Shown: one piece after another, positions 1 to 64,000 of the stretch
Numbering within the stretch: position 1 is the stretch's first letter
How the letters are laid out: each line of letters begins with the position of its first letter
Sequence record: OP870146.1
From: Escherichia phage vB_Eco_F27
Strand: one strand, 5' to 3'
Length of the DNA: 64,000 nucleotides
The notes under the pieces: model-generated
What the model was told of the DNA's origin: nothing
Seen by the model: the letters and a program-made list of their open reading frames with translations, nothing else
Database searches by the model: none
Translations under genes and position numbers: made by a program

Positions 1-2275
1 ATTCTTCACCTTCTTGAAGCATACGACGAATACATTCTTTAAGAGCTTTCTGTACTGCTTTAGGGGTCGAAGATTTCTGAGTTTCTAGACCCATGATTTT
101 GAGTTTAGGCTCGGCGTAACGAGTACCTTCCATATCCCACACGTTTAATGCATAACGTTTCTTACCAGTCCAGAATCCACCAATACCTTTAGAACCGAGC
201 GGAGGACCAGCGATAGCTTCTCGGTCCATGAACATTAAGTGTTGTTTATTGTTCATGTATTCACACATTTCACGGAAACCTCTATCAATAGCAGGTTCCA
301 TACGTTCACGTGCAAACTTATCTAAGAAGTCTACCCAATGGTTAGTATCGCGGAATTTAGATTCACCGACCTTATCGATAATTTTATCGGCGGATACGTA
401 AATAGAGTCTGTATCACCATAAAGAACGAAAGCTTCACCTTCTGTACCACAAACTTCATTCAGATATTCATTAACTTTACGTTCAATCCACTGTAAAGCC
501 ATTTGACCAAATGTTGTGATTGCAGTTGCATTACGCAAATCGTAATAACGGAACCAAACGTTTCCAAGTGCACCATAAAGCGAGTTGATAAGCAATTTAC
601 GGTTAATTTGTGCAGTCATACCTGCAACTTCAGTACGTTGAGCTCTAAACAACATTTCATTAAGAGATTTAGCAGACAACTTTTTAATCTTTTCTTTAAT
701 CTCATCACTGAAGTCGAAACGATAATCAACATCTAATGGTTCGTCAACAGAAAGATTAGGATTATGCAATGCCTCTTTAATTATTTCGCCATTACGTTGA
801 GCTGCAAGCATGTAACCTTTATGTTCTTTACGTTGATTAAAGACCTTAGTGATTTCAGTTGGAACTACACCATCACGGTCTTTATAATACATCATGCCGT
901 TAGGAGAGCAACTGTACACATCTGAAGGACGTTCAGCGATTGCGTTAATATAATCATGCAGTGGAGCTACTTTAAACGTTCCTGCTATTGTTTCAGGGCT
1001 AATATTCACTTGGCGAATAATACTTGGATACAGAGATGTAAGGTCGAAACTCATTACATATTTGTATCGATTTGGAATAGGTTCCTTAACAAAAGCGCCA
1101 GGATAAGGTTGAACCGGGTGAGAACGACCTTGTGGAATCACCTTGTTCTGCTCTTTAAGGCTATTAAAAATAATAGCATCCCATGTTTTAATTGGACTGA
1201 ACACAGATTGAATCTGAATTTTAGCATAATAACCCATGTCCAAACTCAAGTTGATGAACTGACGCTTAGCATCAATTTGCAATACACGATATACGTCGAT
1301 AATGTTATAAGAAATATATCGTTGGTGATTGCTTTCACGAAGTTTAGAAATAGGACCGTCGTATTTCAGTTTACCAACGTTCAATTCAAATTCTGAAATG
1401 TAATCCAGAGAATACGACGGTTGGTTCGTGAAAGAGAACTTTTTGTAAAGGTCAATGTAATCAAGAACAGAGATACCGAACAATGTAATGATTTCACGAG
1501 AACCATACATGTTTTCGATAACTTTAACACGAGTTTTACGATGTGGTGATAAACGTTTAGCGGTAGATTCGCCAAAAATATTCTTGATTCGGTTATACAC
1601 ATATGGAATATCAAATGACTCAACGTTCCATCCAGTCAAAATGACAGGAGTTTTCTGTTGCCAGAAATTGAGATATTCCATCAATAATTCTTTTTCATTA
1701 TCAAACGGCATATAAACAATTTTGTCGATAATTTCGGATGGAACTTCATCACCACCTTGTTCTTGAAGCTTAGCCGCAATTTCGATAGACCATTCTTCTA
1801 CATTACCATATGGAGAATTCAATAGATCAAATACGTAGAACCTGTCGTCAATTGAGTCATAATGGGTGATAGCATCAATCGGATGTTTTGCTTGTGACGG
1901 CTCAGGGAACCCGTCCGGAGATGTTACTTCGATGTCGAAGTTAGCCACACGAATTTTTGTATGGTCGTATTTGATTTCATAGTTATAAGTGTCAGACAAA
2001 TACGCCAATTTGAAATCGTCCATGCCAAGTGCTTCAAGTCCGATATCTTCCATGCGTTTAATCCATTGTGAGGCATCACGCATATTAGCGAACAACTTAC
2101 GAGTACACGGCTTACCATAGATATCGAAATATTTCGTAGCCTGACTTTCTGGACAATGAGCAAACAGTGATGGTTTATATTCTACTTCACGAGTACGTTC
2201 ACGGCCATTAGAATCGATGTAACGTTCAAAAATTGAATCACCGATCTGTTCAACCGTTAAGTAAAATTCTTTCAT
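1..2275 (-). CDS. 43: DNA polymerase gp43, N-terminal ~758 codons (3' end lies beyond the window edge)
   Basis: Open minus-strand frame runs off the window, so it is absent from the ORF track. ATG at 2275 follows AAGGAA. Hand translation starts MKEFYLTVEQ and reads AVQKALKECIRRMLQEGEE at the edge, as in T4 gp43. Confidence 0.93.
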   Translation of the reverse strand, partial: MKEFYLTVEQIGDSIFERYIDSNGRERTREVEYKPSLFAHCPESQATKYFDIYGKPCTRKLFANMRDASQWIKRMEDIGLEALGMDDFKLAYLSDTYNYEIKYDHTKIRVANFDIEVTSPDGFPEPSQAKHPIDAITHYDSIDDRFYVFDLLNSPYGNVEEWSIEIAAKLQEQGGDEVPSEIIDKIVYMPFDNEKELLMEYLNFWQQKTPVILTGWNVESFDIPYVYNRIKNIFGESTAKRLSPHRKTRVKVIENMYGSREIITLFGISVLDYIDLYKKFSFTNQPSYSLDYISEFELNVGKLKYDGPISKLRESNHQRYISYNIIDVYRVLQIDAKRQFINLSLDMGYYAKIQIQSVFSPIKTWDAIIFNSLKEQNKVIPQGRSHPVQPYPGAFVKEPIPNRYKYVMSFDLTSLYPSIIRQVNISPETIAGTFKVAPLHDYINAIAERPSDVYSCSPNGMMYYKDRDGVVPTEITKVFNQRKEHKGYMLAAQRNGEIIKEALHNPNLSVDEPLDVDYRFDFSDEIKEKIKKLSAKSLNEMLFRAQRTEVAGMTAQINRKLLINSLYGALGNVWFRYYDLRNATAITTFGQMALQWIERKVNEYLNEVCGTEGEAFVLYGDTDSIYVSADKIIDKVGESKFRDTNHWVDFLDKFARERMEPAIDRGFREMCEYMNNKQHLMFMDREAIAGPPLGSKGIGGFWTGKKRYALNVWDMEGTRYAEPKLKIMGLETQKSSTPKAVQKALKECIRRMLQEGEE

Positions 2276-2287
2276 TTAATTTCCTTT

Positions 2288-2303
2288 AGACGAGTTATTG
2301 TCT
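2288..2303 (-). promoter_or_regulatory. gp43 translational-operator-like hairpin
   Basis: Minus-strand RNA AGAC-AAUAACUC-GUCU lies just 5' of the SD AAGGAA of gene 43. The 8-nt loop resembles the T4 gene 43 autogenous operator loop. Confidence 0.45.
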
Positions 2304-2334
2304 TTTGTTTGTTGATGAACTTATTATACTCCAA

Positions 2335-2352
2335 ATGGGACCGAAGTCCCAT
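2335..2352 (-). terminator. UUCG-tetraloop hairpin between regA and 43 (attenuator or stabiliser)
   Basis: Minus-strand AUGGGAC-UUCG-GUCCCAU lies just after the regA stop. Only a short U tract (UUGG) follows, so termination is probably partial. Confidence 0.4.
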
Positions 2353-2356
2353 TGCT

Positions 2357-2725
2357 TTAATTACCAATTGTATATTTTGCTTTCAAAGTCCAGTCATCTT
2401 TCTGTTTAAAAGAGATAACTCGGAAGTTATTAGTCAGGCCAAACAGATCTTCACGAGCAGAGTCTTCAATAACAATCAATCCCCAGTCTTCAAGCAACTG
2501 AGCAATCGAATCACGTCGTTGGTAGTCTTCACCATCGATATCAACTTGACGTCCGTCCATACGCAGCATTTCTTTAAAGTGGACGATATAGTATTTACCT
2601 TGCTTTTGGAGGATATGACAAGACTGGTAAAGGACTTTATCCTTGTTATTAGCGATGCCCATACGGGTCAAAGTCTCTTTGACTTTCAGAAAATCTTCAG
2701 GGTTCTTCAATTTAATTTCAATCAT
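2357..2725 (-). CDS. regA: translational repressor RegA
   Basis: From the internal ATG the product reads MIEIKLKNPEDFLKVKETLTRMGIANN, 122 aa as in T4 RegA. The start overlaps the gene 62 stop. Confidence 0.92.
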   Translation of the reverse strand: MIEIKLKNPEDFLKVKETLTRMGIANNKDKVLYQSCHILQKQGKYYIVHFKEMLRMDGRQVDIDGEDYQRRDSIAQLLEDWGLIVIEDSAREDLFGLTNNFRVISFKQKDDWTLKAKYTIGN

Positions 2726-2727
2726 TT

Positions 2728-3291
2728 TTACCATTCCAATGCTAATTTTTTAAATTGTTTTTGTTCTTTCACATTTTTTGTAACTTCTTTGAGAAACTCA
2801 TCAGTGACCATGGCCTTCAGTTCTTTAAGGACTATTGGCAACTTGTTATTTTTTTCAAGGAGCCGCTTATACACAGTAGCATCATTCATGTTGATTGTGT
2901 AATGTTTCATCAACAGTTTGATAACTAGTAACTCTGAAGTGTCTTCGACTAGTTTAGCCCATTTAGAGAATCGTCGGCCACGTGGAATTGCCGCCATCAT
3001 ATAGTTGAAGTGCGCTTCATCACTTAATTCAGAACCGACCAAGTTCATCATGTAAACTGCGGGCATACATTCTGGAAACTGGGACAATGAGTTTTCAACC
3101 ATAAATTTTGAGTAGTCAACCTGAGCAATTGACATCGATTTCTTTTCATTAATTGCGTTAATGATTTTAAAGAATTCGTTCTCAGGTTTTTCTTTAAACA
3201 TGTCAGCACATTTTTGAATCGCATCAGCGTCGTTAGACTTCCATGCGATTTGGTGCTCGTTAAGTTGGACGTCATCATCAAATAAGTTCAT
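2728..3291 (-). CDS. 62: clamp-loader small subunit gp62
   Basis: 187 aa, the same length and position as T4 gp62 (between 44 and regA). Confidence 0.9.
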
Positions 3292-3292
3292 A

Positions 3293-4255
3293 TTATTTCC
3301 AAGTCAATTCACAAGTCAATTGAAGAAGCATATACATAACATGTAATTCAATATTACTAGCTAGTCCATGAAACTTATTATTTTCACCTGCAATTTCATA
3401 AAGCGAAATAATACTTTTACCTGGTGCGACTTTGTCATAACACTCAGAAACTAATTTATCGATGAACCATGAATAATCAGCGGCATATTTTGGAGCTAAT
3501 GCACGAAGCTGTTTGATATCTTTATTTTTCATTGCTTCTATGACATCATCTACCGTGCCACGATCATTGGTTACAATCGACAAAATACCTGCATCAAGAA
3601 CACCTTTAGACGAGTACTGGTCTAATTGACCAATTGTACGACGAAAGTCCGGGAAGTTCTTTTTAACCAGAGCTGCAACAACTTTCATGTCAGCGATTTC
3701 GATATTTTCGTTCTTACAGATTTCAACCATACGATGAATCATTTTCTTCATCATCGAGATTTTATCTTCTTCGGTTGGACGACCGAATTCGATAACTCGA
3801 CAACGACTACGTAACGGTTCGATAATTCCATCGATGTTGTTGGCAGTAATAATAATAGAACAGTTACTAGAGAATTCTTCCATGAATGTACGAAGGTGTC
3901 GTTGTGATTCAGCAAGGCCACTACGGTCAAATTCATCGATAACGATAACTTTAGGCTTGCCTTCCATTGAGACTGAACGAGCAAATGCAGTTAACGGACC
4001 GCGTACAAAATCAATTTTACAATCAGAACCGTTGACGAACATCATTTCAGCGTTGATATCGTTACATAATGCTTTTGCCACGGTTGTTTTACCGGTACCA
4101 GGAGAAGGAGAGTGTAAAATAATATGAGGAAGTTTTCCTTTAGATACTAAAGACTTGAATGTTTCATGGTCATACGCAGGCAGAATACATTCGTCAATGG
4201 AAGAAGGACGATATTTCTGTTCTAGAATGTGTTCTTTGGAATTGATAGTAATCAT
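3293..4255 (-). CDS. 44: clamp-loader ATPase gp44
   Basis: 320 aa. Walker [11 protein letters not shown], Walker [12 protein letters not shown] motif LRSRC. Sits in the T4 gene 44 position. Confidence 0.93.
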
Positions 4256-4281
4256 GTAATTTTCCTCATTATCATTAAACT

Positions 4282-4297
4282 GGAGGATTTCTCCTCC
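4282..4297 (-). promoter_or_regulatory. GAAA-tetraloop hairpin in the 45-44 intergenic region
   Basis: Minus-strand GGAGGA-GAAA-UCCUCC lies between the gene 45 stop and the gene 44 SD. No U tract follows. Confidence 0.35.
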
Positions 4298-4330
4298 ATA
4301 ATCGTACTACATTAAACGTAAAGCTTTGAC

Positions 4331-5017
4331 TTAGAAGTCGTGAGTAGAATCGGCTTCCATCGCAATAACATAACTTACTTGAGAGCTTTCAAACTTGGCT
4401 GCAACTTTATCACCAGCTCCCCACAACATTACTTTATAGTTACCTGGCTGGATTTTCATATTAGCCATATTGATTACGAAGTTAAAGTTGTTAGAACCAT
4501 CATAATCGGTAAGAGTCAAAGAATACTTAGGACGAGTTAGTCCGGAATCTTCAACTTTATTATAGCCATTGATAACAATTTTACCATCTTTATTTGTAAT
4601 AGCAATTGTATCAATCTGAAGTCCACGTGAAACTCGAAGCAATTGTTGAAGGTCTTCAGCTTTAATTTCAGTAATCACAGAAGCCACTGGGAATTGAATT
4701 GGCTTATTAGGAAAAACAATGGTGCTCTTGTCGGCAGCAGGCCAATAAACTGTGGAACGTGTATCTGCAATTTTAATATTGCCATCAGTATGCATTGAAA
4801 TTTCGGCATCATCAGACACTAGACTCAAAATGCTTAAGAAGCTATTCAAATCATAAAGTGCTACGTCAAAATCAATTTCATCAGAGATATTTGCTTCCGC
4901 ATAAGTGGTGCCATTAACTGCGCGAGTCATAATAAATTTACCTTGACTCAGCAGAATGCCAGAGTTAATAGAGGCAAAGTTTTTCAGAATAGCGATAGTA
5001 TCTTTAGACAGTTTCAT
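4331..5017 (-). CDS. 45: sliding clamp gp45
   Basis: From the second ATG the product reads MKLSKDTIAILKNFASINSGI, 228 aa as in T4 gp45. SD AAAGGAAAU lies upstream. Confidence 0.93.
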   Translation of the reverse strand: MKLSKDTIAILKNFASINSGILLSQGKFIMTRAVNGTTYAEANISDEIDFDVALYDLNSFLSILSLVSDDAEISMHTDGNIKIADTRSTVYWPAADKSTIVFPNKPIQFPVASVITEIKAEDLQQLLRVSRGLQIDTIAITNKDGKIVINGYNKVEDSGLTRPKYSLTLTDYDGSNNFNFVINMANMKIQPGNYKVMLWGAGDKVAAKFESSQVSYVIAMEADSTHDF

Positions 5018-5059
5018 TTTATTTCCTTTCAAGACAATTCAAAGTTTATAACAAATTTA

Positions 5060-5476
5060 TTACGCAGCAACCATCTGCTTTTTAATAGCTTCAGGCAGTG
5101 ATTCAATATATTCTGGAATTTTAGAAGCAACAATTTCGCCAGCTGCAATTAGTTGTTCGTCGGCATCAACACAGTAAAAATCTTCAAGGCGTTCAGAACC
5201 GTCTTTATCAAGAACGATTTTAGCACCTGCTTCGATAGAATCTTTATAGTGCTTACGCATCAAATGAATCCACATATCAGACACATCGTTATCAATAAAA
5301 CCATAAATCATAAAACGAGTTTCTTGTGGCAAAGATTGGAGTTTTTTAGCACTTGCGTCATCACAATGCAGGACCCATGCTTTACGAACACGATTATGGT
5401 TATGTGGGTTAGCGTCAGTACGGATAGAAGTAACTTTCAGATCAGCAGCAGTGAAACCTTTAGCAGTAGTAAACAT
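5060..5476 (-). CDS. rpbA: RNA polymerase-binding protein RpbA (positional call)
   Basis: 138-aa ORF immediately upstream of gene 45, where T4 carries rpbA. Called from position and size only. Confidence 0.6.
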   Translation of the reverse strand: MFTTAKGFTAADLKVTSIRTDANPHNHNRVRKAWVLHCDDASAKKLQSLPQETRFMIYGFIDNDVSDMWIHLMRKHYKDSIEAGAKIVLDKDGSERLEDFYCVDADEQLIAAGEIVASKIPEYIESLPEAIKKQMVAA

Positions 5477-5488
5477 ATTATTTCTCTC

Positions 5489-5689
5489 TTATTCGTAGAA
5501 GTCGGTAACTGTCCATGCGGAATTGCGATTAGACATTATTTTATTATACTCATCTTTAAAAGCAGATTTGAGCATTTGTTCAGTAACAATATGTTCTTCA
5601 CCTGAAAACGTATTGGTCAAAACATATTTTTTAATTTCAGGGACAACGAGAAGATGTTGTCCAGTTGAATACTCCATGTTGTTCTCCAT
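5489..5689 (-). CDS. hypothetical protein (T4 45.2 position)
   Basis: 66-aa ORF tightly packed between gene 46 and rpbA. Confidence 0.6.
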   Translation of the reverse strand: MENNMEYSTGQHLLVVPEIKKYVLTNTFSGEEHIVTEQMLKSAFKDEYNKIMSNRNSAWTVTDFYE

Positions 5690-5731
5690 TTAATTTGATG
5701 TGGTCATTATAACCACATCGTGTTAAAGCGT

Positions 5732-7420
5732 TTATGAAACAGTCATTACAGTAAATCGTCCAACTTTGCTCATTTGCAAATGTTGTCCATAACGTTGAGG
5801 GTCATGGTCCCTATGAGAAATAATGAACACGTTAGTATTTTGTAAACTTCCAAGAATGGTATCTATAGCCTTAACAGCTTCAGAATCAACTGCCCCATCA
5901 AAAACCTCATCAAGAATCAGAGTGTTGATTTTAACACCAGAGACCTTTTCAGCAATATCTCGCCATGTAAACAACAACGCGATATCAATGCGTGCTTTTT
6001 CACCTTGACTAAATGAAGCATAACTAAAATCTTCACGACCACGTGATTTTATAGATTCATTGAATTCTTCATCAATAGAAAACACGTAATCAGCTTCCAT
6101 AATTTTAAGATAATGGTTAATCTGCTTGTTGAACAGAGGCACATATTTTTTAATGATAGCACCTTTAATACCAGAATCTTTTAACATATCTGTGATAATA
6201 CCACGATGGTATTTTTCAAGAACGGTATCCGATTTTGTTTTAATGATTTTATCAAGTTCTTTTTGAAGCAAAGCTATCTCATCGGCATGGTCGATAAATT
6301 CTGCTGAGGCTTGCTCTATTGCAGCTTTAACTTTCTTAGCTTTATCAATAGTGGCAATCATTGCTTGTTTCTTGGTACGAATATCAGATGCAAGGTCCTG
6401 CTTAGTCTTAACATTAGCTCTATATTCATCAACTAGGACACTCAGATTATCTCTGTGACAGGTAAGTTGCTCGAATGAGTGATTACATTCATGAAGCTTA
6501 TCGGTAATCTTAGAGACAATAGGGTCACCCTGGTGCAATTGTGATGCACAAGTAGGACATGTGCCACCGTCATGATACATCTTAATAACTTTGTTATATG
6601 AGTCAATTTTAGATTTAATCAAGAATGCTTCTTGTCCTATCTTATTGAATGCCTCAGTAGGGTCTTCATCAAGAACGATATTAAGTAGTCGCTCATTAGC
6701 TTCTTCGATTTCTGCTTTTAATGAACGAGCTTCTTTGGCTAGGTCGTCATACATATTCTGTAGACGCGCTACATTATCACCAGATAATTTCTTTTGACGT
6801 TCGATATTCTCATTATAAATCTTAATTTGTTGGATAACACCATCTTTCTTGGCATCGAGAACTTGCCCCTGGGAATTAAGTTCGCGAACTTGAGACTTAT
6901 TGATTTTATCCATTTCAGCGAGTGTGCCGACTTCTAAAAGGTCTTCGACAAGTTTTCTACGAGCAGGGGTGCTAAGAGCCATGAAAGGGGTATACCCTGC
7001 CGTCCCAAGCACAACGATCTGTTTAAAAGACGCGTATGACATTCCGATGCTACGTTCAAATTCTTCTTGGAAGTCACGACTGCTGGCAGATTCATCGAGA
7101 CGAACACCGTCAACGGAGATTTCGAAAATATTGGGCTTTTGGCCGCGTCTAATGAAGTATTTTTTATCATCGAATTCCATCCAAAGCTCAACTAAGAGCT
7201 CTTTCTTGTTCGTGCTATTAATGATTTGTCCTTTCTTAACATCACGAAATGGTTTACCGAAAAGTCCGAAAGTAATGGCTTCTAACATCGTAGATTTACC
7301 ACCGCCATTTTTACCAGTGATTAATGTCTTTTGGACTTTATCTAATTGGATATCAATAGGATTCCCACCTACCGACATGATGTTTTGATAACGAACACGA
7401 TTTAATTTAAATGATTTCAT
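5732..7420 (-). CDS. 46: recombination endonuclease subunit gp46 (Rad50/SbcC-like ATPase)
   Basis: 562 aa. N-terminal Walker A GKNGGGKST, long central coiled coil with CPTC zinc hook, signature FSQGE, C-terminal Walker B LILDEVF. Confidence 0.93.
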   Translation of the reverse strand: MKSFKLNRVRYQNIMSVGGNPIDIQLDKVQKTLITGKNGGGKSTMLEAITFGLFGKPFRDVKKGQIINSTNKKELLVELWMEFDDKKYFIRRGQKPNIFEISVDGVRLDESASSRDFQEEFERSIGMSYASFKQIVVLGTAGYTPFMALSTPARRKLVEDLLEVGTLAEMDKINKSQVRELNSQGQVLDAKKDGVIQQIKIYNENIERQKKLSGDNVARLQNMYDDLAKEARSLKAEIEEANERLLNIVLDEDPTEAFNKIGQEAFLIKSKIDSYNKVIKMYHDGGTCPTCASQLHQGDPIVSKITDKLHECNHSFEQLTCHRDNLSVLVDEYRANVKTKQDLASDIRTKKQAMIATIDKAKKVKAAIEQASAEFIDHADEIALLQKELDKIIKTKSDTVLEKYHRGIITDMLKDSGIKGAIIKKYVPLFNKQINHYLKIMEADYVFSIDEEFNESIKSRGREDFSYASFSQGEKARIDIALLFTWRDIAEKVSGVKINTLILDEVFDGAVDSEAVKAIDTILGSLQNTNVFIISHRDHDPQRYGQHLQMSKVGRFTVMTVS

Positions 7421-7656
7421 ATGTATTCTCTTCGAATGAAGTCCTCTACATATTTTAACATGTCATCTCTATCAGCAAAATATTCATCTAGTTCTGCATA
7501 CATAACAACACCTGGTGCGTACTCACAGGTAACATACATTGTTCCAAAGAAACGAGGAGTTGATTCCTCGTAATTCTCAGTCCATTCAACGATACCAATA
7601 TAGCCGTCACCAATACTAAATTCATGACGATGGATTTCATAATCAGTCTTCGTCAT
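7417..7656 (-). CDS. hypothetical protein (T4 46.1 position)
   Basis: ORF 7417..7671. The ATG at 7656 has GAGG 9 nt upstream. The stop overlaps the gene 46 start. Confidence 0.6.
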   Translation of the reverse strand: MTKTDYEIHRHEFSIGDGYIGIVEWTENYEESTPRFFGTMYVTCEYAPGVVMYAELDEYFADRDDMLKYVEDFIRREYI

Positions 7657-7900
7657 TATACGCATCCTCAATACACGCTTCAGCCATTTTAATAATAGAG
7701 CCGGGAGTATCGTTGTCCATTATATTAAAGCTAAATTCAATAGCCCAGTCGGTGCAGACATGAACTGCTTTAACTTCATTGCCTTCAACGCGTAATGGCT
7801 CAATCCAATACTTGATGGTGTTCTCGAATCCATCATCATCTTTAACGTCTATTTCAACTTCAAGCCCGAGCCCAGCATTGTTAAATTCATCTAAAGTCAT
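7643..7900 (-). CDS. hypothetical acidic protein (T4 46.2 position)
   Basis: 85-aa ORF. ATGA start/stop overlap with gene 47. Confidence 0.6.
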   Translation of the reverse strand: MTLDEFNNAGLGLEVEIDVKDDDGFENTIKYWIEPLRVEGNEVKAVHVCTDWAIEFSFNIMDNDTPGSIIKMAEACIEDAYNDED

Positions 7901-8916
7901 TGTGTTGCCTCAATATAAAGTTCGTTGGAATATTTGACCAGCGCTTCTCTGTCTTCGTCTGAGATATCTGGAATCGCGTCAATATATTCTTTAATGATAT
8001 CTTGAAGTGATTTAATCTCGATTTCCTGGTCGTCATCAGATTCAACACTGTTATCAACTTTAGAAACCATACGAAGAGAGTGAACTACTTTTTCAAGTTC
8101 AGATTCAAACTTAGTCAACTCTGAATCAATTTCTGATACTATAACACGTACGGCTAGATTAGTATAATCAGAATAATTAATTTTGCCTTTAAACGGATAA
8201 GTGATTCGTCGATGCCATGTTGTTTCATTAGGAATAAATTCCATACGTTCAACATCAGTGTCAAATACCCAGAATCCGCGTGGGTCGTTCTCATCGCCTG
8301 CAGTAAGGGTCCATGGTGTCCCAATATATTTGACGTTAGCAGCTTCAGAGATTGTGTGGAAGTGGCCGGACCAGACTTGTTTATAGGTCTTTAAGAAATC
8401 AGGTTCAAGCCCATGAGACTTCATTCCTTTATAGAAATAAAAGCCATTCAGTTCCCAGTGACCAACACAATACGCAGCAGAAGAAGTCTTGATGTGCTCT
8501 AATATTTCACCTGTATTTTCTTCACACATCCATGGAACGATATCAATCAGACATCCGTCAAAATCTACAGTAGTCGGATGCTCGTAAATAGTAAAGTTTT
8601 CAAATTGAGTTAACAATTCAGAAACAGTGTTAGGTGTTATTGTATTCTTAAACGCCATGTCATGGTTTCCTATCGTGACATGAACGTGAATGCCTGCTTT
8701 AGAAATCATATCAACGATTTCACGATTGAATTCCATTGTACGATGTGTTATTGCTTTACGGACGTCAAACCAATCACCGTACTGAATCCAAGTTTTAATC
8801 CCGTGTTTCTTAGAGTATTCAATTGCTTGATGAATACCATCACGTTGAATATCTTGAACCCATGGGTCGTCTTGTTTGACTCCGATATGGAAGTCGCCTA
8901 AGTGCAAAATTTTCAT
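7897..8916 (-). CDS. 47: recombination nuclease subunit gp47 (Mre11/SbcD-like)
   Basis: 339 aa as in T4. Phosphoesterase motifs LGDFHIG, GDWFD, GNHD, GHWE and GHFH. Confidence 0.93.
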   Translation of the reverse strand: MKILHLGDFHIGVKQDDPWVQDIQRDGIHQAIEYSKKHGIKTWIQYGDWFDVRKAITHRTMEFNREIVDMISKAGIHVHVTIGNHDMAFKNTITPNTVSELLTQFENFTIYEHPTTVDFDGCLIDIVPWMCEENTGEILEHIKTSSAAYCVGHWELNGFYFYKGMKSHGLEPDFLKTYKQVWSGHFHTISEAANVKYIGTPWTLTAGDENDPRGFWVFDTDVERMEFIPNETTWHRRITYPFKGKINYSDYTNLAVRVIVSEIDSELTKFESELEKVVHSLRMVSKVDNSVESDDDQEIEIKSLQDIIKEYIDAIPDISDEDREALVKYSNELYIEATQ

Positions 8917-8961
8917 ATTATTTCCTCATTAGTTAATTCATTCTATCATCCGTTTATAAAG

Positions 8962-8988
8962 CAAAAAAAGGAACTCCGAAGAGTTCCT
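8962..8988 (-). terminator. intrinsic terminator (UUCG hairpin plus U7)
   Basis: Minus-strand AGGAACUC-UUCG-GAGUUCCU followed by UUUUUUU. The stem overlaps the stop codon of the 57-aa ORF. Confidence 0.7.
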
Positions 8989-9160
8989 ATCCACATAGTA
9001 CACCATACAGAGGCTCATTTGAACTTTTAAATCGAATGGGCTTGTACGTAATAGTTCCTTCGGCTTTAGCTTTATCATAAGACTCTTTAAAACGTCTCAT
9101 TCTTTCTGCTTTGCCTTTACGGATTTTATCGAAATTTTCAGAAGTCGGGATGTTCGTCAT
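8987..9160 (-). CDS. small hypothetical protein, 57 aa (below the ORF-track cutoff)
   Basis: Hand-translated MTNIPTSENFDKIRKGKAERMRRFKESYDKAKAEGTITYKPIRFKSSNEPLYGVLCG. GAGG lies 9 nt upstream of the ATG. Confidence 0.5.
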   Translation of the reverse strand: MTNIPTSENFDKIRKGKAERMRRFKESYDKAKAEGTITYKPIRFKSSNEPLYGVLCG

Positions 9161-9199
9161 GCATAAGCACCTCTCAGAAAATACCTAAACCGATTTCTC

Positions 9200-9406
9200 T
9201 CATTGTTTCCACCATTTCTTAACTTGAAATGAATCAACCCACACGAGTTGTTTTGGGTCTGCCTTTACAATAGGCGGACAAATTTCTGTAATAGAACCGT
9301 CATGATATTCCTTTTCAGAAATTTTAACACAAAGAGGACCTCCCAATTTAAGGGTGAACCCTGCGTTCAGCTTCAGACGTTTAAACTTTGTTTGAACTAG
9401 CGCCAT
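9200..9406 (-). CDS. hypothetical protein
   Basis: ORF 9200..9421. The ATG at 9406 (MALVQTKF) has GAGGA 8 nt upstream and overlaps the end of the upstream ORF. Confidence 0.55.
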   Translation of the reverse strand: MALVQTKFKRLKLNAGFTLKLGGPLCVKISEKEYHDGSITEICPPIVKADPKQLVWVDSFQVKKWWKQ

Positions 9407-9704
9407 TAATGATGTCCTCAATAGCCTGACGAGTAGTAACCCACTGGATTTTAATTAACTTGTCATTATATGGTTGTCGTAGAATATCCCGAGATTTCTT
9501 AATAGCATATTCGTAAGCTTCGAAGTTGTTTTGAATTGCTGCTTCTTGAGCATGTGCATAAAGACGGTTTAGTTCAAAACGATTCTTTTTAAGAATCTTT
9601 TCGGATTTTTTACGTGCTTCAGCTTCATTTTTCTTTTGGATTTCTTGTAGCATTTTAGCTACTGCATCTTCTGCTTCTTTATTTTCAATAATCTCGGTAG
9701 TCAT
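9381..9704 (-). CDS. hypothetical coiled-coil protein
   Basis: 107-aa ORF, K/E-rich helical sequence. Confidence 0.6.
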   Translation of the reverse strand: MTTEIIENKEAEDAVAKMLQEIQKKNEAEARKKSEKILKKNRFELNRLYAHAQEAAIQNNFEAYEYAIKKSRDILRQPYNDKLIKIQWVTTRQAIEDIINGASSNKV

Positions 9705-9705
9705 A

Positions 9706-9921
9706 TTATCTCATTAAATTAAAATAAAAACGTCCGTCCTCTTCAATACAGAACTCGTACTCAACTGGAGTTCCATTTATCGAAAATGACACGTCATGTG
9801 GGTTCAAAGGGTCGATGTCAAAATTAATTTTAAATTCTCGACCCAACAGTTTTACCAAATAAGGGATTGCTTCGTCAAAAGGTTCTTCTAAGTAGTTAGA
9901 GATGTCAATTGTCATCCTCAT
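9706..9921 (-). CDS. hypothetical protein
   Basis: ORF 9706..9999 overlaps the gene 55 3' end. Internal ATGs at 9921 and 9915 lie at the gene 55 stop. Start uncertain. Confidence 0.5.
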
Positions 9922-10462
9922 ATAAAAAATCCAAACTAGGCGAATCGCTAACAACTTCCTTCTTTTCAGCCCCAGGAGCTTTATAAGCGGATTCTTCATA
10001 ATGCGTCATTTTATCGTAGATGTCTTGAATAAACGTTTCATCTACCAACGCTACCATATCATCGTCATGACTGTCGTAGACATTATGAACGAAGTAACTA
10101 TATTTCTTTGCAACTTCCTTACGTTCTTTTTTGATACGTTGGACAAAAGCATTAAAACAAGCTCGAGTTATGTATGCATGTGGGTTATTGTACTTAGTTT
10201 CGTCGAAATTATGAAGTCCCTTAATAGAGGCTTCAATCCCATCTGCAATCATCTCCTGCTTCCAAGACTGGGTATATCCTGAAAAGTTGAAACGTTTGGA
10301 CAGGCCTTCGGCGATAAGCATAATTGCTAAACCGATGGTATCATTCTGACGAATAATTTTGTTTGGGTCTTTATTATTTAAGAGCTCCTTTTTCCATTCG
10401 ATTATAGCGGCGAGAAGCTCTTTATTATTCACATAGTTATTTTTAGGTTTTTGTTCAGTCAT
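9905..10462 (-). CDS. 55: late-transcription sigma factor gp55
   Basis: From the ATG at 10462 (AAGAGG SD) the product is 185 aa. [17 protein letters not shown]...[48 protein letters not shown] is near-identical to remembered T4 gp55. Confidence 0.93.
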
Positions 10463-10503
10463 AAGTACCTCTTGGCTCAATTCATAGGTCTATTATATCA
10501 TAA

Positions 10504-10527
10504 TATTTAGAGACCTATCTTAAAGCA
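10504..10527 (-). promoter_or_regulatory. candidate MotA-dependent middle promoter upstream of 55
   Basis: Minus-strand TGCTTTA (MotA-box-like), then 11 nt, then TAAATA. A TATAAT lies further downstream. Confidence 0.3.
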
Positions 10528-10617
10528 CGAGATACTATCAAAGATACGTAACTTTTATAAAGTTGTCGACTTAAAATTCACCAAACTTTTCTTCGGTTAT
10601 AGTGATTCGAGATAGTT

Positions 10618-10845
10618 TCATTCTATTTCCTTTGCTGCAAATAAGGCAGCATCCAACGAATCAAATTGGTCAACGAAATCAATATTCAACGCATCGTCAA
10701 CCGTAGCATATAACCACCATTGTTTGAATTCGTATTCTAGAATAAATCCAGGACCTTCAATCTGAGGAAGACCTAGGCTATTTGTACCAACTTCGTAACC
10801 AGCTAGACGCAAGTCATTAATCAAAGTTTCTGTTAATACGCTCAT
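10618..10845 (-). CDS. hypothetical acidic protein
   Basis: 75-aa ORF. Start overlaps the upstream stop. Confidence 0.6.
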   Translation of the reverse strand: MSVLTETLINDLRLAGYEVGTNSLGLPQIEGPGFILEYEFKQWWLYATVDDALNIDFVDQFDSLDAALFAAKEIE

Positions 10846-11174
10846 TTTACCGCCTTAACAATTTTCAAGTCAGCGAATTTTTTCTTACGTTGATTTTTCA
10901 TACGACGGATAGTCTTTTCAGAGATTTCATGTTTCTGATAAGCTTTAGATTCAACACCAAATGCAGCAACGTCAAATTCAGAAAGAATATATTGTACTAG
11001 AATTTCGCGAATAGAATTACGTCCAATTTTCTGGTCGTGTTTTTGCATGATTTCATAAAGACGGAATTCCCACGCATCAAGAACTTGAGGAGTAACAATA
11101 TTGCCGGATTCCAGAAGAGCAACAACTTTATCGAAAGCGAAAGAATTAACTACGTTTTTGATTTTAGTAGACAT
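10842..11174 (-). CDS. hypothetical protein
   Basis: ORF 10842..11213. The ATG at 11174 (MSTKIKNV) follows GAGGAAAAUAAU and lies downstream of the promoter at 11212..11241. Confidence 0.6.
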   Translation of the reverse strand: MSTKIKNVVNSFAFDKVVALLESGNIVTPQVLDAWEFRLYEIMQKHDQKIGRNSIREILVQYILSEFDVAAFGVESKAYQKHEISEKTIRRMKNQRKKKFADLKIVKAVK

Positions 11175-11193
11175 ATTATTTTCCTCGGTTATT

Positions 11194-11241
11194 TTATTAT
11201 CCAATGAGAGCATTATACTCTGCTCTCAAGAGTTTGTAAAT
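11194..11241 (-). promoter_or_regulatory. early promoter cassette (PeSL type), near-duplicate of 40442..40489
   Basis: Minus strand: -35 ATTTACA, -10 TATAAT flanked by inverted repeat GAGAGCA/TGCTCTC. 46 of 48 nt are identical to the copy at 40442..40489. Confidence 0.7.
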
Positions 11242-11243
11242 CG

Positions 11244-11444
11244 TTATCCGAACTTTTTAGCGCCTTTCCAGCCTTCGTACATAACTGCGCAAGTCAATAG
11301 CACAGCGTGTTGGCATTCTTTGTATTTGTAAATCCAGAACCAGCGTAAGAAGTCTTCATCCTCAACGCCGTTGAGTTTCATATTGGCAAAGAATTCAGCT
11401 CGTTCTTCGCGAAGTTTTTGAGATAACATAGATTCAGGATTCAT
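11244..11444 (-). CDS. hypothetical protein
   Basis: 66-aa ORF in the gene 55-nrdG spacer region. Confidence 0.55.
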   Translation of the reverse strand: MNPESMLSQKLREERAEFFANMKLNGVEDEDFLRWFWIYKYKECQHAVLLTCAVMYEGWKGAKKFG

Positions 11445-11575
11445 TTTATATTCCAGGCCCCATTTTCATCGATGAACTTAATCCAGTCATTTACAGACCA
11501 TTTAGTTGTATCACCCTTTGGATTAACATTTAAAGTATATAATCCCTGCTTAAAAAGCATTCGTTTGATATTCAT
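11441..11575 (-). CDS. small hypothetical protein (44 aa)
   Basis: The ATG at 11575 (MNIKRMLF) follows GAGGAAAUU. The longer ORF-track form would overlap the upstream gene. Confidence 0.45.
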   Translation of the reverse strand: MNIKRMLFKQGLYTLNVNPKGDTTKWSVNDWIKFIDENGAWNIK

Positions 11576-11582
11576 AATTTCC

Positions 11583-11876
11583 TCAACTGTAACGATAACA
11601 TTCGTTAGCTTTACGTTTGGCTTCAGTATGAGAAGTATTATAATCATACTCTTCTTTACTGTAAACATCTTTTTTCAACTTACGAACTTCTTTGCGGAGT
11701 TGTCGATTCATTTCATTCTTGACTTCAGAATCAACGCCTTTCATACGTTTCCATTTATCTGAGCGGAAAATGTTTTCAACCATGTCTTTGTGGCTAACAC
11801 CGTCAGGAGCTTTACGCTTACCAAAATAGTCGTAATCACGAACTTTCAAATCTTTACGACGATATGTTTTACCCAT
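11583..11876 (-). CDS. hypothetical highly basic protein
   Basis: The ATG at 11876 (MGKTYRRKDLK) follows GAGGUACUU. K/R-rich, 97 aa. Confidence 0.6.
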   Translation of the reverse strand: MGKTYRRKDLKVRDYDYFGKRKAPDGVSHKDMVENIFRSDKWKRMKGVDSEVKNEMNRQLRKEVRKLKKDVYSKEEYDYNTSHTEAKRKANECYRYS

Positions 11877-11883
11877 AAGTACC

Positions 11884-12132
11884 TCAAAGGTTGATTGATA
11901 CAATGCGTTTGATAAAATTCACTTCACTTACTGAAAGGTCTTTAAGACCGATTGATTCTAAACGCTGAGTAAGCGTCAACATCGGGATATAATCCCAATG
12001 AGTTTTATTTGCTTGATAAGTACGAACGCCATTAGCAATTTCAACATACAAATCGGAAATGGTAACGAATACCGGTCGCTCGTCATTAACTTTAAGGGTT
12101 AGAACAACTTTCTTTGAATCTAAACTAATCAT
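11884..12132 (-). CDS. hypothetical protein
   Basis: 82-aa ORF. ATGA overlap with the upstream gene. Confidence 0.6.
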   Translation of the reverse strand: MISLDSKKVVLTLKVNDERPVFVTISDLYVEIANGVRTYQANKTHWDYIPMLTLTQRLESIGLKDLSVSEVNFIKRIVSINL

Positions 12133-12311
12133 GGCTTAATTTCCTTCGCAATTGAACAGAAGATACCACGGTCACAAAGCATTTCACCAATTTCTGGATA
12201 TTTGATTGAACGGTACCAAACATCCAGGCTTGAAACTCTGGTTATCTGTACGGCATTACCATTGACAGAATAGTACTGGTCAACCTTAATTTCTTTATCT
12301 TCAATTGTCAT
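12129..12311 (-). CDS. hypothetical protein (60 aa)
   Basis: The ATG at 12311 (MTIEDKEIKV) follows GAGGAAAAUAAA. The longer track ORF runs through the promoter. Confidence 0.55.
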   Translation of the reverse strand: MTIEDKEIKVDQYYSVNGNAVQITRVSSLDVWYRSIKYPEIGEMLCDRGIFCSIAKEIKP

Positions 12312-12339
12312 TTTATTTTCCTCTATAGTAGATGGTTTA

Positions 12340-12368
12340 ATCTTAACACATCTATTGAGGATGTAAAC
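12340..12368 (-). promoter_or_regulatory. early sigma70-type promoter
   Basis: Minus strand: GTTTAC, 17 nt, TAAGAT. The spacer is partly complementary to the 5' UTR. Confidence 0.55.
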
Positions 12369-12448
12369 TGTTTTATGAAAATATTTTTGATTTGAGAGGG
12401 GCACAAGGAGATAGTGAAGTGAAGATTCCAATGGATTATATTAGAAAT

Positions 12449-12478
12449 GAGATAAAGAAGACCAGGCGGCACCTGGTC
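12449..12478 (-). terminator. intrinsic terminator after the glutaredoxin-like gene
   Basis: Minus-strand GACCAGG-UGCCG-CCUGGUC followed by UUCUUUAUCU. The stop codon lies inside the stem. Confidence 0.55.
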
Positions 12479-12800
12479 AATCTTCTATGATATCAGAGTC
12501 ATATCCTAATGAAATCAAGGACTTTTTAAACTCTGCAATATTCTTTTGTTTCTTATCATTTAAAAATATGACAGGATAACGAATGTTAAGAGATGTGAAT
12601 CCTGCACGTTTAGCAAGAGATACGATTAAAGGACGGTCATATTCAATCTTACCATTATTAGTGAGGACTTTATAAAATGTATAAGGAGCATTGAGCTCCT
12701 TTAAAAGTTTTGTAACAGTATAACATCCTGGACAACGTCCTACTTCTTCAGGGATGCCATAGATTTCAATCTTGTTCTTTAAGTTCGAGTTTTGTTCCAC
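12477..12800 (-). CDS. nrdH: glutaredoxin/NrdH-like redoxin
   Basis: KIEIYGIPEEVGRCPGCYTVTKLL has a CPGC redox motif in a thioredoxin-fold context. No ATG is available, so a GTG at 12800 with AAGGA 10 nt upstream is proposed as the start. Confidence 0.6.
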   Translation of the reverse strand: MEQNSNLKNKIEIYGIPEEVGRCPGCYTVTKLLKELNAPYTFYKVLTNNGKIEYDRPLIVSLAKRAGFTSLNIRYPVIFLNDKKQKNIAEFKKSLISLGYDSDIIED

Positions 12801-13083
12801 AAGAAATAATTCCTTGGTAAGCCCAATAAGGAGGATTAACAGGATCCTCGCCAGAGTTTTCTTCAGGAAAATAAACCTGGATAACGAAGCCGGATTCATC
12901 AAAGGTAAAATAAACCGTAGGCAGTTCACCTAACAAATCGGCACGAGCGTTGATTTCTTCGAGGTCTTGTTCACGTCCAGCCCAGAAGCTTGGGTTCAGA
13001 CTACATTCATAGAAATAATAGTCATTACCGAACATATCAAAACCATTCCAACTCTCTACTACATACCGCTCAAAACTAATCAT
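12766..13083 (-). CDS. hypothetical protein
   Basis: 105-aa ORF. Confidence 0.6.
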   Translation of the reverse strand: MISFERYVVESWNGFDMFGNDYYFYECSLNPSFWAGREQDLEEINARADLLGELPTVYFTFDESGFVIQVYFPEENSGEDPVNPPYWAYQGIISCGTKLELKEQD

Positions 13084-13085
13084 AA

Positions 13086-13301
13086 TTAAGCCTTTTTATC
13101 AAGAACAGAATTCAGTTTATTAGTAATTTTGTCCAAACGTTCATTGAATTCGCTGGAGGATAAACCCTTTTCTGGAGAAATTAAACTAATCACGAAAAAT
13201 ACGCCAGTAAAAGGAATAAGAAAAATAGCTCCAACTGCCATAAACAAAAAGAACGTTACAGTTGTAAGAAAATCAGCTAAACCTTTACGAAATTTGTACA
13301 T
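13086..13301 (-). CDS. small membrane protein
   Basis: 71 aa with one long hydrophobic stretch, FLTTVTFFLFMAVGAIFLIPFTGVFFVISLI. Confidence 0.6.
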   Translation of the reverse strand: MYKFRKGLADFLTTVTFFLFMAVGAIFLIPFTGVFFVISLISPEKGLSSSEFNERLDKITNKLNSVLDKKA

Positions 13302-13411
13302 ATTTACCCTTAATTAACTAAGCATTGATAATCATTAAACTATATTGCGAATAAAATTCTGGACCAAAACGAAAAATCATATCATTTATAGTATCCATAA
13401 TGTAATTCAAT

Positions 13412-13882
13412 TTAATCATGTTTCCACACCCCATCGGTATTTGACCAAAGTCGCTGATTATCTGATCCTCGCCACAGCTTTTTAGTCGGAAGATTTTTCT
13501 CATACTTCCCATCAATAATAACATCAACATATTTAAGCATTTCTAGTTGTTTAATATCTTCAAACTTATATCCTGTCCACAACCAAATGCTTTTATTGGG
13601 ATAAAGATTTTTTACTGTTTGAACAATGCAATGAATAACATCTCGGTTATCAGGATAGAGAGGGTCACCTCCGGTTATAGTTAATCCTTCTATATAATCA
13701 TTATTCAAACATTCAATTAATTGTTCTAGTGTTTCACCAGTGAATGGAACACCATTTCTAGCATTCCATGTTGATTTATTATAACACCCTTCGCATTTAT
13801 GCAAACAACCCGTAACGAAAAGAACGACCCTGCATCCAGGGCCATTCACAAAATCGCAAGGATAAAATCTATCATAATTCAT
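13412..13882 (-). CDS. nrdG: anaerobic ribonucleotide reductase activase NrdG (radical SAM)
   Basis: 156 aa as in T4. Cys cluster GCLHKCEGCYN. Confidence 0.92.
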   Translation of the reverse strand: MNYDRFYPCDFVNGPGCRVVLFVTGCLHKCEGCYNKSTWNARNGVPFTGETLEQLIECLNNDYIEGLTITGGDPLYPDNRDVIHCIVQTVKNLYPNKSIWLWTGYKFEDIKQLEMLKYVDVIIDGKYEKNLPTKKLWRGSDNQRLWSNTDGVWKHD

Positions 13883-15158
13883 TGGTGTTTAACCCTATGC
13901 ATGATTTCTTTATTTTTACCGAGATTAAATCCGCGTTCGTTCGGATTTCCCAAATAACCACATGTTCTTCTTATTGTGTTCATCTTTTTAGGATCAGTTT
14001 CTCCACAAATAGAACAAACAAATCCGTTTTCAGTAGGAGTCATTTCATGGGTACTTCCACATGTAAAACATTTATCTACTGGCATATTAACACCAAAATA
14101 ATCTAAATGTTGTGCAGCATAATCCCATACGGCCTCAAGGCCTTTCAAGTTATTTTTCATATCAGGAAGTTCAACATAAGAAATGTGACCACCTGTCGCA
14201 ATGAAATGATATGGCGCTTCACGAGAAATCTTTTCAAACGGAGTAATATTTTCTTCTACTGAAACATGGAAACTGTTAGTGTACCAACCTTTATCGGTAA
14301 CATCTTTTACGCTTCCATATTTTTCTGTATCAAGTTTACAGAAGCGGTAACAAAGGTTTTCAGCAGGAGTAGAATACAAACTAAAAGCAAATCCAGTTCT
14401 TTCGGACCACTGTTTAAGATGAGCATTCATTTTAGTTAAAATTTCTTGCCCAATATCACGACCGACAAGAATATTCAATTCGTGAATACCAATGTATCCT
14501 AAAGACACTGAACTTCTACCGTTTTTAAATAACTCAATTATGTCGTCATCAGGTTTAAGACGAACCCCGAATGCACCTTCTTGGTAAAGAATAGGAGCAA
14601 CAGTCGCTTTAACACCCTTTAAAGAACTAATTCTACACATCAAGGCTTCAAAACACAGATCCATTCGTTCATTAAACAATTCGATAAATTTCTGTTCATT
14701 GAACTGTGTTCCAATATAAGAATCTAATGCGATACGAGGAAGATTCAGTGTTACAACACCAAGATTATTACGTCCATCAAGAATTTCATTACCGGTTGAA
14801 TCTTTCCACACACTCAAAAAACTGCGGCAACCCATTGGAGAAACAGGAATAGATGAGCCGGTGATAGCTTTATTGTTCTTAGCTGAAATAATATCAGGAT
14901 ACATTCTTTTGCTTGCACATTCTAACGCAAGTTGTTTAATATCATAGTTCGGATCATCTTTATAAAGATTAACACCTTCTTCAACAAACATAACAAGTTT
15001 AGGAAAAATAGGAGTTATTCCATCACGACCAAGGCCTTTAATGCGGTTTTTAAGAATTGCCTTCTGAATCATTCGTTCAGTCCAGTCAGTTCCCGTACCA
15101 AATGTAATTGTTACAAAAGGCGTTTGACCGTTTGAACTGAAAAGTGTATTTACTTCAT
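13879..15158 (-). CDS. nrdD: anaerobic ribonucleotide reductase NrdD, exon 2
   Basis: Frame is open from the proposed 3' splice site at 15158. The C-terminus has the Cys cluster CFTCGS...CSICG and glycyl-radical motif RRTCGYLG. Exon 1 plus exon 2 total 1818 nt, giving 605 aa as remembered for T4 NrdD. Confidence 0.88.
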
Positions 15159-16202
15159 CATTATATTCAGCATGAGTCGCAAATTCATGCCCGTTTATAT
15201 GAAACAACAAAATTTGGATAGTCCATAGATATGCAACGTTCTTTTATAGTGCTAGGATGAAAATTTAGCGCTTTAGCTGCTTCTATATAAGACGTATACT
15301 TAATACCGTCAACAACCACATATTCAGGAACTTTATGAATAGTAGTCTTAATACTCAAAACAAGAGGATGAGTTTCGACTTCACTTTCAGTGCAATTTAA
15401 ATATTCCGCTGCTTTTTTAAAACTTCTAAAAGTTTTATTTTTAAGCTTTATCGATACTTGTTTTTTACTTTTTCGACTATTGATATTATTTTGCACATGT
15501 TCCTTAGATCTTCCGTTTTTAGCATAATATTCAGCTACAGAAGATTTTATATTGTTTTTATGAGATTCGGATAACACTTTACCCTTATGAGCATCTCTTA
15601 ATTTTTGAATATGTTCTTCAGTATCCGGATGCTTATAAAACTTTTTACCGCCTATGGATTTATTTAAACATTTTTTGCTATAAAAATATTTACGTATGAC
15701 CTCTTCTTCATGTTTTAATGCATCTTTATAACTATCAAATGTTTTTAAAATTATCCATTTAGTAGGTGTATCAGTTTTTAAGCGTTCATTTATATACTTA
15801 GATGACGTTGTGTAAGTTTTCCAGTTTGTGGGCTTGTTTTTAATTGTTCTAAATTTTTTATAACCGATATAAATGTCGCCATTAGAAAACTTAACTAAGT
15901 ATGTAAATGCGTCTTTATCTTTTATTTTAGTACAACGTCTTTTATCCATTTCATTGTTTCACCTCGTATTCATAAGATAATCTTATTTATACAAGATGAC
16001 TGCTGCATGTCGCCATGCAGATTAGACTATATCTTCATCTTTCGATGCCGGTCGTTTCGAATAGCATTAGCTTCTATTCTACACCGCTACATTCATCACG
16101 GTTAGTCGTTAGGCATTTAGTTCAAAAGAACATTTAGCACGGGATTGTCTACTAGAGAGGTTCCCCGTTTAGACCGGTTTTACATGAGCCTGAATTAAAT
16201 TA
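15159..16202 (-). mobile_element. group I self-splicing intron in nrdD (sunY-type) carrying a homing endonuclease ORF
   Basis: Exon 1 frame hits a stop at 16195. The 5' part reads CUAAACGGGGAACCUCUCUAGUAGACAAUCCCGUGCUAAAU...AAAUGCCUAACGAC...CGAAACGA...GAUAUAGUCU...CUGCAUGGCGACAUGCAGC, typical of T4 group IA cores. The 5' exon ends in U and the intron ends in G. Splice sites are inferred from frame and product length. Confidence 0.85.
15185..15949 (-). CDS. intron-encoded GIY-YIG homing endonuclease, I-TevII-like
   Basis: 254 aa. YLVKFSNGDIYIGYKK (GIY...YIG-type N-terminus) and the KHEE...IRKYF...LNKSIGG...PEYV...VSYKR pattern match remembered I-TevII. Located in the 3' part of the intron, as in the T4 sunY intron. 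Confidence 0.8.
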   Translation of the reverse strand: MDKRRCTKIKDKDAFTYLVKFSNGDIYIGYKKFRTIKNKPTNWKTYTTSSKYINERLKTDTPTKWIILKTFDSYKDALKHEEEVIRKYFYSKKCLNKSIGGKKFYKHPDTEEHIQKLRDAHKGKVLSESHKNNIKSSVAEYYAKNGRSKEHVQNNINSRKSKKQVSIKLKNKTFRSFKKAAEYLNCTESEVETHPLVLSIKTTIHKVPEYVVVDGIKYTSYIEAAKALNFHPSTIKERCISMDYPNFVVSYKRA

Positions 16203-16740
16203 ACTCATACGCCTGGAACGCGTCATAGACATCTTTTTCTGTTTTAGATTGAGCATAATTCAACGCATCAGCGATTTGCCATTTTTCTGCATCTTCAACA
16301 TGTTTAGCGTATGTGCGTTTAACATAAGGAGAAAGTACTTTATCGACATTCGCAAATGTAGTTCCGCCATACTGGTGTGAAGCAACTTGTGCAGTAATTT
16401 GTGCCATAATTGCAGTAGCAACGCCAATAGATTTAGGCGTTTCAATTTGAGCATTGCCTAATTTAAATCCATTCTCAAGCATCCCCTTTAAATCGACCAA
16501 ACAGCAATTAGTAAACGGAAGAGCAGGAGAATAATCAATATCATGCATGTGAATGATTCCGCTTTCATGCGCATTCATAATAAAAGACGGGACCATATTT
16601 TTGGCAATGTGCTTAGACACAATACCAGCCATAAGGTCCCGTTGAGTTGGAAAAACACGAGAATCTTTATTAGCATTCTCGTTCAAAAGATCTTTATTAG
16701 TTTTATGAATTAATCCTTCAATTTCTTTTTCAATTTTCAT
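16203..16740 (-). CDS. nrdD: anaerobic ribonucleotide reductase NrdD, exon 1
   Basis: MKIEKEIEGLIHKTNKDLLNENANKDSRVF. Reads through to ...AFQAYE then into the intron. Proposed splice after GAGU at 16203. Confidence 0.88.
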
Positions 16741-17210
16741 TTTAAACTCTTTCTAAGCTGCTTTTTGAATGAAGCTATTAATTGTGTTTTAGTATCAGAT
16801 TCATTATATTCAAATCCTCTTTGAAGCATCTCGGCCATCATTTCCTCTTTACCTAGTCTTGAGAACTCTTTAGTTTTGTCTGGAACAAAATTAGGATGGA
16901 TATTATTAGCAGAATAATCTTGTTTCAAATAAGCAAGAAGAGCTTCAAGCCATTCGAGGTAGTCGACATCACGACCTTTAAGACCAGAACGGTTGAACTT
17001 ATGCTTCATTTGTCCTTCTGCTGCGTTGCACAGAGAACAGAGTAATCCACGAACTCTACCGGCTTTTGGCCCGTTTAATTCATGGTCGTGGTCAAGATGG
17101 TTACCTTGAACATCAGGGTCTAATTCACGGTGGCAAATAGGACACTTACCGTTCTGTGCATCATAAAATTTTTGTTTTTCTTCTTTATATTTTGCGCCTG
17201 ATAATAACAT
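16737..17210 (-). CDS. 49: endonuclease VII (Holliday junction resolvase) gp49
   Basis: 157 aa as in T4. CPIC...HLDHDH...CSLCN zinc and H-N-H-type motifs. Confidence 0.92.
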   Translation of the reverse strand: MLLSGAKYKEEKQKFYDAQNGKCPICHRELDPDVQGNHLDHDHELNGPKAGRVRGLLCSLCNAAEGQMKHKFNRSGLKGRDVDYLEWLEALLAYLKQDYSANNIHPNFVPDKTKEFSRLGKEEMMAEMLQRGFEYNESDTKTQLIASFKKQLRKSLK

Positions 17211-17245
17211 GATAAACCCTTACCTTAAATAGATAAGGGTATTTA

Positions 17246-17671
17246 TTAACTTAAACGTCTTTCTAAATATTCAATGTATTCTGCGGCTGCTTGCATCAGG
17301 TTACCTTCATAGCCGTCGTTATTTTCTTGTCCGGCTAATTTAGCTAATGCATAAGAAATTCGTTCACCTTCGAATTCACCAAGTTTACTACCTAGCACAT
17401 CCGCAATATCAGCCGAATCAATTTCTTCGAGTTCATCTATTGAATGTGATTCCCAGAAGCACCAAAGAGAAGTATCACGGTCATAGATGCAAAGTTTCTC
17501 ACCAGTGTTCAACATCACTTCAATAATGCCATGGTCGCCATAACCATCTTCGGTAGTAGTACCAATTACCTTGATGATTGTATCTTTCTTTAATTCAGGA
17601 AACTTGACTTGTAGTTCTTCATCTTCTTTAACAATCTTGAACCATTTACCGCGAGTTTCAGAAATATTCAT
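17246..17671 (-). CDS. hypothetical acidic protein (occupies the T4 pin position)
   Basis: 141-aa ORF adjacent to gene 49. Identity with Pin cannot be verified from memory. Confidence 0.55.
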   Translation of the reverse strand: MNISETRGKWFKIVKEDEELQVKFPELKKDTIIKVIGTTTEDGYGDHGIIEVMLNTGEKLCIYDRDTSLWCFWESHSIDELEEIDSADIADVLGSKLGEFEGERISYALAKLAGQENNDGYEGNLMQAAAEYIEYLERRLS

Positions 17672-17672
17672 A

Positions 17673-17843
17673 TCAATATTCTCTATAAAAGTTATGATGA
17701 GAACGTTTAGCTTTGCGAAGCTGACGTTTAGTAGGACGAACTGTAAATGGTTGTCCGGAGAAAAAATTTGGTTCAGTTTTAATCAACACATACCAATCGT
17801 GTTCGCCACTTTTTAATAAACGGTATAACAATTTAACTTGCAT
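17673..17843 (-). CDS. small basic hypothetical protein
   Basis: The ATG at 17843 (MQVKLLYRLL) lies downstream of the promoter at 17893..17922. GGAAGAG lies upstream. Confidence 0.5.
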   Translation of the reverse strand: MQVKLLYRLLKSGEHDWYVLIKTEPNFFSGQPFTVRPTKRQLRKAKRSHHNFYREY

Positions 17844-17892
17844 AATAATCTCTTCCCATTTCCAAATCAATTATATCGTTTACTGTAGGTTC

Positions 17893-17922
17893 ATTATAAC
17901 ACGTTTCTTCGTCGTTGTAAAC
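17893..17922 (-). promoter_or_regulatory. early sigma70-type promoter
   Basis: Minus strand: GTTTAC, 18 nt, TATAAT. Confidence 0.6.
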
Positions 17923-17971
17923 TGTTTCGACGTCTGGCTCGACAGTTTCCCATCGAGCCGAATACCATGGT

Positions 17972-18328
17972 TTAGCCCCGGAGTTTATTGAGCTCTTCAT
18001 AATCAATCCAGGATTCTAGCCCTGACGGCAGGTCACATTCAATGTTCCACAGAAGCTCTTCAATGGCTTGCAGGCGATTATATTCTTCAACGGTAATGGT
18101 AACCATTGGTGCAACCGGTTCTGCCTTTTTAACCATCATATCGTTCATCAGGACGTAAAGGTCATCACGAACGTCAGTGTCGTTCCAACCCCATGATTTG
18201 GCTTCGTAAGCTAATGATGAAGTGAGCACATTTAAAACTTCAATAATAGTTGGAGCATCAGGACCAAGTTCATTGGCACAAACTTCGTATACATCTTGGA
18301 AATCTTTAAGATTTAATGAATATGTCAT
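17972..18328 (-). CDS. hypothetical acidic protein
   Basis: 118-aa ORF. Start overlaps the nrdC stop region. Confidence 0.6.
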   Translation of the reverse strand: MTYSLNLKDFQDVYEVCANELGPDAPTIIEVLNVLTSSLAYEAKSWGWNDTDVRDDLYVLMNDMMVKKAEPVAPMVTITVEEYNRLQAIEELLWNIECDLPSGLESWIDYEELNKLRG

Positions 18329-18588
18329 TTAAAATATTCTCGTAGTTGGTCAAAGCCACCGATCGAAGTTCCATCAGGAGCAAACACCTGAGGCATCGTC
18401 AATCCAACATGTGTTTCACGTCCAAGCTTAGCCAGAAGCTCAGCAATTTTTTCTTCATCGAATACACCTTTTTCTGGCATAACATTAATGAATTCGAACG
18501 GCTGTTTCTTAACAGTCAGCAATCGTTTCGCATTATCACAATAAATGCATTTATGAATAGTAGAGTCATACCCGTACACTTTAAACAT
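18325..18588 (-). CDS. nrdC: phage glutaredoxin (T4 thioredoxin) NrdC
   Basis: From MFKVYGYDSTIHKCIYCDNAKRLL the product is 87 aa with a CxxC active site, as in T4 NrdC. Confidence 0.9.
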   Translation of the reverse strand: MFKVYGYDSTIHKCIYCDNAKRLLTVKKQPFEFINVMPEKGVFDEEKIAELLAKLGRETHVGLTMPQVFAPDGTSIGGFDQLREYFK

Positions 18589-18994
18589 TATTTTTCCTTT
18601 CATCGATTAAATATGCAATGCCAAATACAATACATGTAATAAAACCTGTGATACAGATAGAGACCAACAACACTGTACCAAAGAACCAAATCAAGTTATC
18701 TTTAGTAGTTTGTTTGATATCCATCTCACGAATTTCTATAGCTATCGTATCACCTTTATTCAGAAGCGTATAAAATGATGGAGATACACGCCTGTCAAAA
18801 ACTCGTCCTTGCTCATCTTTATAGACTGCAATAAATTCTAATTTAGAATATTTTCCTGTAGATTGGCCTGAGATTAATTCCACTACCTCCACAGGAATTA
18901 CTTTAGTTTCCATGTAAGTATTCTGACTGTTCCAAATGAATGGAATAATGGCAAAAACTAAAGCTGCGATAAAACAACGAAGACTATATCTCAT
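18581..18994 (-). CDS. membrane protein (nrdC.1 position)
   Basis: 137 aa with N- and C-terminal hydrophobic helices. Confidence 0.6.
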   Translation of the reverse strand: MRYSLRCFIAALVFAIIPFIWNSQNTYMETKVIPVEVVELISGQSTGKYSKLEFIAVYKDEQGRVFDRRVSPSFYTLLNKGDTIAIEIREMDIKQTTKDNLIWFFGTVLLVSICITGFITCIVFGIAYLIDERKNNV

Positions 18995-19299
18995 TATAAT
19001 GTTCTCTCAAATTTGTGGAAGCATTTACGGCATTTCAATTTCAAGTTATCAGTGGTCCAGTTAACCAGTTGGACTTGGATAGTTCCACATTCTGGGCATG
19101 GATGTTTTGCTGCCGATTTGGCAGCATTTTCACGTCGTTCAACCATTTTCATTATTTCGTTCCATGCCGGAGGAACGAACTCTTCTTCACCGTGGATTTT
19201 ATCTCGCTGAACAAATTCAATCTTTGAACTATCGCCAATAAACTTAACCAAGCGGTGATTAGTGTTCATATCAATATCCTCTAAAAGACGTAGTTTCAT
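18994..19299 (-). CDS. zinc-ribbon protein
   Basis: 101 aa. CPECG...CRKCFHKF pair of CxxC motifs. Confidence 0.6.
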   Translation of the reverse strand: MKLRLLEDIDMNTNHRLVKFIGDSSKIEFVQRDKIHGEEEFVPPAWNEIMKMVERRENAAKSAAKHPCPECGTIQVQLVNWTTDNLKLKCRKCFHKFERTL

Positions 19300-20249
19300 T
19301 ATAATACCTCAATGGCATTTCGTAAACCATCCGCTTTTGCATTCAGAGCTTTTAATGATTTAGTTTGTTCTGCAATTTGGGCTTCGACTTCTTTCAGACG
19401 AGATTTGAGATATTCGCGTTCTTCAGCCATGATATCGACCTTTTCTGCTTTAGGTTCTTTAATAAGCTTAGGTTTATACGTATTAGGGTTCTTCAGCTTA
19501 ATTCGGGTACGAGAACTGAATAACATTGAACCGTTATCTTCGGTTTCGTCGAACATTTCAACAACATCCATAGTCTCTAACAATGTAATAAGTTTATAAG
19601 ACAACGAACGAATAGTTTTGTTGTGCTTATTAATTTCTTCGGCTTTCATGGTACCGAGATTACGTGAGTAATAATAAGGAACCTGGATATCAATTGATAA
19701 TGATGCGTTACCATTACCGGTTGGTTTGAATACTGCAGTAACCCAATCTTTAACATGAACTTTATTTGTACGACCATCACCGCCTGTGAATAATTTACGA
19801 GAATGTTTAAAAAGCATATTCACTTGTTTATTGAATTCACAAGCAAATTTATCAGCAAATTTAGTTTCAGGAATGGTAGTTAACCAATCAGCCAAATGAG
19901 TCTTTTTAACATCGTTAATAATAGTGAATTCAACCAAATCGGTTTTAGACGTCACAGATTTAATAAAACTCGGCTTCATAAAGTTTTTAATGTTATCGCG
20001 AGCTACAGTAGAAGATAATAAACGAGAACGTTTGAACCATTGAAGCAACGTCCCTAACGAATGAGAATACGCATTTTGAGTATCTTTACAGATATGATTT
20101 TCTTGGCCTATGTATGTACCAAAATCGCGAAGAATACCACTTACCACATCTCGGTGTGGAACATCAAATCCTAGTGCACCAGAAGCGCGCTGAGCATGAA
20201 CGTTAGCGATAAGACCTGCAAAATAATCAATGTAATGTGAACGTGTCAT
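19299..20249 (-). CDS. hypothetical protein with C-terminal coiled coil
   Basis: 316-aa ORF. The last ~45 aa are heptad-like (EEREYLKSRLKEVEAQIAEQTKSLKALNAKADGLRNAIEVL). Confidence 0.65.
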   Translation of the reverse strand: MTRSHYIDYFAGLIANVHAQRASGALGFDVPHRDVVSGILRDFGTYIGQENHICKDTQNAYSHSLGTLLQWFKRSRLLSSTVARDNIKNFMKPSFIKSVTSKTDLVEFTIINDVKKTHLADWLTTIPETKFADKFACEFNKQVNMLFKHSRKLFTGGDGRTNKVHVKDWVTAVFKPTGNGNASLSIDIQVPYYYSRNLGTMKAEEINKHNKTIRSLSYKLITLLETMDVVEMFDETEDNGSMLFSSRTRIKLKNPNTYKPKLIKEPKAEKVDIMAEEREYLKSRLKEVEAQIAEQTKSLKALNAKADGLRNAIEVL

Positions 20250-20277
20250 AATATTTTCCTCTCGTTAAGATAGAAAG

Positions 20278-20307
20278 ATTATACTCCAACCATCCTTGGT
20301 TGTACAT
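20278..20307 (-). promoter_or_regulatory. early promoter cassette, related to 40959..40988
   Basis: Minus strand: ATGTAC, 18 nt, TATAAT. The spacer contains CAACCA-AGGA-TGGTTG. It shares CCATCCTTGGT..TGTACATCATT with the cassette at 40965..40992. Confidence 0.55.
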
Positions 20308-21302
20308 CATTCCTTAAGAAGTTTTACTACTTGAATAAGATTAGCTCGTTCTGTTTTATTTTTACCGTTTAAGCCTGCTAATCGTGAGATTTCATCGTCA
20401 GTCTGTTGAATAGTTACATTAAGTTCGTTAATCAAAGCTTCAAAGTATTTGATTTGCTCAGCATGTTTTGATTCAAATTTCTGAACCGGAATAACGTCTT
20501 GATTCAGTTCATCAATAAGGTCTTTAAGAGCATCTTCTTGGTTGATATCATATTCAACTTCTTTTATTTCTTCAACGAGCTCGTCTTTATATCTAACGTC
20601 TTTTAGTCCTGGAGCTGGTCCTAAAATCTCTTCTTTAAGAGTACAAACATATCCAATACGATATCCAGTGCCGTCTCGCTTGATATCAACTTCGTCGATA
20701 AATCCACAATGTTTAAGACCAGAGCCGATTAGGTTAAAATATCCTTGACGTCGTCCTTCAAACGTTACGCGAACTACTAAGACAGTTTTACCTGCAACCT
20801 TTTGAAGCTCACATTTATAAAAGTCAGTTGAACCTGAATAACGTGGATGAGTTTTAAAGTTCATCTGACGATCTAGGCCCATTTGTAAACGTGCTGATAC
20901 GGCCAGAAAACGTGTTTGGTTCTCGTTAAGATGAGCAACAATCTGTTTCAAAGGCATTTTACCATGTTCACGACCGAACAAATCAGTACGTCCTAAATTA
21001 CGCAGGATATTGTTAGAGTTAATCATCGACAGAACGTTAAGTTTATTCAGCGCGCTGAAGATTCCATCAGCCATTGATTTTCCATAACCTTTACACGCTT
21101 TAATAAGTGCTCGCGGCAGATTAGTATAGATTTCAGACGGCATATGAAAATCAAATTTACTAACCAGTAATTGATGAACTTGGATAGAAATTTGTTCATA
21201 ATTAAGTGCTCTGCGATCATTATGGTCTTTAAACCACACTTTAATCTGTGAAGCACATAAACCATTAATTTCATGTTTTACCGCATCAGATGTAATGCTC
21301 AT
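20307..21302 (-). CDS. hypothetical protein with C-terminal coiled coil
   Basis: 331-aa ORF. The C-terminal ~90 aa are acidic and heptad-like. Confidence 0.65.
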   Translation of the reverse strand: MSITSDAVKHEINGLCASQIKVWFKDHNDRRALNYEQISIQVHQLLVSKFDFHMPSEIYTNLPRALIKACKGYGKSMADGIFSALNKLNVLSMINSNNILRNLGRTDLFGREHGKMPLKQIVAHLNENQTRFLAVSARLQMGLDRQMNFKTHPRYSGSTDFYKCELQKVAGKTVLVVRVTFEGRRQGYFNLIGSGLKHCGFIDEVDIKRDGTGYRIGYVCTLKEEILGPAPGLKDVRYKDELVEEIKEVEYDINQEDALKDLIDELNQDVIPVQKFESKHAEQIKYFEALINELNVTIQQTDDEISRLAGLNGKNKTERANLIQVVKLLKE

Positions 21303-21337
21303 AACTATTTCCTCAGATTGAATTGGAACTCAAAACC

Positions 21338-21363
21338 ATTATAACCCGTCCTTGGGTAAAGCG
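21338..21363 (-). promoter_or_regulatory. candidate MotA-dependent middle promoter
   Basis: Minus strand: CGCTTTA (MotA-box-like), 13 nt, TATAAT. The spacing is too short for a -35/-10 pair. Confidence 0.35.
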
Positions 21364-21364
21364 T

Positions 21365-21889
21365 TTATGCGTGAACCGTCTTTAAACGTTCTTCAAATTT
21401 CCGAAGAAGTGCTTGGCGTTCTGCTCGTTGTTCCATATAAGTTTTAATACGACCTGAAGTGAGGGCGTATTGTTCGTTTACCGATTCCTTCATAAAATCA
21501 GGAATCTCACGACAAGTTTTGATTTCGTCGAACTTGTCAATAACTGCTTGTTGTTCTGCAATCAGATTATTGTAGTATTCGATATCTGATTTAATGTTTT
21601 GGATATCAGACTCAGTAGGCATGTTACGTGCTTTACGTTTTGCCTGATATTCTGCGTTTGTAGCACGACTCCAGTGAAGAGTACGTTTTTTGTTAGTGTT
21701 TTTGTAGACTTCCACAATTCCAACTGAATCGATGATAACAATCCAATTCCAGCGAGATTTGAAAATCTGACCTCCGTCCACGGTAATCTCGTTACCATAA
21801 GCAACATCATTAAAGAACTTGCTTTGTGCTTCAGATTTAAATTTACCGTCGTTATAATTTACCAGGTTGAAAATATCTTTAGCGTTCAT
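21365..21889 (-). CDS. hypothetical protein with C-terminal coiled coil
   Basis: 174-aa ORF. Confidence 0.65.
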   Translation of the reverse strand: MNAKDIFNLVNYNDGKFKSEAQSKFFNDVAYGNEITVDGGQIFKSRWNWIVIIDSVGIVEVYKNTNKKRTLHWSRATNAEYQAKRKARNMPTESDIQNIKSDIEYYNNLIAEQQAVIDKFDEIKTCREIPDFMKESVNEQYALTSGRIKTYMEQRAERQALLRKFEERLKTVHA

Positions 21890-21916
21890 GTTTTACCTCC
21901 AGTAGTTGATAGGTCT

Positions 21917-21945
21917 ATAATAACATAACCGTAGACCTTGTAAAC
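21917..21945 (-). promoter_or_regulatory. early promoter cassette (PeSL type)
   Basis: Minus strand: GTTTAC, 17 nt, TATTAT. Inverted repeat AGGTCTA/TAGACCT brackets the -10. Confidence 0.65.
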
Positions 21946-21947
21946 AA

Positions 21948-22235
21948 CTAAAAGAAACTTTTTTCGGTATTTTTTCCACTGAACCAAACAGACTTCGGTA
22001 TTTTCTGTAATTTTTCAGATTTAAGTTTCTCTTCCCGTTCTTTCTTATATACACCCTTGTCGTACTGGAGCATCTCTATGGCATTCTTTTGCAAACGATC
22101 TAAGGTAATTAAGGCTTTAGTTTTTCCTTTCAAGGAAGAGTCCTGGCGAACCTCCTCGCTATATTGCATTGTAGAACTAACCATATGATGAGCATAGAGT
22201 TCGACTGCGGCTTTAATTTTTTGCATAAAATCCAT
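21948..22235 (-). CDS. hypothetical protein
   Basis: 95-aa ORF. Confidence 0.55.
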   Translation of the reverse strand: MDFMQKIKAAVELYAHHMVSSTMQYSEEVRQDSSLKGKTKALITLDRLQKNAIEMLQYDKGVYKKEREEKLKSEKLQKIPKSVWFSGKNTEKSFF

Positions 22236-22373
22236 AACATATCCTCTTTGATTTGTACATCATTATTTTTAAATATTTCTATGCCCTAAGTAGGTTCCTG
22301 GTGTCCTTCTTTGAGGTAAGCCATATGATTATTCATCTTTATGGCTTTTGTTACCTCAGAACTTCCTATAAGC

Positions 22374-23375
22374 TTATTTCAGTAAAGTTACTTCAGAGAT
22401 TTCCTCCCAACCATCTTTATCAGTTGAAATAAAATCTGCTACATAAAGAGCCGTACGTAATGATACATTGCGAAGACGAGATACGTTAGCCTTCATCCAG
22501 GACAATGCTTTATACGTTTCTGCATCCGTCAGACCACGTTTCTGCATCATGTCAGTAGATAATATTACATCTTCAACTCGAACCATAATCTCTTCATTAG
22601 AGTGTACTCCAAGGTCGAGATACACTGAACGAGATACTAAAGCTTGAAGGTGCGGAGCAAGTTTCGAACCGCGTTCTAACTCTTTATCGATATCAACGTT
22701 TGTAATGAAAACGATAGTACCTTCAAACTCAAATTCTTTATCAATACCCTTATCATCGAGATAAGATGACGCAGTGCTCCAACAAACTTTGCGTTTATCT
22801 CCGGTATCTAATGCTGCTTTAAGAAGGTTCAAGATGTCCATATCTGAGAATACATCAACGTCGTCGATTAAGAGAACGCTGTCTGCATCACGGTTGAGCC
22901 AAAGTTGTTCGTAAAGGCCAATACCAGAGATTTTACCATTAATGCTTTTGTATTTGATGAAACCATTATCATTAGCATTATTAAGTGCTTTATCCAGAGA
23001 ATACGTCTTACCAATACCGGCTGCACCTGAAATAATGAGTGAACGAATTTTGCCATCGATAATGCCATTCGTCATCATGTTCATTACTTTAAAGCGTTTG
23101 TTGATACGAGTTTTCATATCTTCAGTGCTTTCAACAACTGCAACTGGTGGTGTCTCAACTCCTTCCATTACGATGTCTGATTTGAAGACCCATACTCCAC
23201 GTTCAGAACCATCAATCATAACGAAAATTTTACCATCACCTAAGTGGGAACATTCAGGATTAAGCTTTGCCGGGAACCATGTCTTTGTGGCAACATAAGA
23301 ACCAGAGATTTCGTTATTACGATAGATACCTTTTTTGATTTGAACGTTGAACATTTTATTCTCCAATTTACTCAT
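22374..23375 (-). CDS. AAA+ family ATPase
   Basis: 333 aa. Walker A GAAGIGKTYS, Walker B VLLIDDVD, sensor-1-like IVFITN. The N-terminal ~100 aa form an extra domain. Confidence 0.75.
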   Translation of the reverse strand: MSKLENKMFNVQIKKGIYRNNEISGSYVATKTWFPAKLNPECSHLGDGKIFVMIDGSERGVWVFKSDIVMEGVETPPVAVVESTEDMKTRINKRFKVMNMMTNGIIDGKIRSLIISGAAGIGKTYSLDKALNNANDNGFIKYKSINGKISGIGLYEQLWLNRDADSVLLIDDVDVFSDMDILNLLKAALDTGDKRKVCWSTASSYLDDKGIDKEFEFEGTIVFITNVDIDKELERGSKLAPHLQALVSRSVYLDLGVHSNEEIMVRVEDVILSTDMMQKRGLTDAETYKALSWMKANVSRLRNVSLRTALYVADFISTDKDGWEEISEVTLLK

Positions 23376-23392
23376 TTCGTTTCGATAGGTCT

Positions 23393-23421
23393 ATAATAAC
23401 ATGTTTAAAGCAAAAGTAAAC
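23393..23421 (-). promoter_or_regulatory. early promoter cassette
   Basis: Minus strand: GTTTAC, 17 nt, TATTAT, then AGACCTATC. Confidence 0.65.
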
Positions 23422-23423
23422 AA

Positions 23424-23642
23424 TTATTTGCGACGAGATTTTTTGGTAAGAGGTTGAAAGAACACTGCTTTACCTGCTGGGGATAAGGTGACTCGTAATG
23501 CATTACCGATTCCTAAGGATGCTTTAACTAAACCTTTAGCTTTCAGTTCACCAAATGCTTGACGTTGGTCTGCATCACGAGTGTTAACCATAAGACCTTT
23601 ATCACCTGCTTCACGAATCATTTCTAACATTTTGGTTTTCAT
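23424..23642 (-). CDS. small basic protein, possible winged-helix DNA binder
   Basis: The ATG at 23642 (MKTKMLEMIREAGDKGL) follows AGAGGAGAA. The longer track ORF crosses the promoter. Confidence 0.5.
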   Translation of the reverse strand: MKTKMLEMIREAGDKGLMVNTRDADQRQAFGELKAKGLVKASLGIGNALRVTLSPAGKAVFFQPLTKKSRRK

Positions 23643-23669
23643 TTTGTTCTCCTCTTGTTTTGATAGGTC

Positions 23670-23698
23670 TATAATAACATATCCTAAAAGCATGTACA
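23670..23698 (-). promoter_or_regulatory. early promoter cassette
   Basis: Minus strand: GTGTAC, 17 nt, TATTAT, then AGACCTATCAAAAC. Confidence 0.55.
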
Positions 23699-23711
23699 CT
23701 ACTTTTTAAAA

Positions 23712-23746
23712 ATATTTTAACCCCCTAAAGGGACCCGAAGGTCCCC
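23712..23746 (-). terminator. UUCG-hairpin terminator module
   Basis: Minus-strand GGGACC-UUCG-GGUCCC followed by UUUAGGGGGUU...AUUUUU. Same architecture as 41378..41408. Confidence 0.6.
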
Positions 23747-23750
23747 ACAT

Positions 23751-24032
23751 TTACTTATCGCACTTAGCAACATAATTAGGCATATCACAGAATACGGAGC
23801 GAGTAACTACTCGGCCCTTTGACCATGCTTCAGTTGCTTGTCCGGCCGTGCTATTAATATAGCTTGATTTGATATTCTCAATACCCTGAGAATGTGATGC
23901 ATTTACCGAACCATTAGAAGGCCCAGAAGACTGGTTACCACCAGCTCCTGCACTACCGCTAGCTGCACCTGTGGTAGCGCCAACAGAGAATGCCATCATT
24001 ACTGCGAATAAACCAATTACTAATTTTTTCAT
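23751..24032 (-). CDS. secreted small protein (signal peptide)
   Basis: MKKLVIGLFAVMMAFSVGA is followed by a G/S/A-rich segment. Two C-terminal Cys residues. Confidence 0.65.
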   Translation of the reverse strand: MKKLVIGLFAVMMAFSVGATTGAASGSAGAGGNQSSGPSNGSVNASHSQGIENIKSSYINSTAGQATEAWSKGRVVTRSVFCDMPNYVAKCDK

Positions 24033-24063
24033 ATTTACCTCAAGTTAAGGGTTATTTATCTAC

Positions 24064-25053
24064 TTATTTATAGTAAGAATTATGATTTTCGAGATAGACT
24101 TGTTCAAGGAAGTCATCCCAGAAACTCATATCTACTTTTTGTTGCATACCGTTCTTAGTGGCTTGTTCCGATGCTTGTTCAACTTGGTCAACGATATCTT
24201 CTAGGAATTCTTGTACAGTTTTAAACGTATGTTTACCAAGCTTAACATCGAGAATAAATGGAGCATCCTGAAGTGGGTAAACCAGGTCGCCGGTTTTGTA
24301 AATTTCCAATAGTTGAAGTCCACCACGACATGCATGACTCAATGCTTTCCAGTCAATACCTTCGTTGGCTTCTGCCTTACGAGCACGTTCACCATAGTTC
24401 TCTTCCAGTTTAACCAGGATGGCATTGAACTCTTTATTGGTTAACGTGTCTTGGAATTTACGGTCTAACAGATTATAGAATGTTTGCTTACCTGTTTTCT
24501 CGTTTTCGGTTTCAACCCACGAAGCAAATTCACCTACAGGCAGAACATTCTTCATATGTGATAAACGAATTACTGCACCATTATCAAAGTATTGTCCCCA
24601 TTCATTAGAACGTTTAAGGGCTTGACGAAGAACAGCCAGTCGAGAACCCTTGACACCGTATTTAGAAGCTTGCTTACGGACATACCCTAAATAAGATTTC
24701 ATGTTAGTAGTATAGAAACGAGACCTGTTGTCTTGAATATACTTCCACACGTCAGGCAAATCAGATTTAACTACTAGACTTGGTGGAGTGTGAAGCATAT
24801 CTAATGCGACGGTTTCACCATCCGCAGCTAGTTTAAAGAAATATTTGAGACTATACAACTCATGGTCCACGTCGTCTTTTGTGTTCTTAGAAGATGTGTT
24901 ATTCGTGTTCTTGCTCATGTGTTCTTTAACGTTACCGGTCAAGATATCACGAGCATGAGGGACATAAATTTCTTTAAAATCGACGTCAGATTCAGGAGTA
25001 GACGTTCCATAAAGGTGGCTACCAAAGTAGCCTTTCATAATTGTTTTCATCAT
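24064..25053 (-). CDS. nucleotidyltransferase-fold protein (pol-beta superfamily)
   Basis: 329 aa. N-terminal FGSHLYGTSTPESDVDFKEIY fits the hG[GS]-x(9-13)-DhDh minimal NTase motif. Confidence 0.6.
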   Translation of the reverse strand: MMKTIMKGYFGSHLYGTSTPESDVDFKEIYVPHARDILTGNVKEHMSKNTNNTSSKNTKDDVDHELYSLKYFFKLAADGETVALDMLHTPPSLVVKSDLPDVWKYIQDNRSRFYTTNMKSYLGYVRKQASKYGVKGSRLAVLRQALKRSNEWGQYFDNGAVIRLSHMKNVLPVGEFASWVETENEKTGKQTFYNLLDRKFQDTLTNKEFNAILVKLEENYGERARKAEANEGIDWKALSHACRGGLQLLEIYKTGDLVYPLQDAPFILDVKLGKHTFKTVQEFLEDIVDQVEQASEQATKNGMQQKVDMSFWDDFLEQVYLENHNSYYK

Positions 25054-25523
25054 TTAGCCTTATATTCAAGAGTAGGACAGACTTTTTCTTTACGAGCTTT
25101 AAGGTATTCGCCTATTAATGATTTCTTACGTTCAATAGGCTCAAGTCCATTTTTAATTCGTTCTTGGTTTTGTGCAATGAGCTCAATTTCTTTATAATAT
25201 TTTCTGTCGTTATATTTGTCTAACAACCAAGACGGACCAATTACCAACCCGGTAGCAATAAAAGCCATGACTGCTACAATTAAAACGCCTACACCAATTG
25301 AGGCTGGAACTAATGTCCATAGACTGCTAAAAACAAAGAATTTAGTTAAAATTTCCTGGCCAATGATTGTGACTGCTGCTAAAATCGCAAATCCAATAAT
25401 TGAAACAGCTAATACCGGGATTAGCGTTTTCCAAAAATAAGCACACAACGTTTTCGGACGATTCCATGTACTATTGAACGCGGCATAAATTTTAAAGTGC
25501 CAAGAGTTTTCATTGATAATCAT
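25050..25523 (-). CDS. membrane protein
   Basis: 157 aa with three or four hydrophobic helices and a basic C-terminal tail. Confidence 0.6.
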   Translation of the reverse strand: MIINENSWHFKIYAAFNSTWNRPKTLCAYFWKTLIPVLAVSIIGFAILAAVTIIGQEILTKFFVFSSLWTLVPASIGVGVLIVAVMAFIATGLVIGPSWLLDKYNDRKYYKEIELIAQNQERIKNGLEPIERKKSLIGEYLKARKEKVCPTLEYKAK

Positions 25524-25532
25524 AATAATTCC

Positions 25533-26063
25533 TTATTTCAAAGTTGGGATAATAGAATCGAGATAAGCTTTAAGAGCAACTGCTTCATCTTTGTCTAATG
25601 TAATGATATGTTGACGAAGGTCATCAATTTGGCGAATAACTACGACATCACCGTCTTCATAAGAAGGATTAACGCCTAGGACTGTTGTATAGTCAGGGCG
25701 GTCCTGATTTGTAATAAAAGCATTACGGCATTTAGCCCATTGAAGTTTGGCCTTTTTGGCTGTTTCAGATTCCATTAATTCTTTCACCTTAGTGACGAAT
25801 GTTTTCCAATTATTGATAGAAAGGCATTCATCTTCTGTTTCGATATTAACCCCACTATAAAGACCGTGATAAAAACGAACTTGAAGGTCTTCATCAATGT
25901 TAATTACAGATGCATGGCCGGGCGGATTGAGTTTCAAAATCTTGTCCAGTTCCATAGGAAGAATAGTAACAGCATCATCTTCTTGTGTCAGAACGTAAGC
26001 ATAACCACGTTTTTCGATACATAAATCACCAAACAACTCAGTCGTTTCAATTACAGTTTTCAT
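25533..26063 (-). CDS. hypothetical protein
   Basis: ORF 25533..26075. The ATG at 26063 (MKTVIETTE) is preferred over the upstream TTG. Confidence 0.6.
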   Translation of the reverse strand: MKTVIETTELFGDLCIEKRGYAYVLTQEDDAVTILPMELDKILKLNPPGHASVINIDEDLQVRFYHGLYSGVNIETEDECLSINNWKTFVTKVKELMESETAKKAKLQWAKCRNAFITNQDRPDYTTVLGVNPSYEDGDVVVIRQIDDLRQHIITLDKDEAVALKAYLDSIIPTLK

Positions 26064-26314
26064 ATTATTCACCAATTAAAGTTTCAACAAAATTCACTAA
26101 AGCATTCTGGCAAGCATCAACCTGATTTCTATAAAAATTAAATAAGATCCATCAATTTATTAGCTTGTTCACGAGTCATTTTACCATGCTCGCTTCAATA
26201 AGATTCATTACACCATTTACCATGTTATAGGTAAACATCGGATAATTGTATTGTACTACAACATAAGCGATAAGCAAAAGTTTCATTTTGTTCTCCATTT
26301 GTTTTGGTAGGACT

Positions 26315-26344
26315 ACTATAACATAGTCCTACCAAGTTGTAAAC
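26315..26344 (-). promoter_or_regulatory. early promoter cassette (PeSL type)
   Basis: Minus strand: GTTTAC, 18 nt, TATAGT. Inverted repeat TAGGACTA/TAGTCCTA surrounds the -10. Confidence 0.65.
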
Positions 26345-26550
26345 TACCGATTGTGTTTTAAATGTTGATAAAGCTCTTCAACTTGTTTAGGGTCCAAAAC
26401 AATTAAGTCATTTTCTTGACGAAGATAAATCCATCCCTTATCCCCAGGACCATTTTTACAAAACATCACCACCATATCATCATCTTCAGCGCTTTCAGGT
26501 AAAAGTTCAAGTACACCGTCTTCAGATTTTCCAGTATAATCGTAAAGCAT
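26344..26550 (-). CDS. hypothetical acidic protein
   Basis: The ATG at 26550 (MLYDYTGKSE) follows GAGGAUAUU. Confidence 0.55.
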   Translation of the reverse strand: MLYDYTGKSEDGVLELLPESAEDDDMVVMFCKNGPGDKGWIYLRQENDLIVLDPKQVEELYQHLKHNR

Positions 26551-26557
26551 AATATCC

Positions 26558-26737
26558 TCACATAATCTCGTTAACATACATTTGCAATTCGGTGTGGGCG
26601 TCAGCCATCTTTTTCATAGCTCTGTTAATGTCGATGTCTCCATCTTCGCAACCATGAGCATTTTCCCAATCAGATACCGCATTAGCGTACTCTTCAATCA
26701 AAAACATTAACTTAGAAATTTTTTCTTTACGTGACAT
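26558..26737 (-). CDS. small hypothetical protein
   Basis: The ATG at 26737 (MSRKEKISKL) follows AGAGGAGAAC and lies downstream of the promoter at 26765..26793. Confidence 0.55.
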   Translation of the reverse strand: MSRKEKISKLMFLIEEYANAVSDWENAHGCEDGDIDINRAMKKMADAHTELQMYVNEIM

Positions 26738-26764
26738 AACGTTCTCCTCTAGTAAGTAAGGTTT

Positions 26765-26793
26765 ACTATAACACAACCTGAGGAGAAGTAAAC
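26765..26793 (-). promoter_or_regulatory. early promoter cassette
   Basis: Minus strand: GTTTAC, 17 nt, TATAGT. The spacer TTCTCCTC is complementary to GAGGAGAA in the 5' UTR. Confidence 0.65.
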
Positions 26794-26804
26794 TGATAGA
26801 TGCC

Positions 26805-26832
26805 AAAAAGCCCCAACCTTTCGGAAGGGGCT
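26805..26832 (-). terminator. intrinsic terminator after rI, identical copy at 42073..42101
   Basis: Minus-strand AGCCCCUUCC-GAAA-GGUUGGGGCU followed by U5. The 28-nt sequence recurs exactly at 42074..42101. Confidence 0.75.
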
Positions 26833-26838
26833 AGTAAA

Positions 26839-27141
26839 TTAGATAGATGTAGGCTCTAATTTTATTTTCATGAACTCGGCAAATTGTCTGGCAGTTTTTA
26901 TGCCTTGTTCATGACATTCAAATGCATCATCACAGGGGCTATTTTTGTAATGCTTTGCCATATACTTATAGAATTTTTCAGAATTCTCGACATTTTGAAT
27001 TTCAAACAAAGTATATACGTTTTTAATCCCTGATTCCATAAAGTTATCAAAATATGGGTCGATATATGCAGTACCAACGATAGGAGTTGTTGCTGCAAAA
27101 AACCCCAGCATCGCCATGACAGCTATCGCTCTTAAGGCCAT
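26839..27141 (-). CDS. rI: lysis-inhibition regulator rI (antiholin)
   Basis: 100 aa. The signal-anchor N-terminus and DPYFDNFMESGIKNVYTLFE...PCDDAFEC...IKLE align with remembered T4 RI. Confidence 0.85.
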   Translation of the reverse strand: MALRAIAVMAMLGFFAATTPIVGTAYIDPYFDNFMESGIKNVYTLFEIQNVENSEKFYKYMAKHYKNSPCDDAFECHEQGIKTARQFAEFMKIKLEPTSI

Positions 27142-27153
27142 ATAGGCCTCCTG

Positions 27154-27366
27154 TTAATTTTGGCCAGTATTTATTTTTCGCCTTTGGACGGCCTTAACAT
27201 CTGTGAGGTATTTTTCCAGCTTGCGCTTGCGTGTATAATCAGCTTTAGAACCAGTTTGACGGATATCCTCGTTTAAATGAGAAATAGAATGTCCTAATTC
27301 TCTTCGGATTTCATCCAATTTGGTTACAGTAAGATTACGAAGTTGTCTTTCGTTTAATTGCTGCAT
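27154..27366 (-). CDS. hypothetical basic protein (rI.1 position)
   Basis: 70-aa ORF between tk and rI. Confidence 0.6.
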
Positions 27367-27393
27367 ATATACCTCTTGGTTAGATATTAGTAT

Positions 27394-27975
27394 TTATAAC
27401 AACCCTGTCAAATCGTTCCAATGCTTCCGGCATAATGACACATATCTATCGGTATCACCAATTTCAATTTGACTGCCATCTGTAATTGGAAGTCCGTCTT
27501 CCGTGACTCTAGCTACCATTGTGGCCTTTTTACCGCAATGACAGACACCTTTAAGTTCAACAAGCTTATCGGCAATAGCCATTAATGCTTGAGAACCTTC
27601 AAATAGATTACCTTTAAAATCTGTTCGTAGTCCATATGCCATTACCGGCACATTGTATACGTCAACAATACGACTAAGTTGATACACCTTTTCAGTAGTT
27701 AAGAACTGAGCTTCGTCAACAAATACGCAGTGAATATCCTTTTGTGCTGCAGCCCATTTATAGAATTCAAAGATATCCATGTCTTTTGTAATTATATTGG
27801 CGTCCTGGCGAATACCAATACGAGAGACTATTTCACCTTTTGAATCGCGAGTATCAATAGCCGGTTTAAGAACTAATACACCCATGCCACGTTCTTTATA
27901 GTTATGTGCGGCAGTAAGTAATGAAGCAGACTTACCAGCGTTCATAGCGGCATAGGTAAAAATTAAACTAGCCAT
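27394..27975 (-). CDS. tk: thymidine kinase
   Basis: 193 aa as in T4. P-loop AMNAGKS, FVDEAQF, zinc motif CHCG...CRKH. Confidence 0.93.
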   Translation of the reverse strand: MASLIFTYAAMNAGKSASLLTAAHNYKERGMGVLVLKPAIDTRDSKGEIVSRIGIRQDANIITKDMDIFEFYKWAAAQKDIHCVFVDEAQFLTTEKVYQLSRIVDVYNVPVMAYGLRTDFKGNLFEGSQALMAIADKLVELKGVCHCGKKATMVARVTEDGLPITDGSQIEIGDTDRYVSLCRKHWNDLTGLL

Positions 27976-27984
27976 AAGAGTCCC

Positions 27985-28167
27985 TTATAGTGAATTCACG
28001 TAGTCAATGAGTTCTTGTTCTTTCCTGTCAAATGATTCCAACAATGCTTGATATTCTTCGTCCGTCAAAGGAGCATATTCATCATACGCATTGGTGGCTG
28101 CTTGCTCATCCAATAGGTCATGGATAAGTTCAAACAGTTTAGTTTTCTCTTCTTTAGTCAATTTCAT
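27985..28167 (-). CDS. small acidic hypothetical protein
   Basis: 60-aa ORF (tk.1 position). Confidence 0.55.
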   Translation of the reverse strand: MKLTKEEKTKLFELIHDLLDEQAATNAYDEYAPLTDEEYQALLESFDRKEQELIDYVNSL

Positions 28168-28376
28168 TTAGGTTCACCTTCTTTAACGAAATCTGGGTAA
28201 GGGTAAAATCCTGAGTAAAACCCTTCACCTTTATGATTGCTACAACCTTTGTTCGAACAGTAACACCAATAATCAAAATCACAAGCCATTTCGTCATTGC
28301 ATAAAGCAAAAACTACAGGCCATTCGCATTTTTCGCATTTAGCACCTGTAAGAATTTTTGTTTGACTCATAGCCAT
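28164..28376 (-). CDS. Cys-rich small protein
   Basis: The ATG at 28376 (MAMSQTKIL). Contains CEKCEW...CNDEMAC...CYCSNKGCSNH. Confidence 0.55.
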   Translation of the reverse strand: MAMSQTKILTGAKCEKCEWPVVFALCNDEMACDFDYWCYCSNKGCSNHKGEGFYSGFYPYPDFVKEGEPK

Positions 28377-28579
28377 GTCACCTTTAAGCAATATTCTTCT
28401 ACATGTTGTTTACGGCCTTTCTTATCAATAAAGGTATATTCAACGAATGTTCCGATGTAGTCTTTATCTACATCATGTGGACTATTAATTGGACATTTAG
28501 TACGACAAATGCGTTCCCATTGACGAATAATTACTGCCTTATTCTTTGGATCATATGGATGTGGATAATGTATATTCAT
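28367..28579 (-). CDS. hypothetical protein
   Basis: The ATG at 28579 (MNIHYPHPYDP) overlaps the stop of the macro-domain gene (ATGA). Confidence 0.55.
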   Translation of the reverse strand: MNIHYPHPYDPKNKAVIIRQWERICRTKCPINSPHDVDKDYIGTFVEYTFIDKKGRKQHVEEYCLKVTWL

Positions 28580-29043
28580 AATAACGGTTCCCAATCAACA
28601 ATCACAATTTCTAGTTTAGTGGAATACGTATCTAAAATCTCTTCGATGACATCCCAGTTTCCACCACCAATACCTGCACCAATTCTTGGCATATAAATTA
28701 CAGGCTTTGTTATCTTATTCTTTCCGAATTCATTTAATTCTATTATACAATTCATTAAAGCAGAGTACTCAAAATTAGGTCCCGGCTCAAACTGTGTATA
28801 AAGATTAAAGCAATAAGCTTTATGGGTCTTAAAATATTTTTCATAAACCGAATAAGTCCAGAGTTTAGACTTGTCTCCGAATTCGGTTTGAAGTTTATCG
28901 GCTTCCAGAATTTTTGGATAAGCCTTTGCTAATTGCCCTGCCACACCAGCGCCCATTGTATGAAAACAATTACACCCATGAGCAATATTATTACCTTTAG
29001 AAAACAGGGCGACAATATCGCCCTTGATATAGTTTTTAATCAC
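28576..29043 (-). CDS. macro-domain protein, TARG1/OARD1-like
   Basis: IKGDIVALF...AHGCNCFHTMGAGVAGQL...MPRIGAGIGGGNWDVIEEIL parallels the human TARG1 blocks (KGDLF, [28 protein letters not shown]). Start is uncertain: GTG at 29043 with AGAGGA upstream, or TTG at 29073. Confidence 0.6.
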   Translation of the reverse strand: MIKNYIKGDIVALFSKGNNIAHGCNCFHTMGAGVAGQLAKAYPKILEADKLQTEFGDKSKLWTYSVYEKYFKTHKAYCFNLYTQFEPGPNFEYSALMNCIIELNEFGKNKITKPVIYMPRIGAGIGGGNWDVIEEILDTYSTKLEIVIVDWEPLL

Positions 29044-29383
29044 TTGCTGCAAGTCCTCTATTATAAGAGTCAACTAAACGGTCCACCATAGAATTGCATG
29101 CTGCCTTATCTTTAGGTTCCGCCACCGAGCATTCTAATATTTGCCATTTTTTATAGTATCTTTTAATTAAGGTAGACGCCTTGAACCTACTAGACGCCCC
29201 ATCTTTTTCTCCGTCTTTATAAGCGTATAACAATTTTTGTGAAAAATCTACTTTACACTCTTGACTTTTACCACAATAATCAGACGCCGTTCTGTTTGTA
29301 TACTCCGTTACATCAGTATATGTAGTATTAGCAAGAGCGTTAAATGAAACCAAGCCAACTATTAAAGCCAACATTTTGGTCAT
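29036..29383 (-). CDS. secreted protein (T4 vs position, same 115-aa length)
   Basis: Signal peptide MTKMLALIVGLVSFNALA. Four Cys residues. Assignment to vs is positional only. Confidence 0.5.
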   Translation of the reverse strand: MTKMLALIVGLVSFNALANTTYTDVTEYTNRTASDYCGKSQECKVDFSQKLLYAYKDGEKDGASSRFKASTLIKRYYKKWQILECSVAEPKDKAACNSMVDRLVDSYNRGLAASD

Positions 29384-29922
29384 TCTTTTATTTCCAGTAG
29401 TTTATTTGATTTAAGGTAATTAGCCTTTTCTAGGACTTCAGAAGCATATTTACTTCCAGCACTTGTCTTCCATCCCGCATTATATGAGGATATAGCTTTT
29501 CTTATATCCCCGTTATGTATATTTAACCAATAAGAAAATTCGATATAAGCCCATCTGGTTGAATTAGACCGCTTAGATAGCATTTTCTTAATTTGGGCAT
29601 CAGTCATATTATAACCAAGCTGGTTAATTCTTGCCCTCATTGTTGGTAGATAATTTTGGAACATTCCATACGCATGGTGACCTTTCTTATCTTTAAGATT
29701 AATACCGGCAGATGATTCCTGCCATAGTATTGCGGCCATTATGTATCCAAGTCCTTTCTTATGCATATTTTCATGCGTTTTAAATTTTCCATCCTTAGAA
29801 AACTGTTCCCCAAACTGATAAGCATAATTCAAGTTATCGAGTTGGACATTACTAAAAGTATGCTCGGAGCTATGTGCTGATAACGAAAGAGCAAATAGAC
29901 CAGCGAGTAGTGCTTTTCTCAT
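29380..29922 (-). CDS. secreted soluble lytic transglycosylase (SLT) domain protein (vs.1 position)
   Basis: Signal peptide MRKALLAGLFALSLSA. SLT motifs WQESS, GMFQ and SYNAGW. Confidence 0.75.
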   Translation of the reverse strand: MRKALLAGLFALSLSAHSSEHTFSNVQLDNLNYAYQFGEQFSKDGKFKTHENMHKKGLGYIMAAILWQESSAGINLKDKKGHHAYGMFQNYLPTMRARINQLGYNMTDAQIKKMLSKRSNSTRWAYIEFSYWLNIHNGDIRKAISSYNAGWKTSAGSKYASEVLEKANYLKSNKLLEIKE

Positions 29923-29930
29923 GTTTACCT

Positions 29931-30389
29931 CTAGATTTTAATCACTGCTTTAGAAGCTTTTCCTGGTAGTCGTTTACTGTTAATAATAGCCATTCTGCAT
30001 TGAAGAGTCTTCATTTTGAATGCTGGATTTTCGCGACAAACTGTAAGTCCTAACCAAAGATTTCCGTCAGTTATTTCTAAACGGCCTGGACGATACTCGA
30101 CACCTTCGACAAAATCTTCATCAACATCTGGACGGGCCGGCATTGATAAAAATTCTGCAACTTCTTTAACATGATTTTTTACTTTATGAAATAATTCAAA
30201 AACGTAATTCTCATCTATTTCTCTCTGGATGGCACGATCTAAGAGATGTTGAGAATACTTGATATGAAAGCCTGGTAGTCCAAGAGACTTTGCAGCATCT
30301 TTTATACTGGCATTTATTTTGCGGAACTCCGTTTCAAAGATTCGACGGAGTTTATTACGGCGGATAAAAACGTCTGAATTGATAGTCAT
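29931..30389 (-). CDS. regB: sequence-specific endoribonuclease RegB
   Basis: 152 aa. MTINSDVFIRRNKLRR...HLLDRAIQREIDE.YVFELFHK...GVEYRPGRLEITDGNLWLG...RLPGKASKAVIK matches remembered T4 RegB. Confidence 0.9.
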   Translation of the reverse strand: MTINSDVFIRRNKLRRIFETEFRKINASIKDAAKSLGLPGFHIKYSQHLLDRAIQREIDENYVFELFHKVKNHVKEVAEFLSMPARPDVDEDFVEGVEYRPGRLEITDGNLWLGLTVCRENPAFKMKTLQCRMAIINSKRLPGKASKAVIKI

Positions 30390-30417
30390 TTTGATTTCTC
30401 CTCTAGTTGACAGGTCT

Positions 30418-30446
30418 ATAGTAACACAACTAGAGGAGAAGTAAAC
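30418..30446 (-). promoter_or_regulatory. early promoter cassette of regB with SD-sequestering inverted repeat
   Basis: Minus strand: GTTTAC, 17 nt, TACTAT. The spacer TTCTCCTCTAGTTG (30427..30440) is perfectly complementary to CAACTAGAGGAGAA (30397..30410), which contains the regB SD. Confidence 0.7.
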
Positions 30447-30449
30447 TGC

Positions 30450-30659
30450 TTATTCTTGGAATGGTGTGAGTTTTCCAGCTATCGAACAAATTTCTACCAT
30501 TGCAGGATAAAACTCTTTCACTTGTTCAAGGCGCTGGACAGCGTACCGCATTTCGCCTTCTTCAAGACAAGCCACCTGGTCATCGAGCAAATATTTGTGG
30601 TAACCAGTACAGGCTTCACTAATGATACGTTGGAATTCTTGCAAACTTTCAATTTTCAC
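30450..30659 (-). CDS. hypothetical protein (vs.3 position)
   Basis: ORF 30450..30701. A GTG at 30659 (KIESLQEF...) with GAGGA 9 nt upstream avoids a 43-nt overlap. Confidence 0.5.
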   Translation of the reverse strand: MKIESLQEFQRIISEACTGYHKYLLDDQVACLEEGEMRYAVQRLEQVKEFYPAMVEICSIAGKLTPFQE

Positions 30660-30925
30660 TAGTATTTTTCCTCGGGTCGAAATACTGCACGACATGCCCA
30701 CATGCTGGCTTCTTTTAGATGTTGCTTAGCATACTTAAGAGCCTGTACTGCATCCATATCTTCTTTGGTTTGTTGCTCTGTTTCATTTTCTTTCAAGATA
30801 TATGCTTCTTCAATCAGAGCATCAAACAACAATCCAAGACGGACTTCTGCATCTTTAATAGCGTTCACTTTACCGATTTTATCGTCGGTATGTGGCTTGT
30901 AGCCTTTAATATCTTCAATCGACAT
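30659..30925 (-). CDS. vs.4: Acb2-like cyclic-oligonucleotide sponge (T4 vs.4 homolog)
   Basis: From the ATG at 30925 the product is 88 aa, MSIEDIKGYKPHTDDKIGKVNAIKDAEVRLG...LKYAKQHLKEASMWACRAVFRPEEKY. Both the vs.4 position and the ...EA.MWA.RA... C-terminal helix are typical of Acb2. Called from memory only. Confidence 0.55.
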   Translation of the reverse strand: MSIEDIKGYKPHTDDKIGKVNAIKDAEVRLGLLFDALIEEAYILKENETEQQTKEDMDAVQALKYAKQHLKEASMWACRAVFRPEEKY

Positions 30926-31139
30926 AAGGAATTTCCTCATCGGTGGCAAGGTCATATTCGACCAATTGGATAGGCTCATTAATACCATATCCACGTACAG
31001 TGATATCAGTTGCCGGATAGTTTCCAGTAATATCACCCATTCTAAATGCTTCAGTGAATGATTGCTCGCCTGAGCAACTAAACCAGGCGGCAAAACATTT
31101 TAAAACATCTTCAGACCCTTCTATAATCAATTTAGCCAT
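30915..31139 (-). CDS. hypothetical acidic protein (vs.5 position)
   Basis: 74-aa ORF. Confidence 0.6.
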   Translation of the reverse strand: MAKLIIEGSEDVLKCFAAWFSCSGEQSFTEAFRMGDITGNYPATDITVRGYGINEPIQLVEYDLATDEEIPYVD

Positions 31140-31501
31140 TATAGACTCTCAGTAAAGGTACGAGCGATAACGTCGCGCTGCTGTTCCGGAGTCAGAGAGT
31201 TAAAGCGAACTGCATAACCGGATACACGGATGGTCAGCTGCGGATATTTTTCCGGATGCTTAACTGCATCTTCCAGAGTTTCGCGACGCAGAACGTTAAC
31301 GTTCAGGTGTTGACCACCTTCAATTTTAACTTTAGGTTGATGTTCAATTTCAATTTCACGGGCATGCAAACCGTAGAAAATTTCCGGGTCTACAATAGAG
31401 TCTTCTTTAAAAGTCTTAGAGACGATAATCCGGGCTTGAGTACCGTCTTCAAAATAAATAGTGCCTTTATGTGTACCTTCAAGAATTTGATATGCTTTCA
31501 T
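31139..31501 (-). CDS. autonomous glycyl-radical cofactor (GrcA/YfiD-like; T4 Y06I homolog)
   Basis: 120 aa. The C-terminal [29 protein letters not shown] carries the RVSGYAV glycyl-radical motif of PflB and GrcA. Confidence 0.85.
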
Positions 31502-31507
31502 ATAACC

Positions 31508-31816
31508 TCAATTAGAAAATAAATTTATCCAAGATTTTTCTTTAATCAAAAATGGGTCGGAATTAAACGCCATTAAACTTTGAGTGATTAATCCCTTAAA
31601 TGGCCCATCAATAAATTCCATTTTGAAATGTGGAATACTAGTCATCAACCGTGCATTAGGAGCAGTACAAAGAACATGCTGCCCTGCGAACGGACCTTTA
31701 GTTAAACGATATCGTTTAGGTTTAAAATGGTAAATCTCGTAATTTTCTACAAGAGCCCTTTTATTGCATACTGGGCTGTTATAACAATACTCAAAAACTT
31801 CAATAGTGGTCATCAT
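31508..31816 (-). CDS. hypothetical protein
   Basis: 102-aa ORF. Confidence 0.6.
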   Translation of the reverse strand: MMTTIEVFEYCYNSPVCNKRALVENYEIYHFKPKRYRLTKGPFAGQHVLCTAPNARLMTSIPHFKMEFIDGPFKGLITQSLMAFNSDPFLIKEKSWINLFSN

Positions 31817-32352
31817 TGCATTCCAATCACAAAAAATTGAGGACGAGCATTACCGCCGATGCAATATTTGCTTTTGCAGCAGTGCTGTACTGTTTTAATG
31901 TGGACATTGTAAATCTTATCCATATCAGGAGCTTTAATAGGCTCGTCAATTATATACAGAATACGAGAAAGCGTTAATCCACGGAATTTAGAACCTTCAT
32001 TGCCAATAAAACTACGAACAGAATCAGTAAATAAACGGAATCGAATATCATCGCTAGAATAACGAGAAAATTCTTTTTTAATGTTGCCAGCAGAAATTTT
32101 AGCATAAGCTGAAGTATTAGAAAGAACAATAACTGTTCCACCATCATATAGCCAATTAACAGCAAAATTAGTTACTGCGGACGATTTACCTGATTGTCTG
32201 CCGCCGTCTAAACGAAGTGTACAGTACTGCTTGAGTACGTCTTCAAATGGTGGGGCATAACCGTTCTTACAAATTTCTTCTACTCTAGCATCAGAATGGT
32301 GTGTAAAAGCATTCATCAGGGATAGATAAGGTCCAGTTAAAAATGTTCTCAT
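31813..32352 (-). CDS. P-loop NTPase
   Basis: 179 aa. Walker A GGRQSGKSS, Walker B LYIIDEP. Confidence 0.65.
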   Translation of the reverse strand: MRTFLTGPYLSLMNAFTHHSDARVEEICKNGYAPPFEDVLKQYCTLRLDGGRQSGKSSAVTNFAVNWLYDGGTVIVLSNTSAYAKISAGNIKKEFSRYSSDDIRFRLFTDSVRSFIGNEGSKFRGLTLSRILYIIDEPIKAPDMDKIYNVHIKTVQHCCKSKYCIGGNARPQFFVIGMQ

Positions 32353-32433
32353 TTAGTTTCTCTTTTAGGTTGGGCCATTCCGTGGCGCATGAATTGTCCA
32401 TTTCTGTATTTACCCCTCCAAGTAATTATGAAT

Positions 32434-32462
32434 ATACTATCACAATTCTAGGAGATGTAAAC
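32434..32462 (-). promoter_or_regulatory. early promoter
   Basis: Minus strand: GTTTAC, 17 nt, TAGTAT. The -35 abuts the stop of the upstream internal-protein gene. Confidence 0.55.
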
Positions 32463-32861
32463 TTATTTGTAGGTTTTCATCCAATTCTTGAACAAAGCCG
32501 CGACGTCTTTCTCTTTAACGTTCAGTTTAATGTCCAACATTTTACCGCCCGCTGCTCTCGTTTGACGAATCTTAGCAGTACCGGTTTCACCATTCCACTC
32601 AACATAATATTGCCCAGTGTTCATAGCGATACCGTTGCCAAAGTCTTCGTTATTAGAAGTAGTGAATGCCAACTTCATGGTCTTAGAGACACGGGCCGGC
32701 ATGCCTGTCTGAAGGGCATTACGAACGCGAATAACCTGAGGAGTGGCCTGGGTCAGGTTCTCATTCAGTTCTTCGGTGAACTCTTCAGATTCAAACATCG
32801 CCAAAAGTTCTTTAGATGCAGGAATTACATTCTCTGCGATAAATTCTTTATATGTTTTCAT
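32463..32861 (-). CDS. capsid-targeted internal protein (IP-A)
   Basis: The N-terminus MKTYKEFIAE-N is the T4 capsid targeting sequence, with an I-x-E prohead-protease site at residue 10. Sits in the ipII/ipIII neighbourhood next to e. Confidence 0.75.
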   Translation of the reverse strand: MKTYKEFIAENVIPASKELLAMFESEEFTEELNENLTQATPQVIRVRNALQTGMPARVSKTMKLAFTTSNNEDFGNGIAMNTGQYYVEWNGETGTAKIRQTRAAGGKMLDIKLNVKEKDVAALFKNWMKTYK

Positions 32862-32892
32862 TTTTTGTTTCCTTGTTTGTTTTGATAGAGTA

Positions 32893-32922
32893 ATTATACC
32901 ATATTAATACTTAAGCGTAAAC
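32893..32922 (-). promoter_or_regulatory. early promoter
   Basis: Minus strand: GTTTAC, 18 nt, TATAAT. Confidence 0.6.
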
Positions 32923-32925
32923 CGT

Positions 32926-33186
32926 TTAAGCTTTACCGCCAGAAATAATTCCGAAGTTGTTAAAATCGTATCCAATATCGTCAACATCTACTTTAGGACT
33001 TACTACAACATAAGCAATTTCACTACGTTTTGCATAGGTGTTTATTTCTTTACCATCACCACCTAAGAAAGAATACCCATTACGTTTTAATGAGCCAAAG
33101 TCTTCCGCATCACCAATGAAAGCTTTAACTTTAAATTTAGGACCTTTGGCATCTGCTTCAACGATAAATTCTTGATACATTTTCAT
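32926..33186 (-). CDS. capsid-targeted internal protein (IP-B)
   Basis: N-terminus MKMYQEFIVE-A (CTS plus I-x-E site). 86 aa. Confidence 0.7.
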   Translation of the reverse strand: MKMYQEFIVEADAKGPKFKVKAFIGDAEDFGSLKRNGYSFLGGDGKEINTYAKRSEIAYVVVSPKVDVDDIGYDFNNFGIISGGKA

Positions 33187-33192
33187 TTTTCC

Positions 33193-33303
33193 TTAGTAAA
33201 TTGATTTACCATAGTATTTGTACCAAGTCGGACGTTGAGCAATTTTTTCATCTAAGCGTGCTTGATTTATCGCAATGGACGCTTCGGACGGGTCATAATT
33301 TCC
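33193..33303 (-). pseudogene. denV: denV (endonuclease V, pyrimidine-dimer glycosylase) 3' remnant
   Basis: The translated tail [36 protein letters not shown] matches the C-terminus of T4 endonuclease V ([37 protein letters not shown]). The upstream ~100 codons are missing and no in-frame ATG remains. A promoter cassette abuts the break. Confidence 0.8.
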
Positions 33304-33323
33304 TCCAAGTAGTTGATGAATGT

Positions 33324-33353
33324 ATAGTATCAAAACCCTTGGAGGAAGTAAAC
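33324..33353 (-). promoter_or_regulatory. early promoter cassette at the denV breakpoint
   Basis: Minus strand: GTTTAC, 18 nt, TACTAT. The spacer TTCCTCCAAG (rc of 33338..33347) is complementary to CTTGGAGGAA (rc of 33300..33309). Confidence 0.6.
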
Positions 33354-33355
33354 AA

Positions 33356-33637
33356 CTATTTTTCTGAAGCGCCTGAAATATATTTTTCAAGACGTTGTTT
33401 CATTAAAGAGCCGTTCTTAGCGATTTCTTCCGGTTTATCGCACATACGCAACAAGGCTTCGAGCTTAACGATATCGCTGGTACGTTCAAATTTGCGAGTA
33501 TCTATCTTACTAGCAAGTTCAGAAATACGTGCTAATAGACTTTCGGCTTCAACCAAAGCTGCACCTAGCTTAGTTGCAAATGTGTCAGTAGCTTCGTTAA
33601 GAATAGATTCTGATAAAAATTCACTATATGTTTTCAT
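33356..33637 (-). CDS. capsid-targeted internal protein (IP-C)
   Basis: From the ATG at 33637 (ATGA overlap with the e stop) the N-terminus is [11 protein letters not shown] (CTS plus L-x-E site). 93 aa. Confidence 0.7.
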
Positions 33638-34122
33638 ATATACGCTTTCCAAGTTCCTGTTTTAAATGTTGAGATTACGCGTTTCGCGCGATTAGGTGTC
33701 TGACGATACCATTTAGATTGGGCTAGATTTACTGCCGCTTCGTCCCAACGTTTCTGTTGAAGCATACGAAGAGAATTAGTAAAACCGGCAACGCCTGCTA
33801 CGCCCATTTGGAAGACCATATTGACCAATGCACATCGACGAACAGCATCTAAAGAATCATATACCGGTTTAAGTTTAGCATTACCCAAGATTCCGCGAAC
33901 GGCTTTATCAACGTCTTCATTAAATAGCTTTTCAGCCTCATCAAGGGTAATTGTACCGTTGCATTTACGACCGATCATTCTGTCAAGTTCAGCTTTAGCT
34001 ACGGCTAAAGAAGGGTTCTTTGTTACTAAATGGCCTATGCCAATCGTCCAAAAGCCTTCAGTGTCTTTGTATAAAGTCAGTCTAAGACCTTCGTCATTAC
34101 GAAGCATTTCAAATATATTCAT
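33634..34122 (-). CDS. e: lysozyme (endolysin) e
   Basis: [32 protein letters not shown]...[56 protein letters not shown] is near-identical to T4 lysozyme. 162 aa. Confidence 0.95.
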
Positions 34123-34150
34123 AATACCTCCCACGTTTATAGGAGGTATT
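34123..34150 (-). promoter_or_regulatory. SD-sequestering hairpin of gene e
   Basis: Minus-strand AAUACCUCC-UAUAAACGUG-GGAGGUAUU lies immediately before the e ATG. The 9-bp stem buries the SD, and a late-promoter-like TATAAAC sits in the loop. T4 controls e translation this way. Confidence 0.7.
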
Positions 34151-34156
34151 TATTAC

Positions 34157-34612
34157 TTATAGGAGGGTAGTGAGCACCTTATATAATGATTTGCCCATTA
34201 CATATTCCCATTGAGAAGGTTTAATTAAAGCGAATGCATCAAATTCAGGAATCTGACGTCCGTCTGGGAATGTATGATAGGAATTACAAACACTGTTTCT
34301 GAATTGCTCGTGCTCTACAGGGATGGTATATAGGAACAGATGAATATTCTTATTGTCTGAGTAATGATGTTCACCTAGGTCTTTCAGGAAGGCAGGGTCA
34401 TATTGTGTAAACCCAGTTTCTTCTTCGCATTCACGAATAGCGGCTTCAATAGGAGATTCGCCAGGTTCGACACGGCCTTTAGGAATATCCCACCGATGAG
34501 CTAATGCACCTTTAGGACGAGAACCAGTTACACGGCCCATGAATAATTCTTTATCTTTTGTCATGAAGATAATACCAGCGGACAACTCTTTCACTTTATT
34601 TTTCTTACTCAT
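34157..34612 (-). CDS. nudE: Nudix hydrolase NudE (e.1)
   Basis: Nudix box GRVEPGESPIEAAIRECEEETG. 151 aa from the second ATG, adjacent to e as in T4. Confidence 0.88.
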   Translation of the reverse strand: MSKKNKVKELSAGIIFMTKDKELFMGRVTGSRPKGALAHRWDIPKGRVEPGESPIEAAIRECEEETGFTQYDPAFLKDLGEHHYSDNKNIHLFLYTIPVEHEQFRNSVCNSYHTFPDGRQIPEFDAFALIKPSQWEYVMGKSLYKVLTTLL

Positions 34613-34841
34613 CATCTCGGTCCCATGATTTGGCCATTAATTCGGACATAAATTCTTCAATGCGCGTTTCTTTAGATGGACTTTCACTATTAGAGACCGC
34701 AAGTTTGTAATCTGCAATAGGACAGAACATATCAAGGTCCATATTAAGGTCGTCTTTGATTTTTTCTTCTGACACATCTTTATCGTATGTGTACAGATAA
34801 CTATCACATGATTCTGATTTAATGTAAATTGCTATACTCAT
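34605..34841 (-). CDS. hypothetical acidic protein
   Basis: The ATG at 34841 (MSIAIYIKSE) has AGGAA 8 nt upstream. That SD is encoded within the ..ECRN.. tail of the upstream gene. Confidence 0.55.
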   Translation of the reverse strand: MSIAIYIKSESCDSYLYTYDKDVSEEKIKDDLNMDLDMFCPIADYKLAVSNSESPSKETRIEEFMSELMAKSWDRDDE

Positions 34842-35329
34842 CTCAAATTCCTGCATTCGGTAATAAAACGTTCAACTTCATTATTCTTGGCCTTTATCTT
34901 GTCTTTACGTTCCTGTAAACTACTTTTAACAAGATTAATAATGATGCCTACAGTACCTCCACCAATAATACCACCAATAATACTTACAATAGTAGATGCT
35001 AATAAGATAGCGATAATATCTAGTACAGCAAAGGCACTTACTTTAGTACTAAAAAACCATACCGACGGTACAAATATAATCCATCCTGTTATCCATTGGC
35101 ACTTATTGAAAAACTTTTCAAGCTCAGCTTGAGTTGTTCGTATTACTTCATCGATAGGTTGATATCCATTAATGTATCTGTTCACAATAATACCTGCTGG
35201 CTGGTCGATTTTAAATTCTTGGCAAATATGTTTCACTAAGTAGGATGGACATCCTGTCCAATCTACCGAATAATACGAAATACCTTCGTTGCCATCGTCT
35301 ATATTAGACCAATATGTTTTGTTAATCAT
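34838..35329 (-). CDS. membrane protein with ERFITECR C-terminal tail
   Basis: The ATG at 35329 overlaps the upstream TAA. Two TM helices (WIIFVPSVWFF..., LDIIAILLASTIVSIIGGIIGGGTVGIII). Ends ...NNEVERFITECRNLR. Confidence 0.6.
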   Translation of the reverse strand: MINKTYWSNIDDGNEGISYYSVDWTGCPSYLVKHICQEFKIDQPAGIIVNRYINGYQPIDEVIRTTQAELEKFFNKCQWITGWIIFVPSVWFFSTKVSAFAVLDIIAILLASTIVSIIGGIIGGGTVGIIINLVKSSLQERKDKIKAKNNEVERFITECRNLR

Positions 35330-36015
35330 TACCAACCTTCCATAGGGAATTCCAGATAAACTTGGGCATTGACACGAATTTCATTGGTAATCTTTTTAAC
35401 TCGGTCTGTATTACGAGATACACGTCCGAACCAACGCCATCCATTACTAATTGCACGAGAACCAGTGTGCCATGTTTGCCAATCAAACTGAAGAAGAGTA
35501 CGATCTGGAGCTTCCCATTTCTCTAGTTCACCTTTTTCAATTTTTTCGAGGACTTCTTTGTGCCACTGGCGATAGATAAGTTCGCCATCAGGAATCTGAC
35601 TGAACTCTGCAGTTCCTGTTGCAAAATGAGTAGGACACACATCAGCGTTAACAAGACCAAGAATATGTTCAGACAAATAGCGAGGATTGTCATAATCAGG
35701 TTGTCCTGCAGTAATAAAATGTTGTCCTGTTGGAATATCTGGGCGTGGTACGTCATCATGGTGATATCCAGGAATAGCAGGGTACCAACCAGGCATCAAC
35801 ATGTGGACTCGTGAATCAAATACTACATCCGAGTCTTTCCAATCGTCAGGGAGATTTTGAATAAAGCTACGAGTAATTGGGCCGCCATTATCAAAAGCAA
35901 AATTCAAATCGCAGTTAAAGAACATAGGCTCGTTTTTAATCTGGTCGTTTTTAATCGCATGAGCAAAACCACCTACTGCACGAGCTTGACTATTAAACAC
36001 TTTAGAACTATTCAT
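35329..36015 (-). CDS. hypothetical protein, possible Fe(II)/2-oxoglutarate dioxygenase fold
   Basis: 228 aa. PGYHHDD (HxD-like), a distal WHTG His, then GRVS (RxS) 14 residues later. This is the pattern of the 2OG-oxygenase facial triad plus 2OG-binding Arg. Motif-level evidence only. Confidence 0.35.
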   Translation of the reverse strand: MNSSKVFNSQARAVGGFAHAIKNDQIKNEPMFFNCDLNFAFDNGGPITRSFIQNLPDDWKDSDVVFDSRVHMLMPGWYPAIPGYHHDDVPRPDIPTGQHFITAGQPDYDNPRYLSEHILGLVNADVCPTHFATGTAEFSQIPDGELIYRQWHKEVLEKIEKGELEKWEAPDRTLLQFDWQTWHTGSRAISNGWRWFGRVSRNTDRVKKITNEIRVNAQVYLEFPMEGW

Positions 36016-36016
36016 A

Positions 36017-36322
36017 TTATTTTCCTCGACATTCTTTAATGAAATTTTCTAGATTGGTAGATTCAATAGCTTTTTTACGAGCTTCAACATGTTCTTCTTC
36101 AGACAATTTACATTTATAATTGACCCAGACATTATGGTCGAAACTAGTCGTGGCATATAATAACAAAGCTCCGACGAATAATAAAAACGGTGATAAGAAT
36201 ATACAACCAGGCACACCATCCATACTGTAAGCCTTTTGTAATACTGCAACAGAAAGAGTTGCGTAAAAAAGTGATGCAAATATTGTTAAAAGACCAATTC
36301 GGTTGGTTTCGCCTAATTTCAT
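36017..36322 (-). CDS. membrane protein with ENFIKECR C-terminal tail
   Basis: 101 aa with two TM helices. Ends ...STNLENFIKECRGK. The next gene's ATG lies 2 nt after the stop. Confidence 0.6.
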   Translation of the reverse strand: MKLGETNRIGLLTIFASLFYATLSVAVLQKAYSMDGVPGCIFLSPFLLFVGALLLYATTSFDHNVWVNYKCKLSEEEHVEARKKAIESTNLENFIKECRGK

Positions 36323-36350
36323 AATATTCTCCTCATGTTTTAATAGGACT

Positions 36351-36380
36351 ACTATAACATAGTCCTATAATTGTGTAAAC
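36351..36380 (-). promoter_or_regulatory. early promoter cassette (PeSL type)
   Basis: Minus strand: GTTTAC, 18 nt, TATAGT. Inverted repeat ATAGGACTA/TAGTCCTAT surrounds the -10. Confidence 0.65.
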
Positions 36381-36392
36381 AGTTTTGCGAAA

Positions 36393-37349
36393 TTATTTGA
36401 AAGGTTTTACCATATGGAAATTTTGTTTGAAACGTTTGACGTAATCGTCATGTCCTAAGCTTTGGTACATACTTACTACTTTGCTGTAGTTTTCCCAGGC
36501 GTATTCACGGAACCAACCGGAGGTGATGCTTGTGCAGACTTTTTCTAATGCCATCATGAAACTGGCTTCAGGGTTAATTTTAAAGTCATTAGGAATCTGA
36601 GAACGTTCTAATGCTAGTACACATGATTCTTCATATACACCGGCCAATTTGACCATTTCTGGTAACGATTCGAACTTCTCGCGTGAGGTCATGACTTCAG
36701 AACCGTCTTTCATATAAAATGTATAAGCCGGACGGTCTGTTAGTGCAATGGCTTCATGAATAGTATCATGGTCATATGTATAGATGTCATCTTTAAAGAA
36801 CGCACTTTTAGAAGTGTCAAGAACCGGGTGAGCATAGTTCAAGGTTTCTTTCTGGCGTTTCAGCATAATTTCAGTAAGTTCATCGTTCAGTGTAACACCT
36901 TTACCACGAAGATACTGAATATGGTTCATAGTCTTTAAAAAGAATGGATTATTTTTCTTGAAACGATGAGACATCTTAATTGCAAGACATATCTCAGGAG
37001 TTGCCCAGTAAAACCCGTTCAAACGGTCTTTAGTCAAATTTTTCTTGGCGTATTTTAAAAGGTCATAAGAAGACGTGAAATCTTCAGGAGTGAGTTCACC
37101 GACTAATTCACGGACATTAGTGATTGCCGGAACAATATATGCTTCAAAATGAGTTTCGCGTCCATTATGGAAGCATTTGAAAACTTGGACATCAGGGTTA
37201 TCTTGGTGAACATATACACCCATCATTTGATTTTTGAATGCATTCCAAGAACCTTGGTCCGCAATAAAGTCCCAATCGCTATTTTTGATAGCGCTAGAAT
37301 CAATAAGACCATGATAGTGAAGTGCACGAGAACCAATAACTAACATCAT
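36393..37349 (-). CDS. hypothetical protein, possible nucleotidyltransferase-fold N-terminus
   Basis: 318 aa. VIGSRALHYHGLIDSSAIKNSDWDFI loosely fits G[GS]-x(n)-DxD. Confidence 0.4.
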   Translation of the reverse strand: MMLVIGSRALHYHGLIDSSAIKNSDWDFIADQGSWNAFKNQMMGVYVHQDNPDVQVFKCFHNGRETHFEAYIVPAITNVRELVGELTPEDFTSSYDLLKYAKKNLTKDRLNGFYWATPEICLAIKMSHRFKKNNPFFLKTMNHIQYLRGKGVTLNDELTEIMLKRQKETLNYAHPVLDTSKSAFFKDDIYTYDHDTIHEAIALTDRPAYTFYMKDGSEVMTSREKFESLPEMVKLAGVYEESCVLALERSQIPNDFKINPEASFMMALEKVCTSITSGWFREYAWENYSKVVSMYQSLGHDDYVKRFKQNFHMVKPFK

Positions 37350-37377
37350 AATATTTTCCTCGGATTAATTCATTAAC

Positions 37378-37617
37378 TTAAATTTCACGACATGCGATAT
37401 TATATTCGTCCCAGAGGTCATCGTGTGAAGCCTCTACCAATGGAACGATTGTACCGTTTATGTCTTCATTATAAGGGCAAATTGTACAGTGCGCATCTTC
37501 GAATCGGATGCCTTTGTGTTCAGATTTTTTATAACGCATATCGAATATCTTTGCAAACTTTTCACGAGTAATGGTTTTAGCAACCACTTTGGTTCCGATA
37601 CTTTCGTAATAAATCAT
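37378..37617 (-). CDS. hypothetical protein
   Basis: The ATG at 37617 (MIYYESIG) has GGAG 7 nt upstream. The first ATG at 37629 lacks an SD. Confidence 0.55.
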   Translation of the reverse strand: MIYYESIGTKVVAKTITREKFAKIFDMRYKKSEHKGIRFEDAHCTICPYNEDINGTIVPLVEASHDDLWDEYNIACREI

Positions 37618-37645
37618 TGTGGACTCCATTTAATTTGATAGGACT

Positions 37646-37675
37646 ACTATAACATAGCCCTATCTTGTTGTAAAC
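37646..37675 (-). promoter_or_regulatory. early promoter cassette (PeSL type)
   Basis: Minus strand: GTTTAC, 18 nt, TATAGT. Inverted repeat ATAGGGCTA/TAGTCCTAT. Confidence 0.65.
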
Positions 37676-37679
37676 TGTT

Positions 37680-37877
37680 TTAGCAAGAATAACTAGATGA
37701 TACCCAGCCTTGAACAGTGATACTATTATGGGATAATGAGATCGCGTCCTGGAGATTCAGACCTGCGTTATCTTCAATCCATAATGTAACTTCTTCGCGT
37801 TCTTCTGTTGCAATTTGGAACAGGTTTTCCAGAGCAGCTACTGCCGTACGTACAGCACAATCTAATTCACGAGACAT
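37680..37877 (-). CDS. WVSS-x-x-C tail family protein, paralog 1
   Basis: 65 aa ending GWVSSSYSC-stop. Third member of a tandem paralog triplet. Confidence 0.65.
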   Translation of the reverse strand: MSRELDCAVRTAVAALENLFQIATEEREEVTLWIEDNAGLNLQDAISLSHNSITVQGWVSSSYSC

Positions 37878-37886
37878 ATTGTTTCC

Positions 37887-38159
37887 TTAGCAAGTGTGAG
37901 AAGATGCGACCCAACCACCAGTTTCGAGGCTCAGGTTGTAGTCGTATTGGTAAACGTCAGCCCATTCAGCATAGCCGTTTTTTGTACAACGTTCAAGATC
38001 GGCTTTAAGATGTCCGGGTGAATGATAGGTTCCACCCATACCATAAGCTGGATACAAGTCGAATGTTGTGTTTTGTTTATCAGCAATTTCTTTGGCAGCC
38101 TCAATAGCTGCATAGATTTTTGCTACAGCTTCAGCCAGTTCGGTTTGTTCTTTAGACAT
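37887..38159 (-). CDS. WVSS-x-x-C tail family protein, paralog 2
   Basis: 90 aa ending GGWVASSHTC-stop. Shares the A..I...I..A..IAD....F......YG.G.TY..G core with paralog 3. Confidence 0.65.
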   Translation of the reverse strand: MSKEQTELAEAVAKIYAAIEAAKEIADKQNTTFDLYPAYGMGGTYHSPGHLKADLERCTKNGYAEWADVYQYDYNLSLETGGWVASSHTC

Positions 38160-38168
38160 AATGATTCC

Positions 38169-38474
38169 TTAGCACAACGCAGAAGACGAAACCCAAGCAC
38201 CTTCAGTAATAACGTAACCATTACCTTCACGCTTAACATCGCCACCATTATTTTCAATTTCATCTTTCATCCACTGGGATACGATTTCACCCTTAGGATA
38301 ATAAGTACGACCACTACCATAATCACCTACAGAAAATGATACGGCATATTGGTCTGCGATCTTTGTTGCTTCTTCTTCGATACGTTCAGCTTGATTCAGA
38401 AGTTTATAAATTGCATCTGAAGCGGATTTGGCATCATTAAACTCTGGTACTTTAATTTCAATAATCTTACTCAT
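38169..38474 (-). CDS. WVSS-x-x-C tail family protein, paralog 3
   Basis: 101 aa ending GAWVSSSALC-stop. Confidence 0.65.
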   Translation of the reverse strand: MSKIIEIKVPEFNDAKSASDAIYKLLNQAERIEEEATKIADQYAVSFSVGDYGSGRTYYPKGEIVSQWMKDEIENNGGDVKREGNGYVITEGAWVSSSALC

Positions 38475-38830
38475 TTTCTACATTCCTTAATAAAGTTTTC
38501 GATTGTTTCATTTTCACGTCTAGCTAGGAGTTCATTATAACTAATCGTTTGAGAAGCGTAAACCTTTTTATTTTTCTTGTTGTGGTTTATAAAATCGTAG
38601 TAAAAATAGACTACAGTACAAAATGATGCGATGGATGCAAAGGCTTGGGTATACCGTAAGTCCTGCCATTGGTCTGTGAATCCACCAGTGTTCCCTATAA
38701 ATCCTAACACAACGCCGTCAATAAGAAATCCAACTAATCCAAAGGCAAATCCCATGCCAATACTCATAATAAAAATTAGAATGTTCTCACCAAGAGAAGG
38801 CCATACGGTTAAGAGTTGAGGCTTTTGCAT
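38471..38830 (-). CDS. membrane protein with ENFIKECR C-terminal tail
   Basis: 119 aa with three hydrophobic helices. Ends ...ENETIENFIKECRK, and the stop overlaps the next ATG (AAAUGA). Confidence 0.6.
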   Translation of the reverse strand: MQKPQLLTVWPSLGENILIFIMSIGMGFAFGLVGFLIDGVVLGFIGNTGGFTDQWQDLRYTQAFASIASFCTVVYFYYDFINHNKKNKKVYASQTISYNELLARRENETIENFIKECRK

Positions 38831-39204
38831 CTTATTTCCTTAACGAATTCCATAGCTTCTTCATATTCATACTTTTTAACAGCTTCATCATACTGAGCTT
38901 GGGCTTTTGCGCACTGAACTTTCCATTCGCGTACTCGAGCTCTATAATGACGGCCTTGGTGCCAATATCCTGCCCAATTAATAGGCATTAATAAAAATGG
39001 CACAATAAACGGCCCGGCTATAATAAGTAAAAACACTGCATCAGACGATATAACTTCACTAGAATCTAAAACAGCTCCTATAATCATAAAGATTAAAAAT
39101 GCTAAAGCTAAAATAGGGCCAAATAGTACTTCATTTGGGATTAATTTACGTTTGTATTCGTATGCCCAGGGCTTAATTGGCATGTACAGGGTTGGCTTTG
39201 ACAT
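38809..39204 (-). CDS. membrane protein with EFVKEIRC C-terminal tail
   Basis: The ATG at 39204 (MSKPTLYMPIK). Two TM helices. Ends ...YEEAMEFVKEIRCKSLNS with the next ATG embedded in the tail. Confidence 0.55.
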   Translation of the reverse strand: MSKPTLYMPIKPWAYEYKRKLIPNEVLFGPILALAFLIFMIIGAVLDSSEVISSDAVFLLIIAGPFIVPFLLMPINWAGYWHQGRHYRARVREWKVQCAKAQAQYDEAVKKYEYEEAMEFVKEIRCKSLNS

Positions 39205-39775
39205 ATTCTCTACATTCCATAATAAATTGCTCAAGGATTAAATTGTTAGTGAAATTAGGACTAACAACCATAGTTTCATAAAGCGCATCAATAGCACTTA
39301 AAGCATCAACTCTTTTAAGCAAAGGCTTGCCTTCATACATAGTTTCAGAATCGATGATTAACGTAAAGTAATATTTTTTATTATCGACTAGAACTTCCGT
39401 ATCGATATAAAACATATTAGACCTCAGAAGCTTATCTCTAAAACCATAATAATCTTCAGAGCGTTCGCTGATATATTCCCATTCAGTGTTTAAACAACAA
39501 ACAGACCATGTAGGAGCAACGAAATCGGTGAATCTAATATCATGGTCTGCAACTAGTTTAGCAATAGCTCCGATATCATGAATCATAATACCTGGGGCTA
39601 ATAAAGATTTTCTGCTATGGCTAGCCGTTTTCTCAGTAGTCTCATAAGAAGACGACCAGTACCATTTACGTCCAGTTGCAACATATCGTAATGAATCAAC
39701 TAAAGATGTAGGTGGATTTACCTTATCTCGGAACTCTTCGAACATTGAGTCAATATCATTATTTTGGTTTCGCAT
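39173..39775 (-). CDS. hypothetical protein with QFIMECR near the C-terminus
   Basis: The ATG at 39775 follows AAGGAG. 200 aa ending ...LILEQFIMECREYVKANPVHAN. The next gene's ATG lies just after ECRE. Confidence 0.6.
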   Translation of the reverse strand: MRNQNNDIDSMFEEFRDKVNPPTSLVDSLRYVATGRKWYWSSSYETTEKTASHSRKSLLAPGIMIHDIGAIAKLVADHDIRFTDFVAPTWSVCCLNTEWEYISERSEDYYGFRDKLLRSNMFYIDTEVLVDNKKYYFTLIIDSETMYEGKPLLKRVDALSAIDALYETMVVSPNFTNNLILEQFIMECREYVKANPVHAN

Positions 39776-39792
39776 GTTAACTCCTTTATTAT

Positions 39793-39816
39793 CCAAAAGG
39801 AGGACCGGAGTCCTCC
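39793..39816 (-). terminator. hairpin terminator
   Basis: Minus-strand GGAGGAC-UCCG-GUCCUCC followed by UUUUGG, 8 nt after the stop of the PspA-like gene. Confidence 0.55.
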
Positions 39817-39824
39817 GTATTATT

Positions 39825-40418
39825 TTATTTCAAAGAGTTAATATATTCTTGTACATCAGCAGAAGTGGTTTCGACGCCGGCTGGAGTGCCATTGAACGTT
39901 TCAACACGAGTCAGAGTGTCTTCGATATCAACCTTAGTCAGTGCAGCGATTTCAATTACATCATCGGCCGTAGAGATACCAAGGGCATTGGCTGCTCGAG
40001 TTTCACGAATGTATTCGAGTTTGATTGCCAGGTTCTGACGAGCATCGTCAAGTTCAACCACCTTACGAGCAATTTCAATTCGCATAGCGGCATACCCGTC
40101 AGCTTTTGTATTAAGTTGTTCGGCAGTTCGACGATACAGAAGACCAAGCTTAGCATGCATGGTAACATCTTGTCCTTCAGCCAGGAGCTTACGAATTTCA
40201 CGTTCCTTAGAAGCGGCTTGCTTGTTCTTTTCATTAACAAGTTCGCGAATACGTTTTTCTTCATTAATAGATTTAACAGAAGCCGTTTTTAGTTCTTTGA
40301 TTTGGGTAATCAACTTATCTGCAGCTGCGTTATACTGTTCTTCGACAGTCAGATTTTTAGCCATAGCAGTACCAAGTTTAGTGCGGATGAATTCAACAAG
40401 TTTCTTCAGTGTGTTCAT
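39825..40418 (-). CDS. long coiled-coil protein, PspA/IM30-like
   Basis: 197 aa from the ATG at 40418. Continuous heptad-rich helices resemble PspA in size and layout (compare [13 protein letters not shown] with PspA LSETRARQQALML). Similarity judged by eye only. Confidence 0.35.
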
Positions 40419-40441
40419 ATTATTACCTTTCAATTGGTGGT

Positions 40442-40489
40442 TTATTATCCAACGAGAGCATTATACTCTGCTCTCAAGAGATTGTAAAT
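40442..40489 (-). promoter_or_regulatory. early promoter cassette, near-duplicate of 11194..11241
   Basis: Minus strand: ATTTACA, then TATAAT flanked by GAGAGCA/TGCTCTC. 46 of 48 nt are identical to the copy at 11194..11241. Confidence 0.7.
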
Positions 40490-40716
40490 TATTTTTTAAT
40501 CAAATTGACATAAAACTCGGCGTCTTCCGGGTGCATGCCTTCGCAGTATTCTTCAACCATGAACTTCTTAACAGCTTCATAAGGACCGCTCAGATTAAGC
40601 TCAGTTGTCCAGAACTTGGAATCTTGGACCGAATCGATACGAACTTCAGGGTGACGGTTGCGAATAACTTCTTCAGTGTATTCATAATCAACGACATCAA
40701 TACTAACTGTAGCCAT
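40489..40716 (-). CDS. hypothetical acidic protein
   Basis: 75-aa ORF. AGAGGAGAAAC lies upstream. Confidence 0.6.
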   Translation of the reverse strand: MATVSIDVVDYEYTEEVIRNRHPEVRIDSVQDSKFWTTELNLSGPYEAVKKFMVEEYCEGMHPEDAEFYVNLIKK

Positions 40717-40745
40717 TTTGTTTCTCCTCTTGATTTGATGTGATT

Positions 40746-40775
40746 ACTATAACATAAACGTACTTAGATGTAAAT
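40746..40775 (-). promoter_or_regulatory. early promoter
   Basis: Minus strand: ATTTAC, 18 nt, TATAGT. Confidence 0.55.
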
Positions 40776-40928
40776 TATTTCAACGTCACCTTTAGCGGCT
40801 TTATAACCTTCAGCCCAAGATACAACAGAGTTTTTATCCGAGGATTCAAATTCAGGCATTGGACTTTCACCAATATTCACACAGTATGTTTCTTCATTTT
40901 CATCGAACCAAATAATTAAAGTAGTCAT
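40764..40928 (-). CDS. small hypothetical protein, 54 aa (below the ORF-track cutoff)
   Basis: Hand-translated MTTLIIWFDENEETYCVNIGESPMPEFESSDKNSVVSWAEGYKAAKGDVEIIYI. AGAGGAGUAAAC lies upstream, downstream of the promoter at 40959..40988. Confidence 0.5.
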   Translation of the reverse strand: MTTLIIWFDENEETYCVNIGESPMPEFESSDKNSVVSWAEGYKAAKGDVEIIYI

Positions 40929-40958
40929 TTTGTTTACTCCTCTGTAGTTGATAAGTCT

Positions 40959-40988
40959 ATAGTATCACCATCCTTGGTGCTTGTACAT
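40959..40988 (-). promoter_or_regulatory. early promoter cassette, related to 20278..20307
   Basis: Minus strand: ATGTAC, 18 nt, TACTAT. The spacer contains CACCAAGGATGGTG. Confidence 0.55.
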
Positions 40989-40996
40989 CATTATTT

Positions 40997-41302
40997 TTAA
41001 TTTTTCCAACTTAACAACTTGTAGTGTCCTTCATTCATACGTGGTTTATCCCAAGAAATACTAATATATGATTCGCTGTCAATAGAAGTCGCCGGGTTTT
41101 TCTCTACCGTAAGACCTTCACTTTCCAGCCATTCAATAGTATTTGCGCATAAATCAGAAGAACACCTAATCGGAAACCGGCAAGATTTTTCACCTTTAGC
41201 TGCAGTGTTATACATCTTTTCTAAAATACGCTTTTGCACGTTTTTAAAAATAGTTTCAGCAGATTCTTCAGATTTTTTATTCAGTTCAGTGTAAAGACTC
41301 AT
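40997..41302 (-). CDS. hypothetical protein
   Basis: 101-aa ORF. GAGGAGAAUAUU lies upstream. Confidence 0.6.
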   Translation of the reverse strand: MSLYTELNKKSEESAETIFKNVQKRILEKMYNTAAKGEKSCRFPIRCSSDLCANTIEWLESEGLTVEKNPATSIDSESYISISWDKPRMNEGHYKLLSWKN

Positions 41303-41330
41303 AATATTCTCCTCATGTTTTGATAGGTCT

Positions 41331-41359
41331 ATAGTAACACATCTAGGGAAGAAGTAAAC
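41331..41359 (-). promoter_or_regulatory. early promoter cassette
   Basis: Minus strand: GTTTAC, 17 nt, TACTAT, then AGACCTATCAAAAC. Confidence 0.65.
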
Positions 41360-41377
41360 AACTTTTTCAGTAAGTTA

Positions 41378-41408
41378 TAAACCCCCTAATGGGGACCGAA
41401 GTCCCCAT
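41378..41408 (-). terminator. UUCG-hairpin terminator module
   Basis: Minus-strand AUGGGGAC-UUCG-GUCCCCAU followed by UAGGGGGUUU. Same architecture as 23712..23746. Confidence 0.6.
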
Positions 41409-41411
41409 TCT

Positions 41412-42038
41412 TTACTTACGAGTTTTTGCATATTGAGCAGCGTCAGCAGCCAAACGACCTGCCTGACGAAGTTTTTCTTTAATCGCATCGTGAAGTGGTT
41501 GAGTGTACTTCAAACCTTCGATAGTCAAATAAAGACGATAAAGGTCCGGGGTATCAAGGTTGTTGATATGTTGGCCATTACGAAGAATATTGAATTCACG
41601 AACGAGTGAAGATGTATCGGATTCAATATCACGAACAAGCGAAGATAGTTGTTTATATTTTTTTTCCAGACTAGAAGTATCAAACTTAAGAGCAGGAGCT
41701 TTAGGAGTTGCTTTTACTTCAGGCTTAGGCTCAGGTTTTGCTATTGCTTTAGGGGTCGCAGGTTTAGGAATGGAAGGAGTAGGTTTTACTTTAGGCGAAC
41801 CCGATTTAGCAGAAACACCACCACTAACAATATCTTTGAATGCTTTAGAAGCTCTGTAATATTCTTTTTGGCTGGAAGTGTCGATACCGTACATGGCTTG
41901 AACGTTTTTGAAAAACTCTGTACTAGTTTTTGTACCAGAAATAGCATCGTAAGCAGCTTGCCATTTCTCTTTTGTCATACGTACACCGGCTTCGGTGATT
42001 ACTTCCGTTTCGGCTAAAAATTCATTAAAAGTATACAT
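41412..42038 (-). CDS. capsid-targeted internal protein (IP-D) with a Lys/Pro/Ala-rich tract
   Basis: N-terminus MYTFNEFLAE-T (CTS-like, L-x-E site). Central KVKPTPSIPKPATPKAIAKPEPKPEVKATPKAPALK. A late promoter lies directly upstream. Confidence 0.65.
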   Translation of the reverse strand: MYTFNEFLAETEVITEAGVRMTKEKWQAAYDAISGTKTSTEFFKNVQAMYGIDTSSQKEYYRASKAFKDIVSGGVSAKSGSPKVKPTPSIPKPATPKAIAKPEPKPEVKATPKAPALKFDTSSLEKKYKQLSSLVRDIESDTSSLVREFNILRNGQHINNLDTPDLYRLYLTIEGLKYTQPLHDAIKEKLRQAGRLAADAAQYAKTRK

Positions 42039-42063
42039 CGATGGTCCTTAGAAAGTAGGTTTA

Positions 42064-42071
42064 TTGTTTAC
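42064..42071 (-). promoter_or_regulatory. late promoter (TATAAATA)
   Basis: Exact minus-strand TATAAATA, 26 nt upstream of the IP-D ATG and directly after the terminator. Confidence 0.7.
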
Positions 42072-42072
42072 T

Positions 42073-42101
42073 ATATTTATACAAAAAAGCCCCAACCTTT
42101 C
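42073..42101 (-). terminator. intrinsic terminator closing the tRNA/stable-RNA unit (identical to 26805..26832)
   Basis: Minus-strand AGCCCCUUCC-GAAA-GGUUGGGGCU followed by U6. Confidence 0.75.
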
Positions 42102-42144
42102 GGAAGGGGCTATATACCTTGTCGGGGTTTCCACCTACTAAGGC

Positions 42145-42236
42145 AAGTGTTTGTACGAAACGCCGGGATTCGAACCCGGTTATTGAGTAGTTGACGCTAC
42201 TCAATATTTTTAAAAGGCCATATCTCGACCATATCC
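42145..42236 (-). ncRNA. tRNA-like stable RNA (candidate counterpart of T4 rnaC/rnaD species)
   Basis: Has a 7-bp acceptor-like stem (CGGAACG/CGUUUCG), a canonical T arm (CCGGG-UUCGAAU-CCCGG) and a 10-bp hairpin (UAUUGAGUAG-CGUCAA-CUACUCAAUA). No normal anticodon arm is present. Lies at the 3' end of the tRNA unit, as the T4 species 1 and 2 RNAs do. Confidence 0.5.
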
Positions 42237-42410
42237 GAACGTTCCGTCAAAAACGCTACTCGGCTTACGGCAAAGATATTTCCTCGAATCGATAATTCGG
42301 TGCGCCGTTTCTGCTGTGATGTAAGGGGATATTAACAAATCGTAAAGATTTATTAAGACCAGTCCTTACTCAGGGAACATCAGTCCGACGACTTACCGGT
42401 AGCGACCCGG
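42237..42410 (-). ncRNA. non-coding transcribed spacer or second stable RNA candidate
   Basis: 174 nt lacks any ORF and lies between the ORF at 42415 and the tRNA-like RNA. It contains the small hairpin CGAAU-UAUCG-AUUCG. Boundaries unknown. Confidence 0.3.
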
Positions 42411-42414
42411 CTTC

Positions 42415-42759
42415 TTATTTTGGCATATCATCAATTTGCTCTCGACGCCGACGCCATAGATTAATCGCTTCATAAACACATTCTGCGTTTGGTATATGAC
42501 GGCAATAATATAATGATTCGCGTTTCTGGAATCGATGTTGCAATGGGATTTCGTTTAAAAGGTCTTTACGGTCAAAGTATTCAAAACTAGTTAACCCGGA
42601 ACGGTTTTTAATGAACTTCCAATGACCAAATTCATTTTGAACATAGATGTAATCTGCATGTTGGTATAACAAATTAATCAATCGGTCTGAAATAACTGTA
42701 TCATGTTCGTTAAAATAAAACGTTAAATCATGAACTACTAAGTAAACATTACCTTTCAT
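42415..42759 (-). CDS. hypothetical protein embedded in the tRNA region
   Basis: The ATG at 42759 (MKGNVYLVVHD) follows GUGAGGAAAAU. The longer track ORF would overlap tRNA-Arg. Confidence 0.6.
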   Translation of the reverse strand: MKGNVYLVVHDLTFYFNEHDTVISDRLINLLYQHADYIYVQNEFGHWKFIKNRSGLTSFEYFDRKDLLNEIPLQHRFQKRESLYYCRHIPNAECVYEAINLWRRRREQIDDMPK

Positions 42760-42777
42760 ATTTTCCTCACTTAAAAT

Positions 42778-42854
<77 letters not shown>

Positions 42855-42954
42855 ATGATGCGGCTTTGGGTGTTTCAGTGTTACTCGTTTGTAGGTTCTA
42901 CTTTTAACCCTTATTCGAACAACTTACCTACCTAAGAGCGTACTCACCGCGAAT

Positions 42955-43029
42955 TGGTGGCCCTGGCTGGTTTCGATCCAGCTACCTATCAGTTATGAGC
43001 TGACAGCTCTCCCATTGAGCTACAGGGCC
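42955..43029 (-). tRNA. tRNA with CAU anticodon (Ile2-type AUA reader after lysidine modification, or Met)
   Basis: Cloverleaf: GGCCCUG UA GCUC AAUGGGA GAGC U GUCAG CUCAUAA CUGAU AGGUA GCUGG AUCGAAA CCAGC CAGGGCC ACCA. The C4-G69 and C5-G68 pairs and the GCUGG/CCAGC T stem resemble E. coli tRNA-Ile2. The T loop is unusual (A54). Confidence 0.8.
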
Positions 43030-43091
43030 TAAATAAATTTCTATTATGAAAGGCCCTTGAGGGAGCACCTTTGGTAATAGAGGGTAGATTA

Positions 43092-43118
43092 ATAATAACA
43101 CATAATTCTTAAAGCAAA
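43092..43118 (-). promoter_or_regulatory. MotA-dependent middle promoter for the tRNA unit
   Basis: Minus strand: TTTGCTTTA (MotA box), 12 nt, TATTAT, about 60 nt upstream of the first tRNA. Confidence 0.55.
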
Positions 43119-43125
43119 TTACGTT

Positions 43126-43416
43126 TTACCGTACCATATTAATGTAGTTATATTCAATGCAACGTAATTTCAAAGGGTTCTTGAAAATATCATATTCAAG
43201 AGGGCCTTTTTCTGTTTCAATAAAGAAATCAAAGTTAACTGTGTTAAATTTAACGTCTTCACAGAGTAATTTAACTTGTGAAGATGAACGGTCGATATAA
43301 ACCTTTTCAACCTCAAAGATAGTCAGAATACCGTAGTCATTAACCAGTGCTTTAGCTGCACGTTGGTCGCTTTCATATCCGTTCTCAATGGACGATACTT
43401 TAGCATAAAGAATCAT
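43126..43416 (-). CDS. hypothetical protein
   Basis: 96-aa ORF. ATGA overlap with the upstream gene. Confidence 0.6.
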   Translation of the reverse strand: MILYAKVSSIENGYESDQRAAKALVNDYGILTIFEVEKVYIDRSSSQVKLLCEDVKFNTVNFDFFIETEKGPLEYDIFKNPLKLRCIEYNYINMVR

Positions 43417-43775
43417 GAATGTTCCACCATTTCAAAGGTATGAGCATCAACAATATGATACCAGTCAAAATTTTCTTCCGCGTTTTTATAAATTTCGCGA
43501 AGAGCTTCAACAGTTTTTCCTGTAGCAACAAGATCGTCAATACCACCAAGAGGATAACAGTAATAACCAGCAAACAGAAGGAAATTAATAGTTTCTGTAG
43601 GTTCTGGATGCAGAACACCGTTATCGTCTACCACTTCAAAGAAAGTGTAAGAAGGAGTACAAGTTTTAATCCAAGCCCATGCTTGAGCTGCTGAATCAAA
43701 TGGTCTGCGTATCAAACGACAATCAGGGTCTTTAGAAGGATTTGCTTCAAAATCCGCATATACGTGATATTTCAT
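43413..43775 (-). CDS. hypothetical protein
   Basis: The ATG at 43775 (MKYHVYADFEANP) follows GGUGAGUAAA. Confidence 0.6.
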   Translation of the reverse strand: MKYHVYADFEANPSKDPDCRLIRRPFDSAAQAWAWIKTCTPSYTFFEVVDDNGVLHPEPTETINFLLFAGYYCYPLGGIDDLVATGKTVEALREIYKNAEENFDWYHIVDAHTFEMVEHS

Positions 43776-43776
43776 T

Positions 43777-43983
43777 TTACTCACCTTTTGCAATTTTATC
43801 CATAACGATAGCGATTAAGCCGATTAGAAATGCTACTACCAATGAGATAGAGTTTTCAGTTGTTGTCAGTAGTCCACAAATGAATCCTACAAACATCGAA
43901 AAACTAAAAGCCATTGAAGCAATTACTACAGCAACATTACGAATCAGTTCAGCGCGTTTCATTTTATTTCTCCATTTACTCAT
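43777..43983 (-). CDS. small membrane protein
   Basis: 68 aa with two hydrophobic helices (VAVVIASMAFSFSMFVGFICGLL, SLVVAFLIGLIAIVM). Confidence 0.6.
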   Translation of the reverse strand: MSKWRNKMKRAELIRNVAVVIASMAFSFSMFVGFICGLLTTTENSISLVVAFLIGLIAIVMDKIAKGE

Positions 43984-43999
43984 TTGTTTTGATAGGACT

Positions 44000-44029
44000 A
44001 CTATAACATATCCCTATAGGCTTGTATAC
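44000..44029 (-). promoter_or_regulatory. early promoter cassette (PeSL type)
   Basis: Minus strand: GTATAC, 18 nt, TATAGT. Inverted repeat ATAGGGATA/TAGTCCTAT. Confidence 0.55.
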
Positions 44030-44031
44030 CT

Positions 44032-44295
44032 TTATTTCAAATATATTGCGTATTTTTTATAGCCACCAGGCTCGTGTCGAAGACCTTTATCATTCGCAAA
44101 ACGTTGAATGTTATTGAACTGATTTTCATCAAGTTCGGATGTGTCAAATATGAAAAAGTTTCGTTTGTTGCCAAGCGTGATATGCGGAGTTAAGTCAATG
44201 TTATACAAATTAAGAATATCAGCAATAACCTGATTGACCGCTTTGTTAATTTTCACACCAGACGATTCTGAGATGAATTCGTTGAAAGTTTTCAT
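44032..44295 (-). CDS. capsid-targeted internal protein (IP-E)
   Basis: From the ATG at 44295 the N-terminus is MKTFNEFISE-S (CTS plus I-x-E site). 87 aa. Sits at the ipI locus next to 57B. Confidence 0.65.
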   Translation of the reverse strand: MKTFNEFISESSGVKINKAVNQVIADILNLYNIDLTPHITLGNKRNFFIFDTSELDENQFNNIQRFANDKGLRHEPGGYKKYAIYLK

Positions 44296-44327
44296 TTTAG
44301 GTTCCATTTGGTTGTTTTGATAGGACT

Positions 44328-44357
44328 ACTATAACATAATCCTATCGTGTTGTAAAT
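44328..44357 (-). promoter_or_regulatory. early promoter cassette (PeSL type)
   Basis: Minus strand: ATTTAC, 18 nt, TATAGT. Inverted repeat GATAGGATTA/TAGTCCTATC. Confidence 0.6.
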
Positions 44358-44668
44358 TATTTTATGCCTTTAGAAGAAATGGTGTTTTGGCGTTTGGTCC
44401 CTGTTTGTGAAAAATCGTGGTTATCGATTTGGTCGACTCGCATAACACCAAATGCAGATTTAATTTTAGCCTTTGAACCTTTTTTGATACTAATTATCAT
44501 ATAAGTATCATTTTTCTTATATTCGAAATTTGTTACTTCAACGCCTTGATTAGAAATTGACTTAATAATAGCATTAGCGTATTCATCATCTAACGGACCG
44601 GTGGTGTTAATAATAAAATTTTTATCGGCTTTAGTAGCTTCAGCGATAAACTCTTGATAAGTTTTCAT
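44357..44668 (-). CDS. capsid-targeted internal protein (IP-F, ipI position)
   Basis: From the ATG at 44668 the N-terminus is MKTYQEFIAE-A, the canonical T4 CTS. 103 aa. The longer track ORF runs through the promoter. Confidence 0.7.
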   Translation of the reverse strand: MKTYQEFIAEATKADKNFIINTTGPLDDEYANAIIKSISNQGVEVTNFEYKKNDTYMIISIKKGSKAKIKSAFGVMRVDQIDNHDFSQTGTKRQNTISSKGIK

Positions 44669-44704
44669 TTGTTTTTTCCGTTTGGTTTGAGATTTGATAG
44701 GATG

Positions 44705-44734
44705 ATAGTAACACACCATCATCCTTATGTAAAC
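44705..44734 (-). promoter_or_regulatory. early promoter cassette (PeSL type)
   Basis: Minus strand: GTTTAC, 18 nt, TACTAT. Inverted repeat AGGATGAT/ATCATCCT. Confidence 0.65.
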
Positions 44735-44747
44735 TGTTTTGTGAAAA

Positions 44748-45433
<686 letters not shown>

Positions 45434-45437
45434 TTTA

Positions 45438-46172
45438 TTACCTTAAGATTGTTTCAATTTTAGAATAAAGCTCTTCTAAAGAGCCGTCGTTTGTAATAAC
45501 TAAATCGCCTTCTTCAATAGGCAACCCAGCTTCTGTAATATGTTTATCAGTGGATTCCGTACCAGAGCGAACCACATGAATAACTGTAGCACCCATCGCT
45601 CTAGCGGTTTCCATTTCATGGACTTGGCGTGTATCGGTTACAACATAGTAATCGAAATCACTTCCAATATAATCCATATAGTTTAATGCAAAAAGCTTAA
45701 CCCAATACATACGGTCAAATAAATTAACGACAACATCCGTACCGAGGGCTTGCATAAGACGGCGGATTGACCATGTGTCGTTGATATTATTTATAGCTTC
45801 ACGCAGGGCTTCATATGGTTTAATATCTAGATATGAATACCCACCTTCTAATGATGATAATACTTTAACATTATTAATTGGTAAATATTGACTTTGTAAA
45901 TAAATTAGCGCTTCTTCCAATAATTCAATAACATCCAACTTATTGATATTTAATGGTGTTTCACGGTCATATCCGACACCTTCAAAGTATTCGTATTTCA
46001 ACTCTGTGAATACATCAGGATCTTCAGCATGTTTACGTCCCCAGGCTATTGCTAGAGCGTCTTTAATCGGATATGCCAATTGGTATTTTACGGATTTAAA
46101 GTTTGAATTGATGTAATCAGCAGTAGTGTCTTTACCACTACGTTTGATGCCGCTTAAAAAGATTAGCTCCAT
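45438..46172 (-). CDS. 1: deoxynucleoside monophosphate kinase gp1
   Basis: 244 aa. P-loop LSGIKRSGKDT. WSIRRLMQALGTD...RMYWVKLFAL...DTRQ.HEM..ARAMGATVIHVVR...ITNDGSLEEL matches T4 gp1. Confidence 0.92.
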   Translation of the reverse strand: MELIFLSGIKRSGKDTTADYINSNFKSVKYQLAYPIKDALAIAWGRKHAEDPDVFTELKYEYFEGVGYDRETPLNINKLDVIELLEEALIYLQSQYLPINNVKVLSSLEGGYSYLDIKPYEALREAINNINDTWSIRRLMQALGTDVVVNLFDRMYWVKLFALNYMDYIGSDFDYYVVTDTRQVHEMETARAMGATVIHVVRSGTESTDKHITEAGLPIEEGDLVITNDGSLEELYSKIETILR

Positions 46173-46225
46173 AGGTTTTCCTCATATAATTTATGAGTGA
46201 TTATAACATACGGAGCTAGAAGCGA

Positions 46226-46810
46226 TTAACGCAAAGAAGGGTGTCTAGAAATGGATTTAGATTCGGCTGCCTGACGTGGTTGTTGAGATACAATGACTTC
46301 ACCATCTTTTTCTATCGTCATATACGCATAGTGAATAGTTGCTACGCACGTAACAGCAGGGTCAGAGTCTTCAGTGTAACTAAATTCAATTTCACTCAAA
46401 TCAGAAATCCATGGTTTATAGAAATTTGCCGTCAAAACGACTTCAGTCTTATTGTTGTTTAAAATGTGCAAAGTAACAAACTCAGGACCATCGGAGTGGG
46501 CTGTATTATGTCCGGTTATATAGTTATTAGTGCTGAGCATCCATTTATACATGTTCATCCAGGACGTCATGTCTTCATCAACTATAAATCGTACAACAAA
46601 AGGGTCATATTCAAATGTGGTGCCTGCACGCATTGCACGCCCTAACCCCATTGTGCCTGTCACAGTTTCAACAACAGGAATTCTCACACCTGGCAATGGT
46701 GCCGTTTGGGCATTGAGCACAAAACCTGAAGTTCGTGTACTATCCGGGATATCCACAACAAAGTTTGTTATATTTGTTTGGTTAAAAATCTGTCTCGTTG
46801 GACGAGTCAT
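46226..46810 (-). CDS. 3: tail completion / tail-tube terminator gp3
   Basis: ORF between genes 1 and 2 in the T4 gene 3 position. The ATG at 46810 follows GAGGUGCUU. Called mainly by synteny. Confidence 0.7.
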   Translation of the reverse strand: MTRPTRQIFNQTNITNFVVDIPDSTRTSGFVLNAQTAPLPGVRIPVVETVTGTMGLGRAMRAGTTFEYDPFVVRFIVDEDMTSWMNMYKWMLSTNNYITGHNTAHSDGPEFVTLHILNNNKTEVVLTANFYKPWISDLSEIEFSYTEDSDPAVTCVATIHYAYMTIEKDGEVIVSQQPRQAAESKSISRHPSLR

Positions 46811-46912
46811 AAGCACCTCAAAAACGCTTTAATAAAAATGCAGTATAATGGTTTTAGGTCTCTTCCATTAATCTGGTTCAACAGAATATCAGAAGAACGG
46901 AAGAGAATAGAA

Positions 46913-47734
46913 TTAAGATTTCCAAACAGTATTCGCAGAGAAACGTTTTCCTTTTGACATAAACTGCTGAGTAGGTAACATGATTATGTTAGCCCAGTCT
47001 TTAGGAGCTATTTCTGTTATTGTTCCTCTAATGTGGCCTGGCAGGTATGCTTTAATCATTTTGTCAGCACCTTGAAATCCTTTCACCTTGCTCCAGTCTA
47101 TCTTCAACTTTGTGTTATTAGTAATAGTAGTTGTGCTAGCGTATTGCTTCAGCAATTCTTCAAGAAACTGTTGACGTGCTTTAGGTGGGATATAGTGCAA
47201 GTTTAACCCGTACATCAAATTATGTTTACCTAATCCCAAATAAATAATTAAAGGATATCGGTCCCAGTATGGCAGAGTATCTTTATGTTTAGCATCATAC
47301 ATGTAAGTATAAATTTTGCCTGGCGTAGGCTTGACTACTTTATGACCCTTTACACTTTTCTTAATTGTTTCAGCAAACCACTTAGATGATTTGTTGTTTA
47401 CTGCTGCGCCTTCATTTCTAATCTTTTCTCGTATTGAACTGCGAAACGAGTTTATCATCAGAAGTTGACGTTCTTGCTTATTGAGTTTATTTTTAGGTTT
47501 AGATTCAAGCGTTTCAATTTTCTGTGCAGTCTTAATAGATGATGCATATCTAGACATTGCGGATGTAAACGACGAGTATTTTATTCCTTTTGATTCTGCA
47601 AATGCTTTTGCAGTGATTCCTTTCTCTTTAGCTTTCTTGTATTCTAATCCTATCTCAATCCATTTTCTTTCATTCATAGACTGAGCAATCTTAGGGGCTT
47701 GTACGCCTTCAGATATAATTTGGAATATGCTCAT
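46913..47734 (-). CDS. 2: DNA end-protector protein gp2
   Basis: 273 aa (about 274 in T4). Sits between genes 3 and 4. Confidence 0.8.
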
Positions 47735-47736
47735 AA

Positions 47737-48186
47737 TTACCCCTTGTATCCGAGTTTTCTAAGACCATCTTCGGTTAGAACTCGAAATTTTATATTTCTC
47801 TTTTCAGCAACAGCTGAGGCAGCTTTCCATTTGTCACAGTTCACAGACCACGTGTAGATTTCATTCATATAACGTTTCTTTGCTGCAGTCGTAAGATTTG
47901 CAGGCTTAATAGGTGGTTGAGTTTCTTTCTTTGGTTTTATTTCTACAAAGAACTCTTGACCTGATGCATCTTTCATCCATATGTCCATATAGTATCGACG
48001 TTTCTTACCTTCAGCATTACAAAAATATGGAATTACTGCTGTTTCACTACCCCATGCAATAATTTCTGGATTTTTATCTAACCATTCGAAAAAGAATTTT
48101 TCCCAGTTTGAACGATACGTTATTTTGGTATGGTCTCCACGGTATTTTTTTAAATTTTTTGGGACCCATTTACCAGAGTAGGCCAT
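47737..48186 (-). CDS. 4: head completion protein gp4
   Basis: From the ATG at 48186 the product reads [53 protein letters not shown], near-identical to T4 gp4. Confidence 0.92.
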
Positions 48187-48197
48187 GTTGTCCTCCT

Positions 48198-48205
48198 TAT
48201 AAATA
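48198..48205 (+). promoter_or_regulatory. late promoter (TATAAATA) for gene 53 and the baseplate operon
   Basis: Exact TATAAATA 43 nt upstream of the gene 53 start. Confidence 0.75.
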
Positions 48206-48212
48206 GTATTAT

Positions 48213-48220
48213 TATTTATA
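48213..48220 (-). promoter_or_regulatory. late promoter (TATAAATA) for genes 4, 2, 3
   Basis: Exact minus-strand TATAAATA 27 nt upstream of the gene 4 ATG, divergent from the gene 53 promoter. Confidence 0.75.
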
Positions 48221-48247
48221 CCAATTTCATATTGGAAGGAGACTATC

Positions 48248-48823
48248 TTGTTATTTACATTCTTCGACCCAATAGGATATAGTGCTAAAACAGTTAATAA
48301 GAATGCACCTACTATTCCTATGACAGACATATTTCGTAATTATAAAGAGTACTTTAAGCGTGTGGCTGCCAATTATAGATTACGTTCTTATTATATTAAA
48401 GGCTCTCCACGTCCTGAAGAACTAGCGAATATCATTTATGGCAACCCGCAATTATACTGGGTTCTTTTGATGTGTAATGATAACTATGATCCGTATTATG
48501 GTTGGATTACATCTCAGGAAGCAGCGTATCAAGCTTCTATTCAGAAATATGCTAATGCCGGCGGCGACCAAATTCTTTATCATATTAACGAGAACCGTGA
48601 GAAATTTTACAATTTAGTTTCATATCCTGACGAGCCTTTAGTGTGGTACGATAAAGGTGATGAAGCTCGTAAGTATCCGCAATATAAAGGACCTTTAGCT
48701 GCAGTAGATATTTATGAAGCGGCTGTATTAGATAACGAAAAACTTCGTAAAATAAAAATTGTTGCAAAAGAAGATATAAACTCGTTTATTACTGATTTGA
48801 TTCGTGAGATGGAGATTGCATAA
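48248..48823 (+). CDS. 53: baseplate wedge protein gp53
   Basis: MLFTFFDPIGYSAKTVNKNAPTIPMTDIFRNYK matches T4 gp53. The start codon here is TTG, preceded by GGAGACUAUC. Confidence 0.9.
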   Translation: MLFTFFDPIGYSAKTVNKNAPTIPMTDIFRNYKEYFKRVAANYRLRSYYIKGSPRPEELANIIYGNPQLYWVLLMCNDNYDPYYGWITSQEAAYQASIQKYANAGGDQILYHINENREKFYNLVSYPDEPLVWYDKGDEARKYPQYKGPLAAVDIYEAAVLDNEKLRKIKIVAKEDINSFITDLIREMEIA

Positions 48824-50556
48824 TGGAAATGATTAGCAGTAGCCTTAATTGGTTCGTGGGTGTTGTCGAGGACAGAATGGACCCATTAAAACAAGGGCGA
48901 GTTCGAGTTCGAGTCGTTGGTCTTCATCCAGCACAGAGAGCACAAGGTGATGTACAAGGTATTCCTACAGAAAAACTTCCATGGATGACTGTTATTCAAC
49001 CTATTACGTCTGCATCAATGTCAGGTATTGGTGGTTCTGTTACAGGTCCTGTTGAAGGAACTCGAGTATATGGTCATTTCTTAGACAAATGGAAAACAAA
49101 CGGGATTGTACTTGGTACATACGGCGGAATCGTACGTGAAAAGCCTAATAGACTTGAAGGTTTTTCAGACCCGACAGGCCAATATCCGCGACGTTTAGGT
49201 AATGATACGAACGTATTAAACCAAGGTGGTGAAGCTGGTTATTATTCGAACTCTAACGTAATTCAAGATAACAACTTGGATTATGGTATAAACCCAGACG
49301 ATACAGATTTAGCAAATATTCCAGAAGATGATGACCCTAATTTTACAATAACAGAAATGTTACGTCGTGACGAAGGTCTTCGTGATAAAGTGTATTGGGA
49401 CCATCTCGGATATCCTACCGTAGGTATTGGACACCTTATCGTAATGGAAAAGACCAGAGATATGTCTCGAATTAATAAATTGTTATCCGATCAAGTAGGG
49501 CGTGAAGTAACAGGAAATCCGGGAACTATTACATTAGAAGAAGCAACAGCGTTATTTGAGAAAGACCTTGCTAAGATGCAGAAAGACATTCGTTCTAATT
49601 CTAAAGTAGGTCCTGTTTATGCTAAAATGAACAGGTCTCGTCAAATGGCATTAGAAAACATGTGTTTCCAAATGGGCGTTGGTGGTGTAGCAAAATTCAA
49701 TACTATGCTTAAAGCAATGGCCACAGGCGATTGGAAAACTGCATACAAATCTGGACGCGATTCATTATGGTTCCAACAGACTAAAGGACGCGCTTCACGT
49801 GTAACAACAATTATTTTAACCGGTAACATGGAATCATACGGTGTTCCTGTTAAAACTCCGCCTTCACCAGGAGTTGGTGCCGATTTAGTTACTAGAAATA
49901 CCGATCCAGAAGACCCGGCCGGTCCTCCTGTTCCATTAGATTCACGTATCCTTTTTAAAGAACCAGAATCAAGTTATCGTGGTGAGTATCCATACGTTCA
50001 TGCTATGGAAACAGAAAGTGGTCATATCCAAGAATTTGACGATACTCCAGGTAATGAACGTTATCGCTTAGTTCATCCAACAGGGTCATATGAGGAAGTT
50101 TCTCCATCCGGCCGTCGTACTCGTAAAACTGTAGAAGACCTTTTTGACATCACTAATGGCGATGGGAACTTTTTGATTTCTGGCGATAAGCTTGTTAACG
50201 TTGGTGCTAATGAAATATATTATAACATGGCAGACCGCCTCCATCAAATAGACGGCAATGACACAATCTTTATTCGTGGTAACCAATCTAAAACTGTTGA
50301 AGGCGATGGAACTCTTTACGTTAAGGGTAATATCAAAATAGTTGTTGACGGAAATGCAGATATTCTTGTTAAAGGTGATGCTAAAACTCAGGTCGAAGGG
50401 AATCATGATTACACCGTCAACGGAAACGTTAAATGGACTGTTAATGGTAATGTTGATATGACTGTTGCCGGGGATTGGGCAGAAACAATGTCTACAATGA
50501 GCTCAGTAGCTTCAGGACAATACACCGTTGACGGATCTCGTATTGATATTGGGTAA
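48823..50556 (+). CDS. 5: baseplate hub / cell-puncturing device with lysozyme domain gp5
   Basis: 577 aa. N-terminal OB domain (VGVVEDRMDPLKQGRVRVRV), central T4-lysozyme-like domain (EMLRRDEGLRDKVYWDHLGYPTVGIGHL) and C-terminal VxGxxxxx beta-helix repeats. Confidence 0.95.
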   Translation: MEMISSSLNWFVGVVEDRMDPLKQGRVRVRVVGLHPAQRAQGDVQGIPTEKLPWMTVIQPITSASMSGIGGSVTGPVEGTRVYGHFLDKWKTNGIVLGTYGGIVREKPNRLEGFSDPTGQYPRRLGNDTNVLNQGGEAGYYSNSNVIQDNNLDYGINPDDTDLANIPEDDDPNFTITEMLRRDEGLRDKVYWDHLGYPTVGIGHLIVMEKTRDMSRINKLLSDQVGREVTGNPGTITLEEATALFEKDLAKMQKDIRSNSKVGPVYAKMNRSRQMALENMCFQMGVGGVAKFNTMLKAMATGDWKTAYKSGRDSLWFQQTKGRASRVTTIILTGNMESYGVPVKTPPSPGVGADLVTRNTDPEDPAGPPVPLDSRILFKEPESSYRGEYPYVHAMETESGHIQEFDDTPGNERYRLVHPTGSYEEVSPSGRRTRKTVEDLFDITNGDGNFLISGDKLVNVGANEIYYNMADRLHQIDGNDTIFIRGNQSKTVEGDGTLYVKGNIKIVVDGNADILVKGDAKTQVEGNHDYTVNGNVKWTVNGNVDMTVAGDWAETMSTMSSVASGQYTVDGSRIDIG

Positions 50557-50559
50557 TAT

Positions 50560-51075
50560 ATGGCACAAATACTTCCTTTAAATACCGACTTAGGAGAAGA
50601 CATGGAAGGGGCGTCTATTGACGTCCTTTTTACTCCACAGTTAGAAACAACCGAAACTTTAGTGTCAATAAATATAACAGATTATGAACCGACACAAGGC
50701 ATTACGGTAGATGGTAATCGTTTATATGGAACATATGAAAGTGTGTTTAGCTTTTCTTCGGACGCATTGAAATACCGATTAAATGATGATTTTGAAACTG
50801 CATCTTCATGGGATGATTTACCAAAAGATGAGTCTACACAGTTATATTTGTGGAGAGCTCCTCAGAATCTTCGTAAAGTGTTTAGTTATACGGTTGAAAT
50901 GATTTATAACTACCAAGAAGAAAGTTCATCAGGCGGTTCTAGAAGTGACTCTGGTACAGAACCTCCACCGGCTCCAGTACAAAAAACTCTTACTAAGGTT
51001 TATACAAAAACTATAGTAGGAAATTGGAGCAAATGGGCTCATCAATTACGAAACTATGTTTATGTGAGGCCGTGA
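50560..51075 (+). CDS. 5.1: gp5.1 (baseplate-operon protein of unknown function)
   Basis: 171-aa ORF directly after gene 5, as in T4. Confidence 0.75.
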
Positions 51076-51077
51076 AA

Positions 51078-51371
51078 ATGTCTGGCTTAAGTTACGACAA
51101 GTGCGTTACAACAGGTCATAAAGCATGGCCTCCTACTGTAATAAATGCTTCCCAATCTAAAGTGTTCACCGGCGGTATTCCTGTTCTTGTGGCAGGAGAC
51201 CAAATAACACCTCATACAGAAATTAAAAAACCATACGAGACTCATGGAGGTGTTACTGAACCTCGTACATCTAAAGTATACGTCACCGGTAAAAAGGCCG
51301 TTCAAATGGCTGACCCAATTTCATGCGGGGATACTGTTTCTCAGGCCTCGTCAAAAGTCTTTATAAAATAG
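51078..51371 (+). CDS. 5.4: PAAR-repeat spike-tip protein gp5.4
   Basis: From the ATG at 51078 the product is 97 aa as in T4 gp5.4. [14 protein letters not shown]...[10 protein letters not shown]...HGG... Confidence 0.85.
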
Positions 51372-51379
51372 GAATTAAA

Positions 51380-53353
51380 ATGGCAAACACTCCTGTAAAT
51401 TATCAATTAACACGAACAGCGAATGCTATTCCCGAGATTTTTATCGGGGGCACATTTGCCGAAATCAAACAGAACATTATCGAATGGCTCAATGGACAGA
51501 ATGAATTTCTTGATTATGATTTTGAAGGTTCACGCTTAAACGTATTGTGCGACCTTTTAGCATATAACACTCTTTACATCCAACAGTTCAGTAATAGTGC
51601 AGTGTATGAAAGTTTTATGCGTACTGCAAACTTGCGTAGTTCTGTTGTACAAGCGGCTCAAGATAACGGATATCTGCCTTCATCTAAATCAGCAGCACAA
51701 ACAGAAATTATGCTCACATGTACAGATGCATTAAATAGAAACTATATCACCATTCCACGTGGCACTCGTTTCTTAGCATACGCTAAAGATACTTCTGTTA
51801 ACCCGTATAACTTTGTTTCTACTGAAGATGTCATTGTAGTTAAAGACAAAAATAACCAATATTTTCCACGTCTTCGATTAGCTCAAGGACGTATTGTTCG
51901 CACTGAATTAACATTTGATAGATTAAAACCTATCATTATTCGTGATAAGAATATTGACCGTAATTTGGTTAAGTTGTATGTTGACGGAGCAGAATGGATT
52001 AACTGGACTCGTAAGTCGATGGTTCACGCTGGTTCTACGTCAACAATCTATTATATGCGTGAAACAGTTGATGGGAACACCGAATTTTATTTTGGTGAAG
52101 GCGAAATCTCTATTAACACATCAGAAGGTGCGTTAACATCTAACTATATTGGTGGCCTTAAACCTGTTCAGGGTTCTAAAATCGTAATTGAGTATATTTC
52201 TACTAATGGCGCAGATGCTAACGGTGCTGTAGGATTTTCTTATGCTGATACATTAGCTAATATCACGGTAATCGATATTAACGAGAACCCTAGCAATAAC
52301 CCAGACTTTGTCGGGGCCATCGGCGGCGGTGACCCTGAAGATATTGAACGTATCCGCGAATTAGGCACAATTAAACGCGAAACTCAACAACGTTGTGTAA
52401 CCGCTTCCGACTATGACACATTCGTCTCTGAGCGGTTTGGTTCTATTATTCAAGCGGTTCAAACATTCACAGATTCATCTAAACCAGGGTACGCATATAT
52501 TGCTGCTAAGCCTAAATCTGGATTGTATTTGACTTCTGTCCAACGCGATGATATCAAAAACTATTTGAATGATTATAACTTAGGGACTATTACACCTGTT
52601 GTTATTTCGCCTGATTATTTGTTTATCAAAATGAATATCAAAGTTACATACGCGTTGAATAAACTCCAAGAATCAGAACAATATCTTGAAGGGCAGATTA
52701 TTAATAAAATAGACCGTTATTATATTGAAGATGTAGAAATTTTTAACTCATCGTTTGCAAAATCTAAAATGCTAACTTATGTCGATGATGCAGATATTTC
52801 TATTATTGGTTCTTCAGCTACTATTCAAATGGTTCGCGAAGTACAAAACTTCTATAAAACGCCTGAGGCCGGTATTAAATACAATAATCAGATTAAAGAT
52901 AGATCGATGGAATCTAATATATTCTCGTTTGATTCGCACAGACCTAATCCAGAAAATGTAAATGAAACTATTAAATACGGTGTTCGCATAGTATCTTCTG
53001 ACCGTAATGATCGTGGCATAGGTCAAGTTATTATTGGTCCATTTGCAGACGGTGATGTTGTTGAAAACGAAAATATACAACCTTATACAGGTAATGATTT
53101 TAATAAACTTACTGTTACTGACGGACGAAACAAATACTATTCAATTGGTGAAGTGAATTATCCTGCCGATTCGATTTATTGGAACATTGCTAAAATTGAC
53201 CTCACTTCAGACCGTTTTGAAGTTCAAACAATTGAACTTTATTCCGACCCTGCAGATGATATTATTTTTACAAAGGATGGTTCTTTAATCGTATTCGAAA
53301 ATGACTTACGTCCTCAGTACTTAACTATAGATTTGGAGCCTATTTCACAATGA
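51380..53353 (+). CDS. 6: baseplate wedge protein gp6
   Basis: Starts MANTPVNYQLTRTANAIPEIF. 657 aa (about 660 in T4). Confidence 0.92.
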   Translation: MANTPVNYQLTRTANAIPEIFIGGTFAEIKQNIIEWLNGQNEFLDYDFEGSRLNVLCDLLAYNTLYIQQFSNSAVYESFMRTANLRSSVVQAAQDNGYLPSSKSAAQTEIMLTCTDALNRNYITIPRGTRFLAYAKDTSVNPYNFVSTEDVIVVKDKNNQYFPRLRLAQGRIVRTELTFDRLKPIIIRDKNIDRNLVKLYVDGAEWINWTRKSMVHAGSTSTIYYMRETVDGNTEFYFGEGEISINTSEGALTSNYIGGLKPVQGSKIVIEYISTNGADANGAVGFSYADTLANITVIDINENPSNNPDFVGAIGGGDPEDIERIRELGTIKRETQQRCVTASDYDTFVSERFGSIIQAVQTFTDSSKPGYAYIAAKPKSGLYLTSVQRDDIKNYLNDYNLGTITPVVISPDYLFIKMNIKVTYALNKLQESEQYLEGQIINKIDRYYIEDVEIFNSSFAKSKMLTYVDDADISIIGSSATIQMVREVQNFYKTPEAGIKYNNQIKDRSMESNIFSFDSHRPNPENVNETIKYGVRIVSSDRNDRGIGQVIIGPFADGDVVENENIQPYTGNDFNKLTVTDGRNKYYSIGEVNYPADSIYWNIAKIDLTSDRFEVQTIELYSDPADDIIFTKDGSLIVFENDLRPQYLTIDLEPISQ

Positions 53354-56300
53354 CAGTAAAAGCGCCAGCAGTCACAAGTCTCAGAATATCCAAGTTGTCC
53401 GCTAACCAAGTTCAAATACGCTGGGATGACGTTGGTGCTAATTTCTACTATTTTGTAGAAATCGCTGAGACTAAAACGGCAGACGGGGAAATAATTCCCA
53501 CTGCCAGCTACAGATGGATAAATTTAGGATATACTCCTAATAGCAACTGGTTCGAAAGTAGCTTAGACCCATTAACTTCTTATATTATTCGTGTATCAAC
53601 TGCCGCCGAAGGCTTCGAGAGATCTGATTGGGTATATACCGAAATATTTGAATCATTTCAGACTAACGCGTATACATTTCAACATATGATTGAAATGCAA
53701 TTGGCTAACACTTTTATTAGAGAAAAATTTACAAATAACAACATGGCTTATGTCGATTTTAATACCGACACTATAATGGCAGCTCTAATGAATGAATCGT
53801 TCCAATTTAGCCCTGCTTATGCGGATATTTCATCTATTAAAAATTTCATTATTGGCGAAAATGAGTATCATGAAATTCAAGGTTCGATTCAACAGGTGTG
53901 TCATGATATAAACCGTGTTTATTTGATGGAATCCGAAGGAATTCTTTATTTGTTTGAACGGTATCAGCCTGTGGTTAAAGTCTCTAATGATAAGGGACAA
54001 ACCTGGAAATCGGTTAAATTGTTTAATGACCGTGTAGGGTACCCTGTATCAAGAACAGTGTATTACCAGACAGATTATACCACGTATGTTCTTGGGTACG
54101 ATAAATTATTTTACGGTCGTAAATCAACTGACGTTCGTTGGTCTGCTGATGATGTGAGATTTAGTTCTCAAGATATAACATTTGCTAAAATTGGTGACCA
54201 GTTAAATTTAGGATTTGATGTAGAAATATTTGGTAACTATGCATCATTACCTGCTAACGTATCACGTATTGCAGAAGCTATCGTTTGCAATGACGATTAT
54301 GTATACGTTGCTGCTCGAGATAAAGTTCGTTTTATTAAAACTAGTAATGCCCCTATTGATTCAGACCCGTTATCTCCGACATATTCCGAACGTTTGTTTG
54401 AACAAGAAACATTTAACATCACAGGTAACCCTAAGGCAGTTTGCTATAAAATGGATTCTGTCGGTGGTAAGATATTTGCACTGATTATCGGTGAAGTTGT
54501 TAATCTTAACGATGACCCGAGGACTACTCCTATTGTTGATTCTTCTGATAAGGGTATTTACGTTCTAGACCATGACGCTGGCACATTTAAACGTGTGTTT
54601 GGTAATACTGAAGAAGAACGTCGCCGTATTGAACCAGGGTACACCAGTATGTCTACTGATGGTGTTGAGTTATCTATTTCATCTAGTAATTTTAAATTTC
54701 TAGAATCAGATATTGTTGATGACCCAAAAACACAAGTCAAGTACGGTTTAATCGGTGCTGTTAAATATGAGTATCCTCGTGAATGGCTGGCTGATAAACA
54801 TTACCATATGATGGCATTTATTTCAACTGAAGACTCTCAATGGGAATCGTTCACTCCCCAACCGATGGAATACTATGCCGAGCCGTTCTTTAGTTATTCT
54901 AGAAAGTCTGGTACTCGTTGTTGGATTAATAACTCAGACAAGGCCGTTGTAATTTATTCTGATTTACTTTACACTAAGGTTATTGAGAATCATCCACTTA
55001 GTTCTTCAGACCGTGAAGTTCATGAATATTGGAAGGACGGTGACTGTACAATAGTGATGCCTAACGTAGATTTCACCGGATTTAAAAAATATGCATCCGG
55101 CATGATTTTCTATAAATCATCAGGTGAGATTATTTCTTATTATGATTTTAGTTATCGTGTTAGAGATAATGTTTCTATAATTTGGAAGCCTACTAATATA
55201 TTCTTAACAGCATCATTACAAAACCAAGAAAAAGATACCACATGGACTCCTGTGGAAGAGAATGGTATTGCGGACCCAGATTTACGACCATTGCTCACTA
55301 CAATGATGCCGGAGTCTTATCTTTTAGATAATACAAACTTCGAAGCATTCTGCGAGGCTTATATTCAGTATCTTTCTGACGGTTATGGGACCCATTATAA
55401 CAACCTTTTGAATCTTATTAAAAATCAATATCCGCGCGAAGAACATGCGTGGGAATACTTATGGTCTGAGATTTATAAACGAAACATTTACTTAAACGCC
55501 GAAAAACGCGATTTAGTGTCTCGTTTCTTTGAATCAAGAAGTTATGACTTCTATTCAACTAAAGGAACTGAAGCATCGTATAAATTCTTGTTTAAAGTGC
55601 TTTATAACGAAGATGTTGAAATTGAAATTGAATCTAGTTCCGGGACCGAATATGATATCATCATTGAATCTGATTCGCTGACAGAAGATTTGGTCGGACA
55701 AACCATATACACCGCGACAGGACGTTGTAATGTGACGTATATCGAGAGAAGTTACTCTAAAGGTAAATTACAATGGACTGTAACAATTCACAACCTCTTA
55801 GGTCGTTTAATCCAAGGACAGGAAGTTAAAGCTGAAAGACTCCCTGGTTTTGAAGGTGAAATTGTTCGTGGTATTAAAGGTAAAGAGCTTTCTCAGAACA
55901 ACATCGATTACATAAATCGTGGTAGAGCATACTACGTAATGAAGATTAAATCTAAACTTCCATCATCTCGTTGGAAATCAGACGTATTACGTTTTGTTCA
56001 TCCGGTTGGATTTGGATTTATCGCAATTACACTTCTCACAATGTTTATTAACACCGGTTTAACACTTAAACATGTTGAAACCATTATTAATAAATACAAA
56101 AACTATAAGTGGGATTCTGGATTACCGACTAAATATGCAGACCGAGTGGCTAAATTAGACCCACAAGGAAATGTTGAGTTTGACCCTATTACAGGTAAAG
56201 CGATATATGAAATAGGCCCTATGGCTGGTCAAGATTATCCATTACCTGAAGATTATAACGCTGAAAACAATAACTCCATATTTCAAGGTCAACTTCCATC

Positions 56301-56448
56301 GGAACGACGTAAACTGATGAGCCCATTATTTGATGCGTCCGGAACAACATTCTCTAGATTTAGAGATTTGGTTGAACAACGGTTAATCGATAATGTAGGA
56401 AATCCAAGAGACCCCGTGAATCCACCACAGGTTAAATTAGATGAATGA
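53350..56448 (+). CDS. 7: baseplate wedge protein gp7
   Basis: 1032 aa, the same length as T4 gp7. ATGA overlap with gene 6. Confidence 0.92.
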   Translation: MTVKAPAVTSLRISKLSANQVQIRWDDVGANFYYFVEIAETKTADGEIIPTASYRWINLGYTPNSNWFESSLDPLTSYIIRVSTAAEGFERSDWVYTEIFESFQTNAYTFQHMIEMQLANTFIREKFTNNNMAYVDFNTDTIMAALMNESFQFSPAYADISSIKNFIIGENEYHEIQGSIQQVCHDINRVYLMESEGILYLFERYQPVVKVSNDKGQTWKSVKLFNDRVGYPVSRTVYYQTDYTTYVLGYDKLFYGRKSTDVRWSADDVRFSSQDITFAKIGDQLNLGFDVEIFGNYASLPANVSRIAEAIVCNDDYVYVAARDKVRFIKTSNAPIDSDPLSPTYSERLFEQETFNITGNPKAVCYKMDSVGGKIFALIIGEVVNLNDDPRTTPIVDSSDKGIYVLDHDAGTFKRVFGNTEEERRRIEPGYTSMSTDGVELSISSSNFKFLESDIVDDPKTQVKYGLIGAVKYEYPREWLADKHYHMMAFISTEDSQWESFTPQPMEYYAEPFFSYSRKSGTRCWINNSDKAVVIYSDLLYTKVIENHPLSSSDREVHEYWKDGDCTIVMPNVDFTGFKKYASGMIFYKSSGEIISYYDFSYRVRDNVSIIWKPTNIFLTASLQNQEKDTTWTPVEENGIADPDLRPLLTTMMPESYLLDNTNFEAFCEAYIQYLSDGYGTHYNNLLNLIKNQYPREEHAWEYLWSEIYKRNIYLNAEKRDLVSRFFESRSYDFYSTKGTEASYKFLFKVLYNEDVEIEIESSSGTEYDIIIESDSLTEDLVGQTIYTATGRCNVTYIERSYSKGKLQWTVTIHNLLGRLIQGQEVKAERLPGFEGEIVRGIKGKELSQNNIDYINRGRAYYVMKIKSKLPSSRWKSDVLRFVHPVGFGFIAITLLTMFINTGLTLKHVETIINKYKNYKWDSGLPTKYADRVAKLDPQGNVEFDPITGKAIYEIGPMAGQDYPLPEDYNAENNNSIFQGQLPSERRKLMSPLFDASGTTFSRFRDLVEQRLIDNVGNPRDPVNPPQVKLDE

Positions 56449-57445
56449 TTCAAGTGTTATCTATCGTGCAATAGTTACATCAAAATTTAGAACAGAAAAA
56501 ATGCTGAATTTTTATAATTCAGTTGGGGATGGAGATGATAAGAACTCCATTTATATTACGTTTGGACGTTCAGAGCCTTGGGCGTCAAATGAAAATGAGG
56601 TGGGCTTCGCCCCACCTTATCCTACAGATTCTGTTCTTGGTGTTACTGATATGTGGACCCATATGATGGGTACCGTTAAAGTTTTACCTTCAATGTTAGA
56701 TTCTGTTATTCCTAGACGTGATTGGGGAGATGTGCGATATCCAGACCCTTACACGTTTAGAATTAATGATATAGTCGCATGTAATACTGCTCCGTACAAC
56801 GCGACAGAAGTTGGAGCCGGTTGGTTAATTTACCGTTGTTTAGATGTCCCTGACGTAGGGCTCTGTTCAATAGAATCTTTAGATAATAAAGATGAATGTC
56901 TTAAATTGGGTGGTAAATGGACTCCGTCTGTTCGTTCTATGTCTCCTCCTGAAGGCAGAGGCGATGCTAATGGGGTTATCGAAACCGGTGATGGATATAT
57001 TTGGGAATATCTTTACGAGATTCCTGCCGATGTGTCAATTAACCGTTGCACTAATGAATATCTTGTAGTTCCGTGGCCGGAAGAAATTAAAGAAGACCCC
57101 ACCCGTTGGGGATATGAAAATAACTTAACTTGGCAACAAGACGACTACGGCTTGATTTACCGTGTTAAAGCTAATACGATGCGGTTTAAAGCATATTTTG
57201 ATTCTGTTTATTTCCCTGAGGCAGCTTTGCCTGGTAACAAGGGTTTTAGACAGATATCAATTATCGCAAACCCGTTAGAAGCTAAGAAAAATCCAAATGA
57301 CCCTAATGTTAAAGCAGAAAAGGATTATTATGACCCTAGAGACCTGCAACGTCATTCTGGTGAAATGATTTATATGGAAAACCGACCACCTGTTATTATG
57401 GCAATGGACCAAACAGAAGAAATTAACATTTTGTTTATGTTTTAA
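56441..57445 (+). CDS. 8: baseplate wedge protein gp8
   Basis: 334 aa, the same as T4 gp8. Confidence 0.92.
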   Translation: MNDSSVIYRAIVTSKFRTEKMLNFYNSVGDGDDKNSIYITFGRSEPWASNENEVGFAPPYPTDSVLGVTDMWTHMMGTVKVLPSMLDSVIPRRDWGDVRYPDPYTFRINDIVACNTAPYNATEVGAGWLIYRCLDVPDVGLCSIESLDNKDECLKLGGKWTPSVRSMSPPEGRGDANGVIETGDGYIWEYLYEIPADVSINRCTNEYLVVPWPEEIKEDPTRWGYENNLTWQQDDYGLIYRVKANTMRFKAYFDSVYFPEAALPGNKGFRQISIIANPLEAKKNPNDPNVKAEKDYYDPRDLQRHSGEMIYMENRPPVIMAMDQTEEINILFMF

Positions 57446-57448
57446 TTA

Positions 57449-57472
57449 GGGAGCCTTCGGGCTCCCATTTTT
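57449..57472 (+). terminator. intrinsic terminator after gene 8
   Basis: GGGAGCC-UUCG-GGCUCCC followed by AUUUUU. Confidence 0.75.
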
Positions 57473-57477
57473 GTATC

Positions 57478-57485
57478 TATAAATA
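57478..57485 (+). promoter_or_regulatory. late promoter (TATAAATA) for gene 9
   Basis: Exact TATAAATA 33 nt upstream of the gene 9 ATG. Confidence 0.75.
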
Positions 57486-57517
57486 GAATATAATATCGGA
57501 CAACAAAAGGCAGAATT

Positions 57518-58390
57518 ATGGCATTTTTTAAGCAAACTCCTAAACAATTAATCGATACCGGCGAAATTGGTAATGCCTCAACAGGTGATATCTTATTCGA
57601 CGGTGGTAATAAAATAAATGACGATATCAACGCTATTTACAATGCATTTGGCGATCAACGTAAAATGGCCGTGGCAGATGGAACCGGACCTACAGGTCAA
57701 ACTATTCATGCCACAGGTTATTATCAAAAAGGAAAGGCGGTCGATTATCAAACTCCTATTAAACCAGGCACTATGCATGATATTGATGCTTCTGATGGTG
57801 GTGTGATTGTTATTATTGACCGTCCTGAATTAGGTGACTCTGTAGAATTCATAAACTCTAATGGGTCTATTTCTGTTAACAATCCTTTAAGTATCCAAGT
57901 AACCGATGGTTCGATTAAAGGTGTTCTTAATAATCTTGTTATTTCCACCCCTTATACCCATGTTGTTCTTCGTTGTGTTGAAATTAATGGGCCAACTTCA
58001 GTATGGAATTATTCTACTGATAGCATGTTTGGGCAGAAAGAATCTCCTGTTGATGGGACTTGGAGTCTTACAGGAAACTCAGTTTCTATTCCTCTGTTTT
58101 ATCGCACAGATTATAACATGGCTAAATTGCTTGTTACATGCCAATCCGCCGACGGTAGAAAAATAAAAACATGTGAAATAAATATTCTAATAGATACAAT
58201 TAACTCAGAAGTTCTTTCTACCGAATTTGCAGTAATGCGAGTTGGTAATGTAGATGAAACCGACGAGATTGCTAATATTAGCTTTAGTATTATTAACAAC
58301 TTTGCTACTATGACGATTACATCCGATATTATTGGATTACGTTCAGCAGTTAAAATTATCTCAACTCAGAAAATTGGGGTCGCTCAATAA
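57518..58390 (+). CDS. 9: baseplate protein gp9 (long-tail-fibre socket)
   Basis: 290 aa (288 in T4). Starts MAFFKQTPKQLIDTGEIGNASTGDILFDGGNKINDD. Confidence 0.9.
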   Translation: MAFFKQTPKQLIDTGEIGNASTGDILFDGGNKINDDINAIYNAFGDQRKMAVADGTGPTGQTIHATGYYQKGKAVDYQTPIKPGTMHDIDASDGGVIVIIDRPELGDSVEFINSNGSISVNNPLSIQVTDGSIKGVLNNLVISTPYTHVVLRCVEINGPTSVWNYSTDSMFGQKESPVDGTWSLTGNSVSIPLFYRTDYNMAKLLVTCQSADGRKIKTCEINILIDTINSEVLSTEFAVMRVGNVDETDEIANISFSIINNFATMTITSDIIGLRSAVKIISTQKIGVAQ

Positions 58391-60195
58391 TGAAACAAAA
58401 TATTAAAATTGGTAACGTCGTTGATGACGGACAAGGCGATTACCTTCGTCGAGGTGGTGAAAAAATAAATGAGAACTTTGACGAAATCTATTATGAATTA
58501 GGTGATGGTGAAGTTCCTTATGCCGCTGGTGCATGGAAGACTTATGATGCGGCTGATGGTCTTAATCTTAAGGCTGCTTGGGGTAAATCTTATGCAATTA
58601 ATACTACTTCTGGGCGAGTTTCGGTAAATCTTCCTAAAGGGACAATTGCAGACTATAATAAAGTTATTCGTGCTCGTGACGTATTTGCAACTTGGAACAT
58701 TAACCCTGTTACTTTAATTCCGGCAAACGGAGACACGATTAAAGGTTCTTCATCTCCGGTAGAAATTAACGTTCAGTTCTCTGATTTAGAATTAGTTTAT
58801 TGTGCTCCTGGACGTTGGGAATACATCAAGAACAAACAAATTGACAAAATAGTTAGCTCTGACATTAGTAACGTTGCTCGTAGAGAATATCTGGTTGAAA
58901 CCCAAGGTCAGACCGATTTCATGGATGTTTTTAACGGGACCTCTTATAACGTTAACAACATTCGCGTAAAACATCGTGGCAACGAATTGTACTATGGTGA
59001 TGTATTCAGTGATAACAGTGATTTTGGTTCTCCAGGCGCTAATCCTGGTGAACTGGTTGCACTTGATGGATTTAATATTAGATTACGCCAACCATGTAAT
59101 GTTGGAGACACTGTACAAATTGAGACATTCCTAGATGGTGTTTCTCAGTGGCGTAGTTCATATACTCGTCGCCAAGTTCGCATTTTAGATAGTAAATTGA
59201 CTGCTAAAAAGTCTATTGACGGAAGTATTTACGTCACCGATTTGAGTACTTTCCGGTCTATTCCATTTACAGCATTTGGTATTAATCCTACGGAACCACC
59301 TAACCCAAATTCATTAGAAGTTCGCTTCAATGGTATTCTCCAAGAATTAGCTGGTACTGTTGGAACTCCTATTTTCCGTTGTGAAGGTGTGGATGCTGAT
59401 TCTGAAGAGTCATGCGCTAATCTCGGTGGGACATGGACCCAATCATATACAGATTATGCGATTGAATATACTGATAATATCCCTAGCGCAATTCTGTTTG
59501 ACCGTCAATTTGAAGACCAAGACATTATTACCATCACATGGTTTAATAACGATTTAGGAACTCTTCTTGAAATGGAAGAAATCCTTGATGTCGCTGATGA
59601 GAAATATGTTTCTCAAGGGTCTAACATTGAAATTACTGGTGACGTTGCATTAACCGATTTCGATAAAATTGGATGGCCTAATGTAGAACCTGTTCCTAAG
59701 TATGAACGTGAATTCTCGACTATCTCAGCAATATTTGACACAATTTATCCTGTCGGGACTATTTACGAAAATGCGGTTAACCCTAATAATCCGGCCACTT
59801 ATTTAGGTTTTGGTTCGTGGAAAATTTGGGGACAAGGCAAAGTATTAGCAGGTTGGAATGACGACGCGGCGGATCCTAATTTTGCATTAAATAATAATGA
59901 CCTTGACGTCAATGGTAACCCTACTCATACCGCAGGTGGTACTGTTGGTGTAACAACTATCACATTAGAAAATGCTGATTTACCAGCTACACAAACCGAT
60001 GAAAAGGTTCTTATTTCTGATGATAATGGTACGGTAATTATAGGCGGTTGCCAATATGACCCGGATGCAGAAGGTCCTATTTACACTAAATATCGTGAAG
60101 ACCATGCAAAGACTAATGGATCTCATGTTCCAGCGCGTTCTATAACTAATATTCAGCCATCTATAACTGTATACCGTTGGGTAAGGATTGCATAA
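58390..60195 (+). CDS. 10: baseplate wedge / tail-pin protein gp10
   Basis: 601 aa (602 in T4). Starts [32 protein letters not shown]. Confidence 0.9.
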
Positions 60196-60854
60196 TGACT
60201 GTACTTAATACAAAGGCTGGAGTTATTTCCCGTCATGCTGATTTTTTGAATTACAGAAAAAATCCAGCTCAAATTGATGTTTTAAACAACCAAGCTGTAG
60301 GTTCCGTGACTATTTCTCAGTTAGCTCGCGGTTTTTATGATGCTAACGTAGAATCTGCAATAAATGATGTCCATAATATGGCACGAGCTGATATTGGTAC
60401 TGTTGTCACAAACACTTCAGGCATATCGCCTGAAGGTACAGCACAAGTTGATTATTGGACTTTTTCTGGTGATGTTCTCGACGATACTTTGGCCCCTGGA
60501 ACGCCGGTCGTTATTAACGTATTTGGACTTGCTGTTAAAGCAACAATCGGTATGACTGATAACGAATTAACGGCACAAGTTCGTATAGCTTTACAAGAAG
60601 CCATTGCTAATCAAATCGCTATTTCTTCTTATAAAGACCATCCGTCTGAAGGTAATAAACTTCAGGTGACATATTTAGATAACCAACGTCATGTGTTGCC
60701 AACATATGCTTCGTTTGGTGTAACAATTTCGCAAGAAATTTTGTCTGAAGCAAAATCCGGATACGGAACATGGAATTTATTGGGTGCCCAAACGGTTACT
60801 CTTGATAACCATGATACTCCTACCGTTTTCTACCACTTTGTGAGAGCCTCATGA
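60195..60854 (+). CDS. 11: baseplate wedge / tail-pin protein gp11
   Basis: From the ATG at 60195 (TAATG overlap) the product is 219 aa as in T4. [17 protein letters not shown]...[16 protein letters not shown]...[24 protein letters not shown]. Confidence 0.92.
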
Positions 60855-62434
60855 GTAATAACAATACATACCAACACGTTTCAAACGAATCCATTTACGT
60901 TGAATTCGACCCTACGGGGTCGAATTTTCCAGATACAGTCACTAATGTCCAAGCCGCATTAGCTGCTATTTCTCCTTCAGGTGTTAATGGCGTACCAGAA
61001 GCAACAACTACCACACCTGGAATTATTCAAATAGCTACTCCACAAGAAGTTATTGATGGATTAGATAATAGTAAAGCTGTTACTCCGGCAACACTGAATG
61101 CTCGTCTACAATATCCTAATGCAACCGAAACTCAATATGGCTTAACTCGTTATGCTACTGAAGATGAAGCAGTAACAGGAACTATTGACGATGCATCAAT
61201 TACTCCGCTTAAATTGAATCAAAAAATAGACGATGTATTTCAGACAAAAGTGTCAACAGAAGCAACAAATGGTGTAATTAAAATTTCAACTTCTGCTGCG
61301 GCATTAGCTGGTTCTGATGATACAACGGCAATGACCCCGTTAAAAACACAACAATTAGCAATTAAACTTATTTCACAAATTGCTCCAAATAATAGTGACG
61401 CCACCGAATCTATTACCGGTGTTGTTCGTTTAGCTACAGTTGCACAAGCACAACAAGGCACCCTGCGTGAAGGCTATGCAATTTCACCTTATACCTTTAT
61501 GAATTCAGTAGCATCAGAAACTAATAAAGGTGTCGTTAAACTAGGGACCCAGACTGAAGTAAATAGTAACAACTCTTCAGTTGTAGTGACCGGCGCAACA
61601 TTAAACGGGCGTGGGGCTACAACTTCTTTACGTGGAGTTGTTCGTTTAACTACACAAGCGGGTAACCAATCAGGTGGTGATGGTTCTTCTGCCCTTGCTT
61701 GGAATGCTGATGTTATCCACCAACGAGGCGGACAAACTATTAATGGCACGCTTCGCGTTAATAATACGTTGACGGTTGGTTCTGGCGGTGCTAATATAAC
61801 GGGTAATGTCAATATGACTGGTGGTTATATTCAAGGCAATCGTATTGTGACTCAAAACGAATTAGACCGAATTCTTCCAGTTGGCGCTATTACAATGTGG
61901 GCTGCAGATAGTTTACCAAGTTCTGATTGGCGCTTCTGCCACGGTGGGACCGTTTCTGCTTCAGAATGTCCGGTATATGCTTCCAGAATTGGGACACGAT
62001 ATGGTGGTAGTTCTTCTAACCCAGGCTTGCCTGATATGCGTGGATTATTTGTTCGCGGCTCAGGTCGTGGTAACCATTTAACTAACCCTAATGTTAATGG
62101 TAATGACCAATTCGGTAAGCCTCGACTGGCAGTAGGTTGTACTGGTGGATATGTCGGTGAAGTGCAAAAACAACAGATGTCGTATCATAAGCATGCTGGT
62201 GGTTTTGGCGAACATGACGATTCCGGTGCATTTGGTAATACTCGTCGTTCAAACTTTGTTGGTACTCGTAAAGGACTTGACTGGGATAACCGTTCATATT
62301 TTACTAACGAAGGATATGAAATTGATCCAGCGTCTCAGCGTAACTCTAAATATACCATGAATCGTCCAGAATTAATTGGAAATGAAACTCGTCCATGGAA
62401 TATTTCTTTAAACTATATCATTAAGGTAAAATAA
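60851..62434 (+). CDS. 12: short tail fibre gp12
   Basis: 527 aa, the same as T4 gp12. Repeated [11 protein letters not shown] / [10 protein letters not shown] / ITGVVRLAT / NKGVVKLGT / LRGVVRLTT motifs. Confidence 0.93.
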
Positions 62435-63882
62435 TGGCTGATATAACTCTGGTAGATTTACCATATGTTGACGGCCCGCCAGACGCGGGTCAGAGTCGTA
62501 TTGAATGGATTAAAAACGATGAAGAAATAACAGGTGCTGACACAAAATACGGTTCTGAAGGTGTAATGAACCGTCCTATTGTTGAAGTTCAACGTAACGT
62601 AGAAGCGTTAGATGTTAATATTAAAACTATAGCATCTTCTTTGAATACGGCCAATGAAGATATCAAAGTTATTCAAGGTATTTTAGATGTTTCTGGGGAT
62701 GTTGATGCTCTTGCACAGATAGGCCAGAACACCCAAGATATCGATGTCATTAAAGTCACAGTTCAAACCCATGCCAGTGAATTGAATGATTTGAATGAAC
62801 ATATTGATGCGAATACTGATGATATTGGTGTTTATAATCAGGAAACAGATTCAGTTTATAGAACGGTTCGTAACGACCTGCTTTGGATTAAAAATGAATT
62901 AGGACAATATACTGGTCAAGATATTAATGGGGTTCCTACTCCAGGAAATGATAGCACTGGTATGAAACGCCGTATTATGTCTAATAGCTCCGTAATTGTT
63001 GACCATGGTGTTCGATTAACTGATTTAGAAACTAAATTTGCTGATTCTGATGTTGGCTCTTTAACTACTGAAGTCGAACACTTGCGTGAAGAAATGGGAC
63101 CTCGCACTTCTTTCACTACTCCAGTGTTTAGTCGTCTTTCTAGTATTGATTTAACTTTGTCGCGTCAAAATGCTGACTTGGATGGCATTAAACAGTCTAT
63201 TGGGTATCCTAATATGACTTCTATTATTACTACCACTAATGCAAATAGTTCAGCAATAAATGACATTAATCTTGAGCTCAATCAATCCGGTGGTATTAAA
63301 CCTCGTTTGACTACAGTAGAAACTGCCATTGGCGCCGATGATTTGCCTACTACAATCCAAGGACGTATTAAACTAAATACTGATGCTATCGGAGCATTGA
63401 ACACTGTTGTCGGCTCTGATTCTTCTTCAGGATTGCGTTTTAATGTGTCATGGTTAAATAACGTAGTTGGTGTTGACGCTTCAGGTGGGAAACCGGAACC
63501 AGACGGCTCTTTGCTTTATCGTACTCGAGAGCTTGAAGGAACTATCAGTGGGATGAGTAATGACATCCAGAACATTCAAACTGATGTTGGGACTAATTCC
63601 ACAGGAATTAAGGGTTCTGTAAACACATTAAATACTCTTATAAACGGCACCCACCCAAATGGTTCGACTGTTGAAGAACGCGGTATATTGCCTACAGTTA
63701 AAAGTCATGATACGACAATTAATGGTTTAACTTCTAGAATTGCTACTCTTGAAACTGATTTGGCCGCTGCAGAAGCTGAAATCCAAACTCTTAAGGACGC
63801 TGGATATATTGAAGATGCTCCTTCAGACGGTAAATTCTATGTTCGCAAAGATGGTGCATGGGTTGAACTTCCTACAGCTTAA
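62434..63882 (+). CDS. wac: fibritin (whiskers) Wac
   Basis: 482 aa (487 in T4). Segmented coiled coil. The C-terminal foldon GYIEDAPSDGKFYVRKDGAWVELPTA matches T4. Confidence 0.93.
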   Translation: MADITLVDLPYVDGPPDAGQSRIEWIKNDEEITGADTKYGSEGVMNRPIVEVQRNVEALDVNIKTIASSLNTANEDIKVIQGILDVSGDVDALAQIGQNTQDIDVIKVTVQTHASELNDLNEHIDANTDDIGVYNQETDSVYRTVRNDLLWIKNELGQYTGQDINGVPTPGNDSTGMKRRIMSNSSVIVDHGVRLTDLETKFADSDVGSLTTEVEHLREEMGPRTSFTTPVFSRLSSIDLTLSRQNADLDGIKQSIGYPNMTSIITTTNANSSAINDINLELNQSGGIKPRLTTVETAIGADDLPTTIQGRIKLNTDAIGALNTVVGSDSSSGLRFNVSWLNNVVGVDASGGKPEPDGSLLYRTRELEGTISGMSNDIQNIQTDVGTNSTGIKGSVNTLNTLINGTHPNGSTVEERGILPTVKSHDTTINGLTSRIATLETDLAAAEAEIQTLKDAGYIEDAPSDGKFYVRKDGAWVELPTA

Positions 63883-63887
63883 TGAAA

Positions 63888-63903
63888 AGGGCCTTCGGGC
63901 CCT
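63888..63903 (+). promoter_or_regulatory. UUCG hairpin after wac
   Basis: AGGGCC-UUCG-GGCCCU lies 6 nt after the wac stop. No U tract follows, so it may act as a stabiliser or weak terminator. Confidence 0.45.
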
Positions 63904-63905
63904 AA

Positions 63906-64000
<95 letters not shown>

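What the first reader, a model, noticed from the sequence alone, without database searches (positions are those of the whole stretch)
44032..44668. ipI locus carries two leader-bearing internal-protein genes, each behind its own promoter cassette
Next to 57B, where T4 has the single gene ipI, there are two genes. Their bodies are unrelated.
- 44357..44668 begins MKTYQEFIAE|A.
- 44032..44295 begins MKTFNEFISE|S.

Each is preceded by a PeSL-type early promoter (44705..44734 and 44328..44357). Counting the three near lysozyme and IP-D at 41412..42038, the window holds six proteins with this leader.

The ipI locus is known to be polymorphic among T-even phages. The two bodies here may be uncharacterised alleles.
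Basis: partly seen in the sequence, partly recalled or inferred. Interest (0 to 1): 0.5.

Follow-up and report, generated by a model that had tools for sequence, protein, structure and literature searches.

The report
Ip7 and Ip9 internal-protein cassettes
An RB69-like phage carries two swappable genes for small proteins that are probably packed into the phage head and injected with the DNA; both belong to families named in 1994 (Ip7, Ip9), so the finding is real but already known, and what the proteins do is still unknown.

Summary
Between 57B (Acb1) and tRNA.4, on the minus strand, lie two genes: 44357-44668 (103 aa, MKTYQEFIAE|A) and 44032-44295 (87 aa, MKTFNEFISE|S). Each follows a T4-early-type promoter whose -10 sits inside a hairpin (PeSL). 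A third PeSL closes the array. The window holds six ORFs with this leader, against none in 200 shuffles.

The genes are not new alleles. The window is a Mosigvirus (RB69-like). The 103-aa protein is 66% identical to Ip7 of RB15 and T2. The 87-aa protein is 71% identical to Ip9 of RB15. The 1994 RB15 record carries Ip5-Ip9-Ip7-Ip8 at this locus. The same Ip7-Ip9 pair occurs in over 20 sequenced phages. Neither protein is related to IPI* (PDB 2JUB).

Comparison with sister phages shows that only the protein body is exchanged. The exchanged unit is bounded by the leader codons and by the next PeSL.

Function is unknown. Structure models give only generic alpha/beta folds. A 2025 study tested ip4-ip10 against active GmrSD variants and found no reproducible inhibition.

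The Ip9 body also occurs without the leader in siphoviruses, and as a domain of a large Kuttervirus protein. That favours a cytoplasmic anti-host role over a capsid role.

The parts
44748..45203 (-). Gene 57B (Acb1, anti-CBASS phosphodiesterase). It is the conserved upstream flank of the IP locus.
   Evidence: Pfam PF23474 Acb1, E=1.3e-58. Same position as in T4, T2, RB69 and RB15.
44699..44733 (-). PeSL-1: early-type promoter (-35 TTTACA at 44733-44728; TG-extended -10 TACTAT at 44710-44705) with an 8-12 bp hairpin spanning the -10.
   Evidence: repeat I21; -15.4 kcal/mol, z -3.6. Near-identical (only scattered single-base differences) in all seven Mosigvirus loci aligned.
44639..44668 (-). 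Leader (capsid-targeting sequence) codons of the Ip7-family gene: MKTYQEFIAE, with an I-A-E|A cleavage motif.
   Evidence: Homology to the IpI-bearing phage KAW3E185 resumes at 44646, inside the leader.
44357..44668 (-). Ip7-family internal protein gene: 103 aa, predicted mature form 93 aa, 10.3 kDa, pI 9.5. The exchangeable body is 44363-44645.
   Evidence: 66% identity to RB15 and T2 Ip7 over the full length. PHROG 2667, E=2e-38. AF2 model has mean pLDDT 60: a beta-alpha-beta-beta core at residues 16-61 and a conserved basic tail at 67-103 modelled as disordered.
44319..44356 (-). PeSL-2: -35 TTTACA at 44356-44351; TG-extended -10 TATAGT at 44333-44328; hairpin arms 44319-44328/44337-44346.
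   Evidence: I23, D1; -14.3 kcal/mol, z -5.5. Conserved in all two-cassette loci.
44266..44295 (-). Leader codons of the Ip9-family gene: MKTFNEFISE, with an I-S-E|S cleavage motif.
   Evidence: Homology to RB69 resumes at 44269, inside the leader. The leader DNA is 75% identical to that of the Ip7 gene (D2).
44032..44295 (-). Ip9-family internal protein gene: 87 aa, predicted mature form 77 aa, 8.9 kDa, pI 9.0. The exchangeable body is 44030-44268.
   Evidence: 71% identity to RB15 Ip9 over the full length, 76% over the body. PHROG 7673, E=7e-49. AF2 mean pLDDT 81: alpha-beta-beta-alpha-beta-beta body at residues 18-85, leader disordered.
43986..44028 (-). PeSL-3: degenerate -35 TATACA, TG-extended -10 TATAGT at 44005-44000, weaker hairpin. 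It closes the cassette array and serves tRNA.4.
   Evidence: D1: 88% identical to PeSL-2 over 43 nt; z -1.25.
43777..43983 (-). tRNA.4-like small membrane protein. It is the conserved downstream flank of the locus.
   Evidence: (annotated tRNA.4 / putative membrane protein).
41412..42038 (-). Fourth leader-bearing ORF in the window (208 aa, MYTFNEFLAE). It lies outside the locus.
   Evidence: PHROG 2280. TATAAATA at 42074-42081 just upstream.
32463..33637 (-). Second IP locus, beside lysozyme e, with three leader-bearing ORFs: 33356-33637 (Ip5 homologue, 48%), 32926-33186 (distant Ip7-family paralogue) and 32463-32861.

Best explanation
**What it is.** The region is the polymorphic internal-protein (IP) locus of an RB69-like T-even phage (Mosigvirus). 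It holds two cassettes: an Ip7-family gene and an Ip9-family gene.

**Cassette structure (shown).** Each cassette is a variable protein body set in a constant frame. The frame consists of:
- a PeSL, which is a T4-early-type promoter with a hairpin over its -10;
- a ribosome-binding site;
- about 10 leader codons.
The constant frame of roughly 90-100 bp is the shared homology through which bodies are swapped, lost or gained between phages.

**Mechanism (inferred from T4 IPI, IPII and IPIII).**
1. The leader, MKT(Y/F)xEFIxE, acts as a capsid-targeting sequence.
2. It takes the protein into the prohead core.
3. The prohead protease gp21 cuts after Glu10 at the I-x-E motif.
4. The mature basic proteins, about 10.3 and 8.9 kDa, are injected with the DNA.

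**Function (inferred).** Their most likely job is to disarm a host defence at the moment of DNA entry. The target is unknown. It has not been found among the GmrSD variants tested so far.
For: **Identity**
- The window is 98% identical to Mosigviruses AV118, G2469 and mogra.
- Ip7 identity is 66% and Ip9 identity is 71-76% to the RB15 proteins.
- The PHROG 'internal head protein' families match end to end.

**Locus synteny**
- T4 has 57B-ipI-tRNA.4, T2 has Ip5-Ip7, RB15 has Ip5-Ip9-Ip7-Ip8, and RB69 has Ip7-IpI.

**Cassette boundaries**
- Against RB69, only 44030-44268 (the Ip9 body) lacks homology.
- Against KAW3E185, only 44363-44645 (the Ip7 body) lacks homology.
- p000v and TU01 have one cassette. 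Contig L013 has none, with a single PeSL left.

**Promoters and hairpins**
-.
- T4 ipI, whose product is known to be packaged and injected, has the same PeSL-gene-PeSL layout and no nearby late promoter.

**Leader**
- Six copies in the window against 0 in shuffles.
- Substitutions are conservative (Y/F, Q/N, A/S) and the I-x-E motif is retained.

**Counter-defence role**
- T4 Ip1, Ip2 and Ip3 each inhibit a distinct GmrSD enzyme (PMC12373910).
- The neighbouring gene is the anti-CBASS enzyme Acb1.
- Leaderless Ip9-body homologues are found in Kagunavirus and Seuratvirus, whose heads are not T4-type. This argues that the body works in the cytoplasm rather than as a capsid component.
Against: - No experimental evidence was found (mass spectrometry or similar) that these two proteins are in virions.
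- Only early-type promoters lie next to the genes. The nearest TATAAATA upstream is 45788-45795, inside gene 1, and such motifs are no more frequent in the window than chance.
- ip4-ip10 were tested against the active GmrSD variants and no new inhibitory interactions were identified. An apparent ip7 signal with CLS_011 was not reproduced.
- The Ip7 model is of low confidence (mean pLDDT 60).
Confidence: 0.75

Rival explanations
1. Both proteins are specifically inhibitors of GmrSD-family (type IV) restriction enzymes, like T4 Ip1-3. Each would be matched to a variant that has not yet been sampled, for example one that cuts arabinosylated Mosigvirus DNA.
For: All three characterised IPs inhibit GmrSD enzymes with one-to-one specificity. 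GmrSD diversity is very large. Only 8 variants were active in the published test. Mosigvirus DNA (5-ara-dC) is cleaved by the GmrSD-family enzyme BrxU (PMC13390438). In RB69, TU01 and KAW3E185 a true IPI homologue occupies the cassette positions that Ip9 or Ip7 occupy here.
Against: ip4-ip10 gave no reproducible inhibition of any active GmrSD variant. Neither protein shows sequence similarity to IPI*, and 2JUB is not among the listed fold matches. Leaderless Ip9 homologues occur in Kagunavirus, for which I know of no DNA hypermodification (my own knowledge, not tested here).
Confidence: 0.3
2. They are generic basic 'filler' proteins of the capsid interior, serving DNA charge neutralisation or the scaffolding core, with no specific host target.
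For: The mature proteins are basic, with pI 9.5 and 9.0. The Ip7 tail is lysine/arginine-rich and modelled as disordered.
Against: The locus can be empty or hold one to four cassettes in otherwise similar phages, so no particular IP is needed for head assembly. The bodies are conserved as discrete families across genera. The Ip9 body exists without any leader in siphoviruses and as a domain of a 950-aa protein.
Confidence: 0.1
3. They are ordinary early cytoplasmic proteins that are not packaged. On this reading the 'leader' persists mainly as recombination homology or as a translation-initiation region.
For: Only early-type promoters are adjacent. The homology breakpoints fall inside the leader codons.
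Against: The leader is conserved at the peptide level, with conservative changes and an intact I-x-E cleavage motif, while its DNA is only 75% identical between the two genes. T4 ipI has the same promoter layout and its product is known to be packaged and injected (established T4 knowledge). The siphovirus homologues lack exactly the leader segment, which shows that the leader is an add-on specific to phages with T4-type heads.
Confidence: 0.07

Closest known systems
[not shown]
   Same: Full-length homologue: 66% identity over 103/102 aa, E=4e-47. It has the same leader, lies in the same 57B-tRNA.4 locus, and has the same conserved C-terminal tail KGSKAKIKS.FGV.R.DQID.HDF.QTG.KRQNTI.
   Different: This is the Mosigvirus subtype. 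Its N-terminal domain has diverged to about half identity. Here it is the first cassette after 57B, whereas it is second in T2 and third in RB15. RB69 ORF156c is the same allele, with a 5-aa read-through extension.
Ip9 of phage RB15 (CAA84463 / Q38376), also annotated in VR7 and IME08
   Same: 71% identity over the full length and 76% over the body. Same leader and same locus.
   Different: The linker after the leader is 3 aa shorter. In RB15 Ip9 precedes Ip7, and here it follows Ip7.
T4 IPI / IPI* (PDB 2JUB), inhibitor of GmrSD from strain CT596
   Same: Same locus, same PeSL-flanked cassette architecture, same type of leader, similar size and charge. In sister Mosigviruses an IPI homologue sits in the slot that Ip9 or Ip7 occupies here.
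   Different: There is no sequence similarity beyond the leader (positive control). 2JUB is not among the 60 matches listed for either model. The IPI leader is 19 aa long (the 2JUB chain starts at residue 20), against a predicted 10 aa here.
PeSL (promoter-early stem-loop) cassette system of Repoila, Tetart, Bouet and Krisch, EMBO J 1994
   Same: An early promoter overlapped by an inverted repeat lies both 5' and 3' of the IP ORFs. Bodies are shuffled between phages, as the paper's abstract describes (recalled from memory; the paper is cited in PMC12373910, but was not held in the library).
   Different: Nothing of substance differs. This window adds exact breakpoints. It also shows that PeSL-type promoters are spread over the whole window, with at least five different stem sequences.

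Membership tests
T-even internal proteins (leader/CTS-bearing IPs) | N-terminal conserved leader of about 10-11 aa, MKT(Y/F)xEF(I/L)xE | tested here: met
   MKTYQEFIAE and MKTFNEFISE. The motif occurs 6 times in the window and 0 times in 200 shuffles.
T-even internal proteins (leader/CTS-bearing IPs) | Prohead-protease (gp21) cleavage motif (L/I)-x-E at the end of the leader | tested here: met
   I-A-E|A and I-S-E|S at residues 8-10. Cleavage itself was not shown.
T-even internal proteins (leader/CTS-bearing IPs) | Encoded in one of the two polymorphic IP loci (57B-tRNA.4, or beside lysozyme e) | tested here: met
   Synteny with T4, T2, RB15 and RB69.
T-even internal proteins (leader/CTS-bearing IPs) | Physically present in the virion and injected with the DNA | not testable with these tools
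   Needs virion mass spectrometry or an injection assay.
Ip7 family | Full-length sequence homology to RB15/T2 Ip7 | tested here: met
   66% identity, E=4e-47. PHROG 2667, E=2e-38 over residues 1-103.
Ip9 family | Full-length sequence homology to RB15 Ip9 | tested here: met
   71% identity, E=1e-44. PHROG 7673, E=7e-49 over residues 1-87.
IPI / IPI* (GmrSD inhibitor, PDB 2JUB) | Sequence homology of the mature protein to IPI* | tested here: not met
   No PDB hit at E <= 10 other than unrelated proteins. The RB69 IpI control hits 2JUB at E=5.8e-42.
IPI / IPI* (GmrSD inhibitor, PDB 2JUB) | Shared fold with IPI* | tested here: inconclusive
   [not shown]
IPI / IPI* (GmrSD inhibitor, PDB 2JUB) | Inhibition of a GmrSD-type enzyme | not testable with these tools
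   Published test of ip4-ip10 against the active GmrSD variants found no reproducible inhibition (PMC12373910). The sequences tested there were not checked against the window alleles.
PeSL promoter cassette | Sigma-70/T4-early-type hexamers with a 17-nt spacer | tested here: met
   TTTACA-17-TACTAT and TTTACA-17-TATAGT, both TG-extended.
PeSL promoter cassette | Inverted repeat overlapping the promoter | tested here: met
   The arms flank the -10. Hairpin z-scores are -3.6 and -5.5. The third copy is weak, at z -1.25.
PeSL promoter cassette | Copies lie both 5' and 3' of the IP ORF and mark the limits of exchange | tested here: met
   There are three copies around two genes. Homology breakpoints fall at the -35 of the downstream PeSL and inside the leader.

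The most novel reading that the evidence does not exclude
The Ip9 body may be a portable anti-host module of about 70 aa that predates its use as an injected protein. It occurs in three forms:
- leaderless, as a free-standing small gene in Kagunavirus and Seuratvirus siphoviruses;
- as a domain of an 860-950-aa Kuttervirus protein;
- with a capsid-targeting leader in T4-like phages.

If so, the leader would be a transferable 'address label' that turns a cytoplasmic early effector into pre-made injected cargo. Ip9 and Ip7 would then target a defence other than the GmrSD enzymes hit by Ip1-3.
Probability: 0.3. Interest if true: 0.5.

Novelty: already known. Interest (0 to 1): 0.25.

Why it matters
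IP loci are hot spots of an arms race between phage and host. T4's three IPs each disarm a different type IV restriction enzyme, while Ip4-Ip10 have no known target. This window adds no new family. It does give a clean natural example of how such effectors are exchanged: only the body moves, between fixed promoter and leader frames. It also shows that the Ip9 body circulates outside T-even phages without the leader. That makes Ip9 a practical candidate for target hunting, because the body can be expressed in trans without a capsid context.

Tried and rejected
1. **Single ancestral order.** I considered that the Mosigvirus variants are deletion derivatives of one ordered array, Ip7 < IpI < IpX < Ip9 < Ip8. 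The eight Mosigvirus loci fit this. It fails more widely: RB15 and loci L027 and L032 have Ip9 before Ip7, and L017 has Ip8 before Ip9.

2. **Pfam, NCBIfam and PADLOC scans.** They gave nothing for either protein.

4. **Late promoter.** A TATAAATA scan found none next to the genes. The count across the window equals chance. T4 ipI also lacks one, so this does not discriminate between the explanations.

5. **Body homology between Ip7 and Ip9.** The hhalign hit rests on the leader only.

6. **Literature.** Two searches for 'Ip7' and 'Ip9' returned mostly inositol-phosphate papers and interview codes. Repoila et al. 1994 is not held in the library.

7. **Kagunavirus promoters.** A promoter scan upstream of the Kagunavirus homologue was uninformative.

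Full report
**1. What is in the sequence**

All the genes discussed are on the minus strand. In order they are:
- 57A at 45203-45433;
- 57B at 44748-45203, which Pfam identifies as the anti-CBASS enzyme Acb1 (E=1.3e-58);
- a 103-aa ORF at 44357-44668;
- an 87-aa ORF at 44032-44295;
- a small membrane protein at 43777-43983, equivalent to T4 tRNA.4.

A six-frame scan finds six ORFs in the window with the motif M[KY][TM][FY]xEF[IL]xE. They are the two here, 41412-42038, and three beside lysozyme e (33356-33637, 32926-33186 and 32463-32861). The motif does not occur in 200 shuffles of the window.

**2. Promoters**

Both genes are preceded by sites that resemble T4 early promoters. The first is TTTACA-17 nt-TACTAT at 44733..44705. 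The second is TTTACA-17 nt-TATAGT at 44356..44328. Both have a TG extension.

In each case the -10 element sits inside an inverted repeat (repeats I21 and I23). As RNA the hairpins fold at -15.4 and -14.3 kcal/mol, with z-scores of -3.6 and -5.5 against dinucleotide shuffles.

A third copy at 44028..44000 lies between the 87-aa gene and tRNA.4. It is 88% identical to the second copy over 43 nt, but its -35 is degenerate and its hairpin is weaker (z -1.25). The array therefore reads PeSL - gene - PeSL - gene - PeSL.

These elements are not specific to IP genes. At least ten promoter-plus-hairpin sites lie on the minus strand of the window, with at least five different stem sequences. The 23-nt core of PeSL-2 occurs six times, against 0 expected. 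Stems that differ in sequence but keep the same geometry suggest that the structure itself is under selection.

**3. Source of the window and identity of the genes**

The 1.6-kb region is 98% identical to Mosigviruses (RB69-like T-even phages) such as AV118, G2469 and mogra. Twenty-two records cover the whole query at more than 91% identity. In mogra the two genes are annotated 'internal head protein 7' and 'Ip9 putative internal head protein'.

tblastn and BLASTP confirm these names:
- The 103-aa protein is 66% identical over its full length to Ip7 of RB15 and T2 (E=4e-47).
- The 87-aa protein is 71% identical to Ip9 of RB15 (E=1e-44), and 76% over the body.

Neither window protein is related to IPI*. 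Neither hits PDB 2JUB, even at E <= 10. As a control, RB69 IpI hits 2JUB at E=5.8e-42. Profile comparison of the Ip7 and Ip9 families aligns only the leader, so 'bodies unrelated' stands at the sequence level.

**4. Cassette exchange**

Eight Mosigvirus loci show these combinations:

| Phage | Cassettes between 57B and tRNA.4 |
|---|---|
| window, mogra | Ip7 - Ip9 |
| RB69 | Ip7 - IpI |
| p000v | Ip7 |
| KAW3E185 | IpI - Ip9 |
| O157 typing phage 3 | IpI - IpX (an 87-aa type) |
| AV112 | IpX - Ip9 |
| ESCO47 | Ip7 - Ip9 - Ip8 |
| TU01 | IpI |

Pairwise alignment gives the limits of exchange in window coordinates:
- Against RB69, everything is homologous except 44030-44268. That segment is the Ip9 body, from leader codon 9-10 to the -35 of PeSL-3.
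- Against KAW3E185, everything is homologous except 44363-44645, which is the Ip7 body.
- p000v lacks 44030-44289.
- The metagenomic contig L013 lacks 44048-44727 and keeps a single PeSL, so its site is empty.

The mobile unit is therefore the body alone. The constant frame of PeSL, ribosome-binding site and leader codons supplies the homology. This is the model proposed in 1994 (abstract recalled from memory; the paper was not available).

I tested whether all variants derive from one ordered array by deletion. The Mosigvirus set fits that idea. RB15, L027 and L032 (Ip9 before Ip7) and L017 (Ip8 before Ip9) do not.

Cassettes also move between the two IP loci:
- The window's 33356-33637 gene, beside lysozyme, is an Ip5 homologue (48%).
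- 32926-33186 is a distant Ip7-family paralogue (PHROG 2667, E=4e-21; 29-32% identity in the alignments).
- In JS98 and JD18 the Ip7 homologue lies near ipIII or lysozyme rather than near 57B.

**5. The proteins**

After removal of the 10-aa leader, the predicted mature proteins are as follows:

| Protein | Length | Mass | pI |
|---|---|---|---|
| Ip7 family | 93 aa | 10.3 kDa | 9.5 |
| Ip9 family | 77 aa | 8.9 kDa | 9.0 |

The AlphaFold2 model of Ip9 has a mean pLDDT of 81. The leader is disordered and the body at residues 18-85 is compact, with an alpha-beta-beta-alpha-beta-beta layout.

The Ip7 model is weaker, with a mean pLDDT of 60. It shows a beta-alpha-beta-beta core at residues 16-61 and a tail at 67-103 modelled as disordered. 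That tail is nevertheless the best-conserved part of the family, so it may fold on binding a partner.

**6. The Ip9 body outside T-even phages**

tblastn and an exhaustive HMMER search show a small family, with 10 representatives at 50% identity. Its members take three forms:
- Leaderless proteins of 66-77 aa in siphoviruses. Examples are Kagunavirus UTEC10 (58% identity) and Seuratvirus KS_S4 (46%). They start exactly where the T-even leader and linker end, matching PHROG 7673 from profile position 19-20.
- A domain of an 861-950-aa Kuttervirus protein. It lies near the C-terminus in one version and is internal in the other.
- Leader-bearing versions in other T4-like phages (P0022, P0027).

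This favours a body that acts in the host cytoplasm, with the leader added in phages that have T4-type heads. It argues against a purely capsid-internal role.

**7. Mechanism**

*Shown:* the cassette architecture, the promoter-like sites and hairpins, the leader with its I-x-E motif, the family membership and the exchange boundaries.

*Inferred from established knowledge of T4 IPI, IPII and IPIII:* the leader targets the protein to the prohead core, gp21 removes it, and the mature protein is injected with the DNA.

Only early-type promoters lie next to the genes. T4 ipI has the same PeSL-gene-PeSL layout and also lacks a nearby TATAAATA. This therefore does not argue against packaging.

*Inferred by analogy:* a counter-defence role. 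T4 Ip1, Ip2 and Ip3 each inhibit one GmrSD-type enzyme, with no cross-protection (PMC12373910). Mosigvirus DNA carries arabosylated cytosine (5-ara-dC) and is cut by the GmrSD-family enzyme BrxU (PMC13390438). The adjacent gene is Acb1.

Against a GmrSD target specifically, the same 2025 study tested ip4-ip10 against the active GmrSD variants and found no reproducible inhibition. An apparent ip7 signal was not reproduced. I did not check the sequences tested there against the window alleles.

**8. Verdict**

- The families were named in 1994.
- The exact pair is present and annotated in many sequenced Mosigviruses.

The function of Ip7 and Ip9 remains open. The leaderless Ip9 homologues are the most useful lead from this work.

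Noticed in passing
L009 2504-2722 (Kagunavirus UTEC10); L010 2492-2716 (Seuratvirus KS_S4); L012 2090-4942 (Kuttervirus Mansal); P0030: The Ip9 body occurs without the leader as a 72-74-aa protein in siphoviruses. It also occurs as a domain of an 861-950-aa Kuttervirus protein, near the C-terminus or internal. The 'internal head protein' label on the KS_S4 gene is probably a name carried over by similarity.
   Followed up: partly
P0017 (Escherichia phage OLB35, annotated 'ip7 protein', 77 aa): This looks like an in-frame Ip7::Ip9 fusion: Ip7 residues up to ...KGSKAKIKSSF joined to the Ip9 C-terminus DENQFNNIQRFANDKGLRHEPGGYKKYAIYLK. A deletion between adjacent cassettes would produce it. The N-terminus lacks the leader.
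   Followed up: no
window 32926-33186 and 33356-33637: In the lysozyme-side IP locus, the 86-aa ORF (MKMYQEFIVE) is a distant Ip7-family paralogue (PHROG 2667, E=4e-21; 29-32% identity). The 93-aa ORF is an Ip5 homologue (48% to RB15 Ip5). The same cassette families therefore populate both IP loci. In JS98 and JD18 the Ip7 homologue lies in the other locus.
   Followed up: partly
window, minus strand: 11240, 11665, 21944, 26343, 36379, 40488, 44356, 44733 (positions of the -35 start): Promoter-plus-hairpin (PeSL-type) elements are spread across the window, with at least five different stem sequences. The 23-nt core TGTTATAGTAGTCCTATCAAAAC has 6 copies, against 0 expected. The same geometry with different stems suggests selection on the structure.
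   Followed up: partly
L013 (IMGVR_UViG_3300030021_000002), 2952-3598: This metagenomic Mosigvirus-like contig, whose 57B is 99% identical, has no IP gene between 57B and tRNA.4. A single PeSL remains, so the site is empty.
   Followed up: partly
window 44748-45203: Gene 57B is the anti-CBASS phosphodiesterase Acb1 (Pfam, E=1.3e-58). The IP cassettes therefore sit directly beside a known counter-defence gene.
   Followed up: no
L012 2090-2130 (Kuttervirus Mansal, 950-aa protein): The N-terminus, MAIPSFLNFLEES, loosely resembles the T-even leader (x-F-x-x-F-L-E-E|S). Whether this large protein is a packaged virion protein was not examined.
   Followed up: no
window 42074-42081: A late-promoter-like TATAAATA lies 36-43 nt upstream of the 208-aa leader-bearing ORF at 41412-42038. 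No such motif precedes the Ip7 or Ip9 genes. The count across the window equals chance.
   Followed up: partly
L002 4669-4995 (RB69 ORF156c): The RB69 copy of the Ip7-type gene has TAT where the window has the stop codon TAA. It reads 5 codons further (YFTTR), into the -35 region of the next PeSL.
   Followed up: no
window 44669-44698: The stretch between PeSL-1 and the Ip7 start codon (ATCTCAAACCAAACGGAAAAAACAA) differs from the version shared by the six other Mosigviruses aligned (ATAAACAACCTCAAGGAAATAAA). The window therefore has a different ribosome-binding region.
   Followed up: no
P0018 (118 aa), P0015 (107 aa); window ORF 44357-44722: Automatic gene calls in public data start these IP genes at upstream ATGs inside the PeSL (MMVCYYHPIK...), which hides the N-terminal leader. 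RB69 ipI is likewise annotated from an upstream MEPK.
   Followed up: no
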